The notes under the pieces: generated by a model
Database searches by the model: none
Told to the model about the DNA's origin: nothing
The model's input: only the letters and a program-made list of their open reading frames with translations
Part shown: in pieces, positions 1 through 64,000 of the stretch
How the letters are laid out: each line of letters starts with the position of its first letter
Position numbering within the stretch: position 1 is the first letter of the stretch
NCBI GenBank assembly: GCA_963756375.1
Contig: CAVWNJ010000005.1
Span: 1,640,440-1,704,439 of the forward strand
Direction: 5' to 3'
From: an uncultured Actinomycetota bacterium
GTDB lineage: Bacteria; Actinomycetota; Actinomycetes; Actinomycetales; Microbacteriaceae
Length of the DNA: 64,000 bases
Program-made: the position numbers and the translations under genes

Positions 1-674
1 CGCCTTCGGCGGCGGCGGCGAAGCCGACCAGAACGGCGCACTCTCCCAGGTTGCGCAGGCACCGGCTGGTCTCCTCGTGCTGTGGACGGTGGTGATCGGA
101 ATGCTCGCGCTCGGCCTGTTCCAGCTCCTCGAGGCCGCGCTCGTGCGGGGCACCGACAAGGACGCGTGGATCGACCGGGCGAAGGAGGGCGGCAAGGGAA
201 TCGCCTACCTCGCTGTGGGTGCCACCGCCCTGCAGTACGCCATGGGCGGTTCATCGAGCGGGTCAGAGAGTTCCAACACGGTCAGCGCGGCACTGTCTCG
301 GCAGCCCCGGGGGCGTTTTCATCCTCGGGCTCCTCGGCGCCGGCATCATCGCGATCGGCGTGTACTTCGTGGTGAAGGGCGTCAAGAAGAAGTTCATGAC
401 CGACATCCGCGACCCCTCGGGCACATTCGGTGACGCCACCGTGATCGTCGGGGTCGTGGGCTACGTGGCCAAGGGGATCGCCATCGCGGTGGTGGGCATC
501 CTCTTCGTGGTCGCTGCCTTCACCACCGACCCGGACGCAGCCGACGGGCTGGATGGTGCACTCAAGTCCCTCGTGCAGCTGCCGTTCGGTGTGGTCGTGC
601 TCTCGGTCGTCGCGCTCGGGCTCATCGCCTTCGGCATCTACAGCTTCGTGCGCGCCAAGTACGCCCGACTCTGA
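1..674 (+). CDS. DUF1206 family membrane protein, 5' partial; the reading frame changes inside a C/G homopolymer near 303-312 (frameshift or sequencing error)
   Basis: ORFs 77..433 and 219..674 (different frames) translate into contiguous halves of one protein with two hydrophobic repeat halves (GGVFILGLLGAGIIAIGVYFVV and AKGIAIAVVGILFVVAAF), typical of DUF1206. The join falls in gcagccccgggggcg. Confidence 0.5.
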
Positions 675-696
675 GCCAGCGCCCGCGCGTCGTGCC

Positions 697-1824
697 TCAG
701 AGCCAGCGGCGCCTGCGGAACACCGCGTAGAGCGTGCCGCTCACCGCCGCCATCAACGCGATCGCGACCGGGTAGCCGAACGCCCAGTCGAGCTCGGGCA
801 TCAGGCGGAAGTTCATGCCGTAGATCGACCCGACCAGGGACGGCGCGAACAGGATCGCCGCCCACGCCGAGATCTTGCGCGTCTCCTCGGCCTGCCGATT
901 GCTCGCCTCCCCCACCGACTGCATCTCGTTGTTCTGCCGCTCGGCCACGAGCGTGCCGTTGACCGTGAGGATGTCACGCAGCAACTGGCGGAACTCGTCG
1001 ATGCGCTCGTTGACCCGCACCACGTGGTCGGCGACATCGCGCAGATACTGCTGCATGCCCTCATCCACCCGGTATTTCTCGAAGCCGTGAGCGAGTTGCT
1101 CGAGCATGCCCACGAGCGGATGCGCCGCCCGCTGAAAATCGATCACCTCGCGGGACAGCTCGTAGATGCGCCTCGACACCGAGGGATCGCCGTCGAAGAC
1201 CTGGGTCTCGATCTCGTCGATGTCGTTCTCGAGGCCAGCCACGACGGGGGCGTAACCGTCGACGACCGCATCGAGGATGGCGTAGAGCACCGCCTCGCTG
1301 CCGAGCGCGAGCAGCTCGGGGGTCGACTCCAGCCGGGTGCGAACGAGGGAGAGATCCGGGGACTCCGCGTGCCTGAGGGTGATCACGAAGTCCGGCCCGA
1401 TGAACACGTGCAGCTCGCCGAACTCCACCTCCTCGCGGTCATCCAGATATCTGGCGGCCTTGAGCACGACGAACAGGGTGTCGCCGTAACGCTCGATCTT
1501 CGGCCGCTGGTGGGCGTTGATCGCGTCTTCGACCGCGAGCTCGTGGAGGTCGAACTGGGCGGTCAGCGAATCCAGTTCCGCCTCCCCCGGGCGATACAGT
1601 CCGATCCAGGCCATCGAGCGCGGGTGTCGCCCGATCTCCGCGTAGGTCGCGCCGAGGTCGTTCGGGGAGGCGACCCTGGCGCCATCCACGTAGATGGCGT
1701 TGTTGATCACGCTCGGGCGACGATCCTCGGACGGCTCCGCCGCCACCTCGACCGCAACCGGGGCCACGTCGAACACCTTGCGCCGGATCAGGTTGCTGAG
1801 CGGTCGGCGAAAATCGGGAGCCAT
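697..1824 (-). CDS. corA: magnesium/cobalt transporter CorA
   Basis: 375 aa with a C-terminal two-TM domain carrying the YGMNF (GMN) signature and an acidic N-terminal cytoplasmic domain. ATG at 1822-1824. Confidence 0.9.
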   Translation of the reverse strand: MAPDFRRPLSNLIRRKVFDVAPVAVEVAAEPSEDRRPSVINNAIYVDGARVASPNDLGATYAEIGRHPRSMAWIGLYRPGEAELDSLTAQFDLHELAVEDAINAHQRPKIERYGDTLFVVLKAARYLDDREEVEFGELHVFIGPDFVITLRHAESPDLSLVRTRLESTPELLALGSEAVLYAILDAVVDGYAPVVAGLENDIDEIETQVFDGDPSVSRRIYELSREVIDFQRAAHPLVGMLEQLAHGFEKYRVDEGMQQYLRDVADHVVRVNERIDEFRQLLRDILTVNGTLVAERQNNEMQSVGEASNRQAEETRKISAWAAILFAPSLVGSIYGMNFRLMPELDWAFGYPVAIALMAAVSGTLYAVFRRRRWL

Positions 1825-1860
1825 GGACTCACGCTAGACCCGCGCCGACCCGCTCCCCGC

Positions 1861-3630
1861 TCAGAAGCTGAAGTCGTACCCGCCCGCATCTCGCACCGAC
1901 GTGCCGATCGACTTCGTGTGACGGTCGTCGTTGATCTCGAGGGAGCGCATCTGGCGCGCCACCTCACGCTGGCTGCGCTTCAGGAAGTTGATGGCGAGCG
2001 CCTTCTCCGCACCGGAGACCTGCACCCCGTCCCGGGTGAAGGTGGCCGAAGCCCGCCCGATCACGGCCACCTGCTGATAGATGCCGGATGCCGCATCCGA
2101 CAGCCGTGCCTGCAGCAATTGCCGCTCCTGCACCTTCTTGCCGTGCTTGCGCAGTGCGCCCTCGGCGGCGTCCCGCAGCCGCACCGCCTGATCGCTGACC
2201 GCCGCGCTGTGCTTCGCGAGCGACGGATGCGCACCCGTGAGGCGATCCGGCCGGATGGCGCGGCCGAGCCTGCCCGACACGTACGGCGCGAGCACGCCGA
2301 TCGCCTTGGCCGGGTCGCTGATGCTCAGCGATCGCACATCCGGCAGTTCCTCGCTCAGGGCCTTGATGCCGCCAAGCGCAACAAACGCCCGCATCACGTC
2401 ATTCGCGCCCTCGAAGATCGGGAAGATGCGGAAGTCGCGCAGCGCCTTCGCGAGCGGGTGGTCGTCCATATAGGCGGTGCCGCCGTGAACCTGCACCGCC
2501 TTGTTCAGCGCCTTCCACCCCGTGTCGCTCGCCACCACCTTGGTCATCGCCGATTCGAGCGAGAAGTCGGCCTCCCCTCGGTCGACGAGACCGGTGGTGA
2601 GGTACGACATCGACTCCAGGGCGTAGATCTGGGTCGCCATCCAGGCGACCTTCTCCTCCACGAGCTCGAAGTCGATCAGCGCGCGACCGAACTGCTTGCG
2701 CTCCGACGCGTGCTCGAGCGTGAGGTCGAGGAACCGCTTCATGCCGCCGGCGATGGATGTGCCCATCGACATGCGCCCGTTGTTCAGGGTGTTCATGGCG
2801 ATGCGGAAACCATCGCCCGCCTCGCCGAGCAGGTTCTCTGCCGGCACCCGCACGTCGGTGAATCGCACTCGCTGCAGCCGGTTCGCCTTGAGCCCGAGCG
2901 TCTCGAACCGTGGGCCGGTTGCGAGGCCCTCCATGCCCTTCTCCACCACGAGCGCGACGTGACCGTGATCCGATCGCGCGAAGACCGTGAGCACGTCGCC
3001 GTCGCCGTTACCGATCCACCGCTTCTCGCCGTTGAGCACCCAGGAGCCGTCCGGCTGACGCTCTGCCCAGGTCTCGAGGTTGTAGGCGTCCGACCCCACG
3101 TTCGGCTCGGTGAGGGCGAACGCGGCGAGCTTCCGTCCGGATGCGAGGTCGGGCAACCAGCGCGCCTTCTGGTCGTCTGTGCCGTAGAGGTGAATCGGCT
3201 TGGTGCCGATCGACTGGTGCACACCCATCACCACCGCGAGCGCGCCATCCATCCGTCCGAACTCCTCCATCACCCGGCAGTAGCCGGACTGGCTGAGCCC
3301 CTGGCCGCCGTACTGCGGGTCGACGAACAACCCGAGGAGGCCCTGCTCGCCGAGGTCGCGGATGGTGTCATCGCCCACCCAGCCGTCACGCTCGGCGCGG
3401 GCCGGGCTGTACACCTCCTCGAGGTAGGTGCGGGCGGTTCCGGCGAGCTCGGTGACCCGCCGATGCTCGGTCGGCGCCATCGACGGGTAGGGCAGCACCA
3501 GTTCGGATGCCACCTGCCCGAGAAAGAGGGATTTGGTGAACGAGGGTTTGGTGGATCGGTCGACAGCAGCCATGCGGTCAGTGTTGAACACCTCCGGCAG
3601 CGGCCCGAACCGGTTGTACGACATCCACAA
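1861..3630 (-). CDS. acyl-CoA dehydrogenase family protein (long FadE-type, about 589 aa)
   Basis: Contains the ACAD N-terminal, middle and C-terminal motifs (GxxLTEPxxGSD..., RFxIxPIFEG...). Start could lie a few codons downstream of 3630. Confidence 0.85.
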   Translation of the reverse strand: MWMSYNRFGPLPEVFNTDRMAAVDRSTKPSFTKSLFLGQVASELVLPYPSMAPTEHRRVTELAGTARTYLEEVYSPARAERDGWVGDDTIRDLGEQGLLGLFVDPQYGGQGLSQSGYCRVMEEFGRMDGALAVVMGVHQSIGTKPIHLYGTDDQKARWLPDLASGRKLAAFALTEPNVGSDAYNLETWAERQPDGSWVLNGEKRWIGNGDGDVLTVFARSDHGHVALVVEKGMEGLATGPRFETLGLKANRLQRVRFTDVRVPAENLLGEAGDGFRIAMNTLNNGRMSMGTSIAGGMKRFLDLTLEHASERKQFGRALIDFELVEEKVAWMATQIYALESMSYLTTGLVDRGEADFSLESAMTKVVASDTGWKALNKAVQVHGGTAYMDDHPLAKALRDFRIFPIFEGANDVMRAFVALGGIKALSEELPDVRSLSISDPAKAIGVLAPYVSGRLGRAIRPDRLTGAHPSLAKHSAAVSDQAVRLRDAAEGALRKHGKKVQERQLLQARLSDAASGIYQQVAVIGRASATFTRDGVQVSGAEKALAINFLKRSQREVARQMRSLEINDDRHTKSIGTSVRDAGGYDFSF

Positions 3631-3731
3631 ATTCCGTGCCGTGCATACGGGCGTGGATTTCGCACTCCCGCCAAGGATGGTGCGGCGCGCGCCGCGAACG
3701 AGGGATCCGCCGAGGTCGCTACGGTTGACGA

Positions 3732-4298
3732 GTGACGCGCATCATCGCCGGGTTTGCCGGCTCCCTCACCCTCGCCGTGCCCGGCACGGGAACTCGCCCC
3801 ACCAGCGATCGGGTGCGCGAAGCCATCTTCTCGTCACTCGACGCCAGAGGGCTCCTTGCTGATGCTCGCGTGCTCGACCTCTACGCCGGCTCGGGCGCGC
3901 TGGGGCTCGAAGCGGCCAGCCGCGGCGCCGCATCCGTGACCCTCGTCGAGAAGGGCCAGCAGGCTGCGCGTGCGTGCTCGGCCAACGCCAAAAAGGTGCG
4001 AAGCAGCGCCCCCGAAGCCCGTGCGCCATCGGTGGATGTCGTCGCCCGCGCCGTGCGCTCCTACCTGGCCGGCGCATCCGGCACCTTCGACCTGGTGTTT
4101 CTCGACCCGCCATACGACCTCGGGGAGGGAGAGGTTGCGCTCGACCTGCTTCACCTGATGCCACTGCTCGCGCCGGACGCCACCGTGATGCTGGAGCGCA
4201 GCTCGCGGTCCCCGCGGCCAGAGCTGCCCGCTGGCCTGCGGCTCGACGGGCGGAAGGACTACGGCGACACGAGCCTGTGGTGGCTCGGAACCGACTAG
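3732..4298 (+). CDS. rsmD: 16S rRNA (guanine966-N2)-methyltransferase RsmD
   Basis: 188 aa with the N-terminal RIIAGxxxG..L..P..TRPT.DRVREAIF motif and the DPPY catalytic motif. GTG start. Confidence 0.85.
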   Translation: MTRIIAGFAGSLTLAVPGTGTRPTSDRVREAIFSSLDARGLLADARVLDLYAGSGALGLEAASRGAASVTLVEKGQQAARACSANAKKVRSSAPEARAPSVDVVARAVRSYLAGASGTFDLVFLDPPYDLGEGEVALDLLHLMPLLAPDATVMLERSSRSPRPELPAGLRLDGRKDYGDTSLWWLGTD

Positions 4299-4369
4299 GG
4301 CACTGCGGGGTGCGCGGGTAGGGCGCGGGGTGCGGCGCGGCTCGGGGTTCGCTGCGGGTGCGCCGCGGC

Positions 4370-5353
4370 TCAGCCGGCGGCGCCGTCCCAGCCCCGATAC
4401 GGGTCCCAGCCCTGACGGTGGTCCCATTCGGCGCCGTCGACCGTGATACCGGTGCCCTCGTGCACCAGACCGATCGCACGGAAGCCGCCCGGGAGCGCCG
4501 CCCCCGGCGGGAATGTGGCGAGCAGGGAGTGGTCCTCCCCTCCGCCGAGCGCGAGTGCGGCATCCGGCCCCAGCGCCTCCGCTGCGAAGTCGATCCGCAC
4601 CCCGCTCGCCCGCGCCACCCGGGCGGCGTCGATGGCGAGCCCGTCGCTGAGGTCGAGCATCGCGGTGGCTCCGCCGCGCGCCGCGAGCACGCCATCGGCG
4701 ATGGGAGGGGCAGGCGCGAGCTGCGCCCCGACCTGGTCGGGGAACTCGGACCGGCAGGCGGCGGCCGCCGCGACATCCGGCTTGCCCGCCGCATCCACCC
4801 CGCGCGCGAACAGCAGGGCGAGACCTGCGGCCGCCCTCCCCAGGTCGCCGGCGACGGCGACCACGTCACCGACGCGCGCGCCCGACCGCAGCACGGGGGC
4901 CCTGCCCTCGAGGTCGCCGAACGCGGTCACCGCGAAGGTGAGCACGCTCGACGCGGAGAGGTCGCCGCCCACGACGCCGCAGCCGGGCGCGAGCGCGTCG
5001 CACGCGTCCCGCAGGCCGTCGGCGATGCCCTCGAGCAGTGAGACCGGGGAGTCGGGGGGCGCAGCGATCGCGACGACCAGCGCGGTCGGCCGTGCGCCCA
5101 TCGCCGCGACATCCGACAGGTTCGTGGCGGCGGCCTTCCAGCCGAGGTCGTGCGGGCTCGACCAGGAGCGGCGGAAGTCGGGTCCGTGGATCATCATGTC
5201 GGTGGTGACCACGAAGCGGCCATCCGGCGCGGCCACGACGGCCGCATCATCGCCTGGACCGAGTAGTTCGGCGCCGGCCGCGGGCAGTCGGGGAAAGATC
5301 CGGGCCAGGGTCGCCGACTCCCCGATCCCGCCCAGCGTGTCAGGAAGCGTCAT
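4370..5353 (-). CDS. thiL: thiamine-monophosphate kinase ThiL
   Basis: AIR synthase-related fold. True start is MTLPDTLGGIGE (ATG 5351-5353) inside the longer ORF 4370..5893. Partner of the downstream DUF3515 gene, as in many actinobacteria. Confidence 0.85.
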   Translation of the reverse strand: MTLPDTLGGIGESATLARIFPRLPAAGAELLGPGDDAAVVAAPDGRFVVTTDMMIHGPDFRRSWSSPHDLGWKAAATNLSDVAAMGARPTALVVAIAAPPDSPVSLLEGIADGLRDACDALAPGCGVVGGDLSASSVLTFAVTAFGDLEGRAPVLRSGARVGDVVAVAGDLGRAAAGLALLFARGVDAAGKPDVAAAAACRSEFPDQVGAQLAPAPPIADGVLAARGGATAMLDLSDGLAIDAARVARASGVRIDFAAEALGPDAALALGGGEDHSLLATFPPGAALPGGFRAIGLVHEGTGITVDGAEWDHRQGWDPYRGWDGAAG

Positions 5354-5377
5354 GAGACTCACGGTAGCCTGAACGCG

Positions 5378-5854
5378 ATGTTGACGAAGCGCGCACGGTG
5401 GGCCACGGCGACCACGACCCTTCTTCTCGTCGGAGGTCTCGCCGGATGCTCGGCCACCGTGCCGATGGCCGCCGCCGAGGATGCCGCCAACCCCCGGTGC
5501 GCCGAGGTGAGCGTTCGGCTGCCCGGCGACATCGACGGCCACGCGAAGCGCACGACGGATGCCCAGGCCACCGGCGCGTGGGGCAGCCCTGCGATCATCC
5601 TGCTCACCTGCGGCGTCGCCGTGCCCGGCCCGTCGCCGCTCCGCTGCATCACCATCGCCGGCGTCGACTGGTTGGTGGACGACAGCGACCCGGATGTGGG
5701 CGTCTTCACCACCTACGGACGAGACCCCGCCATCCGCGTCGTGGTCGACCACGTGACATCCGACTCCAACGCGCTCAACGCTGTGTCCCCCGCCATCGCG
5801 GTGAACCCCGCCGACGGCGGCTGCACCAACCCCGAGGACGTGACGCAGCCGTAG
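5378..5854 (+). CDS. DUF3515 family lipoprotein
   Basis: 158 aa with a lipoprotein signal (LAGCSA). The conserved actinobacterial position next to thiL supports DUF3515. Confidence 0.65.
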   Translation: MLTKRARWATATTTLLLVGGLAGCSATVPMAAAEDAANPRCAEVSVRLPGDIDGHAKRTTDAQATGAWGSPAIILLTCGVAVPGPSPLRCITIAGVDWLVDDSDPDVGVFTTYGRDPAIRVVVDHVTSDSNALNAVSPAIAVNPADGGCTNPEDVTQP

Positions 5855-5969
5855 CGGCGTGCTGTGGCCTGGGGTGCTCCCGCCGTCGTGCACGTCGCGG
5901 GCGCCGGGTCACACCCGGCCGCTCACATCCGGCTGCCGTTCGGGCCCCTGCCGCTCAGATCCCGGCCGC

Positions 5970-6441
5970 CGTTCATAACTCAGGACGGAGTGGCTTCAGC
6001 GCCGCAAATCGGGCCCGTGCGGGGGGCTGACGCAATCCGTCCTGAGTTGTGAACACGAGCCGTGTGGGCTGGCGTCAGCGCGACGCCTGCCGCAGCCACT
6101 CCGCACCCGCCAGTCCCGCAGCCGGCCGTTCACAACTCAGGATGGAGCGGCTGAAGCACCGCAAAATCGGGCCCGAGCGGGGGTGCAGACGCAATCCGTC
6201 CTGAGTTGTGAACACGAGCCGCGCGGGCTGGCGGCAGCGCGACGCCTGCCCGCCGGTGATTCCGCCCCGGTCCGTGCCCGGCCGCGGCTGCGCACCCGCA
6301 CCCGCACCTGCCAGCCCGAACTCGGCCGCCCCGATGCACCCGACCCCACCCGGTCCGTTCACAACTCAGGATGGATTGGCTGAAGCACCGCAAAAACAGC
6401 GCCGTACGGGGGTGCTGACGCAATCCGTCCTGAGTTGTGAA
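5970..6441. repeat. Array A: three copies of a roughly 85-bp hairpin-forming element (19-bp terminal inverted repeats gttcacaactcaggatgga / tccgtcctgagttgtgaac) with GC-rich (cggcag)n-like linkers; cores at about 5970-6053, 6127-6213 and 6357-6441
   Basis: Direct reading of the sequence. Same family and same orientation as array B at 62941-63647. Confidence 0.9.
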
Positions 6442-6561
6442 CAGGAGCCGCGCGGCAGCGGCAGCGCGGCGGCAGCAGCAGCCGGCAGCCGGCAGCGGCA
6501 CCGCCCCACCACGCGAGCCGCACGCCGCACGAGCCGCAGCCACAGCGGCGCCGCACCGAAC

Positions 6562-7671
6562 TCAGCGCGCGGTGGTGAGTCCGAGCGTGATGAGCTCGTC
6601 GATGAGTTCCGGATAGGTCATGCCGCTCGCCATCCAGCACTTGGGGAACATGGAGATCGGCGTGAACCCGGGCATCGTGTTGAGCTCATTCACCACGAAA
6701 CCATCCGCGGTGAGGAAGAAGTCCACCCGCGCGAGCCCGGTGCCGTCGACGGCGAGGAAGGCCTGCGCGGCTATCCGCTGCATTTCCGCGAGCTGGTGGT
6801 CCGTGAGCTCTGCGGGGCAGACGAGCGCCGCAGCGTCGGGGTCGAGGTACTTGGACTCGAAGTCGTAGAACTCCCCTGCCCGCGTGATGATCTCACCGGC
6901 AACCGACACCCTGGGGGCCGAGCCGTCACGTCCGGCGAGCACGGCGCACTCCACTTCGCGGCCGACCAGCGCCGCCTCCACGAGCACCTTCGTGTCTTCG
7001 GCCAGCCCGAGGTCGATCGCCGCCGCGAGTTCCGCCTCGGATGCGGCCCGGGAGACCCCGACACTCGATCCGGCCCGCGCCGGCTTCACGAACACCGGCC
7101 ACTCGAATCGGGCGGTCACGGCCGTGGCGACGGCGGCACTGTCGGCGCGCCACTCATGCCCGGTCACGGTGAGCCACGGCGCTACGGCGATGCCGCGGTG
7201 CTGCAGTACGGACTTGGTGAAGTGTTTGTCCATGCCGACGGATGACGCCAGCACCCCGGCTCCCACGTAGGGCAGGCCGAGCAGCTCGAGCATGCCCTGC
7301 ACCGTGCCGTCCTCACCGAAGCGGCCGTGCAGGATCGGGAACACCACATCCACGTCGCCGAGCGAGCGGATGACGCCCGCGTCGTCGACACGCAGCTCCC
7401 GGGAGTCGGCGGAGTCGGGCCAGAGGATGCGCGTGCCGTTGTCGTTCACGGAGGGCAGCCCGTCGAGCATCCGGAACTTGGCCGGATCGTCGTCTTCGAG
7501 CACGAAGGCGCCGTTGCGGGTGATGCCGACCGGAATGACGTCGTAACGGTCGCGGTCGATCGCCGCGAGCACGCCACCCGCGGTCGCGCAACTGACGGAG
7601 TGCTCGCTGGACCGCCCGCCGAAGAGCACGACGACAACGAGGCGGCGGTCTGCCGCGGAGGAGGAAGACAT
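6562..7671 (-). CDS. ddl: D-alanine--D-alanine ligase
   Basis: ATP-grasp Ddl motifs (VLFGGRSSEHSVS, EVNTMPGFT). True start is MSSSSAADRR (ATG 7669-7671) inside the longer ORF 6562..8499. Confidence 0.9.
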   Translation of the reverse strand: MSSSSAADRRLVVVVLFGGRSSEHSVSCATAGGVLAAIDRDRYDVIPVGITRNGAFVLEDDDPAKFRMLDGLPSVNDNGTRILWPDSADSRELRVDDAGVIRSLGDVDVVFPILHGRFGEDGTVQGMLELLGLPYVGAGVLASSVGMDKHFTKSVLQHRGIAVAPWLTVTGHEWRADSAAVATAVTARFEWPVFVKPARAGSSVGVSRAASEAELAAAIDLGLAEDTKVLVEAALVGREVECAVLAGRDGSAPRVSVAGEIITRAGEFYDFESKYLDPDAAALVCPAELTDHQLAEMQRIAAQAFLAVDGTGLARVDFFLTADGFVVNELNTMPGFTPISMFPKCWMASGMTYPELIDELITLGLTTAR

Positions 7672-8703
7672 TACGACTCCGGCTGAGGTTCGGTGCTGTC
7701 GGTGGTGAGGTGCGGTGCAATGTCGCGGGGGTCCATGGTGCCGGCGAGCACCTGCGCCACCTGCGAGACGATCGGCATGACCACACCTTTGGCGCGGGCC
7801 AGCTCGATCACGGGCGCCACCGACGCGAGACCTTCGGCGGTCTGATTCATCTGCGCCACAACGTCGTTGAAGCTGTACCCCTGGCCGAGCAACCGTCCGG
7901 CGGTGTTGTTGCGCGAGAGCGGCGAGCCACAGGTGGCGATGAGGTCGCCGAGCCCGGCCAGCCCGGCGAGGGTCTCCGCACGCGCGCCGTAGGCCACGGC
8001 GAAGTCGGTCATCTCGGCGAGTCCGCGCGTGATGATCGACGCCTTGGTGTTCTCGCCGTATCCCACGCCATCGACGATGCCGATGGCCACGGCGATGAGG
8101 TTCTTGAGCACTCCGCCGAACTCGGTGCCGATCACGTCGGTGTTGACGAAGGAACGGAAGTAGCGGTTCGTGGCGGCGATGGCCACGGCGGATGCCGTCA
8201 CCATGCTCGCCGACGACACGACGGCGGCGGTCGGCTGCTCCTTGGCGATCTCGAGGGCGAGGTTCGGGCCGGATGCGACCGCGATGCGCTCGGCGTCGAT
8301 GTGCAGTTCCTGCATGATGACCTCGCTCATGCGGAGGCCGGTGCCCTTCTCGACGCCCTTCATGAGGCTCACGACGATGGCGTCCCGCGGGATGATGTCG
8401 CGCACGATGGCGAGGTTCTCCCGGAGCGACTGGCTCGGCACGGAGATGAACACCATCTCTGCGCCGTCGAGCACCTCGGGGATGCGCGGGCTCGCCCACA
8501 GGCCGCGGGGCAGGTTGATGCCGGGGAGATAGTCGCTGTTGCGTTTGCTCTGCGAGATTTCGCGAGCGAGTTCGGCACGTCGCGCCCAGATCGCGACATC
8601 CGATCCGCCATCGGCGAGCACCTTGCTGAAGGTGGTGCCCCAGCTGCCCGCCCCGAGCACGGCCACGCGCCTGACCCCCGGGCGCGTGATCCGGATGGGC
8701 ATC
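7671..8703 (-). CDS. gpsA: NAD(P)H-dependent glycerol-3-phosphate dehydrogenase
   Basis: N-terminal GAGSWGT Rossmann motif and the GpsA C-terminal domain. Start is MPIRITRPG at 8703. The stop overlaps the ddl start by one nucleotide (TAATG). Confidence 0.9.
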
Positions 8704-8710
8704 GTGAGAC

Positions 8711-9466
8711 TCAAAAGCGCCCCGTCTCGTTCTGGTTGTTCTTGGCCGGGTCCCAGCGCTCGGCGGGAGCCTTCTCCCCGCGGAGATCCTCGAGCAGGGC
8801 CGTCACGGCATCCATCACCTTCGCGGTGGCCGCAGTGGTGGTCTGCGAGTCGAGGGGCTTGCCGCGGAATTCGCTGAGGTCGACGGGGTCGCCGAACTTG
8901 ATGTCGATCACGCTTCGCGGGAACAGACGCAGGCGCTTGCCGTAGCGCGGCAGCAGCGTCTGGGTGCCCCAGTGCGCTGCGGGGATGAGCGGGATGTCGG
9001 CCTGCAGCGCCATCCGCACGGCCCCCGCCTTGCCGCGCATCGGCCAGAGCTCGGGGTCGCGGGTGAGCGAACCCTCGGGGTAGATGATCACGGCGAGGTC
9101 GTTCTCGACGATCTTGCGGGCCGCGACGAGCGGGTCGCTTCCGCGCGACGTTCCGGTCCGCTCGACGGGGATCTGCCCCGACGCCCGCAGGAGCCAGCCG
9201 ATCAGCGGCAGCTTGAACAGCGACCCCTTCGCCAGGAATCTGGGCATGCGGTTGAGCTTCCACATGACGACCCCGACCACGATCGGATCGATCTCGCTGT
9301 AGTGGTTGGGTGACAGCACGAATGCGCCGGTCGGCGGGAGCTTGTGCCCGTCATGGATGCGGTACTTCGCCACCGCGTTCATGAAGGGCAGTGCGAGCAC
9401 GGCAAGCAGCAGGAAGATCGGTTTTTTCTCCGACTTGGGCCGCTCGCTCGACGGGGAGCCGGTCAC
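8711..9466 (-). CDS. plsC: 1-acyl-sn-glycerol-3-phosphate acyltransferase
   Basis: PlsC acyltransferase motifs NHxSxxD and PEG. GTG start. Confidence 0.8.
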   Translation of the reverse strand: MTGSPSSERPKSEKKPIFLLLAVLALPFMNAVAKYRIHDGHKLPPTGAFVLSPNHYSEIDPIVVGVVMWKLNRMPRFLAKGSLFKLPLIGWLLRASGQIPVERTGTSRGSDPLVAARKIVENDLAVIIYPEGSLTRDPELWPMRGKAGAVRMALQADIPLIPAAHWGTQTLLPRYGKRLRLFPRSVIDIKFGDPVDLSEFRGKPLDSQTTTAATAKVMDAVTALLEDLRGEKAPAERWDPAKNNQNETGRF

Positions 9467-9472
9467 GCGCGA

Positions 9473-10879
9473 TCAGCCTTCGTAGACGAAGTCGGCGCCG
9501 AGCGCATCGAGCTTGTCGATGATGTGCTCGTAGCCGCGGCTGATGATGCCCATGTTGCTGACGACCGACTGCCCCTCGGCGCTCAGCGCCGCGATGAGGT
9601 GGCTGAATCCGCCGCGCAGGTCGGGAACGTAGATCTTTGCCCCGTGCAGCTTCGTCGGACCGGTGATGATGGCCGCCTGCTCGAAGTCGCGCCTCGCAAC
9701 CCGGCGCGGGTGGTCCGGCAGGCCCTCCTTGTGCACCACGATCTTCGCGCCCATCTCCACGAGCGCATCGGTGAAGCCGAACCGGTTCTCATACACGGTC
9801 TCGTGCACGATCGAGATGCCCTCGGCCTGGGTGAGAGCCACGATGAGCGGCTGCTGCCAGTCGGTCATGAACCCGGGGTGCACGTCGGTCTCGATCGTGA
9901 CCGGCTTGAGCGGGCCGCCGGGGTGCCAGAAGCGGATGCCGTCCTCCTGCACGTCGAACGCGCCGCCGACCTTGCGGAAGACGTTGAGGAAGGTCATGAG
10001 CTCGGACTGCCGCGCTCCGCGCACGAAGATGTCGCCGTGGGTCACGAGCGCTGCCGAGGCCCAGCTCGCCACCTCGTTGCGGTCGAACAGCGCCTTGTGG
10101 GTGTAGCCCTCCAGGCGGTCGACACCCTCGATGAGGATGACGCGGTTCGGCTCCACCGAGATGATGGCGCCCATCTTCTGCAGGATGGCAATGAGATCCA
10201 TGATCTCCGGCTCGATCGCCGCGTTCTTCAGCTCCGTGGTGCCGGTGGCTCGCACCGCGGTGAGGAGCACCTGCTCCGTCGCCCCGACGCTCGGGTAGGG
10301 CAGCTCGATGTCTGCGCCGCGAAGGCCGTTGGGTGCGGTGAGGTTGATGCCCTCGTAGGTCTTCTCCACGACGGCGCCGAACTTGCGCAGCGCATCCAGG
10401 TGGAAGTCGATCGGTCGATCGCCGATGCGGCATCCGCCGAGGTCGGGGATGCGTGCCTCACCGAGGCGGTGCAGCAGCGGGCCGCAGAACAGGATCGGGA
10501 TGCGGCTGGCGCCGGCGTGCGCGTCGATCTCGGCGAAGTGGGCGCTTTCGACCTTGCTGGTGTCGAAGGTGAGTTCGCCGACGGCGGTCTCGGTCACCTT
10601 GACGCCGTACACCTCGAGCAGGCCGCGCACGACCTGCACATCGCTGATGTCGGGCACGTCTTTCAGCACGCTCGGCGTCTCGCCGAGGAGCGCCGCGACC
10701 ATCGCTTTCGTCGCGAGATTCTTCGCCCCGCGCACCTGAATGGTGCCGGTCAGCGGCTTGCCGCCGTTGATGACGATCGAGTCCGACTTCAAGCCGACTC
10801 GAGCGCCTGCCTTCTGCGCGTCTTTGACGAGAGGGTTCACTTGCTTCACCTGCACTGACTGTCTGAGGGTGGTCTCCAC
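9473..10879 (-). CDS. murA: UDP-N-acetylglucosamine 1-carboxyvinyltransferase MurA (start uncertain; a GTG about 10-30 codons downstream is possible)
   Basis: EPT-family fold with the NGGKPLTGTIQVRGAKN N-terminal motif and C-terminal EPSP-like repeats. Confidence 0.85.
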   Translation of the reverse strand: METTLRQSVQVKQVNPLVKDAQKAGARVGLKSDSIVINGGKPLTGTIQVRGAKNLATKAMVAALLGETPSVLKDVPDISDVQVVRGLLEVYGVKVTETAVGELTFDTSKVESAHFAEIDAHAGASRIPILFCGPLLHRLGEARIPDLGGCRIGDRPIDFHLDALRKFGAVVEKTYEGINLTAPNGLRGADIELPYPSVGATEQVLLTAVRATGTTELKNAAIEPEIMDLIAILQKMGAIISVEPNRVILIEGVDRLEGYTHKALFDRNEVASWASAALVTHGDIFVRGARQSELMTFLNVFRKVGGAFDVQEDGIRFWHPGGPLKPVTIETDVHPGFMTDWQQPLIVALTQAEGISIVHETVYENRFGFTDALVEMGAKIVVHKEGLPDHPRRVARRDFEQAAIITGPTKLHGAKIYVPDLRGGFSHLIAALSAEGQSVVSNMGIISRGYEHIIDKLDALGADFVYEG

Positions 10880-10895
10880 CCTAGGGGGAGGCTCG

Positions 10896-11492
10896 CTACT
10901 TTACGGGGAGGGTGCGGGGGCGCCACGCTTCGCGCGTCGCCTCGAACGTGGAGATGGCCTCCTCGTCACGCAGAGTGAGACTGATGTCGTCGAGCCCTTC
11001 AAGCAACCGCCAGCGAGTGTAATCGTCGATCACGAACGGAACCGTCAACTCGCCCACCGTGGCGGTCCGTGCCACAAGGTCGACGGATGCCTCGATGCCG
11101 GGATTCTCGTTGATGGTTGCCCAGAAAGCGTCAGCGGCCTCTTCGGTGATCTCGCCGGCGAGCAGCCCCTGCTTTCCGGCGTTACCGCGGAAGATGTCCC
11201 CGAAGCGCGGGCTGAGCACAGCGGCGAAACCGAAGTCACGGAGGGCCCAGACGGCGTGCTCGCGGCTGGATCCCGTGCCGAAGTCGGGCCCTGCGATCAG
11301 CACTCGCGCGCCCTGGAACTCGGCACGGTTGAGCACGAAGTCCGGGTCCTGACGCCAGGCGTAGAACAGCGCGTCGTCGAAGCCGGACTTGGTGATGCGC
11401 TTGAGGAAGACCGCGGGGATGATCTGGTCGGTGTCGACGTTGGACCGCGGGAGCGGTGCGGCGATGCCGGTGATCACAGAGACCTTGTCCAT
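10896..11492 (-). CDS. leuD: 3-isopropylmalate dehydratase small subunit
   Basis: 198 aa starting MDKVSVITG (ATG 11490-11492) inside ORF 10896..12071. ATGA overlap with the leuC stop. Confidence 0.9.
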
Positions 11493-12967
11493 CAGGCGTT
11501 CACCCCTTCCTGGGTGGTGGGCTCGGGGGTCGATGCCGTGACGAGGTCCCAGGGGCTCGAGAGGGTTCCGCGAATGGCGGTGGCCGCCGCGACGAGCGGT
11601 GAAACCAGGTGGGTGCGGCCGCCCTTGCCCTGCCTGCCCTCGAAGTTGCGGTTGGAGGTGGATGCGCAGCGCTCCCCCGGTGCCAACTGGTCCGGGTTCA
11701 TGCCGAGGCACATCGAGCATCCGGCGAACCGCCATTCGGCACCGAACTGCTTGACGATCTCGTCGATGCCCTCCGCCTCGGCCTCGATGCGCACGCGGGC
11801 GGAGCCCGGAACGACCATCACCCGCACGCCGTCCGCCTTCTTCTGACCCTTGATGATGGACGCGAACGCCCGCAGGTCTTCGATGCGACTGTTGGTGCAC
11901 GACCCCATGAAGACCGCGTCTACGGCGATCTCCTTCATCGGGGTGCCCGCGGTGATGTCCATGTACTCGAGAGCCCGCTCGGCAGCGGCGCGGTCGTTGT
12001 GGTCGGCAAAGCTCGCGGGGTCGGGAACCGTCTCGCTCAGCGACACACCCTGGCCGGGGTTCGTACCCCACGTGACGAAGGGCTCGAGGGTGTCGGCGTC
12101 GATGAAGACTTCGGCGTCGAAGACGGCGTCGTCGTCGGTGGCGAGGGTGTTCCAGTATTCGACGGCGGCGTCCCAGTCCGCGCCCGCCGGAGCGTGCGGG
12201 CGGCCTTCGAGGTAGTCGTAGGTGGTCTGGTCTGGGGCGACCATGCCGGCGCGTGCACCGGCCTCGATCGACATGTTGCAGATCGTCATGCGGCCTTCCA
12301 TCGACAGCGCACGGATGGCACTGCCCCGGTACTCCAGCACGTAGCCCTGGCCACCGCCGGTGCCGATCTTGGCGATGACGGCGAGGATGATGTCCTTCGC
12401 CGTGACACCGGGGCGCAGTGTGCCCTCCACCGTGATCGCCATCGTCTTGAAGGCCGTCAGCGGCAGCGTCTGCGTGGCGAGCACGTGCTCCACCTCACTG
12501 GTGCCGATGCCGAACGCCATGGCGCCGAAGGCACCGTGCGTGGAGGTGTGCGAGTCGCCGCAGACGACAGTGATGCCGGGCATCGTGAGCCCGAGCTGCG
12601 GCCCGACGACGTGCACGATTCCCTGCTCGATGTCGCCGAGCGAATGGATGCGCACCCCGAATTCGGCGCAGTTCTTGCGCAGGGTCTCGATCTGGATGCG
12701 ACTGGTCGGGTCGGCGATCGGCCGGTCGATCGCGAGAGTCGGGGTGTTGTGATCCTCGGTCGCGATGGTGAGGTCGGTGCGGCGGACCGGGCGACCGGCG
12801 AGCCTCAGCCCATCGAAGGCCTGGGGGCTGGTGACCTCGTGGATGAGGTGCAGGTCGATGTACAGCAGGTCGGGGTTGCCGTCATCGCCCTTGGCGACGA
12901 GATGGTCATCCCACACCTTCTCTGCCAGTGTGCGTGCGCGCGAGGATTCGGTGGTGCGTGTGGTCAT
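11492..12967 (-). CDS. leuC: 3-isopropylmalate dehydratase large subunit
   Basis: 491 aa aconitase-family protein with the cluster-ligand Cys motifs ([12 protein letters not shown]). Confidence 0.9.
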
Positions 12968-13228
12968 GATGCGGTCTTTCTCCGGTTCGAGGGGTCAGCC
13001 AACGAGAACTCCGCGACGGGAGGGGCCTCTAGAGAATTCAGGACCCGTCGCGGCGACGAAGAAGAAGCTGACCAAACTGCATCCACAGAGGATAGCACCG
13101 CCCTGTCGAGGCTCCGGCTGTACAGACCCGTGCGAAAACGGGTTGCGCCAAATATCCTGTGACCGACAGCGCACCACAATCGCGCGTCACCACCTCGCCC
13201 ACAAGGCCGACTCTTCAGGAGAACAACC

Positions 13229-14323
13229 GTGACCCTCACGCAACCCCAGCCATCGCTCGACGTGCTCGCCGACATCCCCTTCACGCATGAGCGGGTGCTG
13301 ATCGCCACGGGGGCCAGGTCGGGTCTCGTGATCAGCGTGGCCGTGCACTCCACCCGCCTCGGTCAGGCGCTCGGCGGGGCACGGATGTGGCAGTACGAGT
13401 CGTGGACAGACGCTGTGGCCGACTCCCTGCGACTCTCCTCGGCGATGACCCTGAAGAACGCGGCCGCGGGAATCGACCACGGCGGCGGAAAGTCCGTCAT
13501 CCACATCCCGATGGGCACCGTGCTCACCGCGCAGCAGAAGCGGGACGCCATGCTCGACCTCGGCGACGCGATCGAGAGCCTCGGAGGCGCGTACATGACC
13601 GCCGAGGATGTCGGCACGAGCGCCGAGCTCATGGCGGTCGTGGCGGAGCGTACCGGGCACGTGTGCGGCCTCCCGCCCGAGCAGGGCGGCGTCGGCGAGC
13701 CGGCGGATGCCACGGCGGCCGGGGTCTACGCCAGCATCCGCGCGACCCTCGACGCCCTCTTCGGGAGCCGTGAGGTGGCCGGACGACACATCGTGGTGTC
13801 GGGCCTTGGACAGGTGGGCGGACGCCTCGCGCGGGCGCTCTCGGCGGCGGGAGCCCGGCTCACGGTGACCGATGTGAACCCGGACAAGAAGCTGCTGGCC
13901 GAGGAGCTCGGCGCGAACTGGGTCGGTGTCGCCGACGCCCTCACCGAGCGCGGTGACCTCCTCGTGCCGTGTGGCCTCGGCGGGGTGCTCACCTCGAGTG
14001 TCATCTCCGAGCTCAACGTGCTCGGCGTGGTCGGTGCCGCGAACAACCAGTTGGCCAGGCGCGAAGGCGCGTCAGAGCTCGAGGCTCGCGGCATCCTCTG
14101 GGCGCCCGACTTCGTGGTGAACGCGGGAGGCGTGGTCTATCTCGCGACCGCGTCGATGCCGGGCGCCGACCGGGCTGCGATCTCAGCCCGGGTCGACGCG
14201 ATCGGCGACACGGTGGCATCGATCTTCGCCGCGGCGAAGGCGCAGGGCATCACCACGCTCGCGGCGGCGGAGTCGCTCGCCGCAGCGAGGCTCGACGCCC
14301 CACTGGTCAGCACGCTCGACTGA
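13229..14323 (+). CDS. Glu/Leu/Phe/Val dehydrogenase family protein (leucine/valine dehydrogenase-like)
   Basis: 364 aa with the catalytic GxGKSV-like motif (GGGKSVI) and the NAD Rossmann motif GLGQVGG. RBS aggaga upstream of a GTG start. Confidence 0.8.
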   Translation: MTLTQPQPSLDVLADIPFTHERVLIATGARSGLVISVAVHSTRLGQALGGARMWQYESWTDAVADSLRLSSAMTLKNAAAGIDHGGGKSVIHIPMGTVLTAQQKRDAMLDLGDAIESLGGAYMTAEDVGTSAELMAVVAERTGHVCGLPPEQGGVGEPADATAAGVYASIRATLDALFGSREVAGRHIVVSGLGQVGGRLARALSAAGARLTVTDVNPDKKLLAEELGANWVGVADALTERGDLLVPCGLGGVLTSSVISELNVLGVVGAANNQLARREGASELEARGILWAPDFVVNAGGVVYLATASMPGADRAAISARVDAIGDTVASIFAAAKAQGITTLAAAESLAAARLDAPLVSTLD

Positions 14324-14330
14324 CCCGAAC

Positions 14331-14361
14331 CTGCGGCGCCTCGCGGTGCGAGGCGCCGCAG
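14331..14361. terminator. bidirectional stem-loop (ctgcggcgcctcgc-ggtg-cgaggcgccgcag) between the convergent dehydrogenase and terC genes
   Basis: Perfect 13-14-bp GC-rich inverted repeat seen in the sequence. Confidence 0.6.
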
Positions 14362-14367
14362 GTGCGG

Positions 14368-15396
14368 TCACTCGCGAGGGAGCTTGTCACCCTCGATGCG
14401 CTCAGGCACGGCGCTGCGGTCGCGGCTCGTCTTGATGAGACTCGCGCCAGTGGCGACGATGATGGCGGCGACGATCACTGCGAGCGAGGTGAAGGTGCCG
14501 ATCTCCGGCGCCCACTCGATGTGCTGACCGCCGTTGATGAAGGGCAGCTCGTTCTCGTGCATGGCGTGGAGCACCAGCTTCACGCCGATGAAGCCGAGGA
14601 TGAACGCGATGCCGTAGTGCAGGTAGACCAGTCTCTCGAGGAGCCCACCGAGCAGGAAGTAGAGCTGGCGGAGACCCATCAGCGCGAAGATGTTCGCGGT
14701 GAACACGATGAACGGGCTCTGGGTGATTCCGAAGATGGCCGGGATCGAGTCGAGCGCGAAGATGAGGTCGGTGGACCCGATCGCGAGGAACACGATGAGC
14801 ATCGGCGTGAAGTACTTCTTGCCGTCGACCGTGGTGCGCAGCTTCGCCCCGTCGTAGGTGTCCACGGTGCGCACGCGCTTCTTGATGGAGCGGATGAAGA
14901 AGTTGTCGGTGGCTTCTTCGCCGTCATCCGCGCTGTGGAACGCCTGCTGGTAGGCCGTGTAGAGCAGGAACGCCCCGAAGATGTAGAAGACCCAGCTGAA
15001 GTTCTCGATGAGCTGGGCGCCGAGCAGGATGAAGATGCCTCGCAGTATCAGGGCGATGATGATGCCGATCATCAGCACCTCCTGCTGCAGCTTCGCCGGC
15101 ACGGCGAACCTCGCCATGATGATGACGAAGACGAAGAGGTTGTCGACGCTCAGGGAGTATTCGGTCAGCCACCCCGCCACGAATTGCCCGGCGGTTTCGG
15201 CACCGCCGACGAAGTACATCACCACCGCGAAGATCAGCGCGAGCGAGACGTAGAACCCGACCCAGAGCCCGGATTCCTTGAGCGACGGCACATGCGGCCG
15301 CCGGATGACGATGAGGAGGTCTGCTGTGAGGATGAGCAGCAGCAGCACGATCGAGACGACCTCGAAGGCAACAGGAAGCTGAGTGGAAAGAGTCAT
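14368..15396 (-). CDS. terC: TerC family integral membrane protein
   Basis: 342 aa multi-TM protein with the TerC family signature (TEYSLSVDNLFVF...). Confidence 0.85.
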   Translation of the reverse strand: MTLSTQLPVAFEVVSIVLLLLILTADLLIVIRRPHVPSLKESGLWVGFYVSLALIFAVVMYFVGGAETAGQFVAGWLTEYSLSVDNLFVFVIIMARFAVPAKLQQEVLMIGIIIALILRGIFILLGAQLIENFSWVFYIFGAFLLYTAYQQAFHSADDGEEATDNFFIRSIKKRVRTVDTYDGAKLRTTVDGKKYFTPMLIVFLAIGSTDLIFALDSIPAIFGITQSPFIVFTANIFALMGLRQLYFLLGGLLERLVYLHYGIAFILGFIGVKLVLHAMHENELPFINGGQHIEWAPEIGTFTSLAVIVAAIIVATGASLIKTSRDRSAVPERIEGDKLPRE

Positions 15397-15419
15397 CGAA
15401 GACTTTCGCTAGAGGAGTG

Positions 15420-15550
15420 TGGGGTACGGCAAAGCTCGAAAGTCTCTCCCTGCGTCGTGATTGACGACGCCACCACAACCGGGGCAGCGATGATGCTGTC
15501 CGTACTGACGACTGTGATGAGGCGGGGTACTCCCCTTCGCGCGTTCAGAA
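15420..15550 (-). promoter_or_regulatory. candidate yybP-ykoY (Mn2+) riboswitch in the terC 5' leader
   Basis: On the minus strand the leader contains GGGGAGUACCCC (plus 15524-15535) and GGGAGAGACUUUCG (plus 15437-15450), resembling the conserved loops of the yybP-ykoY element. This class commonly precedes TerC-family genes. Confidence 0.55.
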
Positions 15551-15571
15551 TAGCCGACATCGGGCGCGCTA

Positions 15572-16225
15572 TCACCGCACGGTGATGCGCCCCTGCTCCC
15601 ACAGGAGCACGGCAGACACCCTCGGGTTGGATTGTTCGTCGTCGTCGAGTCCGAGCGCCGCGAACAGGCGGCCGATCATCGTCTCGGCGGCACGCACAGT
15701 GGTGCCCCGCTGCTCCGCGACCGCTCGCGTGGATGCGCCTGCCGCGAGCATCCGCAGCACCTCGGCCTGGGCGAGCGTCACCGACCAGGTTCCGCTCGCG
15801 TCGATGGGGGCGGTGTTGACCCGTTGATGCCCGGCGATGGCCTGCCGCACGGCGTCGCCGAGTTCGTCGACCGCACGCAATTGGGACTTCACGAGGTAGA
15901 TCACCCCGGTCGGCAGCACGGCGGCGTCGTCGATCGCAAGCTCCGGCGACCGGTGCGAGGTGAGCACGACAAGACCCACCCAGGGGTAGTCGTGGCTGAT
16001 CCGCTGCAGAAGGGTCGCACCGGATCCGCCCGGTCCGAAGTTCAGGTCGGACACGATCGCGTGCGGGTCGATCTCGTCGACCAGCTGCAGCGCTGTGGTG
16101 ACGTCGGCGGCGGTCTCCACCTCGAAGCCCTGCGAACGCAGGCCGTCCCCGACGAGCGACACCGTGAAGGCGTCGTCATCGGCGACCACCACGCGCAGCG
16201 CCGTTCGATCTCCGGTCATGCTCAT
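15572..16225 (-). CDS. response regulator with C-terminal LuxR-type HTH
   Basis: 217 aa with a receiver-like N-terminus and the LuxR HTH (TLAQAEVLRMLAAGASTRAVAEQRGTTVRAAETMI). ATGA overlap with the upstream kinase. Confidence 0.75.
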   Translation of the reverse strand: MSMTGDRTALRVVVADDDAFTVSLVGDGLRSQGFEVETAADVTTALQLVDEIDPHAIVSDLNFGPGGSGATLLQRISHDYPWVGLVVLTSHRSPELAIDDAAVLPTGVIYLVKSQLRAVDELGDAVRQAIAGHQRVNTAPIDASGTWSVTLAQAEVLRMLAAGASTRAVAEQRGTTVRAAETMIGRLFAALGLDDDEQSNPRVSAVLLWEQGRITVR

Positions 16226-18501
16226 CGCGCGGCACCCTCGAGCGCTGTCGCAACCGTTCGGAGGAGATCGGTCGAGGTGAAGGGTTTGGAGAGGAATGCC
16301 CGGATGCCCGGGAACGCGTCACGCTTGGCGTTGCGACTGGTGCTGAGCCCGCTGGCCACGATGATCGGAAGGGCGGGGTGCCGTTCGGCCAGGTACGCGG
16401 CGAGTGCGGCGCCATCCATCACCGGCATCATCACGTCGGTGAAGACGAGGTCGATGGGCGCCGCATCCGATTCCACGAGCGAGATGGCCTCCTCGCCATG
16501 GCCTGCACCGAGCGTCGTGTAGCCGTGCGCCTCGAGGGACTTGCGCACCACCTGCCGGATGGCGGTCTCGTCGTCGACGACGAGGATGCGCTGGCCACGA
16601 CCGATCGGAATCGACGCGCCGTCATCGACCGGATGCTCGGCGAGCGCGCGGCCGTCGCCGGACGCCGGGAGGTGGACGAGGAATCTCGACCCATTTCCGG
16701 GCTCGCTGTAGGCCTGCAGTTGTCCGCCATGGCTCCGGATGATCCCGACCGACGTCGCGAGCCCGAGCCCGGTGCCCTCTCCCTGCGATTTGGTGGTGAA
16801 GAACGGCTCGAAGATGCGGCTCATCTCGTCTTGCGGGATTCCCACGCCGGAGTCTTCGACCTCGAGTCGGATGTAGCTGCCCGGGACCAGCTCGGCATCG
16901 ATGGGGGTATGAACCGCAGAGACCACGACATTCCTCGCCGACACGAGGAGTCGACCGCCGTCGGGCATCGCGTCGCGCGCGTTGATGACGAGGTTCATGA
17001 GCACCTGCAGGATCTGCGTCGGGTCACCCGTGATCGGCAGGAGGCGATCATCCGATTCGACCGACCAGTCGATACCGGCGGGAACGGTGGTGCGACAGAA
17101 CTCGCTGACCTCCTGCAGCACCGTGACGAGATCGATCGGCAGCCGGCGCCCCTCCATTCCGCTCGCGAAGGACAGCACCTGGCGGATCATGTCCGCCCCC
17201 CGCTTGACGCTCGCCTCCATCGTGGAGAGCAACTGCGCGCGCATGGGATCAGACTCACCGGCAGCGAGGAGCTGCACCGACATGAGCACGGGAGTGAGCA
17301 CATTGTTGAGATCGTGGGCGACGCCGCTGGCCAGGTTTCCGAGGCTCTCCATGCGCTGCGCCCGCACCTGCAGTTCGTCCCGCCGTCGCTGCTGAGTCAC
17401 ATCGGTGCTCACGGTGAGGATCTTCTCGGGTTGTCCCTCCTGGCCGCTGATGAGCGTCCAGGAGGAGTTGACGACGATTCGTCGCCCCGAGCGGTGCCTC
17501 TGCTCGAGGTCACCCGACCACGCGCCGATACGTCGCACCGTCTCGATGGCGTCGGCGAGTTCGTTGGCGTCGGCGAACACGGCATCGTGAGCGGACAGCG
17601 CGATTGCTTCGTCATGGGTGTAGCCGTAGAGAGTTTCGGCCGCGGCATTCCAGAATTCGATGCTGTCGTCGAGTCTGCGCACGACGATCGCGTCTCGAGC
17701 GAGGTTCAGCAGGGCCGCCTGCGCCTCGATACGGCCAGCGCTCTCCTCGAGCGCCCGCCGCGACATCTCCTGCTCGGTGACGTTCTTGAGGTAGACGGTC
17801 AGCCCGCCCTCCGTCGGGTACGCGGTGATGTCGAGCCAGGCGTCGAGCCGCTCGATGTATTGCAGAACCTCGACGGTTTCCTGCGTCTCGACGGCGCGCC
17901 GGTATGCCGCCGCGTAGTCGGATCCGTGCGCGGTCGGCACGACGTCCCACAGCACGTTTCCGATCAGATCCAGCGCCGAGAGGTTCAGGATGCTCTCCGC
18001 GCCGGGATTCATGTAGGTGATGATCCAGTCGGCATCGAACATCAGGACGCCATCGCTGATGCGGTTGAGCGCTTCGCCAAGGGTGCGTTCGACGGTGCCT
18101 CGCGCCTCCTCGGCGGCGAGCAGGGCACCTATGTCGAAGAATGCGCCCTGGACACCGACGATCTTGCCGGACGCATCGCGGTGGGCCTCGCCCATGGTGC
18201 GCATCCGCACGACTTCTCCGCCCGGAACCGTGAAGTCGCGACGGTGGTCGAACGGGGTGCCGTCGAATTTGCTGATCGAGTCGAGGATGGACCTCTGATC
18301 GTGTTCCGGATACCGGTCGATGGCATTCCTGCTCGACTCCTCGGCCGGATATCCGAGCATCGCGCTGAGCTCTTCGGTCCAGGTCACATGGCCGGTCGCG
18401 AGGTCGATGTACCAGCCCCCGAATCGCGCCCGCTCCCCCGCCATGCGCAGGAGTTGGTCGCGGTCACCCGGCCACGGGGTGCGCGAGGGCGCTTCGGTCA
18501 T
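16222..18501 (-). CDS. PAS-domain hybrid sensor histidine kinase / response regulator
   Basis: 759 aa with PAS repeats, HisKA (SHDLNNVLTP) and HATPase (GTGLGLA) regions, and a C-terminal receiver domain (ILVVDDE...DVMMP). Confidence 0.85.
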   Translation of the reverse strand: MTEAPSRTPWPGDRDQLLRMAGERARFGGWYIDLATGHVTWTEELSAMLGYPAEESSRNAIDRYPEHDQRSILDSISKFDGTPFDHRRDFTVPGGEVVRMRTMGEAHRDASGKIVGVQGAFFDIGALLAAEEARGTVERTLGEALNRISDGVLMFDADWIITYMNPGAESILNLSALDLIGNVLWDVVPTAHGSDYAAAYRRAVETQETVEVLQYIERLDAWLDITAYPTEGGLTVYLKNVTEQEMSRRALEESAGRIEAQAALLNLARDAIVVRRLDDSIEFWNAAAETLYGYTHDEAIALSAHDAVFADANELADAIETVRRIGAWSGDLEQRHRSGRRIVVNSSWTLISGQEGQPEKILTVSTDVTQQRRRDELQVRAQRMESLGNLASGVAHDLNNVLTPVLMSVQLLAAGESDPMRAQLLSTMEASVKRGADMIRQVLSFASGMEGRRLPIDLVTVLQEVSEFCRTTVPAGIDWSVESDDRLLPITGDPTQILQVLMNLVINARDAMPDGGRLLVSARNVVVSAVHTPIDAELVPGSYIRLEVEDSGVGIPQDEMSRIFEPFFTTKSQGEGTGLGLATSVGIIRSHGGQLQAYSEPGNGSRFLVHLPASGDGRALAEHPVDDGASIPIGRGQRILVVDDETAIRQVVRKSLEAHGYTTLGAGHGEEAISLVESDAAPIDLVFTDVMMPVMDGAALAAYLAERHPALPIIVASGLSTSRNAKRDAFPGIRAFLSKPFTSTDLLRTVATALEGAAR

Positions 18502-18510
18502 TCCGGCTCC

Positions 18511-18897
18511 TCAGCTGTCCGGGCCAGACGGCGTGGATAGGCGGGACACGGCGTCGAGCAACGCGGGGAGTTCGACCGGCTTGGCGAGGTATTCGATTCC
18601 CGCCGCTTCCGGTCCGAGTGTCGCGTGGCTGTCGCCGCTGAGAAGGATAACACCGGGCGGCCGGACCGCCTCTTTGAGCAGCGTGAGGGTCTGGGCGAGC
18701 GGCTGGCCCGGCATCCGCGCATCGAGGATGACGATGTCGATGGCGTCGGTGCGCACAATCTGCACTGCCGTCGCGCCGTCGTGTGCTTCTCGCCCCGCAT
18801 ACCCCGATCCGGTGAGCGCAGTCATCACCACGAAGCGGATCAGCGGGTCGTCATCGACGACAAGTACGGTCGGTGCCGCGCGTCCCCCGGTTGACAT
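18511..18897 (-). CDS. single-domain response regulator (CheY-like receiver)
   Basis: Receiver motifs VLVVDDD ... ILDARMP. Start chosen at MSTGG (ATG 18895-18897) inside ORF 18511..19005. Confidence 0.65.
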   Translation of the reverse strand: MSTGGRAAPTVLVVDDDPLIRFVVMTALTGSGYAGREAHDGATAVQIVRTDAIDIVILDARMPGQPLAQTLTLLKEAVRPPGVILLSGDSHATLGPEAAGIEYLAKPVELPALLDAVSRLSTPSGPDS

Positions 18898-18922
18898 GTG
18901 CTCGACTATAACGGCCGGGGTG

Positions 18923-20311
18923 TCACCTGACCGAGCCCGCTCCCATCGCAGCGAGGTCGTTCGAGGCCGAGTCGAGATGGCTGACGACCGCATCGGTGAT
19001 GGCACTCGTGCCGGAGTGCGAGCCGACGGCAGGCCCGGCCGCGTGAAAGTTGAGCGCCATAGCGCACGCGGAGAGGCGCCCGATCACGGGCCCGTGCAGC
19101 AGCGCGCGGACCTGCTCTCGAACGCGGACCTCGATGTCTTTCGCGCTCTCTGCGAGCGCACGGGTGTCCGCCCGCACGCCTTCGATCCTGTTCTCCAGCT
19201 CCCGGTTGGATCGCGCAATCCCCCCTGCGACGGAGGTCACGCTGGCACAGAAGGTGACGCCGAACGGGATCAGCGCGGCGAGCATCATGCCCGCCGAACC
19301 CGGTCGCGCGCCCGACAGACCGAGGAACACCAGCGCGCCAAGGGACCCGGCAGCGAAGGCGCCGATGGTGACGAATCGCAGACGCGTGCCGCGATCGGCG
19401 GTGAAACGGTCGAGAAACTCGAGGAGCAGCACCAATGCCCCGCTCACGGCGATCAGTGCGGCGACGGTGGCGACCGCGAACGGCCATCCGCCTTCCGGTA
19501 TCGCGATCACGAGGGCCAGCGGGCCGAGGAGCACGCTCGTCATCACGGCGACAAGTGCGGGAGACGACCCGACGAACCGGAGCGCGGCTCCGAGCGGTGC
19601 CGGTGTGGGCAAGCGGATGCCGCCGGTGGGAAGTGCTGCGCCGTCGACGATGTGCGCCGCATCCTCGGTGACCGCCGCGATGCGGTCGCCGATGGATCTG
19701 AGCTCCTCCGGGTCGAGCCGCCCGGTGAGCGCCCCCAAGCTCGACCGCAGCTCCGAGATCACGGGCACCACCGTCTCCTGCACCGTGGCGAGGAGTTGGT
19801 CACTCAGTTCCTTGATCGACGTATCCGCGCGACTGCGCTCCACATCGCGCACCCTGGTGGCGAGTTCGAGTTCGTCGAGCAGCGCACGGCGGGCATCGAT
19901 CTGAGCCGCGGAGTACACGGCGACGGGCATCCAGAGCAGCATGGTGAGCAGCCACACGACGATGCGTTCGAGGAACGCCGGCTCTGCGCCGGTCATTCCG
20001 TGGAGCACGAGGCCACCGACAACCCCCCTGATGACCGCCATAGCGGTCCAGAGCGAGATGCTCGCCCACAGGGGAATAGGTGCGGCGCGATTCCTGCGGG
20101 CGACTTCGACGATCGCCAGCGGTATGAGCACGCCGAGATGTTGGGCGATCACCGACGTCACGATCGAGGCGGGCGTTGTGCCCGCGTAGACCACTTCCGC
20201 AGCGATCGTGAGCAGAACGCTCGGGATCAGCAGGAGCACGAGGCCGAGCGGCCGGGATGCCCAGCGGCTGCCGAGGGCAGCGCGGATACTCAGGGGCATG
20301 TCACCCACCAT
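18923..20311 (-). CDS. multi-pass membrane protein of unknown function, first gene of the signalling operon (putative sensor/accessory)
   Basis: 462 aa with many TM helices and a central coiled-coil-like segment. No recognisable catalytic motif. Confidence 0.5.
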   Translation of the reverse strand: MVGDMPLSIRAALGSRWASRPLGLVLLLIPSVLLTIAAEVVYAGTTPASIVTSVIAQHLGVLIPLAIVEVARRNRAAPIPLWASISLWTAMAVIRGVVGGLVLHGMTGAEPAFLERIVVWLLTMLLWMPVAVYSAAQIDARRALLDELELATRVRDVERSRADTSIKELSDQLLATVQETVVPVISELRSSLGALTGRLDPEELRSIGDRIAAVTEDAAHIVDGAALPTGGIRLPTPAPLGAALRFVGSSPALVAVMTSVLLGPLALVIAIPEGGWPFAVATVAALIAVSGALVLLLEFLDRFTADRGTRLRFVTIGAFAAGSLGALVFLGLSGARPGSAGMMLAALIPFGVTFCASVTSVAGGIARSNRELENRIEGVRADTRALAESAKDIEVRVREQVRALLHGPVIGRLSACAMALNFHAAGPAVGSHSGTSAITDAVVSHLDSASNDLAAMGAGSVR

Positions 20312-20357
20312 CCGCTCATGACGCCGACCGGATGTCGGAAGCCGCCTTTGTCAGCAT

Positions 20358-20407
20358 AATTTCGGCCGTTCCCGTCTTCCCCGAAACTTGCGGGAACGGC
20401 CGAAATT
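20358..20407. other. 17-bp perfect inverted repeat (aatttcggccgttcccg ... cgggaacggccgaaatt) with a 16-nt loop, 47 nt upstream of the signalling operon
   Basis: Seen directly in the sequence. Either an operator or leader structure, or the distal terminator of the LLM gene. Confidence 0.5.
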
Positions 20408-20672
20408 GCTGTCGCAGTCGATGAGTTCCCCCGAACATTCACCGTGACACTGCGTTCGCAGCTCGTGGCCGGTTCCCCCGAACCGCCCCCCATACCGCGT
20501 GTAATGATTCTGTGACATCGATTACATCCCTGCAAACGCCTACACCCGGCGACGTTCGCATTCCGAACATGACACGCGGCCGTGACGGAAATCGCGCCGG
20601 GAACGCCGAAGGGCCCGCCCGGACGACGCGAGGTCGAATGGACGGGCCCGTCGGTGCACCGGACGAGAGTGT

Positions 20673-22067
20673 CTAGCCGACCGCCTGCGCAGCCACGGCC
20701 GCACCGATGCGATAGCCGGCACCCTTGTGCTCTTCGGGGAGTCGCGCGCCGCGCCCGTGCAGCTTCTCGCGCAGCGTGCCCTCCACGTACTCCTCGGGGT
20801 AGGCGCCCCGCTTGCGGAGCTCGGGGATGACGAACTCGACCACATCTTCGAAGGTGCCCGGCGTGATCGCATAGGCGAGGTTGAAGCCGTCGACGTCGGT
20901 CTCCTCCACCCACTCCTGCAACTGGTCGGCGATCTCGGCGCCCGAACCCACGATGAAGGGGCCGAGTCCGCCGATCGCGCCGAGACGCGCGATGTCGCGC
21001 ACCTTCCACTCGCTGCCGTCGGAGTTGGCGGTCTGGTAGTTGGCGACCACCGACTGGATGGCGTTGCTCTTCACATTGCCGATCGGCTCATCCAGGTCGT
21101 ACTTCGACAGGTCGATGCCCATCCAGCCCGACATGAAGACGAGGGCGCCCTCCTCGCTGGCGTAGCTGAGGTAGTCCTGGTGCTTCGCCTGGGCCTTCTC
21201 CGGAGTCTCGTCCGTGATGATCGTGAGCAGTGTGTAGATGCGGGCGGAGTAGCGGTCACGCCCAGCGAGCTCGAGCGCGTCGCGGATCTTGGTGACCGTG
21301 GCCTTCAGGCCCTCCTTGGTGGATGCCGCCACGAAGATCGCCTCGGCGTTGCCCGCGGCGAAAGCGATGCCGCGGGGAGACGCACCGGCCTGGTAGATCA
21401 CCGGGGTGCGCTGCAGGCTCGGTTCGGAGAGGTGGATGCCTGGCACCGTGTAGTGCTTGCCCCGGTGGCCGATCTCGTGCACCTTGGCCGGGTCGGTGAA
21501 CACGCCGGTCTCGCGGTCGCGGATGACGGCGTCATCCTCCCACGAGCCCTCCCACAGTTTGTAGAGCACCTCGAGGTATTCGTCGGCCTGGTCGTAGCGG
21601 TCGTCGTGCTCCAACTGGTCGTCCGCACCCATGTTGCGCGCGGCCGAGGGCAGATACCCCGTGACGACGTTCCAGCCGACCCGGCCGTTCGTGAGGTGGT
21701 CGAGCGTCGACATGCGGCGGGCGAACGGGTACGGGTGCTCGTAGGCGGTGCCCGCGGTCACGCCGAAGCCGAGGTGCTCGGTCACGTGCGCCATGGCGGA
21801 GATGAGCAGGATCGGGTCGTTCACCGGAACCTGGGCGCCGTGCCGGATGGCCGCCTCGTTGCTTCCGCCGTACACGTCATACGTTCCGAGCACATCGGCG
21901 ATGAAGATGCCGTCGAAGCGCCCGCGCTCGAGCAGCTGAGCGAGCCCGGTCCAGTAGCTGAGGTCCTTGTAGCGCCAGGACTGGTCGTCGGGGTGGCGCC
22001 ACATTCCGGAGGACTGGTGGGCGACACAGTTCATGTCGAAAGCGTTGAAACGGATCTGGCGAGTCAT
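20673..22067 (-). CDS. LLM-class flavin-dependent monooxygenase (NtaA/SnaA/DszA family)
   Basis: About 464 aa starting MTRQIRFNAFDMNCVAHQS (ATG 22065-22067). N-terminal motif typical of the nitrilotriacetate monooxygenase component A family. Confidence 0.85.
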   Translation of the reverse strand: MTRQIRFNAFDMNCVAHQSSGMWRHPDDQSWRYKDLSYWTGLAQLLERGRFDGIFIADVLGTYDVYGGSNEAAIRHGAQVPVNDPILLISAMAHVTEHLGFGVTAGTAYEHPYPFARRMSTLDHLTNGRVGWNVVTGYLPSAARNMGADDQLEHDDRYDQADEYLEVLYKLWEGSWEDDAVIRDRETGVFTDPAKVHEIGHRGKHYTVPGIHLSEPSLQRTPVIYQAGASPRGIAFAAGNAEAIFVAASTKEGLKATVTKIRDALELAGRDRYSARIYTLLTIITDETPEKAQAKHQDYLSYASEEGALVFMSGWMGIDLSKYDLDEPIGNVKSNAIQSVVANYQTANSDGSEWKVRDIARLGAIGGLGPFIVGSGAEIADQLQEWVEETDVDGFNLAYAITPGTFEDVVEFVIPELRKRGAYPEEYVEGTLREKLHGRGARLPEEHKGAGYRIGAAVAAQAVG

Positions 22068-22184
22068 CCGCCCATCGTCTGTCGGAGGGGCTGCTTCGGC
22101 AACCGGGGCGCAACACACCGTCACATAGTTACGGCATGCGACGGGGCGGATGCGCGGCACGCGAGCGCCACTTACCTTCGTGCC

Positions 22185-22766
22185 ATGCCATACATCGACC
22201 CCGAACAGACCCTCAAGGTCGTCGCCGTCTCCGGGAGCCTCCAGACGCCGTCACGAACGACGTCGTTGGCCTCCGAGCTCCTCGCCACCTTCGCGCGGGA
22301 GCGTGACGTCGACGCGCACCTCATCGAGCTCGCGGACATCGGACCGCTGCTCTCCGGCGCGCTGCACCGTCGCGATCTGCCCCAGCGGGTGGAAGACGAG
22401 CTGCAGCGCATCGAGCAGGCCGATGTTCTCATCGTGGCGAGCCCGGTCTACCGCGCATCCTTCACCGGACTGTTCAAGCACCTCTTCGACTTCGTCGACC
22501 AGTACGCGCTCGTCGATACCCCTGTGCTGCTCGCGGCCACGGGCGGAAGCGATCGGCACGCGCTCATCATCGAGCATCAGTTGCGGCCGCTGTTCGGCTT
22601 CTTCCAGGCACTCACGCTGCCCATCGGCGTCTACGCGAAGGATTCGGAGTTCACCGACTACCGCGTGAGCGATCCGTCGCTCCGCGAGCGCATCGAACGC
22701 TCCGTCACCCGGAGCCTCCCCCTGCTGGAGAGCCGCTTCGAGCCGTCCCGACCGAGCAGCTGGTAG
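22185..22766 (+). CDS. NADPH-dependent FMN reductase (SsuE/MsuE-like)
   Basis: 193 aa with the flavodoxin-like fold motif LKVVAVSGSLQTPSRT. Divergent from the LLM monooxygenase. Confidence 0.8.
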   Translation: MPYIDPEQTLKVVAVSGSLQTPSRTTSLASELLATFARERDVDAHLIELADIGPLLSGALHRRDLPQRVEDELQRIEQADVLIVASPVYRASFTGLFKHLFDFVDQYALVDTPVLLAATGGSDRHALIIEHQLRPLFGFFQALTLPIGVYAKDSEFTDYRVSDPSLRERIERSVTRSLPLLESRFEPSRPSSW

Positions 22767-22773
22767 CCCGAGA

Positions 22774-23766
22774 ATGATCCGGCTGAAGGAACTCACCAAG
22801 GTGTACGGCACGACCACCGTGCTCGACCGACTCGACTTCTCGGTCGAGAGCGGCGAGATCTTCGCGGTGGTCGGCCCCAGTGGCGCGGGCAAGAGCACCC
22901 TCGCCGGCTGCATCACCCTGCTCGAGCAGCCGACATCCGGTTCGGTCATCGTGAACGGCGATGACCTGTCCCACCTCAGCACAGCGCAATTGCGCATCGC
23001 GCGTCGCCGCATCGGAACGATCTTTCAGCACGACGGCCTGTTCTCGAGGCGCTCAGCGGCGAAGAACGTGGCGCTTCCGCTCGAATACCTCGGCGTGACC
23101 CCCGCCGAGACGAAGCGGCGGGTCGGCGAACTTCTCGACCGCGTGGGACTCGCCGACAAAGCGGGTCACTACCCACACCAGCTCTCCGGCGGTCAGCGCC
23201 AGCGGGTCGGCATCGCCCGCGCGCTCGCACTGCGCCCCTCGGTGCTCATCGCGGATGAAGCCACCAGCGGGCTCGACCCGGACTCCACGGCATCCATCGT
23301 GGCCCTGCTCAAGGAGCTGCGGCTCGACCTCGACCTCGCCATCGTCTTCATCAGCCACGAGATGGACACCGTGCTTTCGGTGGCCGACCGCGTCGCCCGC
23401 CTCGACCGGGGTCGCATCGTCGAGCAGGGCGCGCTCGACACCCTGCTGCGGGATGCGAACAGCGAGCTCGGGCGAGCCCTGCACCCCCGACGTGCCCACG
23501 AAACCGCACGGACCGATGAGACCTCGTGGTTCGTGAGCTACGGATCTGCGGATGTTCCGACCGACTGGATAGCGCGGGCGTCGGTGTCGCTCGGCTCCCC
23601 CGTGAGCCTGCTCGGTGCCTCGGTTCAGCGCATCCACGGCTCGACCGTCGGGCACGCCACCGTGAGCGTCACCGACCCCGACCACGCTCGCGTGCGGGAG
23701 ATTTTCGCGGCCCTCGGCCTCGACGCCCGGCTCGAAGAACCCACCCGACTGGAGACCGCGCGATGA
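22774..23766 (+). CDS. metN: methionine-type ABC transporter ATP-binding protein with C-terminal NIL domain
   Basis: Walker A GPSGAGKST, signature LSGGQRQR, Walker B LIADEATSGLD, plus a C-terminal NIL-like extension. Confidence 0.85.
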   Translation: MIRLKELTKVYGTTTVLDRLDFSVESGEIFAVVGPSGAGKSTLAGCITLLEQPTSGSVIVNGDDLSHLSTAQLRIARRRIGTIFQHDGLFSRRSAAKNVALPLEYLGVTPAETKRRVGELLDRVGLADKAGHYPHQLSGGQRQRVGIARALALRPSVLIADEATSGLDPDSTASIVALLKELRLDLDLAIVFISHEMDTVLSVADRVARLDRGRIVEQGALDTLLRDANSELGRALHPRRAHETARTDETSWFVSYGSADVPTDWIARASVSLGSPVSLLGASVQRIHGSTVGHATVSVTDPDHARVREIFAALGLDARLEEPTRLETAR

Positions 23767-24473
23767 TCATCCACGCCGCGAACGTTCCCCTGCCGGAGAT
23801 TCCCGCTCTGCTTCTTCCCGCCCTCGTCGACACCCTCACCATGGTGGGCATCGTCATGGTGATCGTCGTCGCAGTCGGAATCCCCCTCGGCGCGATCATC
23901 CACAACCTCGCCCCGGGCGGTCTGTTCGCGAAGCCCCGCCTGCACACCCTGCTCAGCTGGATCGTGAGCGTGGGGCGGTCGCTGCCGTTCCTCATTCTGA
24001 TGGCGTCGATCGTGCCCTTCACCCGCTTCATCACCGGCACCAACATCGGCATCGCCGCGGCCGTCGTGCCGATGTCGATCGCCGGCATCGCGTTCTTCAC
24101 CCGGATCGTGGAGAACTCGCTGCGCGCCGTGCCGCCGTCGCTCGCCCAGGTGGCGAAGGCGAGCGGCGCATCCACCCTGCAGATCGTGCTCACCGCACAG
24201 CTCGCGGAGGCGGTGCCGTCGATTCTCGGCGGGGTCACCATCAACACGATCGCGATGATCGAGTACTCGGCCATCGCCGGAACCATCGGCGCGGGCGGTG
24301 TCGGCTATGTGGCCGTCACCTACGGGTATCAGCGGTTCGACCACGGGGTGATGATCGCCACGATCATCCTGCTCGTCGCCCTCGTCGCCACCGTGCAGAA
24401 GCTCGGCGACACCGCCGTTCGTTTCACCACCCCGCACGCACGCACCGCGATGCGCGTGACCCAGCCCGCGTAA
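23763..24473 (+). CDS. metI: methionine-type ABC transporter permease
   Basis: 236 aa, 5 TM, MetI-like. ATGA overlap with metN. Confidence 0.85.
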   Translation: MIIHAANVPLPEIPALLLPALVDTLTMVGIVMVIVVAVGIPLGAIIHNLAPGGLFAKPRLHTLLSWIVSVGRSLPFLILMASIVPFTRFITGTNIGIAAAVVPMSIAGIAFFTRIVENSLRAVPPSLAQVAKASGASTLQIVLTAQLAEAVPSILGGVTINTIAMIEYSAIAGTIGAGGVGYVAVTYGYQRFDHGVMIATIILLVALVATVQKLGDTAVRFTTPHARTAMRVTQPA

Positions 24474-24512
24474 CCACTCCCCCAGCACACCACCTTTAAG
24501 GAGAACTCCGTC

Positions 24513-25433
24513 ATGACACAGCAGATCGACACCCCCACCGGCCCGCCGACCCCCTCCGAGCACGGTTTCGAGCTTCGCGCCAAGCGTCGCTGGCCCTGGG
24601 TGGTGGGCGGAGCGCTCGCGCTCGTCGCCGTCGCCGCAGCAGTGGTGATCCCGCTGGTGAACCCCACCAAGTCGGCGAACCTGATCCCAGGGGCCACCCT
24701 GTTGGTCGCCACGGCGGAGGGCAACGCCTCGGAGCAGGCCCTCGTGCAGTTCGTCGCCGACGAGGTGGCGCCGCGCTATGGCATCACGGTCGCGTTCACC
24801 GGGCTCTCCGACAGCAACACCATCAACCGCGCCGTGAGCGAGGGCGAGGTCGCGGCCACGGTCTACCAGCACAAGCTCTGGCTGAGTCAGGTGCTCGAGT
24901 CGAACCCCGACTTCCGCGAGACGGCCGCGACTCCGGTATTCCGCTGGGGCTTCGGACTCTGGAGCGACAAGTACTCCTCGGTCGACCAGATTCCGGATGG
25001 CGCCACCATCTCGCTGTACTCAGACCCGGCCAACGAGGCTCAGGGCCTCTGGGTGCTGGAGCGCGCGGGGCTGATCACCCTCGATCCGAGCATCGACAAG
25101 GCCTTCGCCACCCAGAAGGACATCATCGAGAATCCGAAGAACATCTCGTTCACCCTGCTCGACTTCGCAGCGCAGTCGCGCGCGCTGCCGGACATCGACG
25201 CCGCCGTGGGCTACACCGAGTACTACCTGGCAGCGCAGATCCCGCTCGAGAAGCAGATCTTCGCTCCCGCCGCCCCCGATGCGTTCGCCGGCCAGCTCAC
25301 CATCGGATCCGACTACGCCGACAGCGACAACATCCAGAAGCTCGTCGCCGCCTTCCAGGACCCGGCGGTGCAGAACTTCCTCGCCACCGATCCGTCGGTG
25401 AAGGGCATCCTGCTGCCGCTCGACGCGAAATAG
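24513..25433 (+). CDS. metQ: MetQ/NlpA family substrate-binding lipoprotein
   Basis: 306 aa with an N-terminal TM/signal segment and an NlpA-family fold. RBS aaggaga upstream. Confidence 0.8.
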   Translation: MTQQIDTPTGPPTPSEHGFELRAKRRWPWVVGGALALVAVAAAVVIPLVNPTKSANLIPGATLLVATAEGNASEQALVQFVADEVAPRYGITVAFTGLSDSNTINRAVSEGEVAATVYQHKLWLSQVLESNPDFRETAATPVFRWGFGLWSDKYSSVDQIPDGATISLYSDPANEAQGLWVLERAGLITLDPSIDKAFATQKDIIENPKNISFTLLDFAAQSRALPDIDAAVGYTEYYLAAQIPLEKQIFAPAAPDAFAGQLTIGSDYADSDNIQKLVAAFQDPAVQNFLATDPSVKGILLPLDAK

Positions 25434-25448
25434 TCGCACTGCATCACC

Positions 25449-25485
25449 ATGAACGCCCCCGCGCTTCTCGCGCGGGGGCGTTCAT
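25449..25485. terminator. perfect 16-bp stem / 5-nt loop hairpin (atgaacgcccccgcgc-ttctc-gcgcgggggcgttcat) between convergent metQ and the ABM gene
   Basis: Seen directly in the sequence. Confidence 0.7.
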
Positions 25486-25499
25486 CGGTTTCGCGCCGC

Positions 25500-25797
25500 C
25501 TACTTGCTGGCGATGAGATCGACCATGCGGAGGTCGGGCTCTTTCGCAAGGAGTGTTGGGCCGTGCTCGGCGAGTGCGGCAGGGATCGCGCCGTTCAGGT
25601 GCGCCTGCCGGTCTTCCTCGGTCTCGAAACTGTCGAAGATGCCGAAGGTGGTCTCGCCCATGCGGAAGGCGTACCAGGTGGCCGTGCCGTGCTCTTCCTG
25701 AATGATGTCGCGGCCCGCCTGCAGAAAATCCCACAGCGCCTGCTCGCTGCCGGGGTTCGCCTCGAGTGTTGCCAGAATGCCGAATTTCAACGCCATT
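25500..25797 (-). CDS. antibiotic biosynthesis monooxygenase (ABM) domain protein
   Basis: 98 aa starting MALKFGILATLEA (ATG 25795-25797). ABM/quinol monooxygenase-like ferredoxin fold. Confidence 0.65.
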
Positions 25798-25887
25798 GCC
25801 GTTCCCTTCGAGTGTCTGTTGCGTTCGGCGGGCTCGTCGTCGTGCTCCCGTGGCAAGCCTAGAAGAGTGCGTACAGCACGACCAGAG

Positions 25888-25899
25888 TGGGGTACCTGG
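25888..25899. repeat. 12-bp direct copy (tggggtacctgg) of the 3' end of tRNA-Gln (49052-49063); candidate distal att site of an integrated element
   Basis: Exact 12/12 match in the same orientation. Expected chance occurrence in this window is about 0.01 at 70% GC. Confidence 0.4.
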
Positions 25900-25934
25900 C
25901 CGCCCGTGTCGGAGGGCGCACGTAGGGTCTGGGC

Positions 25935-26522
25935 ATGCACGACCGCAGCACTTCCCCGCCCGACGTGACCGGGTGCGCTCTTCTTGTCGGAGGCCGGCCG
26001 TGCCAGACCCCGATCGACCCCGACTCGCCCATCGCTCTCTGCACGGCTCATCTCCTCACCGCTCACGACTGGATCGTGCGCGATGTGGGTGTCACCGACC
26101 TGCTCCCCTCGCCCTGCCTCGCCTGTGGTTCTCGTCTCGGCGCCCGCTATCCGTCGGGCTGGCTATGCGCGATCTGCGAGTGGCGGCAGGGCGAGGTGCC
26201 CGGTGCGGATGTCGCGCCGCCGCGCGTCGACGTGGTCTACTACCTCCGCTTCGGCGACCGCATCAAGATCGGCACCTCCGGCAACCCGCGCCAGCGGCTC
26301 GCCGGGCTCCGCTACGACGAACTGCTCGCGTTCGAGCGCGGTGACCGCGCCCGCGAGCAGCAGCGCCATGCCCAGTTCTCCCGCCATCGCCTTGCCCGCA
26401 CCGAGTGGTTCGAGTCGCACGACGCCCTCACCCGACACGTTGGCGCGCTGAGCGCCGGGGTCGACGATCCCTGGCAGCGCTACGCCCGCTGGAAGAGCGA
26501 GGCTGCTGCGCTCGGCGGGTAG
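25935..26522 (+). CDS. GIY-YIG nuclease superfamily protein of the T5orf172/MUG113 type with an N-terminal Cys-rich zinc-finger-like region
   Basis: VYYLRFGDRIKIGTSGNPRQRLAGL ... FERGDRAREQQRHAQFSRHRLARTEWFE matches the T5orf172 signature. N-terminal CxxC...CxxC...CxxC. Phage/defence-island associated family. Confidence 0.75.
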   Translation: MHDRSTSPPDVTGCALLVGGRPCQTPIDPDSPIALCTAHLLTAHDWIVRDVGVTDLLPSPCLACGSRLGARYPSGWLCAICEWRQGEVPGADVAPPRVDVVYYLRFGDRIKIGTSGNPRQRLAGLRYDELLAFERGDRAREQQRHAQFSRHRLARTEWFESHDALTRHVGALSAGVDDPWQRYARWKSEAAALGG

Positions 26523-26738
26523 CGGCGCAACGCATCATCCGAAAGGCGCAAAGTCGCCGTCCCGAGGCATGATCCGCTCGCACTCCCCGACCCCGCTCGT
26601 GCCGTCGAGCATCCGCGAGGTGCATCCCACAGCGCCGAGGGTTGCGCCGGGCGGAGGAAGAACCGCCTATGGCCGCGCTCATAACGTTCTGGCGCGGGAC
26701 CAAGAGGAGCCGCAAAAACCGAGCGACAGGAGCTGGTC

Positions 26739-26936
26739 ATGGGCTGGATCAAATGGGCGAAGAAGATCTACGAACTCGTCAAGTACATCGGGAGCCGGGT
26801 AGGCACGTGGGGCGCAACCAAGGTCAAGAAGATGACCGCGTGGGTGTGGGCCAATAAGGGCACCATCTACACGTGGCTCGAGCGTGGTTCGACCATCGCC
26901 TGGATCGCCGGCGAGATCTACCGCCGCGTTTCCTAG
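26739..26936 (+). CDS. leaderless class IId bacteriocin of the lacticin Q / aureocin A53 family (65 aa, Trp/Lys-rich)
   Basis: MTAWVWANKGTIYTWLERGSTIAWIAGEI aligns with lacticin Q AVQWAWANKGKILDWLNAGQAIDWVVSKL and aureocin A53 SAAWKYKGKVLEWLNVGPTLEWVWQKL. No leader or double-Gly site. RBS aggag 8 nt upstream. Local GC about 57% against about 70% for the genome. Confidence 0.7.
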   Translation: MGWIKWAKKIYELVKYIGSRVGTWGATKVKKMTAWVWANKGTIYTWLERGSTIAWIAGEIYRRVS

Positions 26937-26941
26937 CGCGT

Positions 26942-26981
26942 GATTCGGTGCGGTCGGGCGTGCGTTCGACCGCACCGAATC
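26942..26981 (+). terminator. 15-bp perfect stem hairpin (gattcggtgcggtcg ... cgaccgcaccgaatc) immediately after the bacteriocin gene; likely partial terminator or attenuator before the PH-domain genes
   Basis: Seen directly in the sequence. A structural gene followed by a leaky terminator and then immunity genes is the classic bacteriocin arrangement. Confidence 0.5.
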
Positions 26982-27068
26982 AGCCTTGAGACGGTAGAGC
27001 GACGAGAGAGGAGCACGGATGATGGTAGCCATGACGATTGACGCGCCGGCAGACCCGCGGGCCGCGAG

Positions 27069-27563
27069 GTGGAGCGACCCCCGCACGTTCTCGGTCGTGG
27101 CACCCACGGCCTGGCGCCCGCCGCCCTGAAATACGAGAACATCAGGACGCTGATCCTCGCCGCCATCCTCACGCCGCTCGCTGTGGCCGCCTGTTTTCAG
27201 ATCCCCTCCCCGGGCTGGCGCATCGCGGCCTTCGTCGCCCTGGGTGTCCTCACCTTGGCGACGTTCGCGATCGACATACCGTTCGTCAACCGCTGGGAGT
27301 TTCAGAACACCACCTACACCGTCACCCGCGACACGGTCTTCATCCGTCGCGGTCTTCTCCTTCGCCGAACGACGACGATCTCCACCGCTCAGATACTCAA
27401 TGTCGAGATCGCACAGGGCCCACTCCTCCGTGCATTCGGTCTGGTGAAGGTGAAGTTCGCCTGCATCGCAGACGTCGAAAGCCTTACCGGGCTCACCCCG
27501 GAGGCGGCAGAGACGATACGCGACACCGTTCTCGATTCCCAAGGCGGAGTCGCAGATGACTGA
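27069..27563 (+). CDS. YdbS-like bacterial PH-domain (bPH_2) membrane protein
   Basis: 164 aa with two N-terminal TM helices followed by a PH-like domain. ATGA overlap with the downstream YdbT-like gene, mirroring the B. subtilis ydbS-ydbT pair. GTG start, uncertain. Confidence 0.65.
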   Translation: MERPPHVLGRGTHGLAPAALKYENIRTLILAAILTPLAVAACFQIPSPGWRIAAFVALGVLTLATFAIDIPFVNRWEFQNTTYTVTRDTVFIRRGLLLRRTTTISTAQILNVEIAQGPLLRAFGLVKVKFACIADVESLTGLTPEAAETIRDTVLDSQGGVADD

Positions 27564-29214
27564 TCTTCTCGAGGCCGCGCCAGCAGCTGCGAATCGCAGA
27601 CTCCCCAAGGCCTACCTTGGAGCGTCGTACCTCGCACACGGTGTGGCTACGCTCGGGTCCCTTGCCGGGGCCCTCGTCTTCCTCGCCAATCCCGACATCT
27701 GGCCGGGGAGATTGGCGGTCGCCGTCTTCGCGGCCTTCTTCCTGCTTCGCGTCATCGATCCGCTCTACGAGTGGGCGACGACCCGGATGACCATCACGAC
27801 CCATGACTTCCGGGTCACGTCGGGCCTGCTGCACAGGCGCACACGCAGCATCAGGTGGAGCGCTGTGCACTCCATTGAAACGACCGCACCGTGGGCGTAT
27901 CGGCTGTTCGGGTTGGTTCGAGTCCGTATCGCCCAGGGCGGGGACGGCTCAACCCAGGTGACGCTCGCTGGAATAACGACGCAATTCCGCGACGAGATCC
28001 TGGCACACTCGCCCGTACCGGACTCCGGCTCGCAGGACGAAGCATCCGGCTCGCAGTCCCGGGAGGCGGAGTCCCCCTCCGGCCGCCGGGAGATCGACGC
28101 GTCCCCCGATCCACGTGGTGAGCTCGTCTATCGCGCGTCAGTCGGTGACCTCGTGGTGGCGAGCATCCTATTCGGCCGGTTCGCGGTGGTGGCGATAGCG
28201 ATCGCCTTCGCGCTGTTCGAGCAACTCGATAATTTCGGCCTTCTCGGCATCCTCGATGCGCTCAACGGAGTGGGCGTGGCCGGACTCTCCACGATCGTGG
28301 CGATCGCCATCGTTGGCCTGGGAGTCGCCGCTAGCGTGGTTCGGTTCAGCCGACTGCAGGTACGCATTACCGGGCTTGGTGGCATCGCGGTCTCCTATGG
28401 CCTTATCGAGACCAATGACCGCGTCATCGACAGCGCCGGCGTCACGGGGGTCGTGCTCCAGCGCAACGCGCTGGAGATGATTCTCGGACGGGTTCGACTC
28501 GGGTTGCTCACCACCGACACCAGCCAGCAGTTCGGATCGAACCTTCTGCTCCCGTCACTGCCGCGCAACACGGTCAAGACAATCCTGGACGCCGGATTCA
28601 GAGATCGCGTGCCGGCTGAGACCCTCGCCTCACGACGAGGTCATCCCGTGCGGTCGATCATTGCCTTCTCCGCGGTCACCTCTGTTGCGGCCGGTGCCGG
28701 CTGGTGGATGCACGGGCTCGGCATGCCGCTCGGACTTGCAGCGGTCGGGGCCCTTGCTCTGTGGGCCATCATCGCCACGTCTGCCCGCCCGTTTGTCACC
28801 ACACTCCGCTACGACGTAGACGCGCAGCATGTGGCGCTTCGCACGAGCTTCATCAAGGAGCGCGACGTTTACCTCGACTCCCTTTCAATTCATCTCGTCA
28901 CGAGCACCGCTGTGCGAAACCGCTCGCGCTTTGCCACCGTGCACTACTACGCAGGCGAACCACACCAGCGGGGGTCGGTGTGGTTCTCCGAGGCGAACCT
29001 CGACGCGCTCCAGGCGCAGCTCGGCGAGCGAGACCGGCGAGCAGCCACCCTCCGGTCCTCTCGCGACGCGGCGCGACAGCGACGTCTGAGCGCCGACTCC
29101 CTAGGAGACGTCGACGACGCCAGCTTTGGCGGCTCGCACGAGAACCTGCACGCGGTCCCTGACGTTCCACTTCGTCATGATCCGCCGCAGGTGCGACTTG
29201 ACCGTCGCCTCTGA
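27556..29214 (+). CDS. YdbT-like membrane protein with three bacterial PH (bPH_2) repeats
   Basis: 552 aa with alternating TM hairpins and three PH-like repeats (e.g. RMTITTHDFRVTSGLLHRRTRSIRWSAVHSIE). Architecture matches YdbT. Confidence 0.75.
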   Translation: MTDLLEAAPAAANRRLPKAYLGASYLAHGVATLGSLAGALVFLANPDIWPGRLAVAVFAAFFLLRVIDPLYEWATTRMTITTHDFRVTSGLLHRRTRSIRWSAVHSIETTAPWAYRLFGLVRVRIAQGGDGSTQVTLAGITTQFRDEILAHSPVPDSGSQDEASGSQSREAESPSGRREIDASPDPRGELVYRASVGDLVVASILFGRFAVVAIAIAFALFEQLDNFGLLGILDALNGVGVAGLSTIVAIAIVGLGVAASVVRFSRLQVRITGLGGIAVSYGLIETNDRVIDSAGVTGVVLQRNALEMILGRVRLGLLTTDTSQQFGSNLLLPSLPRNTVKTILDAGFRDRVPAETLASRRGHPVRSIIAFSAVTSVAAGAGWWMHGLGMPLGLAAVGALALWAIIATSARPFVTTLRYDVDAQHVALRTSFIKERDVYLDSLSIHLVTSTAVRNRSRFATVHYYAGEPHQRGSVWFSEANLDALQAQLGERDRRAATLRSSRDAARQRRLSADSLGDVDDASFGGSHENLHAVPDVPLRHDPPQVRLDRRL

Positions 29215-29763
29215 CAGAAAGAGTTCTTCGGCGATCTCGGCGTTGGACATCCCACGGGCGAGCAATTCCACGACGTTGCTCTCGCGCGGGGATATCTGCT
29301 CCGACTCCTGAAGCGGAACAGAGGCGGGTGCAGGGGCGTGCGAGGCGACCGAGCGCACGAGTTCGCGAGCGATCCCGGGCGAGAGCACGTACCCGCCTTC
29401 GTGCACGCTTCTGATGGCCGCAACGATCTGTTCCGGCTCGGTGTCCTTCACGAGGAAACCGACCGCGCCCGCCCTCAGCGCGGCGATCACTGATTCATCG
29501 GAGCCGAACGTCGTGACGGCGATGACCCGGATGCCCGGCGAACGCTCTGCGAGCTGACCGATCGCGGTGATCCCGTCGCCGCCGGGCATGCGGATGTCCA
29601 TGAGCACGACATCCGGCTCGATGGCACGGCAGAGGCTGATGGCGGTCGGGCCATCCGGAGCCTCGCCGACGACGGTCATATCGCGAGCGGACTCGACGAA
29701 GATGGCGAGGGCGCGCCTGACGAGAGCCTCATCGTCAACGATGACCACTCTTACGTCGGACAT
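29101..29763 (-). CDS. NarL/FixJ-family response regulator with LuxR HTH
   Basis: 220 aa with receiver motifs ([17 protein letters not shown], KD) and a C-terminal LuxR HTH ([35 protein letters not shown]). Confidence 0.85.
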   Translation of the reverse strand: [220 protein letters not shown]

Positions 29764-29873
29764 GTCGAAAGTCTAAGTGAGCGGTTGCCGTCTCCCGGCG
29801 GACCCCGCTACGTCTCAAGGACGTATCGATCGGTAAATGGACCTGTCAGGATCTGTCTGGACATCACCACCGC

Positions 29874-31148
29874 ATGAGAACGAATCACCGAGGAGCCAGC
29901 CGTGTTCACCTTCCTGCCATACGCCAACGATTCCAAGTCGATCTGGGGCGTTTTCTGCCAGTGGCTCAAAATCTGCCGTCCCTGACCCTTCGGCGCCCGC
30001 CGTCCGGATGGCGCGGACTCGATGGGTTCTGGCAGTTCGTTCCGCTGGCACGGCTGCTGAGGATCACGCTGTTGATCGTCGTGCCCCTCGGGGTGGTCGT
30101 CGATGGAGCACTGCGCCTCGCCGGCGAGCCTGCGGGCGGCTTCATCGAATTCGCCTTCTCGACAGCGACCAGCGGATGTCTGCTCCTGATGCTCTGGCGG
30201 CCGCCGGTTGCTGCGGTCTTTCTGGCGTCAGCCGGGTTCGTCGCGGTCGCCATCAACGAGGGGGGCGGCTATCTCACCGCCGTGACCGCGAGCGTTGGCC
30301 TGGTCGTGTACTGCTGTGCCAGGTCGTTCGCCGTGGCGTACGGTTCGATCGTCGTCGGCTGGATAGTGGTCTTCGTCGCCATCCCTCCCGGTCTCCCCCG
30401 AGGCGGTGTCGTCACGCTCTTCGTGATCGGACTCATGTCTGCGGCGGTGGGGTTCTCGCTACAGGCGATGGTCCGCCGCAATGGGGCATTGCGTGAGGCC
30501 CTGGATCTTCATGACGAGCGGCTCGACGATGAGCTTAGAGCGGAGCGCAGTCGTATAGCCGATGAGTTGCACGACATCATCGCCCACGACATCACGATCG
30601 TCGCGATGCACGCGCGCGTGCTCCAGCACACGAGTGATCCCGAAGTGCGATCCGTCTCGCAACAGGCGATCAGCAGAGCGGCCGGTCAGGCCCTGGCCGA
30701 TACCCGGCGAGTTCTCAACCTCATCCACGGGCAACAGAGCGACCCGACTCCTGCCGTGACCGGCGCACCGGGCATCCGTTCCGTCCTCCCCCAGCTTGGC
30801 GATCAGCTTCGCGCCCTCGGTGACACCGTCACGGTCTCAATGGCAAATGGTCCGGAACTCGCGAAGAGCATCGATGCGACACTCGTTCGGATGGCGCGGG
30901 AGTCGGTGACCAACATCGTGAAGCATGGGGCCACACTGCGAACGGTGCACTTCGCGTTGGAGTTCTCCCGTGACTCCGTGGACCTCCGCATCGAGAACGT
31001 GCCCTATCGAGCCGATTCCGCCACGCACGGGCAGCCGGGCTATGGGCTTGCTCGCCTTCACGAGCGCGCCGATCTTCTCGGCGGATCGTTTGCGGCGGGG
31101 CAGGACGGCGAATCGTGGATTGCGCGGATGACCCTCCCGCAAAGGTGA
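29874..31148 (+). CDS. sensor histidine kinase (HisKA_3 / NarX-type, multi-TM N-terminus)
   Basis: H-box ERSRIADELHDIIAHDITIVAMHA and a C-terminal HATPase region. Divergent from its response regulator. N-terminal start uncertain. Confidence 0.8.
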   Translation: MRTNHRGASRVHLPAIRQRFQVDLGRFLPVAQNLPSLTLRRPPSGWRGLDGFWQFVPLARLLRITLLIVVPLGVVVDGALRLAGEPAGGFIEFAFSTATSGCLLLMLWRPPVAAVFLASAGFVAVAINEGGGYLTAVTASVGLVVYCCARSFAVAYGSIVVGWIVVFVAIPPGLPRGGVVTLFVIGLMSAAVGFSLQAMVRRNGALREALDLHDERLDDELRAERSRIADELHDIIAHDITIVAMHARVLQHTSDPEVRSVSQQAISRAAGQALADTRRVLNLIHGQQSDPTPAVTGAPGIRSVLPQLGDQLRALGDTVTVSMANGPELAKSIDATLVRMARESVTNIVKHGATLRTVHFALEFSRDSVDLRIENVPYRADSATHGQPGYGLARLHERADLLGGSFAAGQDGESWIARMTLPQR

Positions 31149-31277
31149 GCATGGACCGGGCTGTTCTACGCCCGCTCCCCGAACGACTCGCCAAACGCGA
31201 GCAGGACTTACCTGTTGCGCTCCGCCTAGGTTTGTAACACGGCGTGCACGCGGCAGGCCCAGCTAGGAGACGCCCCC

Positions 31278-32723
31278 ATGGACTTGTTCGGACTCGTCGG
31301 CATTGCCGTGGCTGCCGGCGCGGTATTCGTCGTCGCGATCATCAGCTTTCTTCTCTTCCGCGCCTGGTACCAGGTACCCAAAGCCGATGAGGCCATCGTG
31401 ATCGTGGGAAAGAGGGCCAGGGACAGCACCGAGGGCGAAGCGAACAAGATGACCGTGATCAGCGGTCGAGGCGCCTTCGTGAACAAGTTGACGCAGCGAT
31501 CCGACAGGGTCTCGCTGCGCTCGCGCCAGATCAAGTTCGAACCAACGGCGCAGACCAACAACGGTGTGACCATCGACCTCACCGGAGTCGCACTCGTGAA
31601 GATCGGCTCGACACCCGACCAGGTGCGACGCGCGGCCGAGCGCTTCGCCTCGCAGGATGACGCCATCGTCGTGTTCACCACGGAGCAGCTCGAGGGCGCT
31701 CTTCGCGGCGTCGTGGCGAAGCTCACGGTGGAACAGGTCATGCAGGACAGGCAGAAGCTCAGCGACGAGATCGCAGAGGGCATCTCCGGCGACCTGCTCG
31801 CGCAGGGCCTGGTGCTCGACTCTTTCGCCATCCAGGGCATCACCGACAAGAACAACTACATTTCGGCGCTCGGGGCGAAGGAAGTCCAGCGCGTGAAGCG
31901 GGAAGCGGATGTGGCGGAGATCGACGCCACTCGCGAGGTGAAGAAGCGCCAGCTGGCGGCGGATGAGGCGAACCTCATCGAACAGACCGCGCTCGACAAG
32001 AACAGCGCGGCGGCCAAATCCGAGGTCGGCCGCGCGAACGCCCAGGCCGAACAGGCGGAGAACCTCGCCCGCGCCGAAGCCGAGCAGGGCGTGCTGCTTC
32101 AGGAGGCGAACAACACCCAGGCCCGACTCGACTCCGAGGTGAAGAAGGTCGCAGACGCCGACAAATACCGGCAGCAGTCCGCCGCCGACGCGGAGGCGTA
32201 CACGCGGCAGAAGAACGCCGAGGCCGAGCGCCGGGTTGCTCAGGAGCGCTCCGATGCCGAGGCGTATGCGGTGAAGACGCAGGCCGAGGCGCGCGAGGCG
32301 TCGGCGTCGGCCGAGGCGGCCGCGGTGCGGGTGCAGGCCGAAGCGGAGGCCGAGGCGATTCGACTCCGCGGTGTCGCCACCGCCGAGGCGATCGCAGCGG
32401 AGGCGGCCGCGCTGAGCGAGAACCGGGACGCGATTCTGGCGAAGGAGATCATCGGACAGCTGCCGCAGCTGATGGCCGCATTCGCCAAGGGCTACGAGCG
32501 CGTCGGGGCCATTACCCTCATCGGCGGCGACAGTGCCGCAACTCACCTTGCCCGCGAGCAGTCCGCGAGCCTCAGTGCGACGTTCGAGAGCGTGAAGGCT
32601 GCAACCGGGCTCGACCTCGGCGCCATCATCCAGGGCCAGGCACTCGGCCGAGGGATCGCCGAGGGTTCACAGACGCCCACGACCGCAGGCAGTGGCGCGA
32701 GCTTCGACGAGACGATCGCGTAA
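31278..32723 (+). CDS. flotillin-like SPFH/band 7 protein (FloT/YuaG-like)
   Basis: 481 aa with an N-terminal TM, an SPFH domain and a long Ala/Glu-rich coiled coil (AEAEAEA repeats). RBS aggaga upstream. Confidence 0.85.
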   Translation: MDLFGLVGIAVAAGAVFVVAIISFLLFRAWYQVPKADEAIVIVGKRARDSTEGEANKMTVISGRGAFVNKLTQRSDRVSLRSRQIKFEPTAQTNNGVTIDLTGVALVKIGSTPDQVRRAAERFASQDDAIVVFTTEQLEGALRGVVAKLTVEQVMQDRQKLSDEIAEGISGDLLAQGLVLDSFAIQGITDKNNYISALGAKEVQRVKREADVAEIDATREVKKRQLAADEANLIEQTALDKNSAAAKSEVGRANAQAEQAENLARAEAEQGVLLQEANNTQARLDSEVKKVADADKYRQQSAADAEAYTRQKNAEAERRVAQERSDAEAYAVKTQAEAREASASAEAAAVRVQAEAEAEAIRLRGVATAEAIAAEAAALSENRDAILAKEIIGQLPQLMAAFAKGYERVGAITLIGGDSAATHLAREQSASLSATFESVKAATGLDLGAIIQGQALGRGIAEGSQTPTTAGSGASFDETIA

Positions 32724-32768
32724 GGCCGCGCTCATGGAACCGCTGGCGACAGCCCTTACGCTCACGGG

Positions 32769-33200
32769 GTGAGTCCCTCCCGCTCGATCGCCCGCTGGCT
32801 GCTCGGCCTCGCCCTGCTGTTTGCCGGAATCAGCCACCTCACGTTCGCCCGAGACGCATTCGTGGCTCAGGTGCCGTCGTGGTTGCCCCTGCCCGCAGAC
32901 TTCGTGGTCGTGGCATCCGGCGTCGTCGAGATCGGACTCGGGCTCGGCTTGATCCTGTTGGCGCGGCACCGCGTCGTCGTCGGATGGCTCACCGCCGCGT
33001 TCTTCGTCGCCATCTTCCCGGGCAACATCGAGCAATTCGTCAGCGGAACCGCCTCCCTAGGTCTCGACAGCGACCTGGCCAGGGGCATCCGGCTGCTCTT
33101 TCAGCCGCTGCTCGTGGTGTGGGCGCTCTGGTCGACCGGGGCATGGAAGGCGTGGCGCGATCATCGCAGGGATCGGGCCGGCAAAACTTCCCACCAGTAG
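32769..33200 (+). CDS. DoxX family membrane protein
   Basis: 143 aa with 4 TM. DoxX-like composition. GTG start. Confidence 0.65.
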   Translation: MSPSRSIARWLLGLALLFAGISHLTFARDAFVAQVPSWLPLPADFVVVASGVVEIGLGLGLILLARHRVVVGWLTAAFFVAIFPGNIEQFVSGTASLGLDSDLARGIRLLFQPLLVVWALWSTGAWKAWRDHRRDRAGKTSHQ

Positions 33201-33285
33201 CTCGGACTCGCTCCGGTGAGCTGCCGGCATGGCAGCACAAGCAAAAAGTCCGGCACCCGTGGCGAGACGGGAGACCGGACTTTTC

Positions 33286-33358
33286 GTGACCCCAACGGGA
33301 TTCGAACCCGTGTTACCGCCGTGAGAGGGCAGCGTACTAGGCCGCTATACGATGGGGC
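33286..33358 (-). tRNA. tRNA-Glu (anticodon CTC)
   Basis: Minus-strand sequence GGCCCCATCGTATAGCGGCCTAGTACGCTGCCCTCTCACGGCGGTAACACGGGTTCGAATCCCGTTGGGGTCA folds as a cloverleaf with anticodon loop CT-CTC-AC. The GGTTCGAATCC T-loop is present. CCA is not encoded. Confidence 0.85.
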
Positions 33359-33418
33359 CGTAAGCAACCTGACGAGTATGCCACACCAAGTACGTCGCCC
33401 GCCAATCGAGCGAAACGG

Positions 33419-34345
33419 TCACGCCAGAATGCCGATCGCGCCGGGCACGAGCTCGATGTCGAGCGGGAAAAAGTCGACCCTTTCGCCGTCTGCATACCCC
33501 ACCACGCCCGCCACCTCGATGCGCACGCGACGTGCGCGGGTCACCGTCACGCGCGGGTCGTTCAGGTGGGCTCCGGTGAACACCTTCGGGAAGATCCGCA
33601 GCAGGCCCGCGCGACCGACGGGGTCGAGGGTGACCACATCGAACTGCCCGTCGTCGAGCCGCGCATCCGGTGCGACGAGCATCCCTCCGCCGAACGAGCG
33701 GTTATTTGCCACGGCCACGAGCGTGGCCCGCTGGGTGCGCACAACGCCGTCGATCTCGATCACATACTCACGCGCGGTGAGACCCGCGAGCTCCAACAGC
33801 AGCGCCAGCGTGTACCGGTGACGTCCGCGCGGCCAGCGGAGCGCGTTCGCCCTCTCGTTGACGAGCGCATCGAACCCGCCGGAAAGCACGCCTGCGAACC
33901 AGGTCTCCTGCCCGGACGCGCGCGTGATGCGGCCCACATCGATGCGGCGGACGGGACGCCTCAGCGCCGCGAGCATCGTGTCGATCGCGGCATCCGCGTC
34001 GTCCACCGGAATGCCGAGTCCACGGGCCAGGTCGTTGCCCGTGCCGGACGGGATGATGCCGAGAGGGAGTGCCCGCGCGGGGTCGTCGGGCCGAGCAGCC
34101 CCGATGATGCCCACCCCGAGCGACACCATTCCATCCCCGCCCACCACCACGAGCGCATCCGCACCTGCCGCGACGGCCGACAGCACCGACACCCGGAGTT
34201 CCGCATAATCCGCCTCGACGCACACCCGCACGTCGTGCCCGGCACGTCGCAGCTCGGAGACGGCGCGGTCCGCGACGCCCCTCGTGCGCCCGAAGGCGGC
34301 TGCGGGATTCACGGCGACGATGAGGCGCAAGCGGGTGGGCGGCAT
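33419..34345 (-). CDS. diacylglycerol/lipid kinase family protein (YegS/DagK-like)
   Basis: 308 aa with the NPAAxxG..., GGDGTV and GTGND motifs of the DAGK catalytic domain. Confidence 0.8.
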   Translation of the reverse strand: MPPTRLRLIVAVNPAAAFGRTRGVADRAVSELRRAGHDVRVCVEADYAELRVSVLSAVAAGADALVVVGGDGMVSLGVGIIGAARPDDPARALPLGIIPSGTGNDLARGLGIPVDDADAAIDTMLAALRRPVRRIDVGRITRASGQETWFAGVLSGGFDALVNERANALRWPRGRHRYTLALLLELAGLTAREYVIEIDGVVRTQRATLVAVANNRSFGGGMLVAPDARLDDGQFDVVTLDPVGRAGLLRIFPKVFTGAHLNDPRVTVTRARRVRIEVAGVVGYADGERVDFFPLDIELVPGAIGILA

Positions 34346-34413
34346 GATGTCCGATTATCCAGGGCGCGGCAAGCTGCAGGAACGGGTCGGTGGCCGAACG
34401 TAGGATCGGGTTC

Positions 34414-35052
34414 ATGAAGGTCACCAAGCACGAGCACGCCTGCCTCGAGATCGAGGCTCAGGGCGACATCCTCATCGTCGACCCGGGGATGTTCACCACC
34501 CTCCTCGACCCCACCACCCATGTTGTCGCGGTCGTGATCACGCACGAGCACCCCGACCATTGGACCCCCGAGCACCTGGGCCGCATCCTCAAAATGAGTC
34601 CGGATGCGCGGATCTTCGGTCCGTCCGGCGTCGCCGTCGCGGCCGCCGACTTCGACATCACCGTGGTCGCCGCGGGCGACGAGCACACGGTCGGTGCCTT
34701 CACCGTGCGCTTCTTCGGCGAGAAGCACGCCGAGATCCATCGCTCCATCCCGCTCGTGGACAACGTGGGGGTGCTGGTCAACGATGAGCTCTACTACGCA
34801 GGCGACTCCTACACGGTGCCGGAGGGTGTGCAGGTCGGCACCCTCGCCGCGCCCGCCGGGGCACCGTGGCTCAAGATCGGCGAGGTGATGGACTACGTGG
34901 AGGCGATCGCACCGAAGCGCAGCTTCCCCACGCACGAGATGGTGCTGTCGGTGGCCGGTAAGAACATGTCGAACCAGCGCATCGGGCAGGTCACCGAGGC
35001 GGGCGGAGGCACGTTCCACCCGCTTCAACCGGGAGAGTCGCTCGACATCTGA
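34414..35052 (+). CDS. MBL-fold metallo-hydrolase
   Basis: HxHxDH motif (ITHEHPDH). Start chosen at MKVTKHEH with aggat about 9 nt upstream (the ORF extends to 34390). Confidence 0.75.
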   Translation: MKVTKHEHACLEIEAQGDILIVDPGMFTTLLDPTTHVVAVVITHEHPDHWTPEHLGRILKMSPDARIFGPSGVAVAAADFDITVVAAGDEHTVGAFTVRFFGEKHAEIHRSIPLVDNVGVLVNDELYYAGDSYTVPEGVQVGTLAAPAGAPWLKIGEVMDYVEAIAPKRSFPTHEMVLSVAGKNMSNQRIGQVTEAGGGTFHPLQPGESLDI

Positions 35053-36017
35053 GTAACGGCGGTCGCGCTCCGGCCTCGCACGAGCACGAGCCCCGCGGCG
35101 ACGAGCATGCCCGCCGCCAGCACCGCAGTCGCCCCGACCGTTGCTGCTCCGGGCTGCACGATCGATTCGCCGCGCAACGCCTGCCAGGTGATCACGACGA
35201 TGAGTCCGAGGTATCCGGCGGCGACGACGCCGACGAGTCCGGAGCGCACGTGCGGCACACGGAGCAGGGCCACGCGGCGCGACAGCAGTTCGATCAGGAT
35301 GAGCACGATCGGAATGGCCTGCAGCGCGTGCATCCCGACGAAGTGGGGCACCCTGAGGTCTCCCGCCACGGTGCTCCATCCGAGAATCGGGAGACCAGGG
35401 CCACCATCGGCCAGCCCGACGGTGTGAGCGCCGGCAACACCCTGGAAGTCGGCGAGCTGGTCAGAGGTGGGCGAGGTCATGAGAAAACCGAGCGCGAGTC
35501 CGAGCAACGACAGCATCACGGCGGACCGGATCGCGAGCGTGCGCGCCCGGTCGAGAAAAGTCGTGCGGAACAGCACTACCGCGATCACGAGGTTGGCGAC
35601 CCACAGCACCGTGATCGAAACGGCCATGACCGACCAGAGTGCGGCGGCCAACGGGCTCGACACGTTGAAGTGGCTGGTCACGCCGAACGCCGCAGCGCCG
35701 ACGATCACCGCAACTTCCACGGCGAGCGCGAGCGCGATCACGGTGCCCGCGACCGTCGCAGTGCGCCTGCCGCGGTCGAGTTGACCGATCAGCCACGACC
35801 AGGTGACCGAGTAGATCACCGTCGACAGTGCGAACTTCAGCGGTTTGTCCCAGGCGCCGAGCCCCGTCACATCCCGCGTGTCGGCGAAGCGCAGCACCAG
35901 GGCCACGAGGGCGAGCAGCGCCATCGAGGCCGCCAGCCAGAGCAGCGGTCGATGCCACCGCACGGCGCGGGGTTCGGCGGAGGTGGTAGGTAGCAGGTCG
36001 ACGAAGGTCATGGTCAA
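35025..36017 (-). CDS. hypothetical multi-TM membrane protein
   Basis: 330 aa with about 8 predicted TM helices. No recognisable motif. Confidence 0.5.
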   Translation of the reverse strand: MTMTFVDLLPTTSAEPRAVRWHRPLLWLAASMALLALVALVLRFADTRDVTGLGAWDKPLKFALSTVIYSVTWSWLIGQLDRGRRTATVAGTVIALALAVEVAVIVGAAAFGVTSHFNVSSPLAAALWSVMAVSITVLWVANLVIAVVLFRTTFLDRARTLAIRSAVMLSLLGLALGFLMTSPTSDQLADFQGVAGAHTVGLADGGPGLPILGWSTVAGDLRVPHFVGMHALQAIPIVLILIELLSRRVALLRVPHVRSGLVGVVAAGYLGLIVVITWQALRGESIVQPGAATVGATAVLAAGMLVAAGLVLVRGRSATAVTQMSSDSPG

Positions 36018-36688
36018 CTCCCGGGTGGTTGTCGCTCACCACGGCCAAAAGGGTCGGCGGCGTCGGCGAGCGGGTACTGCTCGAATGTCACGTGTTCTTG
36101 GGCGAGGCGGCGGGCCGCCGCGAAGAGGGCGTCGCCGAGCACAGTGCCGGCGACGACCACGGTGGCCATGTCGGCCAGGCTGGATTGCAGAGCGACCGAG
36201 CGGAGGTCCGCCCGGGCGACGATTTCGGCGGCCGTGAGGTAGTCGGCGAGAACATCGGTGAGCTCCGGATGCCCGACCGCGGCGAACGCGTCGAGCACAT
36301 TCGCGGCTCCGACCCTGGCTGGGGCATCCGCGGTCACGAGCCATCCGCGATCCGCGATCGCGGTGTCGACGACGTCGCGCGACGCATCGGATGCGGGGTC
36401 GGTGTAGATGGCGGCGCCGGATATCGCGTACTGCGCCACCCCGAAGACATGACCCAGCGGCATGCCCTCCGCGTCGACCGCGTCGAGCACCTCCCGGGCC
36501 GTCGCGATGCTCAGCGACCCGATCTCCACGAGCGCGCGAATGAGGCGCAGGCGCTCGAGGTGGCCCTCGTCGTAGTCCGCCTGGTTCGCCCCGGTGGCAC
36601 GTCCGGGCGCGAGGAGGTGCTCTCTCAGGTAGTACTTGATGGTGGGCAGGGCAACGCCGGAGCGCTTGCTCAGTTCGGAAATCCTCAC
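36014..36688 (-). CDS. MerR family transcriptional regulator
   Basis: N-terminal MerR HTH (MRISELSKRSGVALPTIKYYLREHLLAPG) with a C-terminal effector domain. Confidence 0.75.
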   Translation of the reverse strand: MRISELSKRSGVALPTIKYYLREHLLAPGRATGANQADYDEGHLERLRLIRALVEIGSLSIATAREVLDAVDAEGMPLGHVFGVAQYAISGAAIYTDPASDASRDVVDTAIADRGWLVTADAPARVGAANVLDAFAAVGHPELTDVLADYLTAAEIVARADLRSVALQSSLADMATVVVAGTVLGDALFAAARRLAQEHVTFEQYPLADAADPFGRGERQPPGS

Positions 36689-36721
36689 ATGGATAGTTCT
36701 ACTATCCGATAGTCGTGCTGT

Positions 36722-37425
36722 CTATATCAGGGGAGAGAGTTTCTCCGAATATTCGCTCACCAGCAGGAAGCGCGCCTCGGCGTCCTCCTCGATGACGGCG
36801 TACCGCGGGAAAGGGTCGAGAAATGTGTTGTCGCCGGCGTCGTCGTTCACGGATGACACCTCCGCCGCGAAGACGCGGGATCCCTCCGCCCAGAACCTGT
36901 GGAACACGCCGGGAGCGATGTGGATGCTCTGGCCGGCGGCCAGCGACACCCGCTCGGTAGCCGTGACCTCCCGGACAACCCCGTCGACGAAGGTGCGCAC
37001 CGGCTCCTCCCCCAGCGTGCCGTCGGCATCCGATCGCAACTCGAGCACGAGGGTGCCACCGCCACGGTTGATGATGTCCTCGGCCTTGCGTTCGTGCTTG
37101 TGGAAGGGCGTCTCCTGCCCGACCCCGACGAACATCACCTTCTCGGCGTAGGTCTGCCCGTGACCCGAGTCGCGCTCGGCGAGGGAGCCGTTGCGGAGTG
37201 TGCAGAGGCACAGGCCCACGCTGGCGAAGTCGCCGCGGCCGAAATCGGTGACGTCCCAGCCGAGACCACGCTCGGCGGTGGGAGCGAGCTCCTCGGCGCG
37301 ACTGAGCCACTCCTCCCGGCCCCAGGTGGCGAAGCCCGGCAGCGCGAAGCGGTACCGCGCGGCCTCGGCGAGGGCATCCTCGATCGTTCCGTCGATCACC
37401 GAACGCTTCATGGGCGCCGGCGCCA

Positions 37426-37429
<4 letters not shown>
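36722..37429 (-). CDS. cupin-fold sugar isomerase-like protein (D-lyxose/D-mannose isomerase family)
   Basis: 235 aa with HKHERKAEDIINRGGG and a second conserved His further on, resembling YdaE-type cupin isomerases. Confidence 0.5.
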
Positions 37430-38562
<1,133 letters not shown>

Positions 38563-38597
38563 GGCCGGGCGATGGGTTCTGGCGGCACCCGGCGGGC

Positions 38598-38736
38598 GGC
38601 ATCCTCACCCCCGGGCGCCATCCCCACCCCCGGGCGCCATCCCTCACCCCCCGGGCGCCATCCCTCACCCGAGTTGCCCACTTTTGCGGCCAAATCGCCC
38701 GAAATGGCCCTGTTTGCGCGCAAAAGTGGGCAACTC
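38598..38736. promoter_or_regulatory. divergent-promoter region with about four tandem copies of a 20-21-bp unit (cgccatccYcacccccggg, 38598-38670) and an 18-bp perfect inverted repeat (gagttgcccacttttgcg, 30-nt spacer, cgcaaaagtgggcaactc, 38671-38736)
   Basis: Seen directly in the sequence. Located between the two divergently transcribed aldo/keto reductase genes. Confidence 0.5.
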
Positions 38737-38905
38737 GGTGAAGTGGGAGACGGGGCCGCCGCCGATTCAGAAGCCGGAGTGCACGATGGGATGCCCAATA
38801 TCGGTTGGACACACGGATTGGCGCGACGGATGCTTGATCGGGGCGCCGCGACGCGCCCGGTGCCGTCGCGCGAGCGGCGGCAGCCCGAGCAGAGAGCAGG
38901 ACTCG

Positions 38906-39766
38906 ATGAATTCACGCACAATCGGCGACATGCAGGTCAGCGCCATCGGACTGGGCGGAATGCCCATGTCGATCGAAGGCCGCCCCGACGAGGCACGATC
39001 GATCGCCACCATCCACGCCGCCCTCGACGCCGGTGTCACCATCATCGACACGGCGGACGCCTACCACCTGCACGCCGACGAGGTGGGGCACAACGAGGAG
39101 CTCATCGCCCGCGCCGTCGCCTCCTGGGGCGGAGACACGTCCGACGTGCTCGTGGCGACGAAGGGCGGCCACCTCCGCCCAGGCGACGGCAGCTGGTATG
39201 TCGACGGCCGTCCCGAGTACCTCAAGCAGGCGGCGGAGGCATCGCTGAAGCGTCTGGGCGGCGACGCGATCGGTCTGTACCAGTTCCACCGCCCGGACCC
39301 CGCCGTGCCCTACGCCGACTCGGTCGGAGCGATCCGCGACCTGCTCGACGCCGGCACGATCCGCATGGCCGGAATCTCGAACGCCAACCCGGAGCAGATC
39401 CGGCAGGCCAACGAGATCCTCGGCGGCCGCCTGGTGTCGGTGCAGAACCAGTTCTCGCCCGCGTTCCGCAGCAGCGAGCCGGAGCTCGAGCTGTGCACCG
39501 AGCTCGGTATCGCGTTCATCCCGTGGAGCCCGCTCGGCGGCATCTCGAACGCGAGCGCTCTGGGTGACAAGTTCGCCGCGTTCAAGACGCTCGCCGACGA
39601 GCGCGACGTGACCCCGCAGGTCGTGGCGCTCGCGTGGCACCTCGCCAAGTCGCCGCAGGTCATCCCCATCCCGGGTGCATCACGCCCGGAGAGCATCCGC
39701 AACTCCGCTCAGGCGGTGGAGCTCACCCTCACCGCCGACGAGATGGCCGCGCTCGACGCGTCCTGA
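38906..39766 (+). CDS. aldo/keto reductase (about 286 aa)
   Basis: True start MNSRTIGDMQVSAIGLGGM (ATG 38906, RBS agcagga) inside ORF 38489..39766. AKR motifs IDTADAY and GISN. Confidence 0.85.
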   Translation: MNSRTIGDMQVSAIGLGGMPMSIEGRPDEARSIATIHAALDAGVTIIDTADAYHLHADEVGHNEELIARAVASWGGDTSDVLVATKGGHLRPGDGSWYVDGRPEYLKQAAEASLKRLGGDAIGLYQFHRPDPAVPYADSVGAIRDLLDAGTIRMAGISNANPEQIRQANEILGGRLVSVQNQFSPAFRSSEPELELCTELGIAFIPWSPLGGISNASALGDKFAAFKTLADERDVTPQVVALAWHLAKSPQVIPIPGASRPESIRNSAQAVELTLTADEMAALDAS

Positions 39767-40638
39767 TCCGGGACCCCGATCACCAGTTGATCGAGGAACG
39801 CCGTGGCGGCGGGGCTGGTCTCCTCCGCCACGGCGACAGCCACCACCCATGCCGGGGCTGCCGCGAGCGGCACCGATACGAGGGTGTCGGGTCGTTTGGC
39901 GGCGAAACTCGCCGGCACCACGGCAACGCCGAGGTTGTGGCCGACGAGATCGAGCAGCGGATGCACGTCGTTCACCTCGAGGCTGGTGCGGTAGTCGAAC
40001 CCGGCCGCCGCGAAGGCGCGTGCGGTGAGTGAGTGGGCGCCCCAGCCCGCATGGAACCCGATGAGGGACTGCTCGGCGAGCTCCTCGACGGTGACGCCGC
40101 CGGATGTCGCGAACGCGTGATCGGGGTGGCAGAGCACCACCAGGCTCTGCGTGCTGAGGGGCCGAAGCCGCACCCCGGGAACGGTCTCGCCGGTGTCGAC
40201 GACGAGTGCGACATCCGTCCTTCCCCCTGCGACGCTCTCCATCAGGTCACTCGACCCGGCGTAGCGCAACCGTAGTTCCACCCCGGCGTTGACGGCGCGG
40301 AAGCGCGCGAGCTCACCCGGGATGTCGACCGAGCCGAGGCACGGCTCTGCTCCCACGGTGAGCCGACCGCGCACGAGTCCGCGCACGGCGGCCACCGCGT
40401 TCTGTGCCGCGGCAGCGCTGGCCAAGGTGCGCCGTGCCTCCACGAGGAACGCGGTGCCCGCTGCGGTGAGCTCGACCCTGCGGGTGCTCCGCACGAACAG
40501 CGAGGTGCCGAGTTCGATCTCCAGAGCCCGGATGGATGCGGACAGGCCCGACTGGGAGATGCGCAGCAGTTCCGCGGCCCGGGTGAAGTGCCTCTCATCG
40601 GCGACATTCACAAAGTGTTCGAGTTGACGAAGCTCCAT
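39709..40638 (-). CDS. LysR family transcriptional regulator
   Basis: N-terminal LysR HTH (MELRQLEHFVNVADERHFTRAAELLRISQSGLSASIRALE) with a C-terminal substrate-binding domain. The 3' end overlaps the convergent AKR gene by 58 bp. Confidence 0.85.
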   Translation of the reverse strand: MELRQLEHFVNVADERHFTRAAELLRISQSGLSASIRALEIELGTSLFVRSTRRVELTAAGTAFLVEARRTLASAAAAQNAVAAVRGLVRGRLTVGAEPCLGSVDIPGELARFRAVNAGVELRLRYAGSSDLMESVAGGRTDVALVVDTGETVPGVRLRPLSTQSLVVLCHPDHAFATSGGVTVEELAEQSLIGFHAGWGAHSLTARAFAAAGFDYRTSLEVNDVHPLLDLVGHNLGVAVVPASFAAKRPDTLVSVPLAAAPAWVVAVAVAEETSPAATAFLDQLVIGVPDQDASSAAISSAVRVSSTA

Positions 40639-40654
40639 TCAGCGAATCTAGCGC

Positions 40655-41893
40655 CTAATGGACGGCGGCTTCGCTTCCGGCGACCGCTCGGGTGCGCGGC
40701 ATCCGGAGGGAGAACGCGGAGGCGCCGAAGAACAGCAGGGCACCGACCAGGAAGGCGACCGGGTAGCTGACCGTATCGGCGAGGAAGCCCGCGGCGAGCG
40801 GACCGACGATGGCGCCGACATCCGACATCATCGAGAAGAGCGCCACCGGACGCCCGCCCCGGGAACCTGCCACATCGCCGACGCTTGCCGCGGGCGCTGT
40901 GCCCATGAATGCCGCCATCACCCCGTAGAGGCAGAGGAGCGCTGTGAGCACCCAGATGTTCGGCGCGAAGGGGACCGCGATCACGACGACGCCGGCCACC
41001 GCGAAGGCGCCGACCATGGCGGGTCGCCTGCCCACGGTGTCGACGAAGCGAGCGGCGGGCGCCAGCGCGAGGCCCTGCGCCACCGCGGCGAAGGCGAAGG
41101 CGATTCCGGTCCACGCACTCGGTCCGCGCAGCACCTCGACCACGAAGAGCGGAACCAACGCGCCGCGCACGCCGAACGACGTCCAGCCCTGCGCGAAGTT
41201 GGCCACGAGCGCGGCGCGGTAGCGGGTGTCGGCAAGCACGGTGCGGAACGGCACGACCGGCGCCGGTGTTGCGGGCCCCGCGGATGCACGAGCCGCCCGA
41301 CCGTGCAGCATCACGAGCCCAACGAGGCTCGCCACCGTGAGGGTGCCCGCGTAGAAGAAGAACGGGGCGGTGAGCGAGATCGTGGCGAGCAGACCGCCGA
41401 GCGCCGGGCCCGCCATGCCGCCGATGAGGAACCCGCCCTGGTAGAAGCCGATGGCCCGCGCGCGCAGGCTCGATGAGGTGGCTCCGAGCAGCAGGGTCAT
41501 CGCCGAGACGGAGAACATCGCCGAGCCGATTCCTCCGGCCCCGCGCAACAGCAGCAGCTGGGGGTAGTCCTGGGCGATGCCGACGAGCCCGCTCGAGATC
41601 GCCACGATGCCGATGCCCGTGGCCAGCACCGTGCGCTCACCGAAGGCGTCGATCATCCGGCCCACAAACGGACTCGCGACCAGCCGCATGAGCGCGAAGG
41701 CGGCGACCACCGCGCCGACCTCCACGTAGCCGACGCCGAAGCTCTTCGCGTAGACCGGCAGCACCGGCACGACCACACCGAAGCCGACCATCACGAAGAA
41801 CGCGATGACCCCGAGCACGTACACATCGCGTGGGAGACGTTCGCGAGGGGGTCCTCCGCCCTCCGACGCTTTCGTCGACCGGGCGCGTTTCAT
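40655..41893 (-). CDS. MFS transporter
   Basis: 12-TM MFS composition. Start chosen at MKRARSTKAS (ATG 41891-41893) inside ORF 40655..42025. Confidence 0.8.
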   Translation of the reverse strand: MKRARSTKASEGGGPPRERLPRDVYVLGVIAFFVMVGFGVVVPVLPVYAKSFGVGYVEVGAVVAAFALMRLVASPFVGRMIDAFGERTVLATGIGIVAISSGLVGIAQDYPQLLLLRGAGGIGSAMFSVSAMTLLLGATSSSLRARAIGFYQGGFLIGGMAGPALGGLLATISLTAPFFFYAGTLTVASLVGLVMLHGRAARASAGPATPAPVVPFRTVLADTRYRAALVANFAQGWTSFGVRGALVPLFVVEVLRGPSAWTGIAFAFAAVAQGLALAPAARFVDTVGRRPAMVGAFAVAGVVVIAVPFAPNIWVLTALLCLYGVMAAFMGTAPAASVGDVAGSRGGRPVALFSMMSDVGAIVGPLAAGFLADTVSYPVAFLVGALLFFGASAFSLRMPRTRAVAGSEAAVH

Positions 41894-42013
41894 CCCTCCA
41901 GCGTAAGCGGGGTGCGGGATGCTCTGGCCCCACAACTGGGCCAAGACGACGTGAGCATTCCCCCCATAGAGTCCTGAGCATCCGCCGTACGCGGACCCGG
42001 TTTCGCCCAGTCG

Positions 42014-43154
42014 ATGGGCCCACACTCAGGAGCCCTCATGCCGCTCGCCTCACGCTCGTCCCGTCGTCCCTCCACCGCGCACCGCTCGATGTGGACCGGC
42101 ATTGCCGCATCACTGCTCGCAGTCGCCATGACCGCAGGCGGCGCAGCAGGCGCATTCGCAGCGACCAGCGGTAGCGTGTTGGACCAGTCGTTCGAGGAAG
42201 GCACAGACGAGGGGATCGGGGCCACCGACGGGCAGCGCGTCGCTCAACCCTTCACAGCTGGCCGCTCGGGTCTTCTCACCGACGTGGAACTCAACTTCGT
42301 GACCACGATCGATATGCACGGCGACGGATACATCGCTGTGCGGAACACAGACGATGCCGGCAGCCCGGTGGGACCGGCCCTCGCCTCTGTAACCTTTGCG
42401 CAGGACGAGTACTCGGGGTGGACCTCTTTCACCTTCCCGGAGCCCGCGCGTCTCACGGAAGGCACCGGATACGTGCTCGAGGCGAGCGCGGAAGCCGTCC
42501 TCCCGCCGGACTCGAGCGGCGACTCGCGGTATTACAACCAGTATGTGCTGGCCATGGGCGTCACCGACTCGGTCGAGGAGAGCCTCTTCGTGACCCGCGC
42601 AGATGGCACGTTCATCCGGGTGCGCCCTCACGAGCTGCTCTTCCGTACCCACATGCTCGCCGCAGTCGGCTCCCGCCGCACCGGCCGACGTGACCGTCGT
42701 CCCGGGTGATGGCACCGCGACCGTGACGTGGACGGCTCCCGCCAGCAACGGCGGAGCGATCACCTCCTACACGGCCACCGCATCCACCGGCGAGCACTGC
42801 GTCACCGAGACCACCTCCTGCACGATTGAGGGCCTCACCAACGGCACCGAGTACACCTTCACCGTCACCGCCAGCAACGCGTTCGGGATCTCGCCCGCGT
42901 CGGCGCAGAGCGCAGCCGTCGTTCCCGCACCGGAGGCCAGCGCCCCCGTCGACAGCGAGCCCACAGCCGAGGTCGTCGACAGCGAGCCCACCGCCGAGGT
43001 CATTGACACCGTGAGTGAGGTCGCCGCATCCGGCGCGCCCGAGCTCGCCAAGACGGGCGCCGACTCCGCAGGAACAGCCACCCTCGCGGCCCTGCTCCTC
43101 GGCGGAGGCGTCGCGATGCTCCTCGTCGCACGCCGCCGCAAGCAGCTCGCCTGA
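42014..43154 (+). pseudogene. secreted Fn3-domain surface protein with LAxTG (class E sortase) cell-wall sorting signal; frameshifted near 42650-42665 (paralog of 43202-44263)
   Basis: ORFs 42014..42709 and 42603..43154 join into one protein colinear with the downstream paralog. C-terminal ELAKTG followed by a hydrophobic stretch and RRRK. Confidence 0.6.
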
Positions 43155-43201
43155 GCACTCCCCACTCGTTCACCTACCAATCACAGCCCGAGGCAGGATT
43201 C

Positions 43202-44263
43202 ATGTCGCACCAAACCCTCACCATCAGCCGCCCGCTCGCGACCCGCCGACCCCTCTGGACCGGCGTCGCCGCATCCCTCCTCGCGGTCGCCATGACCGCA
43301 GGCGGCGCAGCAGGAGCGTTTGCCGCGACGAGCGGGAGTGAGGTGGACCAGGCGGTCGAGTCGCCCCTCGTGTATGACCACCTCTGGGTGCACCCGGATA
43401 ACGCGTTCGCTCAGACCTTCACGGCCGGTTCCACGGGACTTCTCACGGACCTGGAGGTGTCCATCAGCAACGCGGACCATATGGTCACGGACGGCGTTGT
43501 CGAGATCCAGCGGGTCGACGCGGAAGGCTACCCCACCGGAATGGCCATCGCGTCGACGACGTTCGCGCCCAACCCGCCGAACGGCTGGCTGAGCCTGAGT
43601 TTCGCCGCCCCTGCCTCCGTGATCAGCGGCACGAAGTATGCCTTCGTGGCGACTATCACTCCCAGCGAGGCGGCCCCCTACGAGCACAACTCGTATCTCC
43701 TGGCGAACACCTCGAACGCTTACGGCGGGGGCGACCTCTTCGAGAGCGTGGATGGCCAGCCGTACGGGTCGCTCGACTCCGACCTGCTGTTCCGCACCTA
43801 TGTGGCTCCCCGCTCCGCACCGGATGCCCCCGCCGACGTGACAGCGGTGCCCGGCGATGGCCTCGCTACCGTGTCGTGGACCGCTCCCGCGGACCACGAC
43901 TCGGCCATCACGTCGTACACCGCCATGGCGTCGACCGGGGAAACCTGCATCGTCGACACCACGACCTGCACGATCGATGGCCTGGAGAACGGCACCGCGT
44001 ACACGTTCGCGGTCTATGCCACCAATGCCTTCGGCGATTCGGAGCTGTCGCTGGCGAGCGCGTCCATCATCCCGCTGGCCGATGTGAGCGCCCCGGTCGA
44101 TGTCGTCGTCGCCGACCTCGACACCACGCCCGCGGCATCCGGCGCACCCGAACTCGCGAAGACCGGAGCCGACTCCGCCGGAACCGCAACGCTCGCAGCC
44201 TTGCTTCTCGGCGGAGGGCTCGCGATGCTCCTCGTCGCACGGCGCCGCAGGCTTCAGGCCTAG
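43202..44263 (+). CDS. secreted Fn3-domain surface protein with LAKTG sortase signal (intact paralog)
   Basis: 353 aa with a signal peptide, an Fn3-like segment (VSWTAPADHDSAITSYTA...YTFAVYATNAFG), LAKTG, a TM segment and RRRR. Confidence 0.75.
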   Translation: MSHQTLTISRPLATRRPLWTGVAASLLAVAMTAGGAAGAFAATSGSEVDQAVESPLVYDHLWVHPDNAFAQTFTAGSTGLLTDLEVSISNADHMVTDGVVEIQRVDAEGYPTGMAIASTTFAPNPPNGWLSLSFAAPASVISGTKYAFVATITPSEAAPYEHNSYLLANTSNAYGGGDLFESVDGQPYGSLDSDLLFRTYVAPRSAPDAPADVTAVPGDGLATVSWTAPADHDSAITSYTAMASTGETCIVDTTTCTIDGLENGTAYTFAVYATNAFGDSELSLASASIIPLADVSAPVDVVVADLDTTPAASGAPELAKTGADSAGTATLAALLLGGGLAMLLVARRRRLQA

Positions 44264-44294
44264 CTCGAGCTCGACCCGGGCCGGGTTCGTCGCG

Positions 44295-44660
44295 CTACGG
44301 CGTGACGATCTCGAGCCCGGTCGAGGCGGCCGCGTCGTTCAGGCCGCCGATGTTGGTGGTGTCGCCGAACCCGAGCGCGGTCATCTGAGAGATGGCGTTA
44401 CCGGCGCGGTTGCCCGACTTGCAGTACACGAGGTACGTGCCGTCGGTGGGCAACTGACTCACCTGGGCCTCGAAGTCGGCGGACTGCACGTCGATGTTGA
44501 GTGCATCGACCAAGTGACCCTGCGCGTACTCCCCCGGGGTGCGCACGTCGATGACCACGGTGTCGGGTCCGACGGCAACGGGCTCGGAGGGTGCTGAGCA
44601 CCCGGCCAGGGCAAGTGAGGCGCTAGCGGTGAGGGCAAGAGTGATGAGCAGCTTCTTCAT
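44295..44660 (-). CDS. rhodanese-domain lipoprotein (single-domain sulfurtransferase)
   Basis: 121 aa starting MKKLLITLALTASASLALAGCS (lipobox). Active-site CKSGNRAG loop. Confidence 0.75.
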   Translation of the reverse strand: MKKLLITLALTASASLALAGCSAPSEPVAVGPDTVVIDVRTPGEYAQGHLVDALNIDVQSADFEAQVSQLPTDGTYLVYCKSGNRAGNAISQMTALGFGDTTNIGGLNDAAASTGLEIVTP

Positions 44661-44682
44661 GAGTGACTTTCTTGTGAGGTGA

Positions 44683-45210
44683 TCAGGAACGAGTGTCGGT
44701 GTGGACGATCGGCTCGCGGGCGTCGTCACGGGGCTCGAGTGGCGACTGGTCGGCCGACACCCGGCACGAGTTCTCCCGAGTGACGCGGGCAAACAGCGCC
44801 CAGCCGAGCAGGAGGATGGATGCGGCGGCCAGGTACGGCTGCACCGGTTCGAAGTACTGCAGCGCACCGGTGGTGCCGAGCGCGAGCAGCACGAGTTTGT
44901 TGCAGACCGGGCATCCGACCGCGAAGAACGCGACCATGCCGCCGGCCAGACCCAGTCGGCCGTCGGCCCGCCGTGGCGCGGCACCCTGCGGGTAGGCGAC
45001 ATAGGTTGCGGTGACGAGGCCCGCGAGAATCGCGCTCACGACGAGCACGGGCCATGCCCATGCGGTCGGCGGAATCTCCCTCGAAAAGATGGGATTCTCG
45101 ATCAGGTCGGTGGGGATCGCGATGAACAGCACGGTCGCTGCCGCTGTTAAAAGGGCTGTCCACCATCGGCGCGCGGGCCAGAGCCGGAAGCCGTTGAGGA
45201 ACGCGCTCAT
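44683..45210 (-). CDS. membrane protein with intramembrane CPVC motif (MauE/MerT/VKOR-like thiol-redox or metal-handling membrane protein)
   Basis: 175 aa starting MSAFLNGFRLWP (ATG 45208-45210) with 4-5 TM and GCPVCNKLVLLALG. Confidence 0.55.
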   Translation of the reverse strand: MSAFLNGFRLWPARRWWTALLTAAATVLFIAIPTDLIENPIFSREIPPTAWAWPVLVVSAILAGLVTATYVAYPQGAAPRRADGRLGLAGGMVAFFAVGCPVCNKLVLLALGTTGALQYFEPVQPYLAAASILLLGWALFARVTRENSCRVSADQSPLEPRDDAREPIVHTDTRS

Positions 45211-45557
45211 GACGCGAGCTGCCCGGCGAGCGCGTCGAGCCCGCCCTCGAAATAGTCCGCCCACCCTGCACCGGTTCGGCCGGGCGCGCTCGACTGCGCG
45301 AGCCAGGCGTCGCGGATGCCCGTGATGATGAGTCGCTGCGAAGCGTCGTCGGGGTCTCCGGTGGCGGCCGACCGGGCGGATCGTCGGATCGCTCGCCTGC
45401 CTTCGGCAAGTGCCGCAACCGCACCCTCCCGGTATTTCACGGTGGAGCGTGAGCCGCGATCGCCCGCGGGGGCACACAGCGACTGCCCGCCGGTCGAATC
45501 GACCAGACGGTTCAGCGCATCATTCTCGCGGACGATGAGGGTGTCGAGAAATGGCAT
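45207..45557 (-). CDS. hypothetical protein (116 aa), translationally coupled (ATGA) to the CPVC membrane protein
   Basis: ORF in an operon context. Weak resemblance only (ALNRL) to CsoR-family N-termini, and it lacks the C-H-C metal ligands. Confidence 0.4.
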   Translation of the reverse strand: MPFLDTLIVRENDALNRLVDSTGGQSLCAPAGDRGSRSTVKYREGAVAALAEGRRAIRRSARSAATGDPDDASQRLIITGIRDAWLAQSSAPGRTGAGWADYFEGGLDALAGQLAS

Positions 45558-45575
45558 GAGACTGTCAGCGGCGAA

Positions 45576-45692
45576 TCAGTTGCAGGTGCAGTGCTGGTCG
45601 CGGGGAACGTCGGCCATCACGTCTTCGACGTGGGCTCCGCATCCGGCCCAGGTGATCTTGTTGCACGCGTCACAACGGATGGGACTGCACAT
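45576..45692 (-). CDS. 38-aa Cys/His-rich small protein MCSPIRCDACNKITWAGCGAHVEDVMADVPRDQHCTCN (candidate metallothionein-like or zinc-ribbon peptide)
   Basis: Strong RBS AAGGAG 5-6 nt upstream of the ATG. 6 Cys and 2 His in 38 residues. First gene of the rhodanese operon. Confidence 0.5.
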   Translation of the reverse strand: MCSPIRCDACNKITWAGCGAHVEDVMADVPRDQHCTCN

Positions 45693-45729
45693 TGCTACTC
45701 CTTCGGCAGGGGATGTGAACACTGTCGAG

Positions 45730-45745
45730 TATACCCCCTAGGGTA
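45730..45745. promoter_or_regulatory. CsoR/RicR-type palindromic operator ATACCC-CCTA-GGGTAT about 40 nt upstream of the small Cys-rich gene
   Basis: Perfect 6-bp arms. Resembles the B. subtilis copZA CsoR site ATACCCTACGGGGGTAT and the mycobacterial RicR motif TACCC-N5-GGGTA. Confidence 0.45.
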
Positions 45746-46992
45746 TTTTCCGCAACGCTAGAGGCAACGGGCCGCCTTGGGCAGCGAAACAGAGGAGCGC
45801 GACGGGTCGGCGGCGGGATCCAGAGACCGGGGCTAAGTGGGGACAGAGGTCGGCGACGGGGCACGGGTACGGAAGGCAACGGGCCGCCTCGGGCAGCGGA
45901 CCTGCGCCTTCTCCGTGGGGTACGGGCGCATACCCGATCTCGCCTTGCACGTTGTCGGCGAGGGCGAGGGAATGGTAGTTGATGGTCATGGCACTGAGCC
46001 CGGAGTCGAACGAGGTCGCAGTTTCGTCCCATGAGGCGGAGGTGCTTCCCGGCGGAACCGACCCGCTGTCGATCAGATCCGTGTAGTACTGCAGCGCTTC
46101 GACGCCTTCAGGTGTGTCGAAGGCGAGGGACAGGTCGTCGGCAACGAGGTGACCGTCTCCGCCATTGCTCGCGAGCAATGTCTTGAAATCATCTGTCGCC
46201 AGTCGCCGACACCTGCCATGACGGTGGTGCCGTAGAGATTGTTCTCGGGTTGGGTGAAGAACGCCGCGACCTCCGCGTAGTCGTCCCACGTTTCGGGAAC
46301 CGTGAGCTCACGTCCGTACTCTTTCAGGAACGTGGCTTTTTGGGTCTCGTCGTTGAACAGGTCGGCGCGGTACCCCATGATGGCAACGTTCGCCTGAATC
46401 GGCATTCCGTAGACGTCAAAACCAGCGGAGGTTATGGCGCTCACGTCTGCCGGTTCATCGGTACTGGAAAATTGCTTCAGCGGATCACCGGCGTCGTAGA
46501 CCGCAGTGTCGTACAGCACCTTAGGAACGAAGTCAGAAAGGTCCGGGTCGGATTTTGTGTTCAGCTCGGGATTATTCAGGTATCCGCTGAGTGGTTCCAG
46601 GCTACCGACAAGCGCCGGCGCCCACGGTGTGTCGACCACCACGATGTCGTAGTAATCGCTGGAAGAAGCAAACTCAGAGAACACTTTCTGCTGCAAGGCG
46701 TCATACGGCTGCGTATCGATTGCAAGCTTGATTCCGAACTCGCTTTCGAACTTGGGGACCTGGGCCTGCAGCGCCTGCGCATTAGCTTCGGCCGTCGTGT
46801 AGAGAATGCGCAGGGTGTCAGGCTTACCGGTGGACGGCGCGCTGTCGGCGGCGCAACCGGAAAGGGCGAGAACGCCTACGGTTGCAGCCGCGAATCCCGC
46901 GGTGATGAACAGAGGAGCGCGACCGGGTCGGCGGCGGGACACCGAGGGACCGGGCCCCCGGACCGGCGGTAGCCGCTCGAGCAGATTTCTCA
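45738..46992 (-). pseudogene. ABC transporter sugar-binding protein, frameshifted (near 46205) and apparently 3'-truncated
   Basis: N-terminal ORF 46073..46992 (lipoprotein signal, SBP family 1 motifs) continues in another frame within 45738..46289 (LATDDFKTLLASNGGDGHLV...). The conserved C-terminal about 100 aa is missing. No cognate permeases nearby. Confidence 0.6.
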
Positions 46993-47235
46993 TTGCTTGA
47001 CAGGCGTGCAGCGGGGGCGTGTCCGACGGAACGCGCGGCGGCCGCGTGGACTCGGGCGAGAACGCCGCCGCCAGGACTGGGCACACGCCTTTCGCGCTGG
47101 GTGCTCATCCGACGATCCGTTGTCATGAACACATCTGACAACATTCCCATGGCTTATGTCAATCTTTACGCAAAAGTTCTTCGAAACTCGCGGCGTTAAT
47201 CGCGGCGCCACCGCATGTTGTGTTTGACTGTGGAT

Positions 47236-48423
47236 ATGACCGACGTCCAGCAACGAGCGCCGCGGCACGGCTCAGGGCCGGGCGAGTTGTTGCAAGTTTT
47301 TTTGGACGGCAGTGCACATACAAAGGCCCAGTTAGCACTGATCACGGGCCTCTCGCGATCTACGGTCTCGTCCCGAATTGATCTGCTCGTCAGCAGGGGT
47401 CTGCTCACACCGGCGGGAGAAGCCGCATCGTCAGGCGGGAGGCCTCCCGCCCAAATCGAGTTCAACCGCAGAGGTCGAATCATCATTGCAGCGGACTTGG
47501 GAGTGACCCATGGCGTTGTCGCGCTCGCTGATCTCGGCGGTGAACTTCTGGCGATTCACAGGGAACGTATCCGTATTGCCGACGGTCCCGAAGTAGTACT
47601 CGACTGGCTAGTGGCGTGCGCGCAAAGACTCCTGGCCGAGGGCGAATACGCAGTAGCCTCCGTGGCAGGCATCGGTGTCGGGGTACCCGGGCCTGTGGAG
47701 CACCTGACGGGCCGCCCAACAAACCCGCCTTTGATGCCCGGCTGGGATGGGTTCAGCATTCCCGACTACCTGCGTCGGTCATTCGATCTGCCGGTACTGG
47801 TCGACAATGACGTCAACATACTCGCGCTGGGCGAGCGAGCCATGCTTTGGCCCGGCGTCGCCGACCTCGTCTATATAAAGGTTGCCACCGGGATCGGCGC
47901 AGGGATCGTCAGCGGCGGCGCCCTGCAACGTGGCGCTGAGGGCACCGCGGGCGACCTCGGCCATGTTCAAGTTCCCTACAGCAAGCATTCCCCTCGTGAC
48001 CCCGAAGACGAGCGTGATCTGGAGGCTGTGGCAAGTGGGACCGCCATCGCAAACTGGCTCACCGCGCGCGGAACGACTGCCCGTACCAGCCAAGACGTTG
48101 TTGATCTCGTGCGTGCCGGCAATGACGAGGCCATTCAAGCCACACGCCAGGCGGGGCGGGAGATCGGCGAAGTTCTAGCCACGCTGGTCAACATATTGAA
48201 CCCTTCGATCATTGTCATGGGCGGAAGCATCTCCCGCAGCGGTGAGCACCTGCTCGCCGGAATGAGGGAGATCGTGTACCGTCGGTCTACCCCACTGGCG
48301 ACCCAAAACCTGTCAATCGTCCAGTCGCAATCAGGAGAGACGGGCGGCGTAATGGGAGCCGCCATCATGGTCATCCAGGAAGTCCTATCGGTCGACGCAA
48401 TCGACGCGCTCTGCACGGAGTAG
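47236..48423 (+). CDS. ROK family transcriptional regulator (NagC/XylR-type)
   Basis: N-terminal HTH followed by the ROK sugar-kinase-like domain (IGVGVPGPV, DNDVNILALGE). Alternative start at 47215. Confidence 0.8.
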   Translation: MTDVQQRAPRHGSGPGELLQVFLDGSAHTKAQLALITGLSRSTVSSRIDLLVSRGLLTPAGEAASSGGRPPAQIEFNRRGRIIIAADLGVTHGVVALADLGGELLAIHRERIRIADGPEVVLDWLVACAQRLLAEGEYAVASVAGIGVGVPGPVEHLTGRPTNPPLMPGWDGFSIPDYLRRSFDLPVLVDNDVNILALGERAMLWPGVADLVYIKVATGIGAGIVSGGALQRGAEGTAGDLGHVQVPYSKHSPRDPEDERDLEAVASGTAIANWLTARGTTARTSQDVVDLVRAGNDEAIQATRQAGREIGEVLATLVNILNPSIIVMGGSISRSGEHLLAGMREIVYRRSTPLATQNLSIVQSQSGETGGVMGAAIMVIQEVLSVDAIDALCTE

Positions 48424-49050
48424 TCGACGCTGGCTCGCGACTCGATCAGGTCGACATCCGCTGCGGCCATCGACGGAAGTGAAATGCTCCGCCGTTGTCG
48501 AGAGCGCCTAAGAGTCTTGCGGTGCGTTCCTTGCGCCTTGGTGCTGACGATCGTGGCGCTGACGACGAGAGTCGGCGGCAGCGTCGTCATGCGCCAGTGG
48601 CAGGTGGAAGGCCCGCGACCTTAGGTCATCGGCGTTGGCACAGTCGTCGGAGGCACCGTCACCGTTCACCAGGGCAGCCTCGCAGGCCCTGGGATTGGCC
48701 AGGCAGCACTGACGGCAGCGGCCGCTCCCGCGAACGGCGCCGTGTTCGATCTGCGGCTGAGAAACGCGGCGTCGGGAACCAGAAGTCCTGGAACCGTCTG
48801 GATCGAGTCGACCCTCGGTGGCACAGCTGGCCCGTTCACCGTCGGGTAGCCCGCCCCGACCGACATTGGGCCCGTCGTTGCGCAAGCAGCGGCGGGCCCA
48901 GCGCGCGACCGGAGGTGATCTGGATCGAGCAAATAATTCGTGATGCGCCCGCGATTGTGGCCCCTCTTGCCGAGCGGGAGAGCGCCACAAGGATGATTGT
49001 GGGTTAGCACCCCACCAACGAAAAAACCCCCGGAAACCGAGGGTCAACAG

Positions 49051-49122
49051 CTGGGGTACCTGGACTCGAACCAAGAACAAAAGAATCAGAATCTTCCGTG
49101 TTGCCAATTACACCATACCCCA
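49051..49122 (-). tRNA. tRNA-Gln (anticodon CTG)
   Basis: Minus-strand sequence TGGGGTATGGTGTAATTGGCAACACGGAAGATTCTGATTCTTTTGTTCTTGGTTCGAGTCCAGGTACCCCAG. Acceptor TGGGGTA/TACCCCA, anticodon loop TT-CTG-AT, discriminator G. A stem-loop plus T-run terminator lies at about 49000-49045. Confidence 0.85.
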
Positions 49123-49150
49123 CCGTTCCGGCCGAGACCGGGACGACTGT

Positions 49151-50149
49151 CTACTTTACCGCATGCTGGGAGGTGCTCTGAACGCGCCGCACCAGGTCGG
49201 TGTTGAGCGCTGCCGCGAGCTTCGCGCCGGCACCCGCCGCCACGATGAGTTGCTGCGGCCCCGGAGGGGTCGGGTCGCCGGCTGCGTAGACGCCATCGGC
49301 ACTGGTTCGGCCGACCGGGTCGATCACGACAAAGCCATCGGCATCCAGGTCAACGCCGAGACCGGCGAGGTAGCCGAGGCGCGGCTCGTAGACCGGGCGC
49401 ACGAAGGCGGCCGAGCGGGGTACGACGGTGCCGTCGGTGAGCTGGATGCCGGTGAGGCCGGTCTGGTCGCCGGTGACGTCGGCGAGCGGACGTGTGTCGA
49501 CCGCGATGCCGCGTTCGGCGAGCGCCGCGGCATCCGCCTCGCTGATCTCGGCGATGCCGCCGGTGAACACGATGATGTCGTCGCTCCACTGCGACAGCAG
49601 GATGGCGCGGTGGGCGAGGTCCGCTGTCTCGCCGATGACCGCGATCGGCTTGCCGCGCTCCTCGTACCCGTCGCATTCGATGCAGCTGTGGATGCTCGTG
49701 CCGTAGAACGCGCGCAGCGTCGGCAGAGCCGGCATCACCTCTGCCACACCGGATGCCACGACGATGGTGCGCGCCCGGTACTGACGTTTCTCGAAGCCCG
49801 GGCCCTTGGTCGACACGAGAAAGCCGCCATCCGCCCGCTCCACAGCCATCACCTGGGTCTGATGGAACTCGTAGTGCGGGTACTCCTCCAGCTCCTGCCG
49901 CGCCAGCTTGCGCAACTCGAGCGGCGGGATGCCGTCGCGCGTGATGAACCCGTGCGAGTGGAAGGTGGCCGCGTTGCGCGGACGGTTGCTGTCGAGCAGG
50001 ATGGTGCGCCGCCGCGCACGCACCAGGTTCAGTGCGGCGCTCAACCCCGCAGGGCCCGCGCCCACGATCGCGACGTCGTAGTCGGTGCCCGCGTCATCGG
50101 TCGACGCCCGATCGGTCGGGTGCCGCTGCACGAACACCGGCTCGGTCAC
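49151..50149 (-). CDS. NAD(P)/FAD-dependent oxidoreductase (thioredoxin reductase-like)
   Basis: FAD motif [13 protein letters not shown], a second dinucleotide motif and a C-terminal GD motif (YAAGD). GTG start, overlapping the gltX stop. Confidence 0.8.
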
Positions 50150-51621
50150 AGGGTGGCTGCCAACCGTTCGAGGCGCACCAGCGTGGACGTGCGACCGAGC
50201 AACTCCATCGATTCGAACAGCGGCGGGCTGATGCGGCGCCCGGAGATCGCGGCGCGCAACGGTCCGAACGCCACCCGGGGCTTCAGACCGAGACCCTCGA
50301 TGAGCGAGGCGCGGAGGGCCTCCTCGATCGCGGGGGTCGACCAGTCCTCCACAGCCCCCAGCGCGGTGATGGATGCCTCGAGGGTGGGTTTCGCGGCCAC
50401 ACCGGGCAGCGCATCCGCCTCCCAGGCGAGCGCCTCGTCGTCGGTGAACAGGAAGCGCAGGAGGTCGGGTGCCTCGCCGAGCAGTTGCATCCGCTCCTGC
50501 ACGAGGGGCGCCGCGGCCTGCAGCATCGCGCGGTGCTCGTCGGTCTGCACCAGGTCACCGAGATACGGGAGGAGCCGCTCGGCGAACACGTCGGCCGGCA
50601 GCAGGCGGATGTGGTCACCGTTGATCGATTCGGCCTTCTTCACATCGAAGCGGGCCGGGTTCGGGTTCACATCCTCCACGTCGAAGGCTGCGACCATCTC
50701 GTCGATGGAGAACACGTCGCGGTCGTGCGTGAGCGACCAGCCGAGAAGCGCGAGGTAGTTGATGAGACCCTCCGGCAGGAATCCGCGTTCGCGGTGCAGG
50801 AACAGGTTCGACTCGGGATCGCGCTTGCTGAGCTTCTTGTTGCCCTCCCCCGTCACGTAGGGCAGGTGCCCGAACCGCGGGATCGCCGTGGCCACGCCGA
50901 CCTCGATGAGCGCGTGATACAGCGCGATCTGTCGCGGGGTGGAGGAGAGCAGGTCCTCACCCCGCAGCACGTGGGTGATGCCCATGAGCGCGTCATCCAC
51001 CGGGTTCACGAAGGTGTAGAGCGGTGCGCCGTTCGGCCGCACCACCACGAAGTCGGTGAAGCTTCCCGCCGGGAACGTGATCTCGCCACGCACCAGGTCA
51101 TCGAAGCTGAGGTCGGTGTCCGGCACGCGCAGACGAAGCGCCGGCGAGCGTCCCTCATCGCGGAACGCCTGGCGCTCCTCGTCGCTGAGCTCACGCTCGA
51201 AGTTGTCGTACCCCTGCTTGGGGTCGCGACCGTTCGCGATGTTGCGCGCCTCGATCTCCTCGCCGGTGGCGAAGCTCTCGTACAGGTGGCCCGACTCCAG
51301 CAACTGCGCGATCACGTCGTCGTAGATGCTCGTGCGCAGCGACTGACGGTACGGGCCGTGCGGGCCGCCCACGTCGATGCCCTCGTCCCAGTCGAGTTTC
51401 AGCCAACTGAGGGCATCCACGATCTGCGCGTAGCTCTCCTCGCTGTCGCGGGCCGCATCAGTGTCTTCGATGCGGAACACGAACGTGCCGCCGGTGTGCC
51501 GGGCGTAGGCCCAGTTGAACAGGGCGGTGCGGATGAGCCCGACGTGGGGTGTGCCGGTGGGGGACGGGCAGAACCGCACGCGAACATCGGCGCCGGTGGC
51601 TGTGGAGAATGAGGCAGACAT
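50146..51621 (-). CDS. gltX: glutamate--tRNA ligase
   Basis: 491 aa with a class I HIGH region ([19 protein letters not shown]) and a KMSKS-like motif (KLSKR). Confidence 0.9.
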
Positions 51622-51744
51622 AGGCCCCCGATTCTACGGGAGCACGATGCGGATGCCCGGGCCCGGGCTTGCGGGCTGCGCGCGCCTGCGCGGCGCTCGG
51701 CACGCGGGCGCGCGCGCGCGGCGCTCGGCACGCGGCGGGCGCGC

Positions 51745-52130
51745 GGCATGCGCGCGTGTCCGATGCAGGCGCGCACGGCGGCGCGGGCATGCGCGGCACG
51801 GGCGCGCGGGGCGGGCGCGGCGGGCGGATTCACACCGAGACCGCGCATCCCGTCGTGCTCCCCGACGCGGTGCGCGCCTGTATCGGACTGGCGCGGGTGT
51901 TAACCATGCGCGCGTGTCCGATGCAGGCGCGCACGGCGGCCCGGGCGCGCGTGCGGCGGTCAGCCGTGCGTTCGGGCGGCGCGGGGCGGGGCGGGTCGGG
52001 TCGGGCGGATGTCACACCACGAGAGCCGCGCATCCCGCTCGTGCATCTCCCCGACGCGGTGTGCGCGCCTGTATCGGACTGGCGCGGGTGTTAGACCATG
52101 CGCGGGTGTCCGATACAGGCGCGCATGTGA
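51745..52130. repeat. second repeat family: two full and one partial copy of a roughly 100-bp GC-rich element ending in a 15-bp-arm hairpin (gcgcctgtatcggac ... gtccgatacaggcgc)
   Basis: Copies at about 51834-51938 and 52010-52126, plus a partial copy at 51747-51780, in the gltX upstream intergenic region. Confidence 0.8.
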
Positions 52131-52280
52131 AAGGCGGCACCGCGAGCCGCGCCGCCGCCCCGCACCCCGCGCCGAGGCACCCCCGCCCCGCACCACCGCC
52201 CGCACCCCGCGCCCGCGCCAAGGCTCGCCGCCGCGCCGCCGCACCCGCACCGAGCCACGCCCCACGCGCCCCGCCCCGCG

Positions 52281-53360
52281 TCACACCAGCAGCAGCGTCA
52301 CATACGCCATGGCGAGGATGGCGGCCCAGGCGAGCGCGCCGGCGAGGAACGCACGCCCGCCGGTGCGCACGAGCTTCTCGAGGCGCAGGCTCGCACCGAT
52401 GGCGAAGAGGGCTGCGGCGAGCAGGGCGGATTGCAGCACGTCCGCGACCGAGAGCAGCGCATCCGGCAGCGGCACGAACGAGCGCAGAAGCACGGCCACG
52501 AGGAATCCGACGATGAACAACGGCACGAGGGGCGGTGTCGCCCGACTGACCGGCCCGGCGAAGGGTCCGGCAACCGTGTTGCCCGCGGAGTCGACGCCAC
52601 GAGGTGCGTCGACCGGGGCGGATGCCGCGTCGCGCGCTCCCCGCCGACGCGTGCCCACCGACGCGAGCGCCACCATGGGCGCGAGCATGAGCACGCGGGT
52701 GAGCTTCACCACCACGGCGACGGCGAGCGCCGCCGTGCCCGCGGTGCTCGCGGTGGCCACCACCTGGCCCACGTCGTGCACACTCGCCCCCGCCCAATGA
52801 CCGAACTGGGCGGGATCGAGCGACAGCGCAGAGGCGAGCACCGGCAACACGACGATGGCGAGCGTGCCGTAGACGGTGACCATGGCGATCGGAACGGCGG
52901 AGTCGCGGTCATCGGAATCGCGGGCGGCCGCCATCGCCCCCACCGCAGACACCCCGCAGATGGAGAACCCGGCAGCGAGAAGCACCGGCTGATCGCCTTC
53001 GAGCTTCAGCCAGCGACCGATCAGCAGGGTCACCGCGAAACTCGCGACCACGAGCGCCACGATGCCGAGGATGGCGGGCACACCGAGGCCCGCGATGTCG
53101 GTGAGGCTGAGCTTGAGCCCGAGCACGACGATTCCGAGCCGCAGCAGGCGACGTGCGGCGACGGCAAGGCCGGGCTTGAGTGGTCCGTCGAGCCGGGGTC
53201 GAGCCGGCCGAACGCTGCCGACGATCACCCCGACCACGAGAGCCGCGGTGAGCCAGGGCACGGCAGGAAGCGCGAGATGGATGCCGTAACCGACGGCGGC
53301 GCCGAGGCCGGCGAGCATCAGGCCGGGAAGCCACGGCGGCGTCATCTGTCGGGTGGGCAC
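52281..53360 (-). CDS. YeiH/UPF0324 family putative sulfate exporter membrane protein
   Basis: 359 aa with 10 or more TM helices and YeiH-family composition. Alternative ATG at 53345. Confidence 0.7.
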   Translation of the reverse strand: MPTRQMTPPWLPGLMLAGLGAAVGYGIHLALPAVPWLTAALVVGVIVGSVRPARPRLDGPLKPGLAVAARRLLRLGIVVLGLKLSLTDIAGLGVPAILGIVALVVASFAVTLLIGRWLKLEGDQPVLLAAGFSICGVSAVGAMAAARDSDDRDSAVPIAMVTVYGTLAIVVLPVLASALSLDPAQFGHWAGASVHDVGQVVATASTAGTAALAVAVVVKLTRVLMLAPMVALASVGTRRRGARDAASAPVDAPRGVDSAGNTVAGPFAGPVSRATPPLVPLFIVGFLVAVLLRSFVPLPDALLSVADVLQSALLAAALFAIGASLRLEKLVRTGGRAFLAGALAWAAILAMAYVTLLLV

Positions 53361-53386
53361 CGTTCGAGACTAGGCGGTGACGCCAA

Positions 53387-54679
53387 TCAGGCGGGCCCCG
53401 CGCGAAGCACGCCCGGACGGCGCGTGATCACCACGGCCGCGGCGATCAGCACCACCACCACCAGTCCACTGGCGGCGAACGACATCCCCGCGAAGCCGAG
53501 CAGCACGAGGACCGGGCCTGCTCCGGCGCCGCCGACCGCACCGGCCAGATTCATCACGAGGTCGGCCCTGCCCTGCACCCTCGTGCGGGCCGGTGTCGCG
53601 ACAGCGTCGGTGAGCAGGGCGGATGCCGCGACGGTGGACGCACTCCACCCCACGCCGAGCAGCACGAGCCCCACCGTCACCGACCCGCCGGCGTCGGCCC
53701 CGAACCCGGTCGTGGCGACCGCCGCGACGAGAAGCACCTGGCCTGCGAGCACGGTCGGCACGCGGCCGAAACGGTCGGCCATGATGCCGAAGAGCGGCGA
53801 GAACAGGAACATGCCGGCGATGTGCAGGCTGATCACGATTCCGACGATCTGGATGGTCGCGCCCGACTGCATCAGATGCACCGGAGTCATCGCCATCACC
53901 GACACCATGGTCGCGTGGGAGAGGCCGAGCGCCACGAAGGCGAATGCCACCAGCATCCGATCTGTGCGCTCCTCCGCCACCGGCGAGCCAGCGGGCGCCT
54001 CCGCGGCGCTCAGCGCAAGCCGGTCGCGCAGCAGAAGTGGGTCGGGCCGGAGCCCGGCGAAATAGAGCACGGCGGCGGCGATCTGTGCCGCAAGCGCAAA
54101 GAGGAAGACCCCGCTGAGCGGTGGCAGGCCGAAGGCATCCCCCAGCGCCTCACCCGGCCCGACGAGGTTCGGACCCGCCACGGCCCCGACGACCGTCGAC
54201 CAGACCACGACGGAGAGGTCGCGCCCGCGGTGCCGCGGGTCGGCGAGGTCGGATGCCGCGAACCGCGACTGCAGCCCGACGGCGGCACCGCTGCCGATCA
54301 TGGCGAACGCCACGAGGAGCAGCGGGAATGACCCGACGACGGCGGCGACGATCGCGAGCGCTGCGCCGACCGCCGCTGTGGCGGATCCGAGGCTGAGCGC
54401 GATCCGCCTGCCCCTCCGGCCGGCGAGGGCGGCAAGCGGCACGGCCACGACGGCGGCTCCGAGCGTGCTCAGGGTGGCGGCCATACCCGACAGGGCGGCG
54501 TCGCCGGAGACCGCCTCGGCGAGCAGGGCGCCGAGCGCGAGGCTGGAACCGAGCGACAGTCCGCCCAGCACCTGACCGACGACGAGCACCCCGAGGGTGC
54601 GCCGCTGCACGCGGATCAGCGCGGCCGGGTCAGACCACGTCGCCGCACCGGCGTTCGCGGCATCCGACGCCCGCATCAT
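53387..54679 (-). CDS. MFS transporter
   Basis: Start chosen at MMRASDAANAG (ATGATG 54674-54679) inside ORF 53387..54991. 12-TM MFS. Confidence 0.75.
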   Translation of the reverse strand: MMRASDAANAGAATWSDPAALIRVQRRTLGVLVVGQVLGGLSLGSSLALGALLAEAVSGDAALSGMAATLSTLGAAVVAVPLAALAGRRGRRIALSLGSATAAVGAALAIVAAVVGSFPLLLVAFAMIGSGAAVGLQSRFAASDLADPRHRGRDLSVVVWSTVVGAVAGPNLVGPGEALGDAFGLPPLSGVFLFALAAQIAAAVLYFAGLRPDPLLLRDRLALSAAEAPAGSPVAEERTDRMLVAFAFVALGLSHATMVSVMAMTPVHLMQSGATIQIVGIVISLHIAGMFLFSPLFGIMADRFGRVPTVLAGQVLLVAAVATTGFGADAGGSVTVGLVLLGVGWSASTVAASALLTDAVATPARTRVQGRADLVMNLAGAVGGAGAGPVLVLLGFAGMSFAASGLVVVVLIAAAVVITRRPGVLRAGPA

Positions 54680-54681
54680 GT

Positions 54682-55446
54682 TCAGCGGTTGCGTGCCGGG
54701 TTCGTGAGGGTGCCGATGCCGTCGATCGTGATGTCGATGGTCTGCCCGTCGACGAAGCCGCCGAGGCCGGCCGGGGTGCCGGTCATGATGATGTCGCCGG
54801 GGAGCAGGGTCCACACGTCGGAGGCGAATTCGATGATCTCCGGGATGCCGTGGATCATGTCGGAGGTGTTGCCCTGACGGCGCGGCTCGCCGTCGACGAA
54901 GGTGGTGATGTTCACGTTCGACGCATCGAGGTCGGTCTCGATCCACGGACCGATCGGCGCAAACGTGTCGTAGCCCTTCGCGCGCGCCCACTGGCCGTCG
55001 GCGAACATCACGTCTCGAGCCGAGACGTCGTTTCCGATCGTGTAGCCGAACACGTAGTCGGCGTAGTCGGCCGCCTTGATCTGCTTGCCGATCTTGCCGA
55101 TCACGATCACGAGCTCGCCCTCGTGCACGATGCGGCCCTCGACCGGCGGAATGAGGATCGCATCGCCCGGGCCGACGACCGCGGTGTTGGGCTTGAGGAA
55201 GATGAGCGGGTTCGCCGGACCCAGGTCGCCCATGTCGGCCTTGTGCTCGGCGTAGTTGAGTCCGACGCAGATCACCTTGGAGCGCGGGATGACCGGCGCG
55301 AGCAGCTTCGCGTCGGCAAGGGGCACCCGCTCCCCCGTGGTGTCGTATCCGCTGAACATGGGGTCTCCGGCGAGCACGACGAGATGGTCGTCGTCGACGA
55401 TCCCGAATCGAGGGTCGCCACCGGTACTGAAACGCGCGATCTTCAC
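54682..55446 (-). CDS. fumarylacetoacetate hydrolase (FAH) family protein
   Basis: 254 aa. Motifs GLNYAEH ... GELVIVIGK ... PGDIIMTGTPAG typical of FAH-family hydratases and decarboxylases. Confidence 0.85.
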   Translation of the reverse strand: MKIARFSTGGDPRFGIVDDDHLVVLAGDPMFSGYDTTGERVPLADAKLLAPVIPRSKVICVGLNYAEHKADMGDLGPANPLIFLKPNTAVVGPGDAILIPPVEGRIVHEGELVIVIGKIGKQIKAADYADYVFGYTIGNDVSARDVMFADGQWARAKGYDTFAPIGPWIETDLDASNVNITTFVDGEPRRQGNTSDMIHGIPEIIEFASDVWTLLPGDIIMTGTPAGLGGFVDGQTIDITIDGIGTLTNPARNR

Positions 55447-55501
55447 CCTGCGAGCCTAGCCCCCGGGACGCCGAGCCCCCGTGGCCAGCGGCGACGGACG
55501 G

Positions 55502-56629
55502 TCAGCGGTCGAGGCGCGTCATCCAGCCGTGACGATCCTCAGCGCGGCCGTACTGGATGTCGGTGAGCTCCTGCCGAAGGGACATGGTCAACTCGCCAGG
55601 GGTGGCATCCGCAGAGCCGACCTCGAATTCGGTGCCGTCGGCGTCGACGCCCTTGAGCAGACCGATCGGGGTGACCACCGCTGCCGTGCCGCACGCGAAC
55701 ACCTCGGTGATCTCACCCGAGCTGACGCCCTCGCGCCATTCGTCGATGCTCACTCGGCGACGCTCCACGCGGTGGCCGCGGTCTTCGGCGAGCTGCAGGA
55801 TGCTGTCGCGCGTGATGCCCTCGAGGATCGAGTCGGAGTGCGGGGTCACGAGCGTGCCGTCCTTGTAGACGAGCACCACGTTCATTCCGCCGAGCTCTTC
55901 GATGTAGGTGCCCTCCACCGAGTCGAGGAACAGCACCTGCTGGCAGCCGTGCCCGCTCGCCTCGGCCTGAGCCACGAGCGACGCGGCGTAGTTGCCTCCG
56001 GTCTTCGCGGCGCCGGTACCACCCTTGCCCGCTCGGGAGTAGGTGGTGGAGAGCCAGATCGACACGGGCGCGACACCGCCGGTGAAGTAGGCGCCCGCCG
56101 GGCTCGCGATCACGTAGTAGTTCACCTTCGCGGCCGGGCGCACCCCGAGGAACGCCTCCTTCGCGAACATGAACGGGCGGAGGTAGAGGGAGGTCTCGGG
56201 CGCCGTCGGCACCCAGTCGGCGTCGACGGCGATGAGCTGCTTCAGCGACTCCACGAAGTACTCGGTGGGCAGCTCGGGAAGCGCCATCCGCTTCGCCGAG
56301 CGCTGCATCCTGGCGGCGTTCGCCTCCGGTCGGAACGACCAGATGGAGCCGTCGGCATGACGGTAGGCCTTCAGCCCCTCGAAGATCTCCTGTCCGTAGT
56401 GCAGCACAGCGGCGGCAGGGTCGAGAGCGATCGGACCGTAGGGCTGCACCCGCGGGCGGTGCCAACCGCCGCGCTCGGACCAGCAGACGTCCACCATGTG
56501 GTCGGTGAAATGCTGCCCGAACCCTGGGGCCGCGAGGATCTCCTCGCGTGCGGCATCCGCCACGGCGTCTGGATTCTTCTTCACCAGGAACTGCAGGTCG
56601 CGTTGCGCCATCGGCAGGTGGATCGTCAT
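55502..56629 (-). CDS. ilvE: branched-chain amino acid aminotransferase
   Basis: 375 aa class IV aminotransferase (long IlvE form) with [10 protein letters not shown] and GTAAVVTPI motifs. Confidence 0.9.
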
Positions 56630-56680
56630 GGTCGTGTCTTTTCGTTCGGAAGGCCGGTAGGTCGGTGGGATGCGCTCGGT

Positions 56681-57763
56681 CTAGTGTGCGCGCTCGGCGG
56701 CCGTTTCGCGGCCCGCTGTCTGCAATCGGGCCACGATGGCATCGCCCACCTGCGCCGTGCTGCGCGGTGCGGATGCCCGATCGCCGAGATCGGCGCCCAC
56801 CGCCGCCGTCACCCTGGCTGCGGCATCCGCGAGACCAAGATGTGCGAGCAGGAGCGAGACCGACAGGATCGCCGCGGTCGGATCGGCCCGTCCGGTGCCC
56901 GCGATGTCGGGCGCCGAACCGTGCACCGGCTCGAACATACTCGGAAACGCGCCCTCGGGGTTGATGTTCCCTGAGGCCGCAAGCCCGATGCCACCGCTGA
57001 TCGCGCCGGCAAGATCGGTGAGGATGTCGCCGAACAGGTTGTCGGTGGCGATCACGTCGAAGCGCGCCGGGTCGGTGACAAGGAAGATGGTGGCCGCGTC
57101 GACGTGCAGGTAGTCGACTGTCACCCCCGGATACTCGGCCGCGACCGCGTCGACCGTTCGCTGCCACAGCGACCCGGCGTGCACGAGCACATTCGTCTTG
57201 TGCACGAGGGTGAGCCGGTTGCGCCGGGTCGTCGCCAACTCGAAGGCGTAGCGCACGAGCCGCTCGACGCCGAACGCGGTGTTCACGCTCACCTCGTTGG
57301 CGATCTCGTGCGGGGTGCCCACGCGGATGCCGCCGCCGTTGCCCACGTACGGTCCCTCCGTGCCTTCCCGCACCACCACGAAGTCGACGTCGCCAGGCGA
57401 CGCGAGCGGCGACGGCACGGTCGGGTACAGCACGGTGGGGCGGAGGTTCACGTAGTGGTCGAACGCGAAGCGGAGCTTCAGCAGCAGGCCGCGCTCGATG
57501 ATGCCGCCGGCGAGCCTTGGGTCGCGAGGGTCTCCCCCGACGGCGCCGAGCAGGATGCCGTCGTGCGCCCGAAGCGACTCGAGATCGGTGTCGTCGAGGA
57601 TGCTGCCGGTGGCGAGGAAATGCCCGGCGCCGAACGGGTATTCGGTGGTGCTGACGGTCGCATCGTCACCGACGGCTGCGGTGAGCACCTTGAGCGCCTC
57701 CGCGGTGACTTCCGGCCCGATTCCGTCGCCGGGGATGACCGCGAGATTCACGTGTTTCGACAT
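56681..57763 (-). CDS. leuB: 3-isopropylmalate dehydrogenase
   Basis: Start [19 protein letters not shown] (ATG 57761-57763) inside ORF 56681..57841. Isocitrate/IPM dehydrogenase motif [10 protein letters not shown]. Confidence 0.9.
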
Positions 57764-57876
57764 GAAACGAGCGTAGCGGAGCACGCCGACGGCACTCGTC
57801 GCCGGTATTCTTACAGCTACATCATGCCCGGCGCTGCGCATACGCGGACCGCCGTGCCGTCGAAAGGATCAGCACC

Positions 57877-58125
57877 ATGGGTATCGGTTCCGGCATTTTC
57901 CTCTTCGTCATCGGCGCGATTCTGACCTTCGCGCTGAATGTCGAAACCTCGGTCATCAACCTCGACCTCGTGGGCTACATCCTCATGGGCGCAGGGGTTC
58001 TCGTGTTCCTCATCTCGCTGTTCATGACCATGCGTCGCCGTTCGGTCAGCACCGAGACGCGCACCGCCGTCGACCCGAACAGCGGGCAGCGCGTGACCCG
58101 CAGCGACACCAACGACAGCCTGTAA
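57877..58125 (+). CDS. small two-TM membrane protein (DUF6458-like)
   Basis: 82 aa. RBS aaaggatc upstream. Two hydrophobic helices. Confidence 0.55.
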   Translation: MGIGSGIFLFVIGAILTFALNVETSVINLDLVGYILMGAGVLVFLISLFMTMRRRSVSTETRTAVDPNSGQRVTRSDTNDSL

Positions 58126-58220
58126 CAGCCGTCCGGGCGTTCGCCCGGCGGAGGAATGCCGAAGGGCGGGAGAACACTCTCCCGCCCTTCGTGCTTTTCC
58201 GGCAGACAGCCGGCGTTTGA

Positions 58221-59810
58221 TTACTCGGTGATCTCGATCGGTCGCATCAGGTCGGCCTCGATCGCTGTACCGATGGCGGCGAGGAGCTCGTCGGCGACCG
58301 GCGAGTCGACGGTGAGTACGGAAAGAGCCTGGCCGCCGGCCTCACGGCGACTGATCTGCATGCCGGCGATGTTGATGCCCGCGTCGCCGAACTCGCGACC
58401 GTACACGGCCACGATGCCAGGGCGGTCGGTGTAGACCATCACGATGTGGTGCTGCGCGATCGGCACCTCCACGTCGTAGCCGTTGATTTCGACGATCTTC
58501 TCGATCTGCTTCTGCCCCGTGAGCGTGCCGGAGACAGAGGCCTGCTTGCCGTTGCTGAGCGCCGCACGGATCGTGAGGATGTTGCGGTACTCGTCACTCA
58601 CCGGGTCGGTGAGCAGGCGCACATCGATGCCGCGCTGTTCCGCGAGAAGCGGCGCGTTCACGTACGACACGCTCTCCGAGACGATGTTCGTGAAGATGCC
58701 TTTCAGTGCCGCGAGCTTGAGCACGCTCACGTCGAATTCCACGATCTCGCCGCGCACCTCGATGTCCACGCTCGTCACCGGGCTGTCGGCGAGGCCGGAG
58801 AGCACCTGGCCGAGCTTCTCCATGAGCGGGATGCCGGGGCGCACCGTCTTGTCGATCACGCCGCCGGCGACGTTCACCGCGTCGGGCACGAGCTCGCCGG
58901 AGAGCGCGAGGCGCACCGACTTCGCCACGGAGACACCCGCCTTCTCCTGAGCCTCGTCGGTGGAGGCCCCGAGGTGCGGGGTGACGATCACGTTCGGCAG
59001 GCTGAGCAGCGGCGAGTCGGTGGGCGGCTCCTGCACGAAGACGTCGAGGCCGGCTCCGGCGATCTCACCCTCGACGAGAGCGCGGTAGAGCGCGTCCTCG
59101 TCGATGAGTCCGCCGCGGGCCACGTTCACGATGAACGCCGACCGCTTCATGAGCTTCAGCTGGTCATCCGAAATCATGCCGGTGGTCTCCGGCGTCTTCG
59201 GCATGTGGATGGTCACGAAGTCGGACTGCTCGAGCAACTCGTCGAGCGGCACGAGGGTCACGCCGAGCTGCTGGGCCCGCTGCGAGGTGACGTAGGGGTC
59301 GAAGGCGAGGATGCGCGTGCCGAACGACTGCATGCGCGCGGTGATCAACGCGCCGATGCGGCCGAGGCCGATGATGCCGATGGTCTTCTCGTACAGCTCG
59401 GTGCCGGTGTACTTCGAGCGCTTCCACTGTCCCTGCGCGAGCGCGGCGTGAGCCGGCGAGATGTGGCGGGCGAGGCTCAGGATGTGGCCGACCGTGAGTT
59501 CCGCGGCCGAGATGATGTTCGACGTGGGCGCATTCACCACCATGACACCCGCCGTGGTGGCGGACTTGATGTCGACGTTGTCGAGCCCGACGCCCGCGCG
59601 GGCGATCACCTTGAGGCTCGACGCTGCCGCGATGGCTTCCGCGTCCATCTGGGTGGCCGAGCGGATGAGCACCGCCGAGGCATCCGCGAGCGCGGAGAGC
59701 AACGCGGGGCGGTCGGTGCCGTCCACGGTGCGAACCTCGAAGTCGGGCCCGAGGGCCTCGACGGTTGCCGGGGAGAGTTCTTCGGCGATCACAACGATCG
59801 GCTTAGCCAC
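58221..59810 (-). CDS. serA: D-3-phosphoglycerate dehydrogenase (long form with ASB and ACT domains)
   Basis: GTG start at VAKPIVVIAEEL (59808-59810). 2-hydroxyacid dehydrogenase NAD motif GIIGLGRIG and a C-terminal ACT domain. Confidence 0.9.
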   Translation of the reverse strand: MAKPIVVIAEELSPATVEALGPDFEVRTVDGTDRPALLSALADASAVLIRSATQMDAEAIAAASSLKVIARAGVGLDNVDIKSATTAGVMVVNAPTSNIISAAELTVGHILSLARHISPAHAALAQGQWKRSKYTGTELYEKTIGIIGLGRIGALITARMQSFGTRILAFDPYVTSQRAQQLGVTLVPLDELLEQSDFVTIHMPKTPETTGMISDDQLKLMKRSAFIVNVARGGLIDEDALYRALVEGEIAGAGLDVFVQEPPTDSPLLSLPNVIVTPHLGASTDEAQEKAGVSVAKSVRLALSGELVPDAVNVAGGVIDKTVRPGIPLMEKLGQVLSGLADSPVTSVDIEVRGEIVEFDVSVLKLAALKGIFTNIVSESVSYVNAPLLAEQRGIDVRLLTDPVSDEYRNILTIRAALSNGKQASVSGTLTGQKQIEKIVEINGYDVEVPIAQHHIVMVYTDRPGIVAVYGREFGDAGINIAGMQISRREAGGQALSVLTVDSPVADELLAAIGTAIEADLMRPIEITE

Positions 59811-59926
59811 GAATTTCTGTCCTTTGGTCGCCGGAAAAATACCAAAGCCGAGTTTAGCGGGCGGGCGAAGTGCCGGGTCGCTGAGACGGAGGGGGCACAC
59901 TGAGCGCATGGACGAAACCGAAATAC

Positions 59927-60304
59927 GTGGCGGCGCAGTGGGTGCTCCGCGGTCTGCTCGCGGCGGTCTTCGTCGCGATGGGGATCATGCACTTCGTGCC
60001 GGGGCCGGCCCGAACCATGGCCGCGCTCATCCCGCCCGGGCTCAGACGGGAGCGGATGCCGTCTCCCGCCGCCCTCGTCGCGTTCACCGGGGTGTGCGAA
60101 CTGGCCGGGGGCATCGGCCTCCTGATCCCCGCGACGCGGGTGGCCGCTGCGATCGGTCTCGTGGCTTTTCTCATCGCCGTCTGGCCCGCGAACCGCTTCG
60201 CCTCCGAGCATCCGGAGCGCTTCGGACCCGTCGCCGTGCCGTTCTGGCGGCGCTATGCGGCGCAGTTGGCGCTCATCCTCGCGGTGATCATCGCGGCGCT
60301 CTGA
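59927..60304 (+). CDS. DoxX-like small membrane protein
   Basis: 125 aa with 4 TM. GTG start. Confidence 0.55.
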   Translation: MAAQWVLRGLLAAVFVAMGIMHFVPGPARTMAALIPPGLRRERMPSPAALVAFTGVCELAGGIGLLIPATRVAAAIGLVAFLIAVWPANRFASEHPERFGPVAVPFWRRYAAQLALILAVIIAAL

Positions 60305-60314
60305 GCGAGTTGTC

Positions 60315-60677
60315 TCAGGCGAGGGCGATGAGGGAGAGCGTGAGGGCCGCGACGACGGTGAGCCCCGCGGCGAACAGCAGCGCTCGCATCCCGATCGATC
60401 GACCTCGACCGAGGGCCGCAGCCGTCGCGTAGGCCACGGGCGGAAGCGCGATCGTGGCAACGAGCAGCGCCCACGGCACAGCGGCGGGGGTGAGCCCGTT
60501 CTCCTCGGCGAACGCGTTGTAGGCATCGAGTTGCGCGGTGACGCCCACGAGGTTCGAGATCGCCTCGAACAGGTCGTAGGCATAGAGGAGCGCGAAGAGG
60601 ACCGCGACCACCAGCACGGTCCACTGGCGCACGCCTCGGCTTCTCGGGCGCCCGGCGTCCGTTTCGCGGCTCACGCG
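60315..60677 (-). CDS. hypothetical small membrane protein (downstream of, and possibly one frameshifted gene with, 60671-61168)
   Basis: Hydrophobic 3-TM ORF in a different frame from the upstream ORF, overlapping it by a few nucleotides. Start uncertain. Confidence 0.35.
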   Translation of the reverse strand, partial: RVSRETDAGRPRSRGVRQWTVLVVAVLFALLYAYDLFEAISNLVGVTAQLDAYNAFAEENGLTPAAVPWALLVATIALPPVAYATAAALGRGRSIGMRALLFAAGLTVVAALTLSLIALA

Positions 60678-61168
60678 CTCGCCCCCGACAGCAGGAACGG
60701 CCACGGCAGCAGCACGGCCGCGCCGACGATCAGCCAGACCACCCGCACGATCTGCCGACGCCCGCGGGTGAGGAGCACGGTGACGAAGAACCAGACGGCG
60801 GGCGACGCGATCGCGAGGAATTCGCCGAGTTGATACATGATCTCGAAGAACAGGGTGGGCGAGGAGAACGGATCCCGTTGAACCCCCAGGATCCACCCGA
60901 CGGTGTAGAGCAGATAGATGCCGGCGAGGATGCCGTAGCTCACGAGCAGCGGCGAGCTCAGCCGAGCCGCAGCGTCGCCTGACCCCGCCTCATCGGCGTC
61001 GGCGGCGTCATCGGCACCGTCGGGGTTCGCGGATGCGCGTTCCGCCCGTCTGCCGTCCACGTGGGTCGGGTCCCCCGACTCATCGCCCCACCCCAGGGCA
61101 TCCTCGTCGTCTCCGGCCACCCCTCGACTGTACCGGCGAGCGACACGGGCAAGAGCATCCGAGATCAT
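60671..61168 (-). CDS. hypothetical membrane protein with acidic N-terminal region
   Basis: 165 aa. ATG 61166-61168. Asp/Ala-rich N-terminus then 3 TM. Confidence 0.4.
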   Translation of the reverse strand: MISDALARVARRYSRGVAGDDEDALGWGDESGDPTHVDGRRAERASANPDGADDAADADEAGSGDAAARLSSPLLVSYGILAGIYLLYTVGWILGVQRDPFSSPTLFFEIMYQLGEFLAIASPAVWFFVTVLLTRGRRQIVRVVWLIVGAAVLLPWPFLLSGASA

Positions 61169-61292
61169 GCGTCTGCATACACGCCGCGGAATGGCAATGG
61201 GCTGAGAACGTTACCAAACCGGGTTAGGGTACTCCCTGGCCCGGCGTAGGTGCCAGCCACTAGATCAATGACGACTCAAGGGGACACACACC

Positions 61293-62684
61293 ATGGGATT
61301 TCTCGACCGCGAACATAGCGTTGCCCCTCCCGGGTTCAACCGCTGGCTCATTCCGCCGGCTGCTCTCGCCGTTCACCTCTGCATCGGCCAGGCTTACGCC
61401 ACCAGCGTCTACAAGAACGCCCTCGTCGCGCACTTCAACGCCAGCCTCACCCAGATCGGAATCATCTTCTCGATCGCCATCGTGATGCTCGGCCTCTCGG
61501 CTGCCGTCATGGGCACCTGGGTGGACCGCAAGGGACCGCGCATGGCCATGTTCACCGCCGCGCTGTTCTGGTCGAGCGGATTCCTCGTGGGCGCGCTCGG
61601 CATCTTCACGAACCAGCTCTGGCTCGTATACCTCGGCTACGGCGTCATCGGCGGCATCGGCCTCGGCATCGGGTACATCTCCCCCGTGTCCACGCTGATC
61701 AAGTGGTTCCCGGACCGTCCGGGACTCGCGACCGGAATGGCGATCATGGGCTTCGGCGGTGGCGCGCTCATCGCGAGCCCCGTGTCGACCGCACTGCTCA
61801 ACGCCTACGACCCCAACGCCGCGGCCAACGGCTTCGCCAGCGGCGACGCCGTGGGCAAGCTTTTCCTCACCCTCGCCGTGATCTACGTCATCTACATGAT
61901 GTTCGGTGCATTCACCATCCGCGTGCCAGCGGCGGGCTGGACCCCCACCGGCTTCGACGCCAGCAAGGTGAAGAAGAAGGCGCTCGTCACCTCCGACAAC
62001 GTGTCGGCCAAGAACGCCATCCGCACCAAGCAGTTCTGGCTGCTCTGGACCGTGCTGTTCTGCAACGTGACCGCGGGAATCGGCATCCTCGAGCAGGCCG
62101 CCCCGATGATCCAGGACTTCTTCCGCCAGTCGGACGGCGTCTCGCTCGTCACCGCGGGTGTGGCCGGCGGCTTCGTCGGACTGCTCTCCATCGGAAACAT
62201 GGCAGGCCGCTTCGTGTGGTCCTCCACCTCCGACATCATCGGTCGCAAGCGCATCTACATGGTCTACCTGGGCGTCGGAGCGGTGCTCTATGTGATCCTC
62301 GCCCTGTTCGGCTTCAGCGCCACCGCGCTGTACGTGATGGTCGCCTTCGTGATCATCTCGTTCTACGGCGGAGGGTTCGCCACGGTTCCCGCGTACCTGC
62401 GCGACCTGTTCGGCACCTTCCAGGTGGGCGCCATCCACGGCCGTCTGCTCACCGCATGGGCCGCAGCGGGCATCGCGGGACCGTTGATCGTCAACGGCTT
62501 CCTCGACGCCCAGGGCACCCCGGGTGAGCTCACCGCTCAGGCCTATCAGCCGGCGTTGCTCACCATGGTCGGCCTGCTCATCATCGGCTTCATCGCCAAC
62601 CTGATGGTCAAGCAGGTGGACTCGAAGTTCCACGAGCCCGTCGCCGCCCGCACCGCTACCGCCGAACCGGCACTGGAGTCCTGA
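61293..62684 (+). CDS. MFS transporter, oxalate/formate antiporter (OFA) family
   Basis: 463 aa with the OFA-family N-terminus (LIPPAALAVHLCIGQAYATSVYKN) and 12 TM. RBS aagggga. Confidence 0.85.
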   Translation: MGFLDREHSVAPPGFNRWLIPPAALAVHLCIGQAYATSVYKNALVAHFNASLTQIGIIFSIAIVMLGLSAAVMGTWVDRKGPRMAMFTAALFWSSGFLVGALGIFTNQLWLVYLGYGVIGGIGLGIGYISPVSTLIKWFPDRPGLATGMAIMGFGGGALIASPVSTALLNAYDPNAAANGFASGDAVGKLFLTLAVIYVIYMMFGAFTIRVPAAGWTPTGFDASKVKKKALVTSDNVSAKNAIRTKQFWLLWTVLFCNVTAGIGILEQAAPMIQDFFRQSDGVSLVTAGVAGGFVGLLSIGNMAGRFVWSSTSDIIGRKRIYMVYLGVGAVLYVILALFGFSATALYVMVAFVIISFYGGGFATVPAYLRDLFGTFQVGAIHGRLLTAWAAAGIAGPLIVNGFLDAQGTPGELTAQAYQPALLTMVGLLIIGFIANLMVKQVDSKFHEPVAARTATAEPALES

Positions 62685-62686
62685 TC

Positions 62687-62790
62687 ATGAAGAACCTGAC
62701 GAATCGTCATCGCCTGGGCCCTCGTGGCCGTCCCGCTCATGTACGGCATCAGCCAGACCCTCATCAAGGTGACTGCGCTGTTCGCCGGCT
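62687..62790 (+). CDS. candidate MFS-associated small membrane subunit (about 34-37 aa), apparently frameshifted
   Basis: ATG at 62687 gives MKNLTN, then the hydrophobic continuation IVIAWALVAVPLMYGISQTLIKVTALFAG lies in the +2 frame and ends at TGA 62788-62790. Confidence 0.35.
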
Positions 62791-62940
62791 GAGTTCGAAC
62801 GGAAACAGAACGACCGCGTGGGCTCCGGCCCGCGCGGTCGTTTTTGTTGTGTACCGGAGTGCTGGTCGCTCAGAACACGATGGTTCCGGATGCCACGGAG
62901 GCGGCAGTTCGCACCCGGCGGCTGTTGGCACCCGAGGGCC

Positions 62941-63647
62941 GTTCACAACTCAGGATGGAGTGGCATCCGCGCCGCAAATCGGGCCCGTGCGGGGGTGCTG
63001 ACGCAATCCGTCCTGAGTTGTGAACAGGAGCCGTGCGGCAGCGGCAGCGGCAGGCGGGCCAGCCGCAGGGGCAGGCGCAGCGCGGCGCCTGCCGCAGTGG
63101 CGCGGCGCCGCCGCCCCCCGCAGCGGCGCGGCGCACGCACCCCACGCCGCAGCCCGCCAGGCCGTTCACAACTCAGGATGGAGTGGCATCCGCGCCGCAA
63201 AACGGGCCCGTGCGGGGGTGCTGACGCAATCCGTCCTGAGTTGTGAACAGGAGCCGTGTGCGCAGGCCGGCAGCGGCAGCGGCAGCGCGGCGCCTGCCGC
63301 AGCGGCGCGGCGCCGCACCCCGCACACCCGCAACCCGCCAGGCCGTTCACAACTCAGGATGGAGTGGCATCCGCGCCGCAAAACGGGCCCGTGCGGGGGT
63401 GCTGACGCAATCCGTCCTGAGTTGTGAACAGGAGCCGTGCGGCAGCGGCAGCGCGGCGCCTGCCGTAGTGGCAGTGGCAGTGGCACCACCAGGGCAGCCG
63501 CAGCGCGGCGCCTGCTGTAGCGGCGCGGCGCCGCACGCCATCACGCCGCAACCCGCCAGGCCGTTCACAACTCAGGATGGAGTGGCATCCGCGCCGCAAA
63601 TCGGGCCCGTGCGGGGGTGCTGACGCAATCCGTCCTGAGTTGTGAAC
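62941..63647. repeat. Array B: four copies of the same roughly 85-bp hairpin element as array A (cores at about 62941-63027, 63164-63247, 63345-63428, 63563-63647) with GC-rich (cggcag)n-like linkers, same orientation as array A
   Basis: Direct reading of the sequence. Period 180-225 bp. Confidence 0.9.
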
Positions 63648-63846
63648 AGGAGCCGCGCGGCAGCGGCAGCGGCAGCGGCCCACCCGCGCGAGCCCTGGGC
63701 GAGGCCTGCACGACCCGGCCGGATGCGACGGAGGGCGACGGCATCCGCGTCTGGGCACACGCGAAAGCGCGGGTGTATTGGACACGCGCGGGTGATGTAA
63801 CACCCGCGCCTGTCCGCAACACCCGCGCTGAGCACGGCTGGCGGTG

Positions 63847-64000
63847 TTAGCGCGCTGCGGAACCGTCGGTGTAGTCCGCGTCCTGCTGCTTCCACGCGAA
63901 GAGGGCGCGGAGCTCCTTGCCCGTGGCCTCGATGGGGTGCGCTGCACCCTTCTCGCGGAGCGCGAGGAACTCGGGGGCTCCGGCATCCTGGTCCTTGATG
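63847..64000 (-). CDS. ilvC: ketol-acid reductoisomerase, 3' end only (5' partial, continues beyond the window)
   Basis: C-terminal translation ...ALREKGAAHPIEATGKELRALFAWKQQ... matches the class I KARI C-terminus (HPIE..GK.LR). Neighbourhood with serA and leuB is typical. Confidence 0.55.
   Translation of the reverse strand, partial: IKDQDAGAPEFLALREKGAAHPIEATGKELRALFAWKQQDADYTDGSAAR

What the first reader, a model, noticed from the sequence alone, without database searches (positions are those of the whole stretch)
44295..45745. Operon of a 38-aa Cys/His-rich peptide, a CPVC membrane protein and a periplasmic rhodanese behind a CsoR/RicR-type operator
A tiny ORF with an excellent Shine-Dalgarno (AAGGAG) encodes MCSPIRCDACNKITWAGCGAHVEDVMADVPRDQHCTCN, with 6 Cys and 2 His. 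About 40 nt upstream is the palindrome ATACCC-CCTA-GGGTAT. This matches the operator type bound by the copper-sensing CsoR/RicR and persulfide-sensing CstR family: the B. subtilis copZA site, and the M. tuberculosis RicR regulon that controls the metallothionein MymT. Downstream are a translationally coupled 116-aa unknown protein, a membrane protein with an intramembrane CPVC motif and a lipoprotein rhodanese. This points to a copper- or reactive-sulfur-responsive module in which the peptide could be a metallothionein-like metal or persulfide sink. Alternatively it could be a zinc-ribbon micro-protein or a modified peptide. No cognate CsoR-family regulator is encoded locally. The operon abuts, and seems to have truncated, a sugar-binding protein gene, which is consistent with insertion.
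Basis: partly seen in the sequence, partly recalled or inferred. Interest (0 to 1): 0.7.

Follow-up and report, generated by a model that had tools for sequence, protein, structure and literature searches.

The report
Persulfide-regulon operon with uncharacterised Cys-rich mini-protein
A four-gene operon behind a CsoR-family operator most likely responds to reactive sulfur rather than copper, and its 38-residue first gene belongs to a widespread, unnamed cysteine-rich mini-protein family that recurs in actinobacterial sulfide-detoxification gene clusters.

Summary
On the minus strand, the exact palindrome ATACCCTAGGGGGTAT (45731-45746) sits 38 nt upstream of a 38-aa Cys6His2 ORF. A 116-aa protein, a 4-TM CPVC membrane protein and a lipoprotein rhodanese follow.

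The peptide gene is real. dN/dS is about 0.14. There are 613 clusters at 50% identity, and homologues occur in at least 582 species genomes. Its signature is M-C-x4-C-x2-C-x-K-x-T-W-x-G-C-G-x-H…C-x-C. It has no Pfam, NCBIfam or PDB match, and every named member is called "hypothetical protein".

In 80 related loci the peptide gene lies beside CsoR-family regulators, persulfide dioxygenase-rhodanese, TauE, rhodaneses and thioredoxin. All 34 complete regulators are x-C-x-C, the CstR type; none has the Cu(I)-ligand histidine. No copper genes occur. Of 84 exact TACCC-N4-GGGTA sites, 75 precede these genes.

So the reactive-sulfur reading is supported and the copper/metallothionein reading is not.

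The "insertion" idea is also wrong. A relative keeps an intact sugar operon at the same place, so the truncated binding-protein gene is a deletion scar.

Still open: the regulator in this genome was not found, and the biochemical roles of the peptide, the 116-aa protein and the CPVC protein are inferred only.

The parts
45731..45746 (.). 16-bp perfect palindrome ATACCC-N4-GGGTAT; CsoR/CstR-family (type 1) operator
   Evidence: The exact core occurs once in the window against 0.01 expected. It is conserved in relatives L001, L004, L005 and L003 upstream of the same gene. The same motif lies within 150 nt upstream of peptide genes in 40 of 79 loci.
45728..45733 (-). Putative -10 hexamer TATACT overlapping the promoter-proximal operator arm
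   Evidence: Read from the sequence. TATA[CG]T is conserved at this position in L001, L003, L004 and L005. The consensus scanner did not call it because the -35 matches only 3 of 6. Inferred.
45750..45755 (-). Putative -35 TTGCGG, 16 nt upstream of the -10
   Evidence: Read from the sequence. TTGCG[GT] is conserved in L001 and L004 although the DNA further upstream differs. Inferred.
45698..45703 (-). Shine-Dalgarno AAGGAG, 5 nt before the ATG
45576..45692 (-). 38-aa Cys6His mini-protein gene, a member of an unnamed conserved family
   Evidence: 613 clusters at 50% identity with E<=1e-3. At least 582 species loci. Invariant M1 C2 C7 C10 G17 C18 G19 H21 C35. Median dN/dS 0.14. AF2 pLDDT 90. No Pfam, NCBIfam or PDB match.
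45207..45557 (-). 116-aa protein of a rare family, always directly after a short-form peptide gene; invariant STGGQSLC motif; predicted four-helix bundle
   Evidence: Only 8 clusters in 5.8 billion proteins. The same pairing is seen in L001-L005, L009 and L014-L017. AF2 pLDDT 69.6. No fold match.
44683..45212 (-). 175-aa four-TM membrane protein with invariant intramembrane CPVC; its ATG overlaps the stop of the 116-aa gene (ATGA)
   Evidence: Weak, sub-threshold MerT similarity over the CxxC helix: Pfam 17.9 bits against a 32.9 cut-off, NCBIfam E=2e-4. Orthologues in Cryobacterium lie divergent from a CsoR-family gene with the operator between them.
44295..44660 (-). 121-aa lipoprotein rhodanese (single domain, active-site CKSGNR)
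   Evidence: PF00581 E=5e-12; the nearest named model is PspE, below its cut-off. The orthologue in L014 has its own operator.
45896..46930 (-). Remnant of a sugar ABC solute-binding-protein gene (frameshifted and 3'-truncated); not part of the operon
   Evidence: SBP_bac_1 hit on the N-terminal ORF, with the reading frame continuing in a second ORF. 99.7% identical to the first 1016 nt of the intact 472-aa gene of L004; the next roughly 5 kb of L004 are missing.
45762..45898 (.). Two copies of a 25-nt direct repeat (45762-45786 and 45874-45898) in the junction DNA between the operator and the binding-protein remnant
   Evidence: L001 has one hybrid copy.

Best explanation
This is a repressor-controlled operon of a CstR-type regulon. 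CstR-type regulators are persulfide/sulfane-sulfur-sensing members of the CsoR family.

Regulation: a tetrameric x-C-x-C CsoR-family repressor, encoded elsewhere in the genome, would bind the ATACCC-N4-GGGTAT operator. The operator overlaps the -10 element. When the repressor's two cysteines are bridged by sulfane sulfur it would release the DNA and switch on four genes.

First gene: a 38-residue member of a widespread, so far unnamed Cys6His mini-protein family. I infer that it is a small folded, probably Zn-stabilised, thiol protein. C7/C10 on a beta-hairpin knuckle plus C18/H21 at a helix start would hold the metal. The remaining N-terminal C2 and C-terminal C35/C37 would accept or carry sulfane sulfur as per- or polysulfide and be recycled by thioredoxin.

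Other genes: the 116-aa four-helix protein, with its invariant Cys, is its dedicated partner in this lineage. The MerT-like CPVC membrane protein and the extracytoplasmic lipoprotein rhodanese would extend the thiol/sulfur relay across the membrane.

Shown here:
- the operator;
- the reality and breadth of the family;
- its tight linkage to CstR-type regulators, persulfide dioxygenase, TauE, rhodaneses and thioredoxin.

Inferred:
- metal content;
- sulfur-acceptor chemistry;
- the partners;
- the trans-membrane relay.
For: Operator:
- The exact site is unique in the window, with 0.01 expected.
- It is conserved in relatives although the upstream DNA differs.
- In 80 species loci there are 84 exact sites in 817 kb against 0 in shuffles. 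40 of 79 loci have one within 150 nt upstream of a peptide gene.
- 75 of 84 sites lie within 250 nt upstream of peptide, PDO/thioredoxin, rhodanese, regulator or CPVC genes.

Context:
- About 33 of 80 loci carry a CsoR-family gene, about 30 a PDO(-rhodanese), about 30 a rhodanese, about 15 TauE and about 18 thioredoxin within 6 kb.
- In Cryobacterium fucosi (L014) the peptide, 116-aa, lipoprotein-rhodanese and CPVC genes sit in one cluster with thioredoxin, PDO-rhodanese, rhodanese, TauE and the regulator. That cluster carries five operators.

Regulator type:
- All 34 complete neighbouring regulators have G, A, N or S at the Cu(I)-His position.
- The best solved relative is S. pneumoniae CstR, 7MQ1/7MQ3 (PMC8643695).

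Precedent:
- The S. coelicolor CsoR-like sulfane-sulfur sensor binds ATACC-N6-GGTAT at the pdo-tauE and rhod promoters (PMC7533328).
- Actinomycete SSN cluster 3 is predicted to hold persulfide sensors (PMC8643695).

Peptide:
- Purifying selection.
- Invariant Cys/His pattern.
- Confident compact model: hairpin, CxxC knuckle and helix.
- A natural fusion to thioredoxin, and thioredoxin genes under the same operator.

Copper: no HMA/CopZ or P1B-ATPase genes in the 80 loci.
Against: - No CsoR-family gene lies in the 64-kb window. A profile search could not place one on this genome's contig. So the operator may have no regulator here.
- The operator sequence alone does not separate Cu(I)-sensing CsoR/RicR sites from CstR sites (PMC3944814, PMC7533328).
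- Nothing shows metal content or persulfide chemistry of the peptide. There is no significant fold or profile match to any zinc finger.
- A leech homologue has a His/Cys/Gly-rich tail, and some clusters carry a NicO transporter. Both hint at metal handling.
- The models and roles of the 116-aa and CPVC proteins are weak.
Confidence: 0.6

Rival explanations
1. Copper-responsive CsoR/RicR-type regulon. The peptide is a metallothionein-like Cu(I) sink, and the CPVC protein and rhodanese handle copper.
For: - The operator equals the RicR motif TACCC-N4-GGGTA (PMC3944814).
- The peptide is 16% Cys with CxxC and CxC motifs.
- The CPVC helix weakly resembles the metal transporter MerT.
- One eukaryotic homologue carries a His/Cys-rich tail.
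Against: - 0 of 34 neighbouring regulators have the Cu(I) His.
- No CopZ/CopA-type genes in the 80 loci.
- The neighbours are PDO, TauE, rhodaneses and thioredoxin.
- No similarity to MymT or any metallothionein profile.
- The peptide is predicted to be a folded hairpin-helix domain, not a metal-thiolate cluster peptide.
Confidence: 0.07
2. The regulon assignment is right, but the peptide is not a sulfur carrier. It is a structural Zn micro-protein that acts as an adaptor or regulator. It might, for example, modulate thioredoxin, PDO or the repressor, or act as a Zn-thiolate redox switch that releases Zn under reactive-sulfur stress.
For: - Treble-clef-like arrangement of ligands and a confident small fold.
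- Fusion to, and adjacency with, thioredoxin recalls the Zn-finger N-domain of Trx2-type thioredoxins (own knowledge).
- Long-form paralogues carry a conserved GGFFxRLFGR tail, which suggests a docking or membrane segment.
Against: - Seven conserved ligands are more than one Zn site needs.
- The family is the gene most often directly behind the operator, which suggests a front-line rather than accessory role.
- There are no data either way on binding partners.
Confidence: 0.2
3. The palindrome is an orphan here. The operon was assembled from regulon parts, but this genome lacks the regulator, so expression is constitutive.
For: - No regulator was found in 64 kb or among the top profile hits.
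- The locus is a recombination and deletion hot spot.
- In L013 the adjacent regulator gene looks disrupted.
Against: - The operator and the -10/-35 hexamers are perfectly kept in three strains although the upstream DNA is replaced.
- CsoR-family genes are often unlinked from their targets (PMC3944814).
- The search for the regulator was limited by the tools, so its absence is not evidence.
Confidence: 0.08
4. The small ORF is a RiPP precursor or a Cys-rich leader peptide that senses cysteine supply, not a functional protein.
For: Short, Cys-rich, and the first ORF of a sulfur-related operon.
Against: - No modification enzymes nearby.
- Conservation covers non-Cys residues along the whole length (K12, T14, W15, G17, G19, H21, P30), and the ORF always starts at M1-C2.
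- dN/dS is 0.14.
- The family occurs as a stand-alone gene, in tandem paralogues, fused to thioredoxin, and in eukaryotes.
Confidence: 0.03

Closest known systems
CstR-regulated cst/cst-like operons (S. aureus cstR-cstAB-sqr, E. faecalis/S. mitis cstR-rhdA-coaP-rhdB) and the S. coelicolor ScCsoR circuit (SCO0618-0621: pdo-rhod, tauE, csoR, rhod)
   Same: - A CsoR-family operator of the ATACC-N6-GGTAT type sits at the promoter.
- The regulon encodes rhodanese-type sulfurtransferases.
- In relatives the same operator controls PDO-rhodanese, TauE and an x-C-x-C regulator (PMC7533328, PMC8643695).
   Different: - No regulator, PDO or TauE lies at this locus.
- The operon adds three components not described for cst systems in the papers I could search: the Cys6His mini-protein, the 116-aa protein and a CxxC membrane protein.
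- The rhodanese is an exported lipoprotein.
M. tuberculosis RicR regulon (mymT, lpqS, socAB, mmcO, Rv2963)
   Same: - Identical operator core TACCC-N4-GGGTA.
- Small ORFs sit directly behind it, and the regulator is encoded elsewhere (PMC3944814).
   Different: - RicR is a Cu(I) sensor with the His ligand; the regulators linked to this peptide family are not.
- The peptide is unrelated to MymT. SocA/B are reported to be restricted to the M. tuberculosis complex (PMC3944814).
- The gene context here is sulfur, not copper.
Small cytoplasmic sulfur-carrier proteins working with Cys-containing membrane proteins (TusA/YeeD with YeeE/TsuA; CstA TusA-like domain) - own knowledge
   Same: A small Cys protein is encoded next to a membrane protein with conserved intramembrane Cys and next to rhodaneses, in sulfur-stress operons.
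   Different: There is no sequence or predicted-fold relation to TusA/DsrE. This peptide has seven conserved ligands and is probably metal-bound.
MerT/MerP mercury relay and CcdA/DsbD-type trans-membrane thiol relays
   Same: A short membrane protein carries a Cys pair inside a helix and is paired with an extracytoplasmic Cys protein. There is weak profile similarity to MerT over that helix.
   Different: Scores are far below the family thresholds. There is no MerP, MerA or MerR of the mercury type. The partner is a rhodanese.
Treble-clef / zinc-ribbon mini-domains (e.g. the N-terminal Zn finger of Trx2-type thioredoxins; CW fingers)
   Same: - A CxxC knuckle on a beta-hairpin plus ligands at a helix N-terminus.
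- A conserved Trp.
- One natural fusion to thioredoxin.

Membership tests
CsoR-family type-1 operator (CsoR/RicR/CstR sites) | Inverted repeat TACCC-N4-GGGTA (ATACC-N6-GGTAT) | tested here: met
   Exact 16-bp palindrome at 45731-45746. Motif definitions from PMC3944814 and PMC7533328.
CsoR-family type-1 operator (CsoR/RicR/CstR sites) | Sits in or over the core promoter of the controlled gene | tested here: inconclusive
   The conserved TATACT overlaps the proximal arm and TTGCGG lies 16 nt upstream. The consensus scanner did not call a promoter, and no transcription start is mapped.
CsoR-family type-1 operator (CsoR/RicR/CstR sites) | A cognate CsoR-family repressor is encoded in the genome and binds the site | tested here: inconclusive
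   None in the window. Not identified among the 120 listed of more than 8000 profile hits. The full genome is not available to the tools, and binding is not testable.
CstR (persulfide-sensing) regulon | Regulator with an x-C-x-C motif, lacking the Cu(I) His | tested here: met
   Met in relatives only: 34 of 34 regulators next to peptide genes have G, A, N or S at the Y position. The closest solved structure is SpCstR.
CstR (persulfide-sensing) regulon | Controlled genes encode sulfide/persulfide-handling proteins (rhodanese, PDO, TauE, etc.) | tested here: met
   A rhodanese lies in the operon. PDO-rhodanese, TauE, rhodaneses, a DsrE-like protein and thioredoxin lie under the same operator in relatives.
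CstR (persulfide-sensing) regulon | Derepression by sulfide or persulfide, not by Cu | not testable with these tools
   Needs expression or EMSA experiments.
Cu(I)-sensing CsoR/RicR regulon | x-C-H-C regulator and copper efflux, chaperone or metallothionein genes | tested here: not met
   0 of 34 regulators have His. No GM[TSH]CxxC or P1B-ATPase ORFs in the 80 loci.
Metallothionein (MymT-like) | Sequence relation to a metallothionein family; a metal-thiolate cluster peptide without regular secondary structure | tested here: not met
   No Pfam or NCBIfam hit for the peptide or for 31 family members. The confident model has two strands and a helix. Metal stoichiometry is not testable.
Zinc ribbon / treble-clef finger | CxxC knuckle on a hairpin plus two further ligands; match to a known finger family | tested here: inconclusive
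   The ligand geometry is compatible. There is no significant profile or fold match.
Rhodanese sulfurtransferase | Rhodanese domain with an active-site Cys in a six-residue loop | tested here: met
   PF00581 at 46.6 bits against a 22.2 cut-off. The loop CKSGNR is read from the sequence.
MerT mercuric transport protein | Score above the family threshold; mer operon context | tested here: not met
   17.9 bits against 32.9 (Pfam) and 21.3 against 150 (NCBIfam). No mer genes are adjacent.
RiPP precursor | Leader/core architecture and adjacent modification enzymes | tested here: not met
   Conservation is full-length from M1. The neighbours are not modification enzymes.

The most novel reading that the evidence does not exclude
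The Cys6His mini-protein is a new class of dedicated sulfane-sulfur acceptor or buffer, or a Zn-thiolate sensor of reactive sulfur. It would be recycled by thioredoxin and would be a core, overlooked component of persulfide homeostasis in Actinomycetota, with relatives in other bacteria and in eukaryotes. In this operon it would feed a previously undescribed trans-membrane thiol/sulfur relay made of a MerT-like CxxC membrane protein and an exported rhodanese.
Probability: 0.3. Interest if true: 0.78.

Novelty: new variant of a known kind. Interest (0 to 1): 0.62.

Why it matters
Persulfide-sensing CstR regulons are an active topic in H2S/RSS signalling, antibiotic tolerance and secondary-metabolite control. 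The actinomycete branch of CstR regulators (about 3,000 sequences, including M. tuberculosis Rv1766) is described as largely uncharacterised (PMC8643695).

This finding points to the gene that most often sits directly behind the operator in that branch. It is an unnamed 38-60-residue Cys6His protein found in hundreds of species, and it is often miscalled: database ORFs are over-extended upstream and translate the operator itself.

The protein is small, easy to make and has a confident model. Its metal content, its persulfide chemistry and its interplay with thioredoxin can therefore be tested directly. The CPVC membrane protein plus exported rhodanese suggests that part of the response acts outside the cytoplasm.

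Tried and rejected
- Word-indexed homologue search with the 48-aa extended ORF found only two near-identical proteins. The exhaustive HMMER search was needed.
- Pfam and NCBIfam scans of the peptide and of 31 family members gave only scattered sub-threshold hits: RNA_pol_N, HMA and assorted zinc fingers.
- The profile against PDB sequences gave nothing significant.
- The 116-aa protein has a moderate-confidence four-helix model with no meaningful fold hits. A jackhmmer hint of similarity to the C-terminal part of the MerR-family protein in the window was not confirmed by hhalign: probability 1.3%.
- The CPVC protein profile against PDB found nothing.
- SocA/SocB of the RicR regulon were considered as relatives. 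I rejected this because they are reported to be restricted to the M. tuberculosis complex.
- I tried to locate the host regulator through the 'longest contig' column of a regulator-profile search. This failed because the family is too large; only 120 of more than 8000 hits are listed.
Both were redone.
- Literature searches for the peptide by accession and by topic found no description.
Full report
**What is there**

The features lie on the minus strand. Reading 5' to 3':
- TTGCGG (45755-45750), then 16 nt.
- TATACT (45733-45728).
- The perfect palindrome ATACCCTAGGGGGTAT (45746-45731). It fills the spacer, and its proximal arm overlaps the -10-like hexamer.
- AAGGAG (45703-45698).
- An ATG at 45692 opening a 38-codon ORF, MCSPIRCDACNKITWAGCGAHVEDVMADVPRDQHCTCN.
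- After 18 nt, a 116-codon ORF (45557-45207).
- A 175-codon ORF whose ATG overlaps the previous stop as ATGA (45212-44683).
- After 22 nt, a 121-codon ORF (44660-44295).

The last protein is a single-domain rhodanese (PF00581, E=5e-12) with an LAGC lipobox and the active-site loop CKSGNR. The 175-aa protein has four hydrophobic segments with CPVC in the third. It gives only sub-threshold MerT hits. The peptide and the 116-aa protein match no Pfam or NCBIfam model.

The core TACCC-N4-GGGTA occurs once in the 64 kb, with 0.01 expected by chance. No CsoR homologue is encoded in the window. One small correction: the overlapping, clearly coupled pair is the 116-aa and CPVC genes, not the peptide and 116-aa genes.

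**The locus in close relatives**

A metagenome-assembled contig (L001, 97-99% identical) carries the same four genes, operator and downstream fn3 genes. It lacks window 45834-49017, so the operon directly follows tRNA-Gln.

Another relative (L004) has an intact ROK / solute-binding protein / two permeases / dehydrogenase / AP-endonuclease sugar operon in front of the peptide operon. The window matches only the first 1016 nt of that binding-protein gene, at 99.7% identity and with a one-base frameshift. It then jumps to the operator region, missing about 5 kb.

So the truncated sugar-binding gene is a deletion scar in a variable, mosaic region next to a tRNA gene. It is not evidence that the peptide operon was inserted. 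Through all three versions of the upstream DNA, the operator and both promoter-like hexamers are kept.

**The peptide is a real gene of a large unnamed family**

An exhaustive HMMER search of 1.84 billion cluster representatives found 613 clusters with E<=1e-3. These proteins are mostly 37-100 residues long.

In an alignment of 120 members, M1, C2, C7, C10, G17, C18, G19, H21 and C35 are invariant. K12, T14, W15 and C37 are nearly so. A minority end in C-x-G-H instead of C-x-C.

A single degenerate pattern found at least 582 species-level genome loci. Most are Actinomycetota: Arthrobacter, Cryobacterium, Frigoribacterium, Microbacterium, Mycobacterium, Rhodococcus, Corynebacterium, Nocardioides and others. 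A few are Myxococcota and Acidobacteriota.

There are also eukaryotic members, from a leech and a foraminifer, and a fusion to a thioredoxin domain. Every named member is "hypothetical" or "uncharacterized".

Among 14 short-form orthologues the median dN/dS is 0.14.

Two forms exist. One is a short 38-43-residue form like this one. The other is a 52-62-residue form with a conserved GGFFxRLFGR tail. They are often arranged in tandem, long then short.

**Which regulon?**

In the 80 best loci I looked for neighbours by tblastn and blastp, using proteins from two informative contigs (L002, L003). Within 6 kb:
- about 33 loci encode a CsoR-family protein;
- about 30 a persulfide dioxygenase, usually fused to rhodanese;
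- about 30 a rhodanese;
- about 15 a TauE sulfite exporter;
- about 18 a thioredoxin.

None encodes a CopZ-like or P1B-ATPase-like protein.

Exact TACCC-N4-GGGTA sites number 84 in 817 kb, against none in shuffles. 40 of 79 loci have one within 150 nt upstream of a peptide gene. 75 of the 84 lie within 250 nt upstream of a peptide gene (45 sites), a divergent PDO/thioredoxin or rhodanese/thioredoxin pair, a regulator, a rhodanese or a CPVC gene.

All 34 complete regulators have Cys at X and Z and G, A, N or S at Y, where Cu(I)-sensing CsoR/RicR have His. The closest solved structure is S. pneumoniae CstR.

This matches three points in the literature:
- CstR lacks the allosteric His and senses persulfides through its Cys pair.
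- A large actinomycete cluster of x-C-x-C proteins is predicted to hold persulfide sensors (PMC8643695).
- The S. coelicolor member senses sulfane sulfur and binds ATACC-N6-GGTAT at the pdo-tauE and rhod promoters (PMC7533328).

The RicR motif is the same TACCC-N4-GGGTA (PMC3944814). The operator alone cannot decide between copper and sulfur. The regulators and the neighbours do.

**The other three genes belong to the same regulon**

The 116-aa family is rare, with 8 clusters. It is always found immediately after a short-form peptide gene. It has an invariant STGGQSLC motif and a moderate-confidence four-helix model.

In Cryobacterium fucosi (L014) one 6-kb stretch holds the following, where "op" marks an operator:
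- op → peptide → 116-aa gene;
- op → lipoprotein rhodanese;
- thioredoxin ← op, op → PDO-rhodanese → rhodanese → TauE;
- regulator ← op → CPVC protein and a paralogue.

In C. serini (L013) the order is regulator ← op → CPVC, paralogue, lipoprotein rhodanese, then op → peptide.

The window's operon is thus a compact fusion of four units of this regulon under a single operator.

**How it most likely works**

The following rests on comparative evidence. A CstR-type repressor occludes the -10 region. Sulfane sulfur bridges its cysteines and releases it. The four genes are then made together.

The following is inferred:
- The mini-protein is held together by a metal, most simply Zn, at C7, C10, C18 and H21.
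- C2 becomes the N-terminal residue after Met removal. It and C35/C37 remain as a reactive thiol cluster that takes up sulfane sulfur as per- or polysulfide.
- Thioredoxin is co-regulated, often adjacent and once fused. It would regenerate the thiol cluster.
- The 116-aa protein is a lineage-specific partner.
- The CPVC membrane protein, with the exported rhodanese, passes sulfur or reducing equivalents across the membrane. Analogies are MerT/MerP, CcdA, and YeeE/YeeD (own knowledge).

I put about 0.85 on the regulon assignment and about 0.35 on the specific sulfur-acceptor role of the peptide.

**Rivals**

- A copper/metallothionein reading fails the regulator and context tests.
- A purely structural or regulatory Zn micro-protein cannot be excluded.
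- An orphan operator is possible, because I could not find the regulator of this genome.
- A RiPP or leader-peptide reading is contradicted by the full-length conservation, the fusions and the lack of modification enzymes.

**Novelty**

Cst-like regulons and their operator are known, so the regulatory logic is a new member of a known kind. Two things are not described in the Pfam, NCBIfam or PDB libraries or in the papers I could search:
- the Cys6His mini-protein family, which is the most frequent operator-proximal gene of the actinomycete branch;
- its association with the 116-aa protein, a CxxC membrane protein and an exported rhodanese.

I therefore rate the finding as a new variant of a known kind, with moderately high interest.

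Noticed in passing
window 51690-52282: A 593-bp intergenic segment that is absent from the 99%-identical relative L001. It holds about five copies, direct and inverted, of a GC-rich 25-37-nt unit (TGCGCGCCTGTATCGGACTGGCGCG). It looks like a REP- or MITE-type repeat cluster.
   Followed up: partly
window 45834-49122: The segment between tRNA-Gln (49050-49122, minus strand) and the peptide operon varies among three close strains. It is absent in L001, 5 kb longer with an intact sugar operon in L004, and partly deleted here. The ROK/binding-protein part is 99.7% identical to L004 while the adjacent peptide operon is only 90.6% identical. This points to recombination at this spot.
   Followed up: yes
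window 45762-45786 and 45874-45898: A 25-nt direct repeat, AGGCAACGGGCCGCCT[T/C]GGGCAGCG, with copies 112 nt apart in the junction DNA. L001 has one hybrid copy. It may be the substrate or the product of the rearrangement.
   Followed up: partly
database proteins P0026, P0040, P0049, P0080, P0092, P0096, P0127 etc.: Many public ORF calls for the peptide family are over-extended upstream. They translate the operator itself as YPxGY, YTPxG or TPWGI. Gene callers are therefore mis-starting these genes.
   Followed up: partly
P0076 (Helobdella robusta T1FWC7), P0039 (foraminifer Ammonia sp.), P0097: The domain also occurs in eukaryotes. One member has a His/Cys/Gly-rich tail. One 172-aa protein, from an ENA contig of unknown organism, fuses the domain to a thioredoxin domain.
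   Followed up: partly
L003 1316-1480, L016, L017, L028-L030, L032, L038, L039, L051, L053, L058, L071: Tandem arrangement of a long-form paralogue (C-terminal GGFFxRLFGR tail, sometimes CxGH instead of CxC) followed by a short-form gene. The window has only the short form.
   Followed up: partly
L007, L010, L013, L014, L020: A paralogous membrane-protein family related to the CPVC protein. It lacks CPVC and instead carries conserved CD.RWP and C-terminal ECRPLFP motifs. It is often encoded right after the CPVC gene.
   Followed up: no
L013 4086-4467: The CsoR-family gene next to the CPVC gene of Cryobacterium serini appears broken into several frames. It may be a pseudogene.
   Followed up: no
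window 42603-43154 and 43202-44263 (+): Two paralogous fibronectin-III/DUF4082 proteins with an LAKTG sortase-like motif and a C-terminal membrane anchor. They converge on the operon. A GC-rich palindrome at 44257-44282 lies between the convergent genes.
   Followed up: no
L002 3067-4131; L015-L017: A NicO-family (Ni/Co transporter-like) gene sits inside the PDO-rhodanese-TauE operon of some Frigoribacterium-like clusters. This is an unexpected metal-transporter relative in a sulfur regulon.
   Followed up: no
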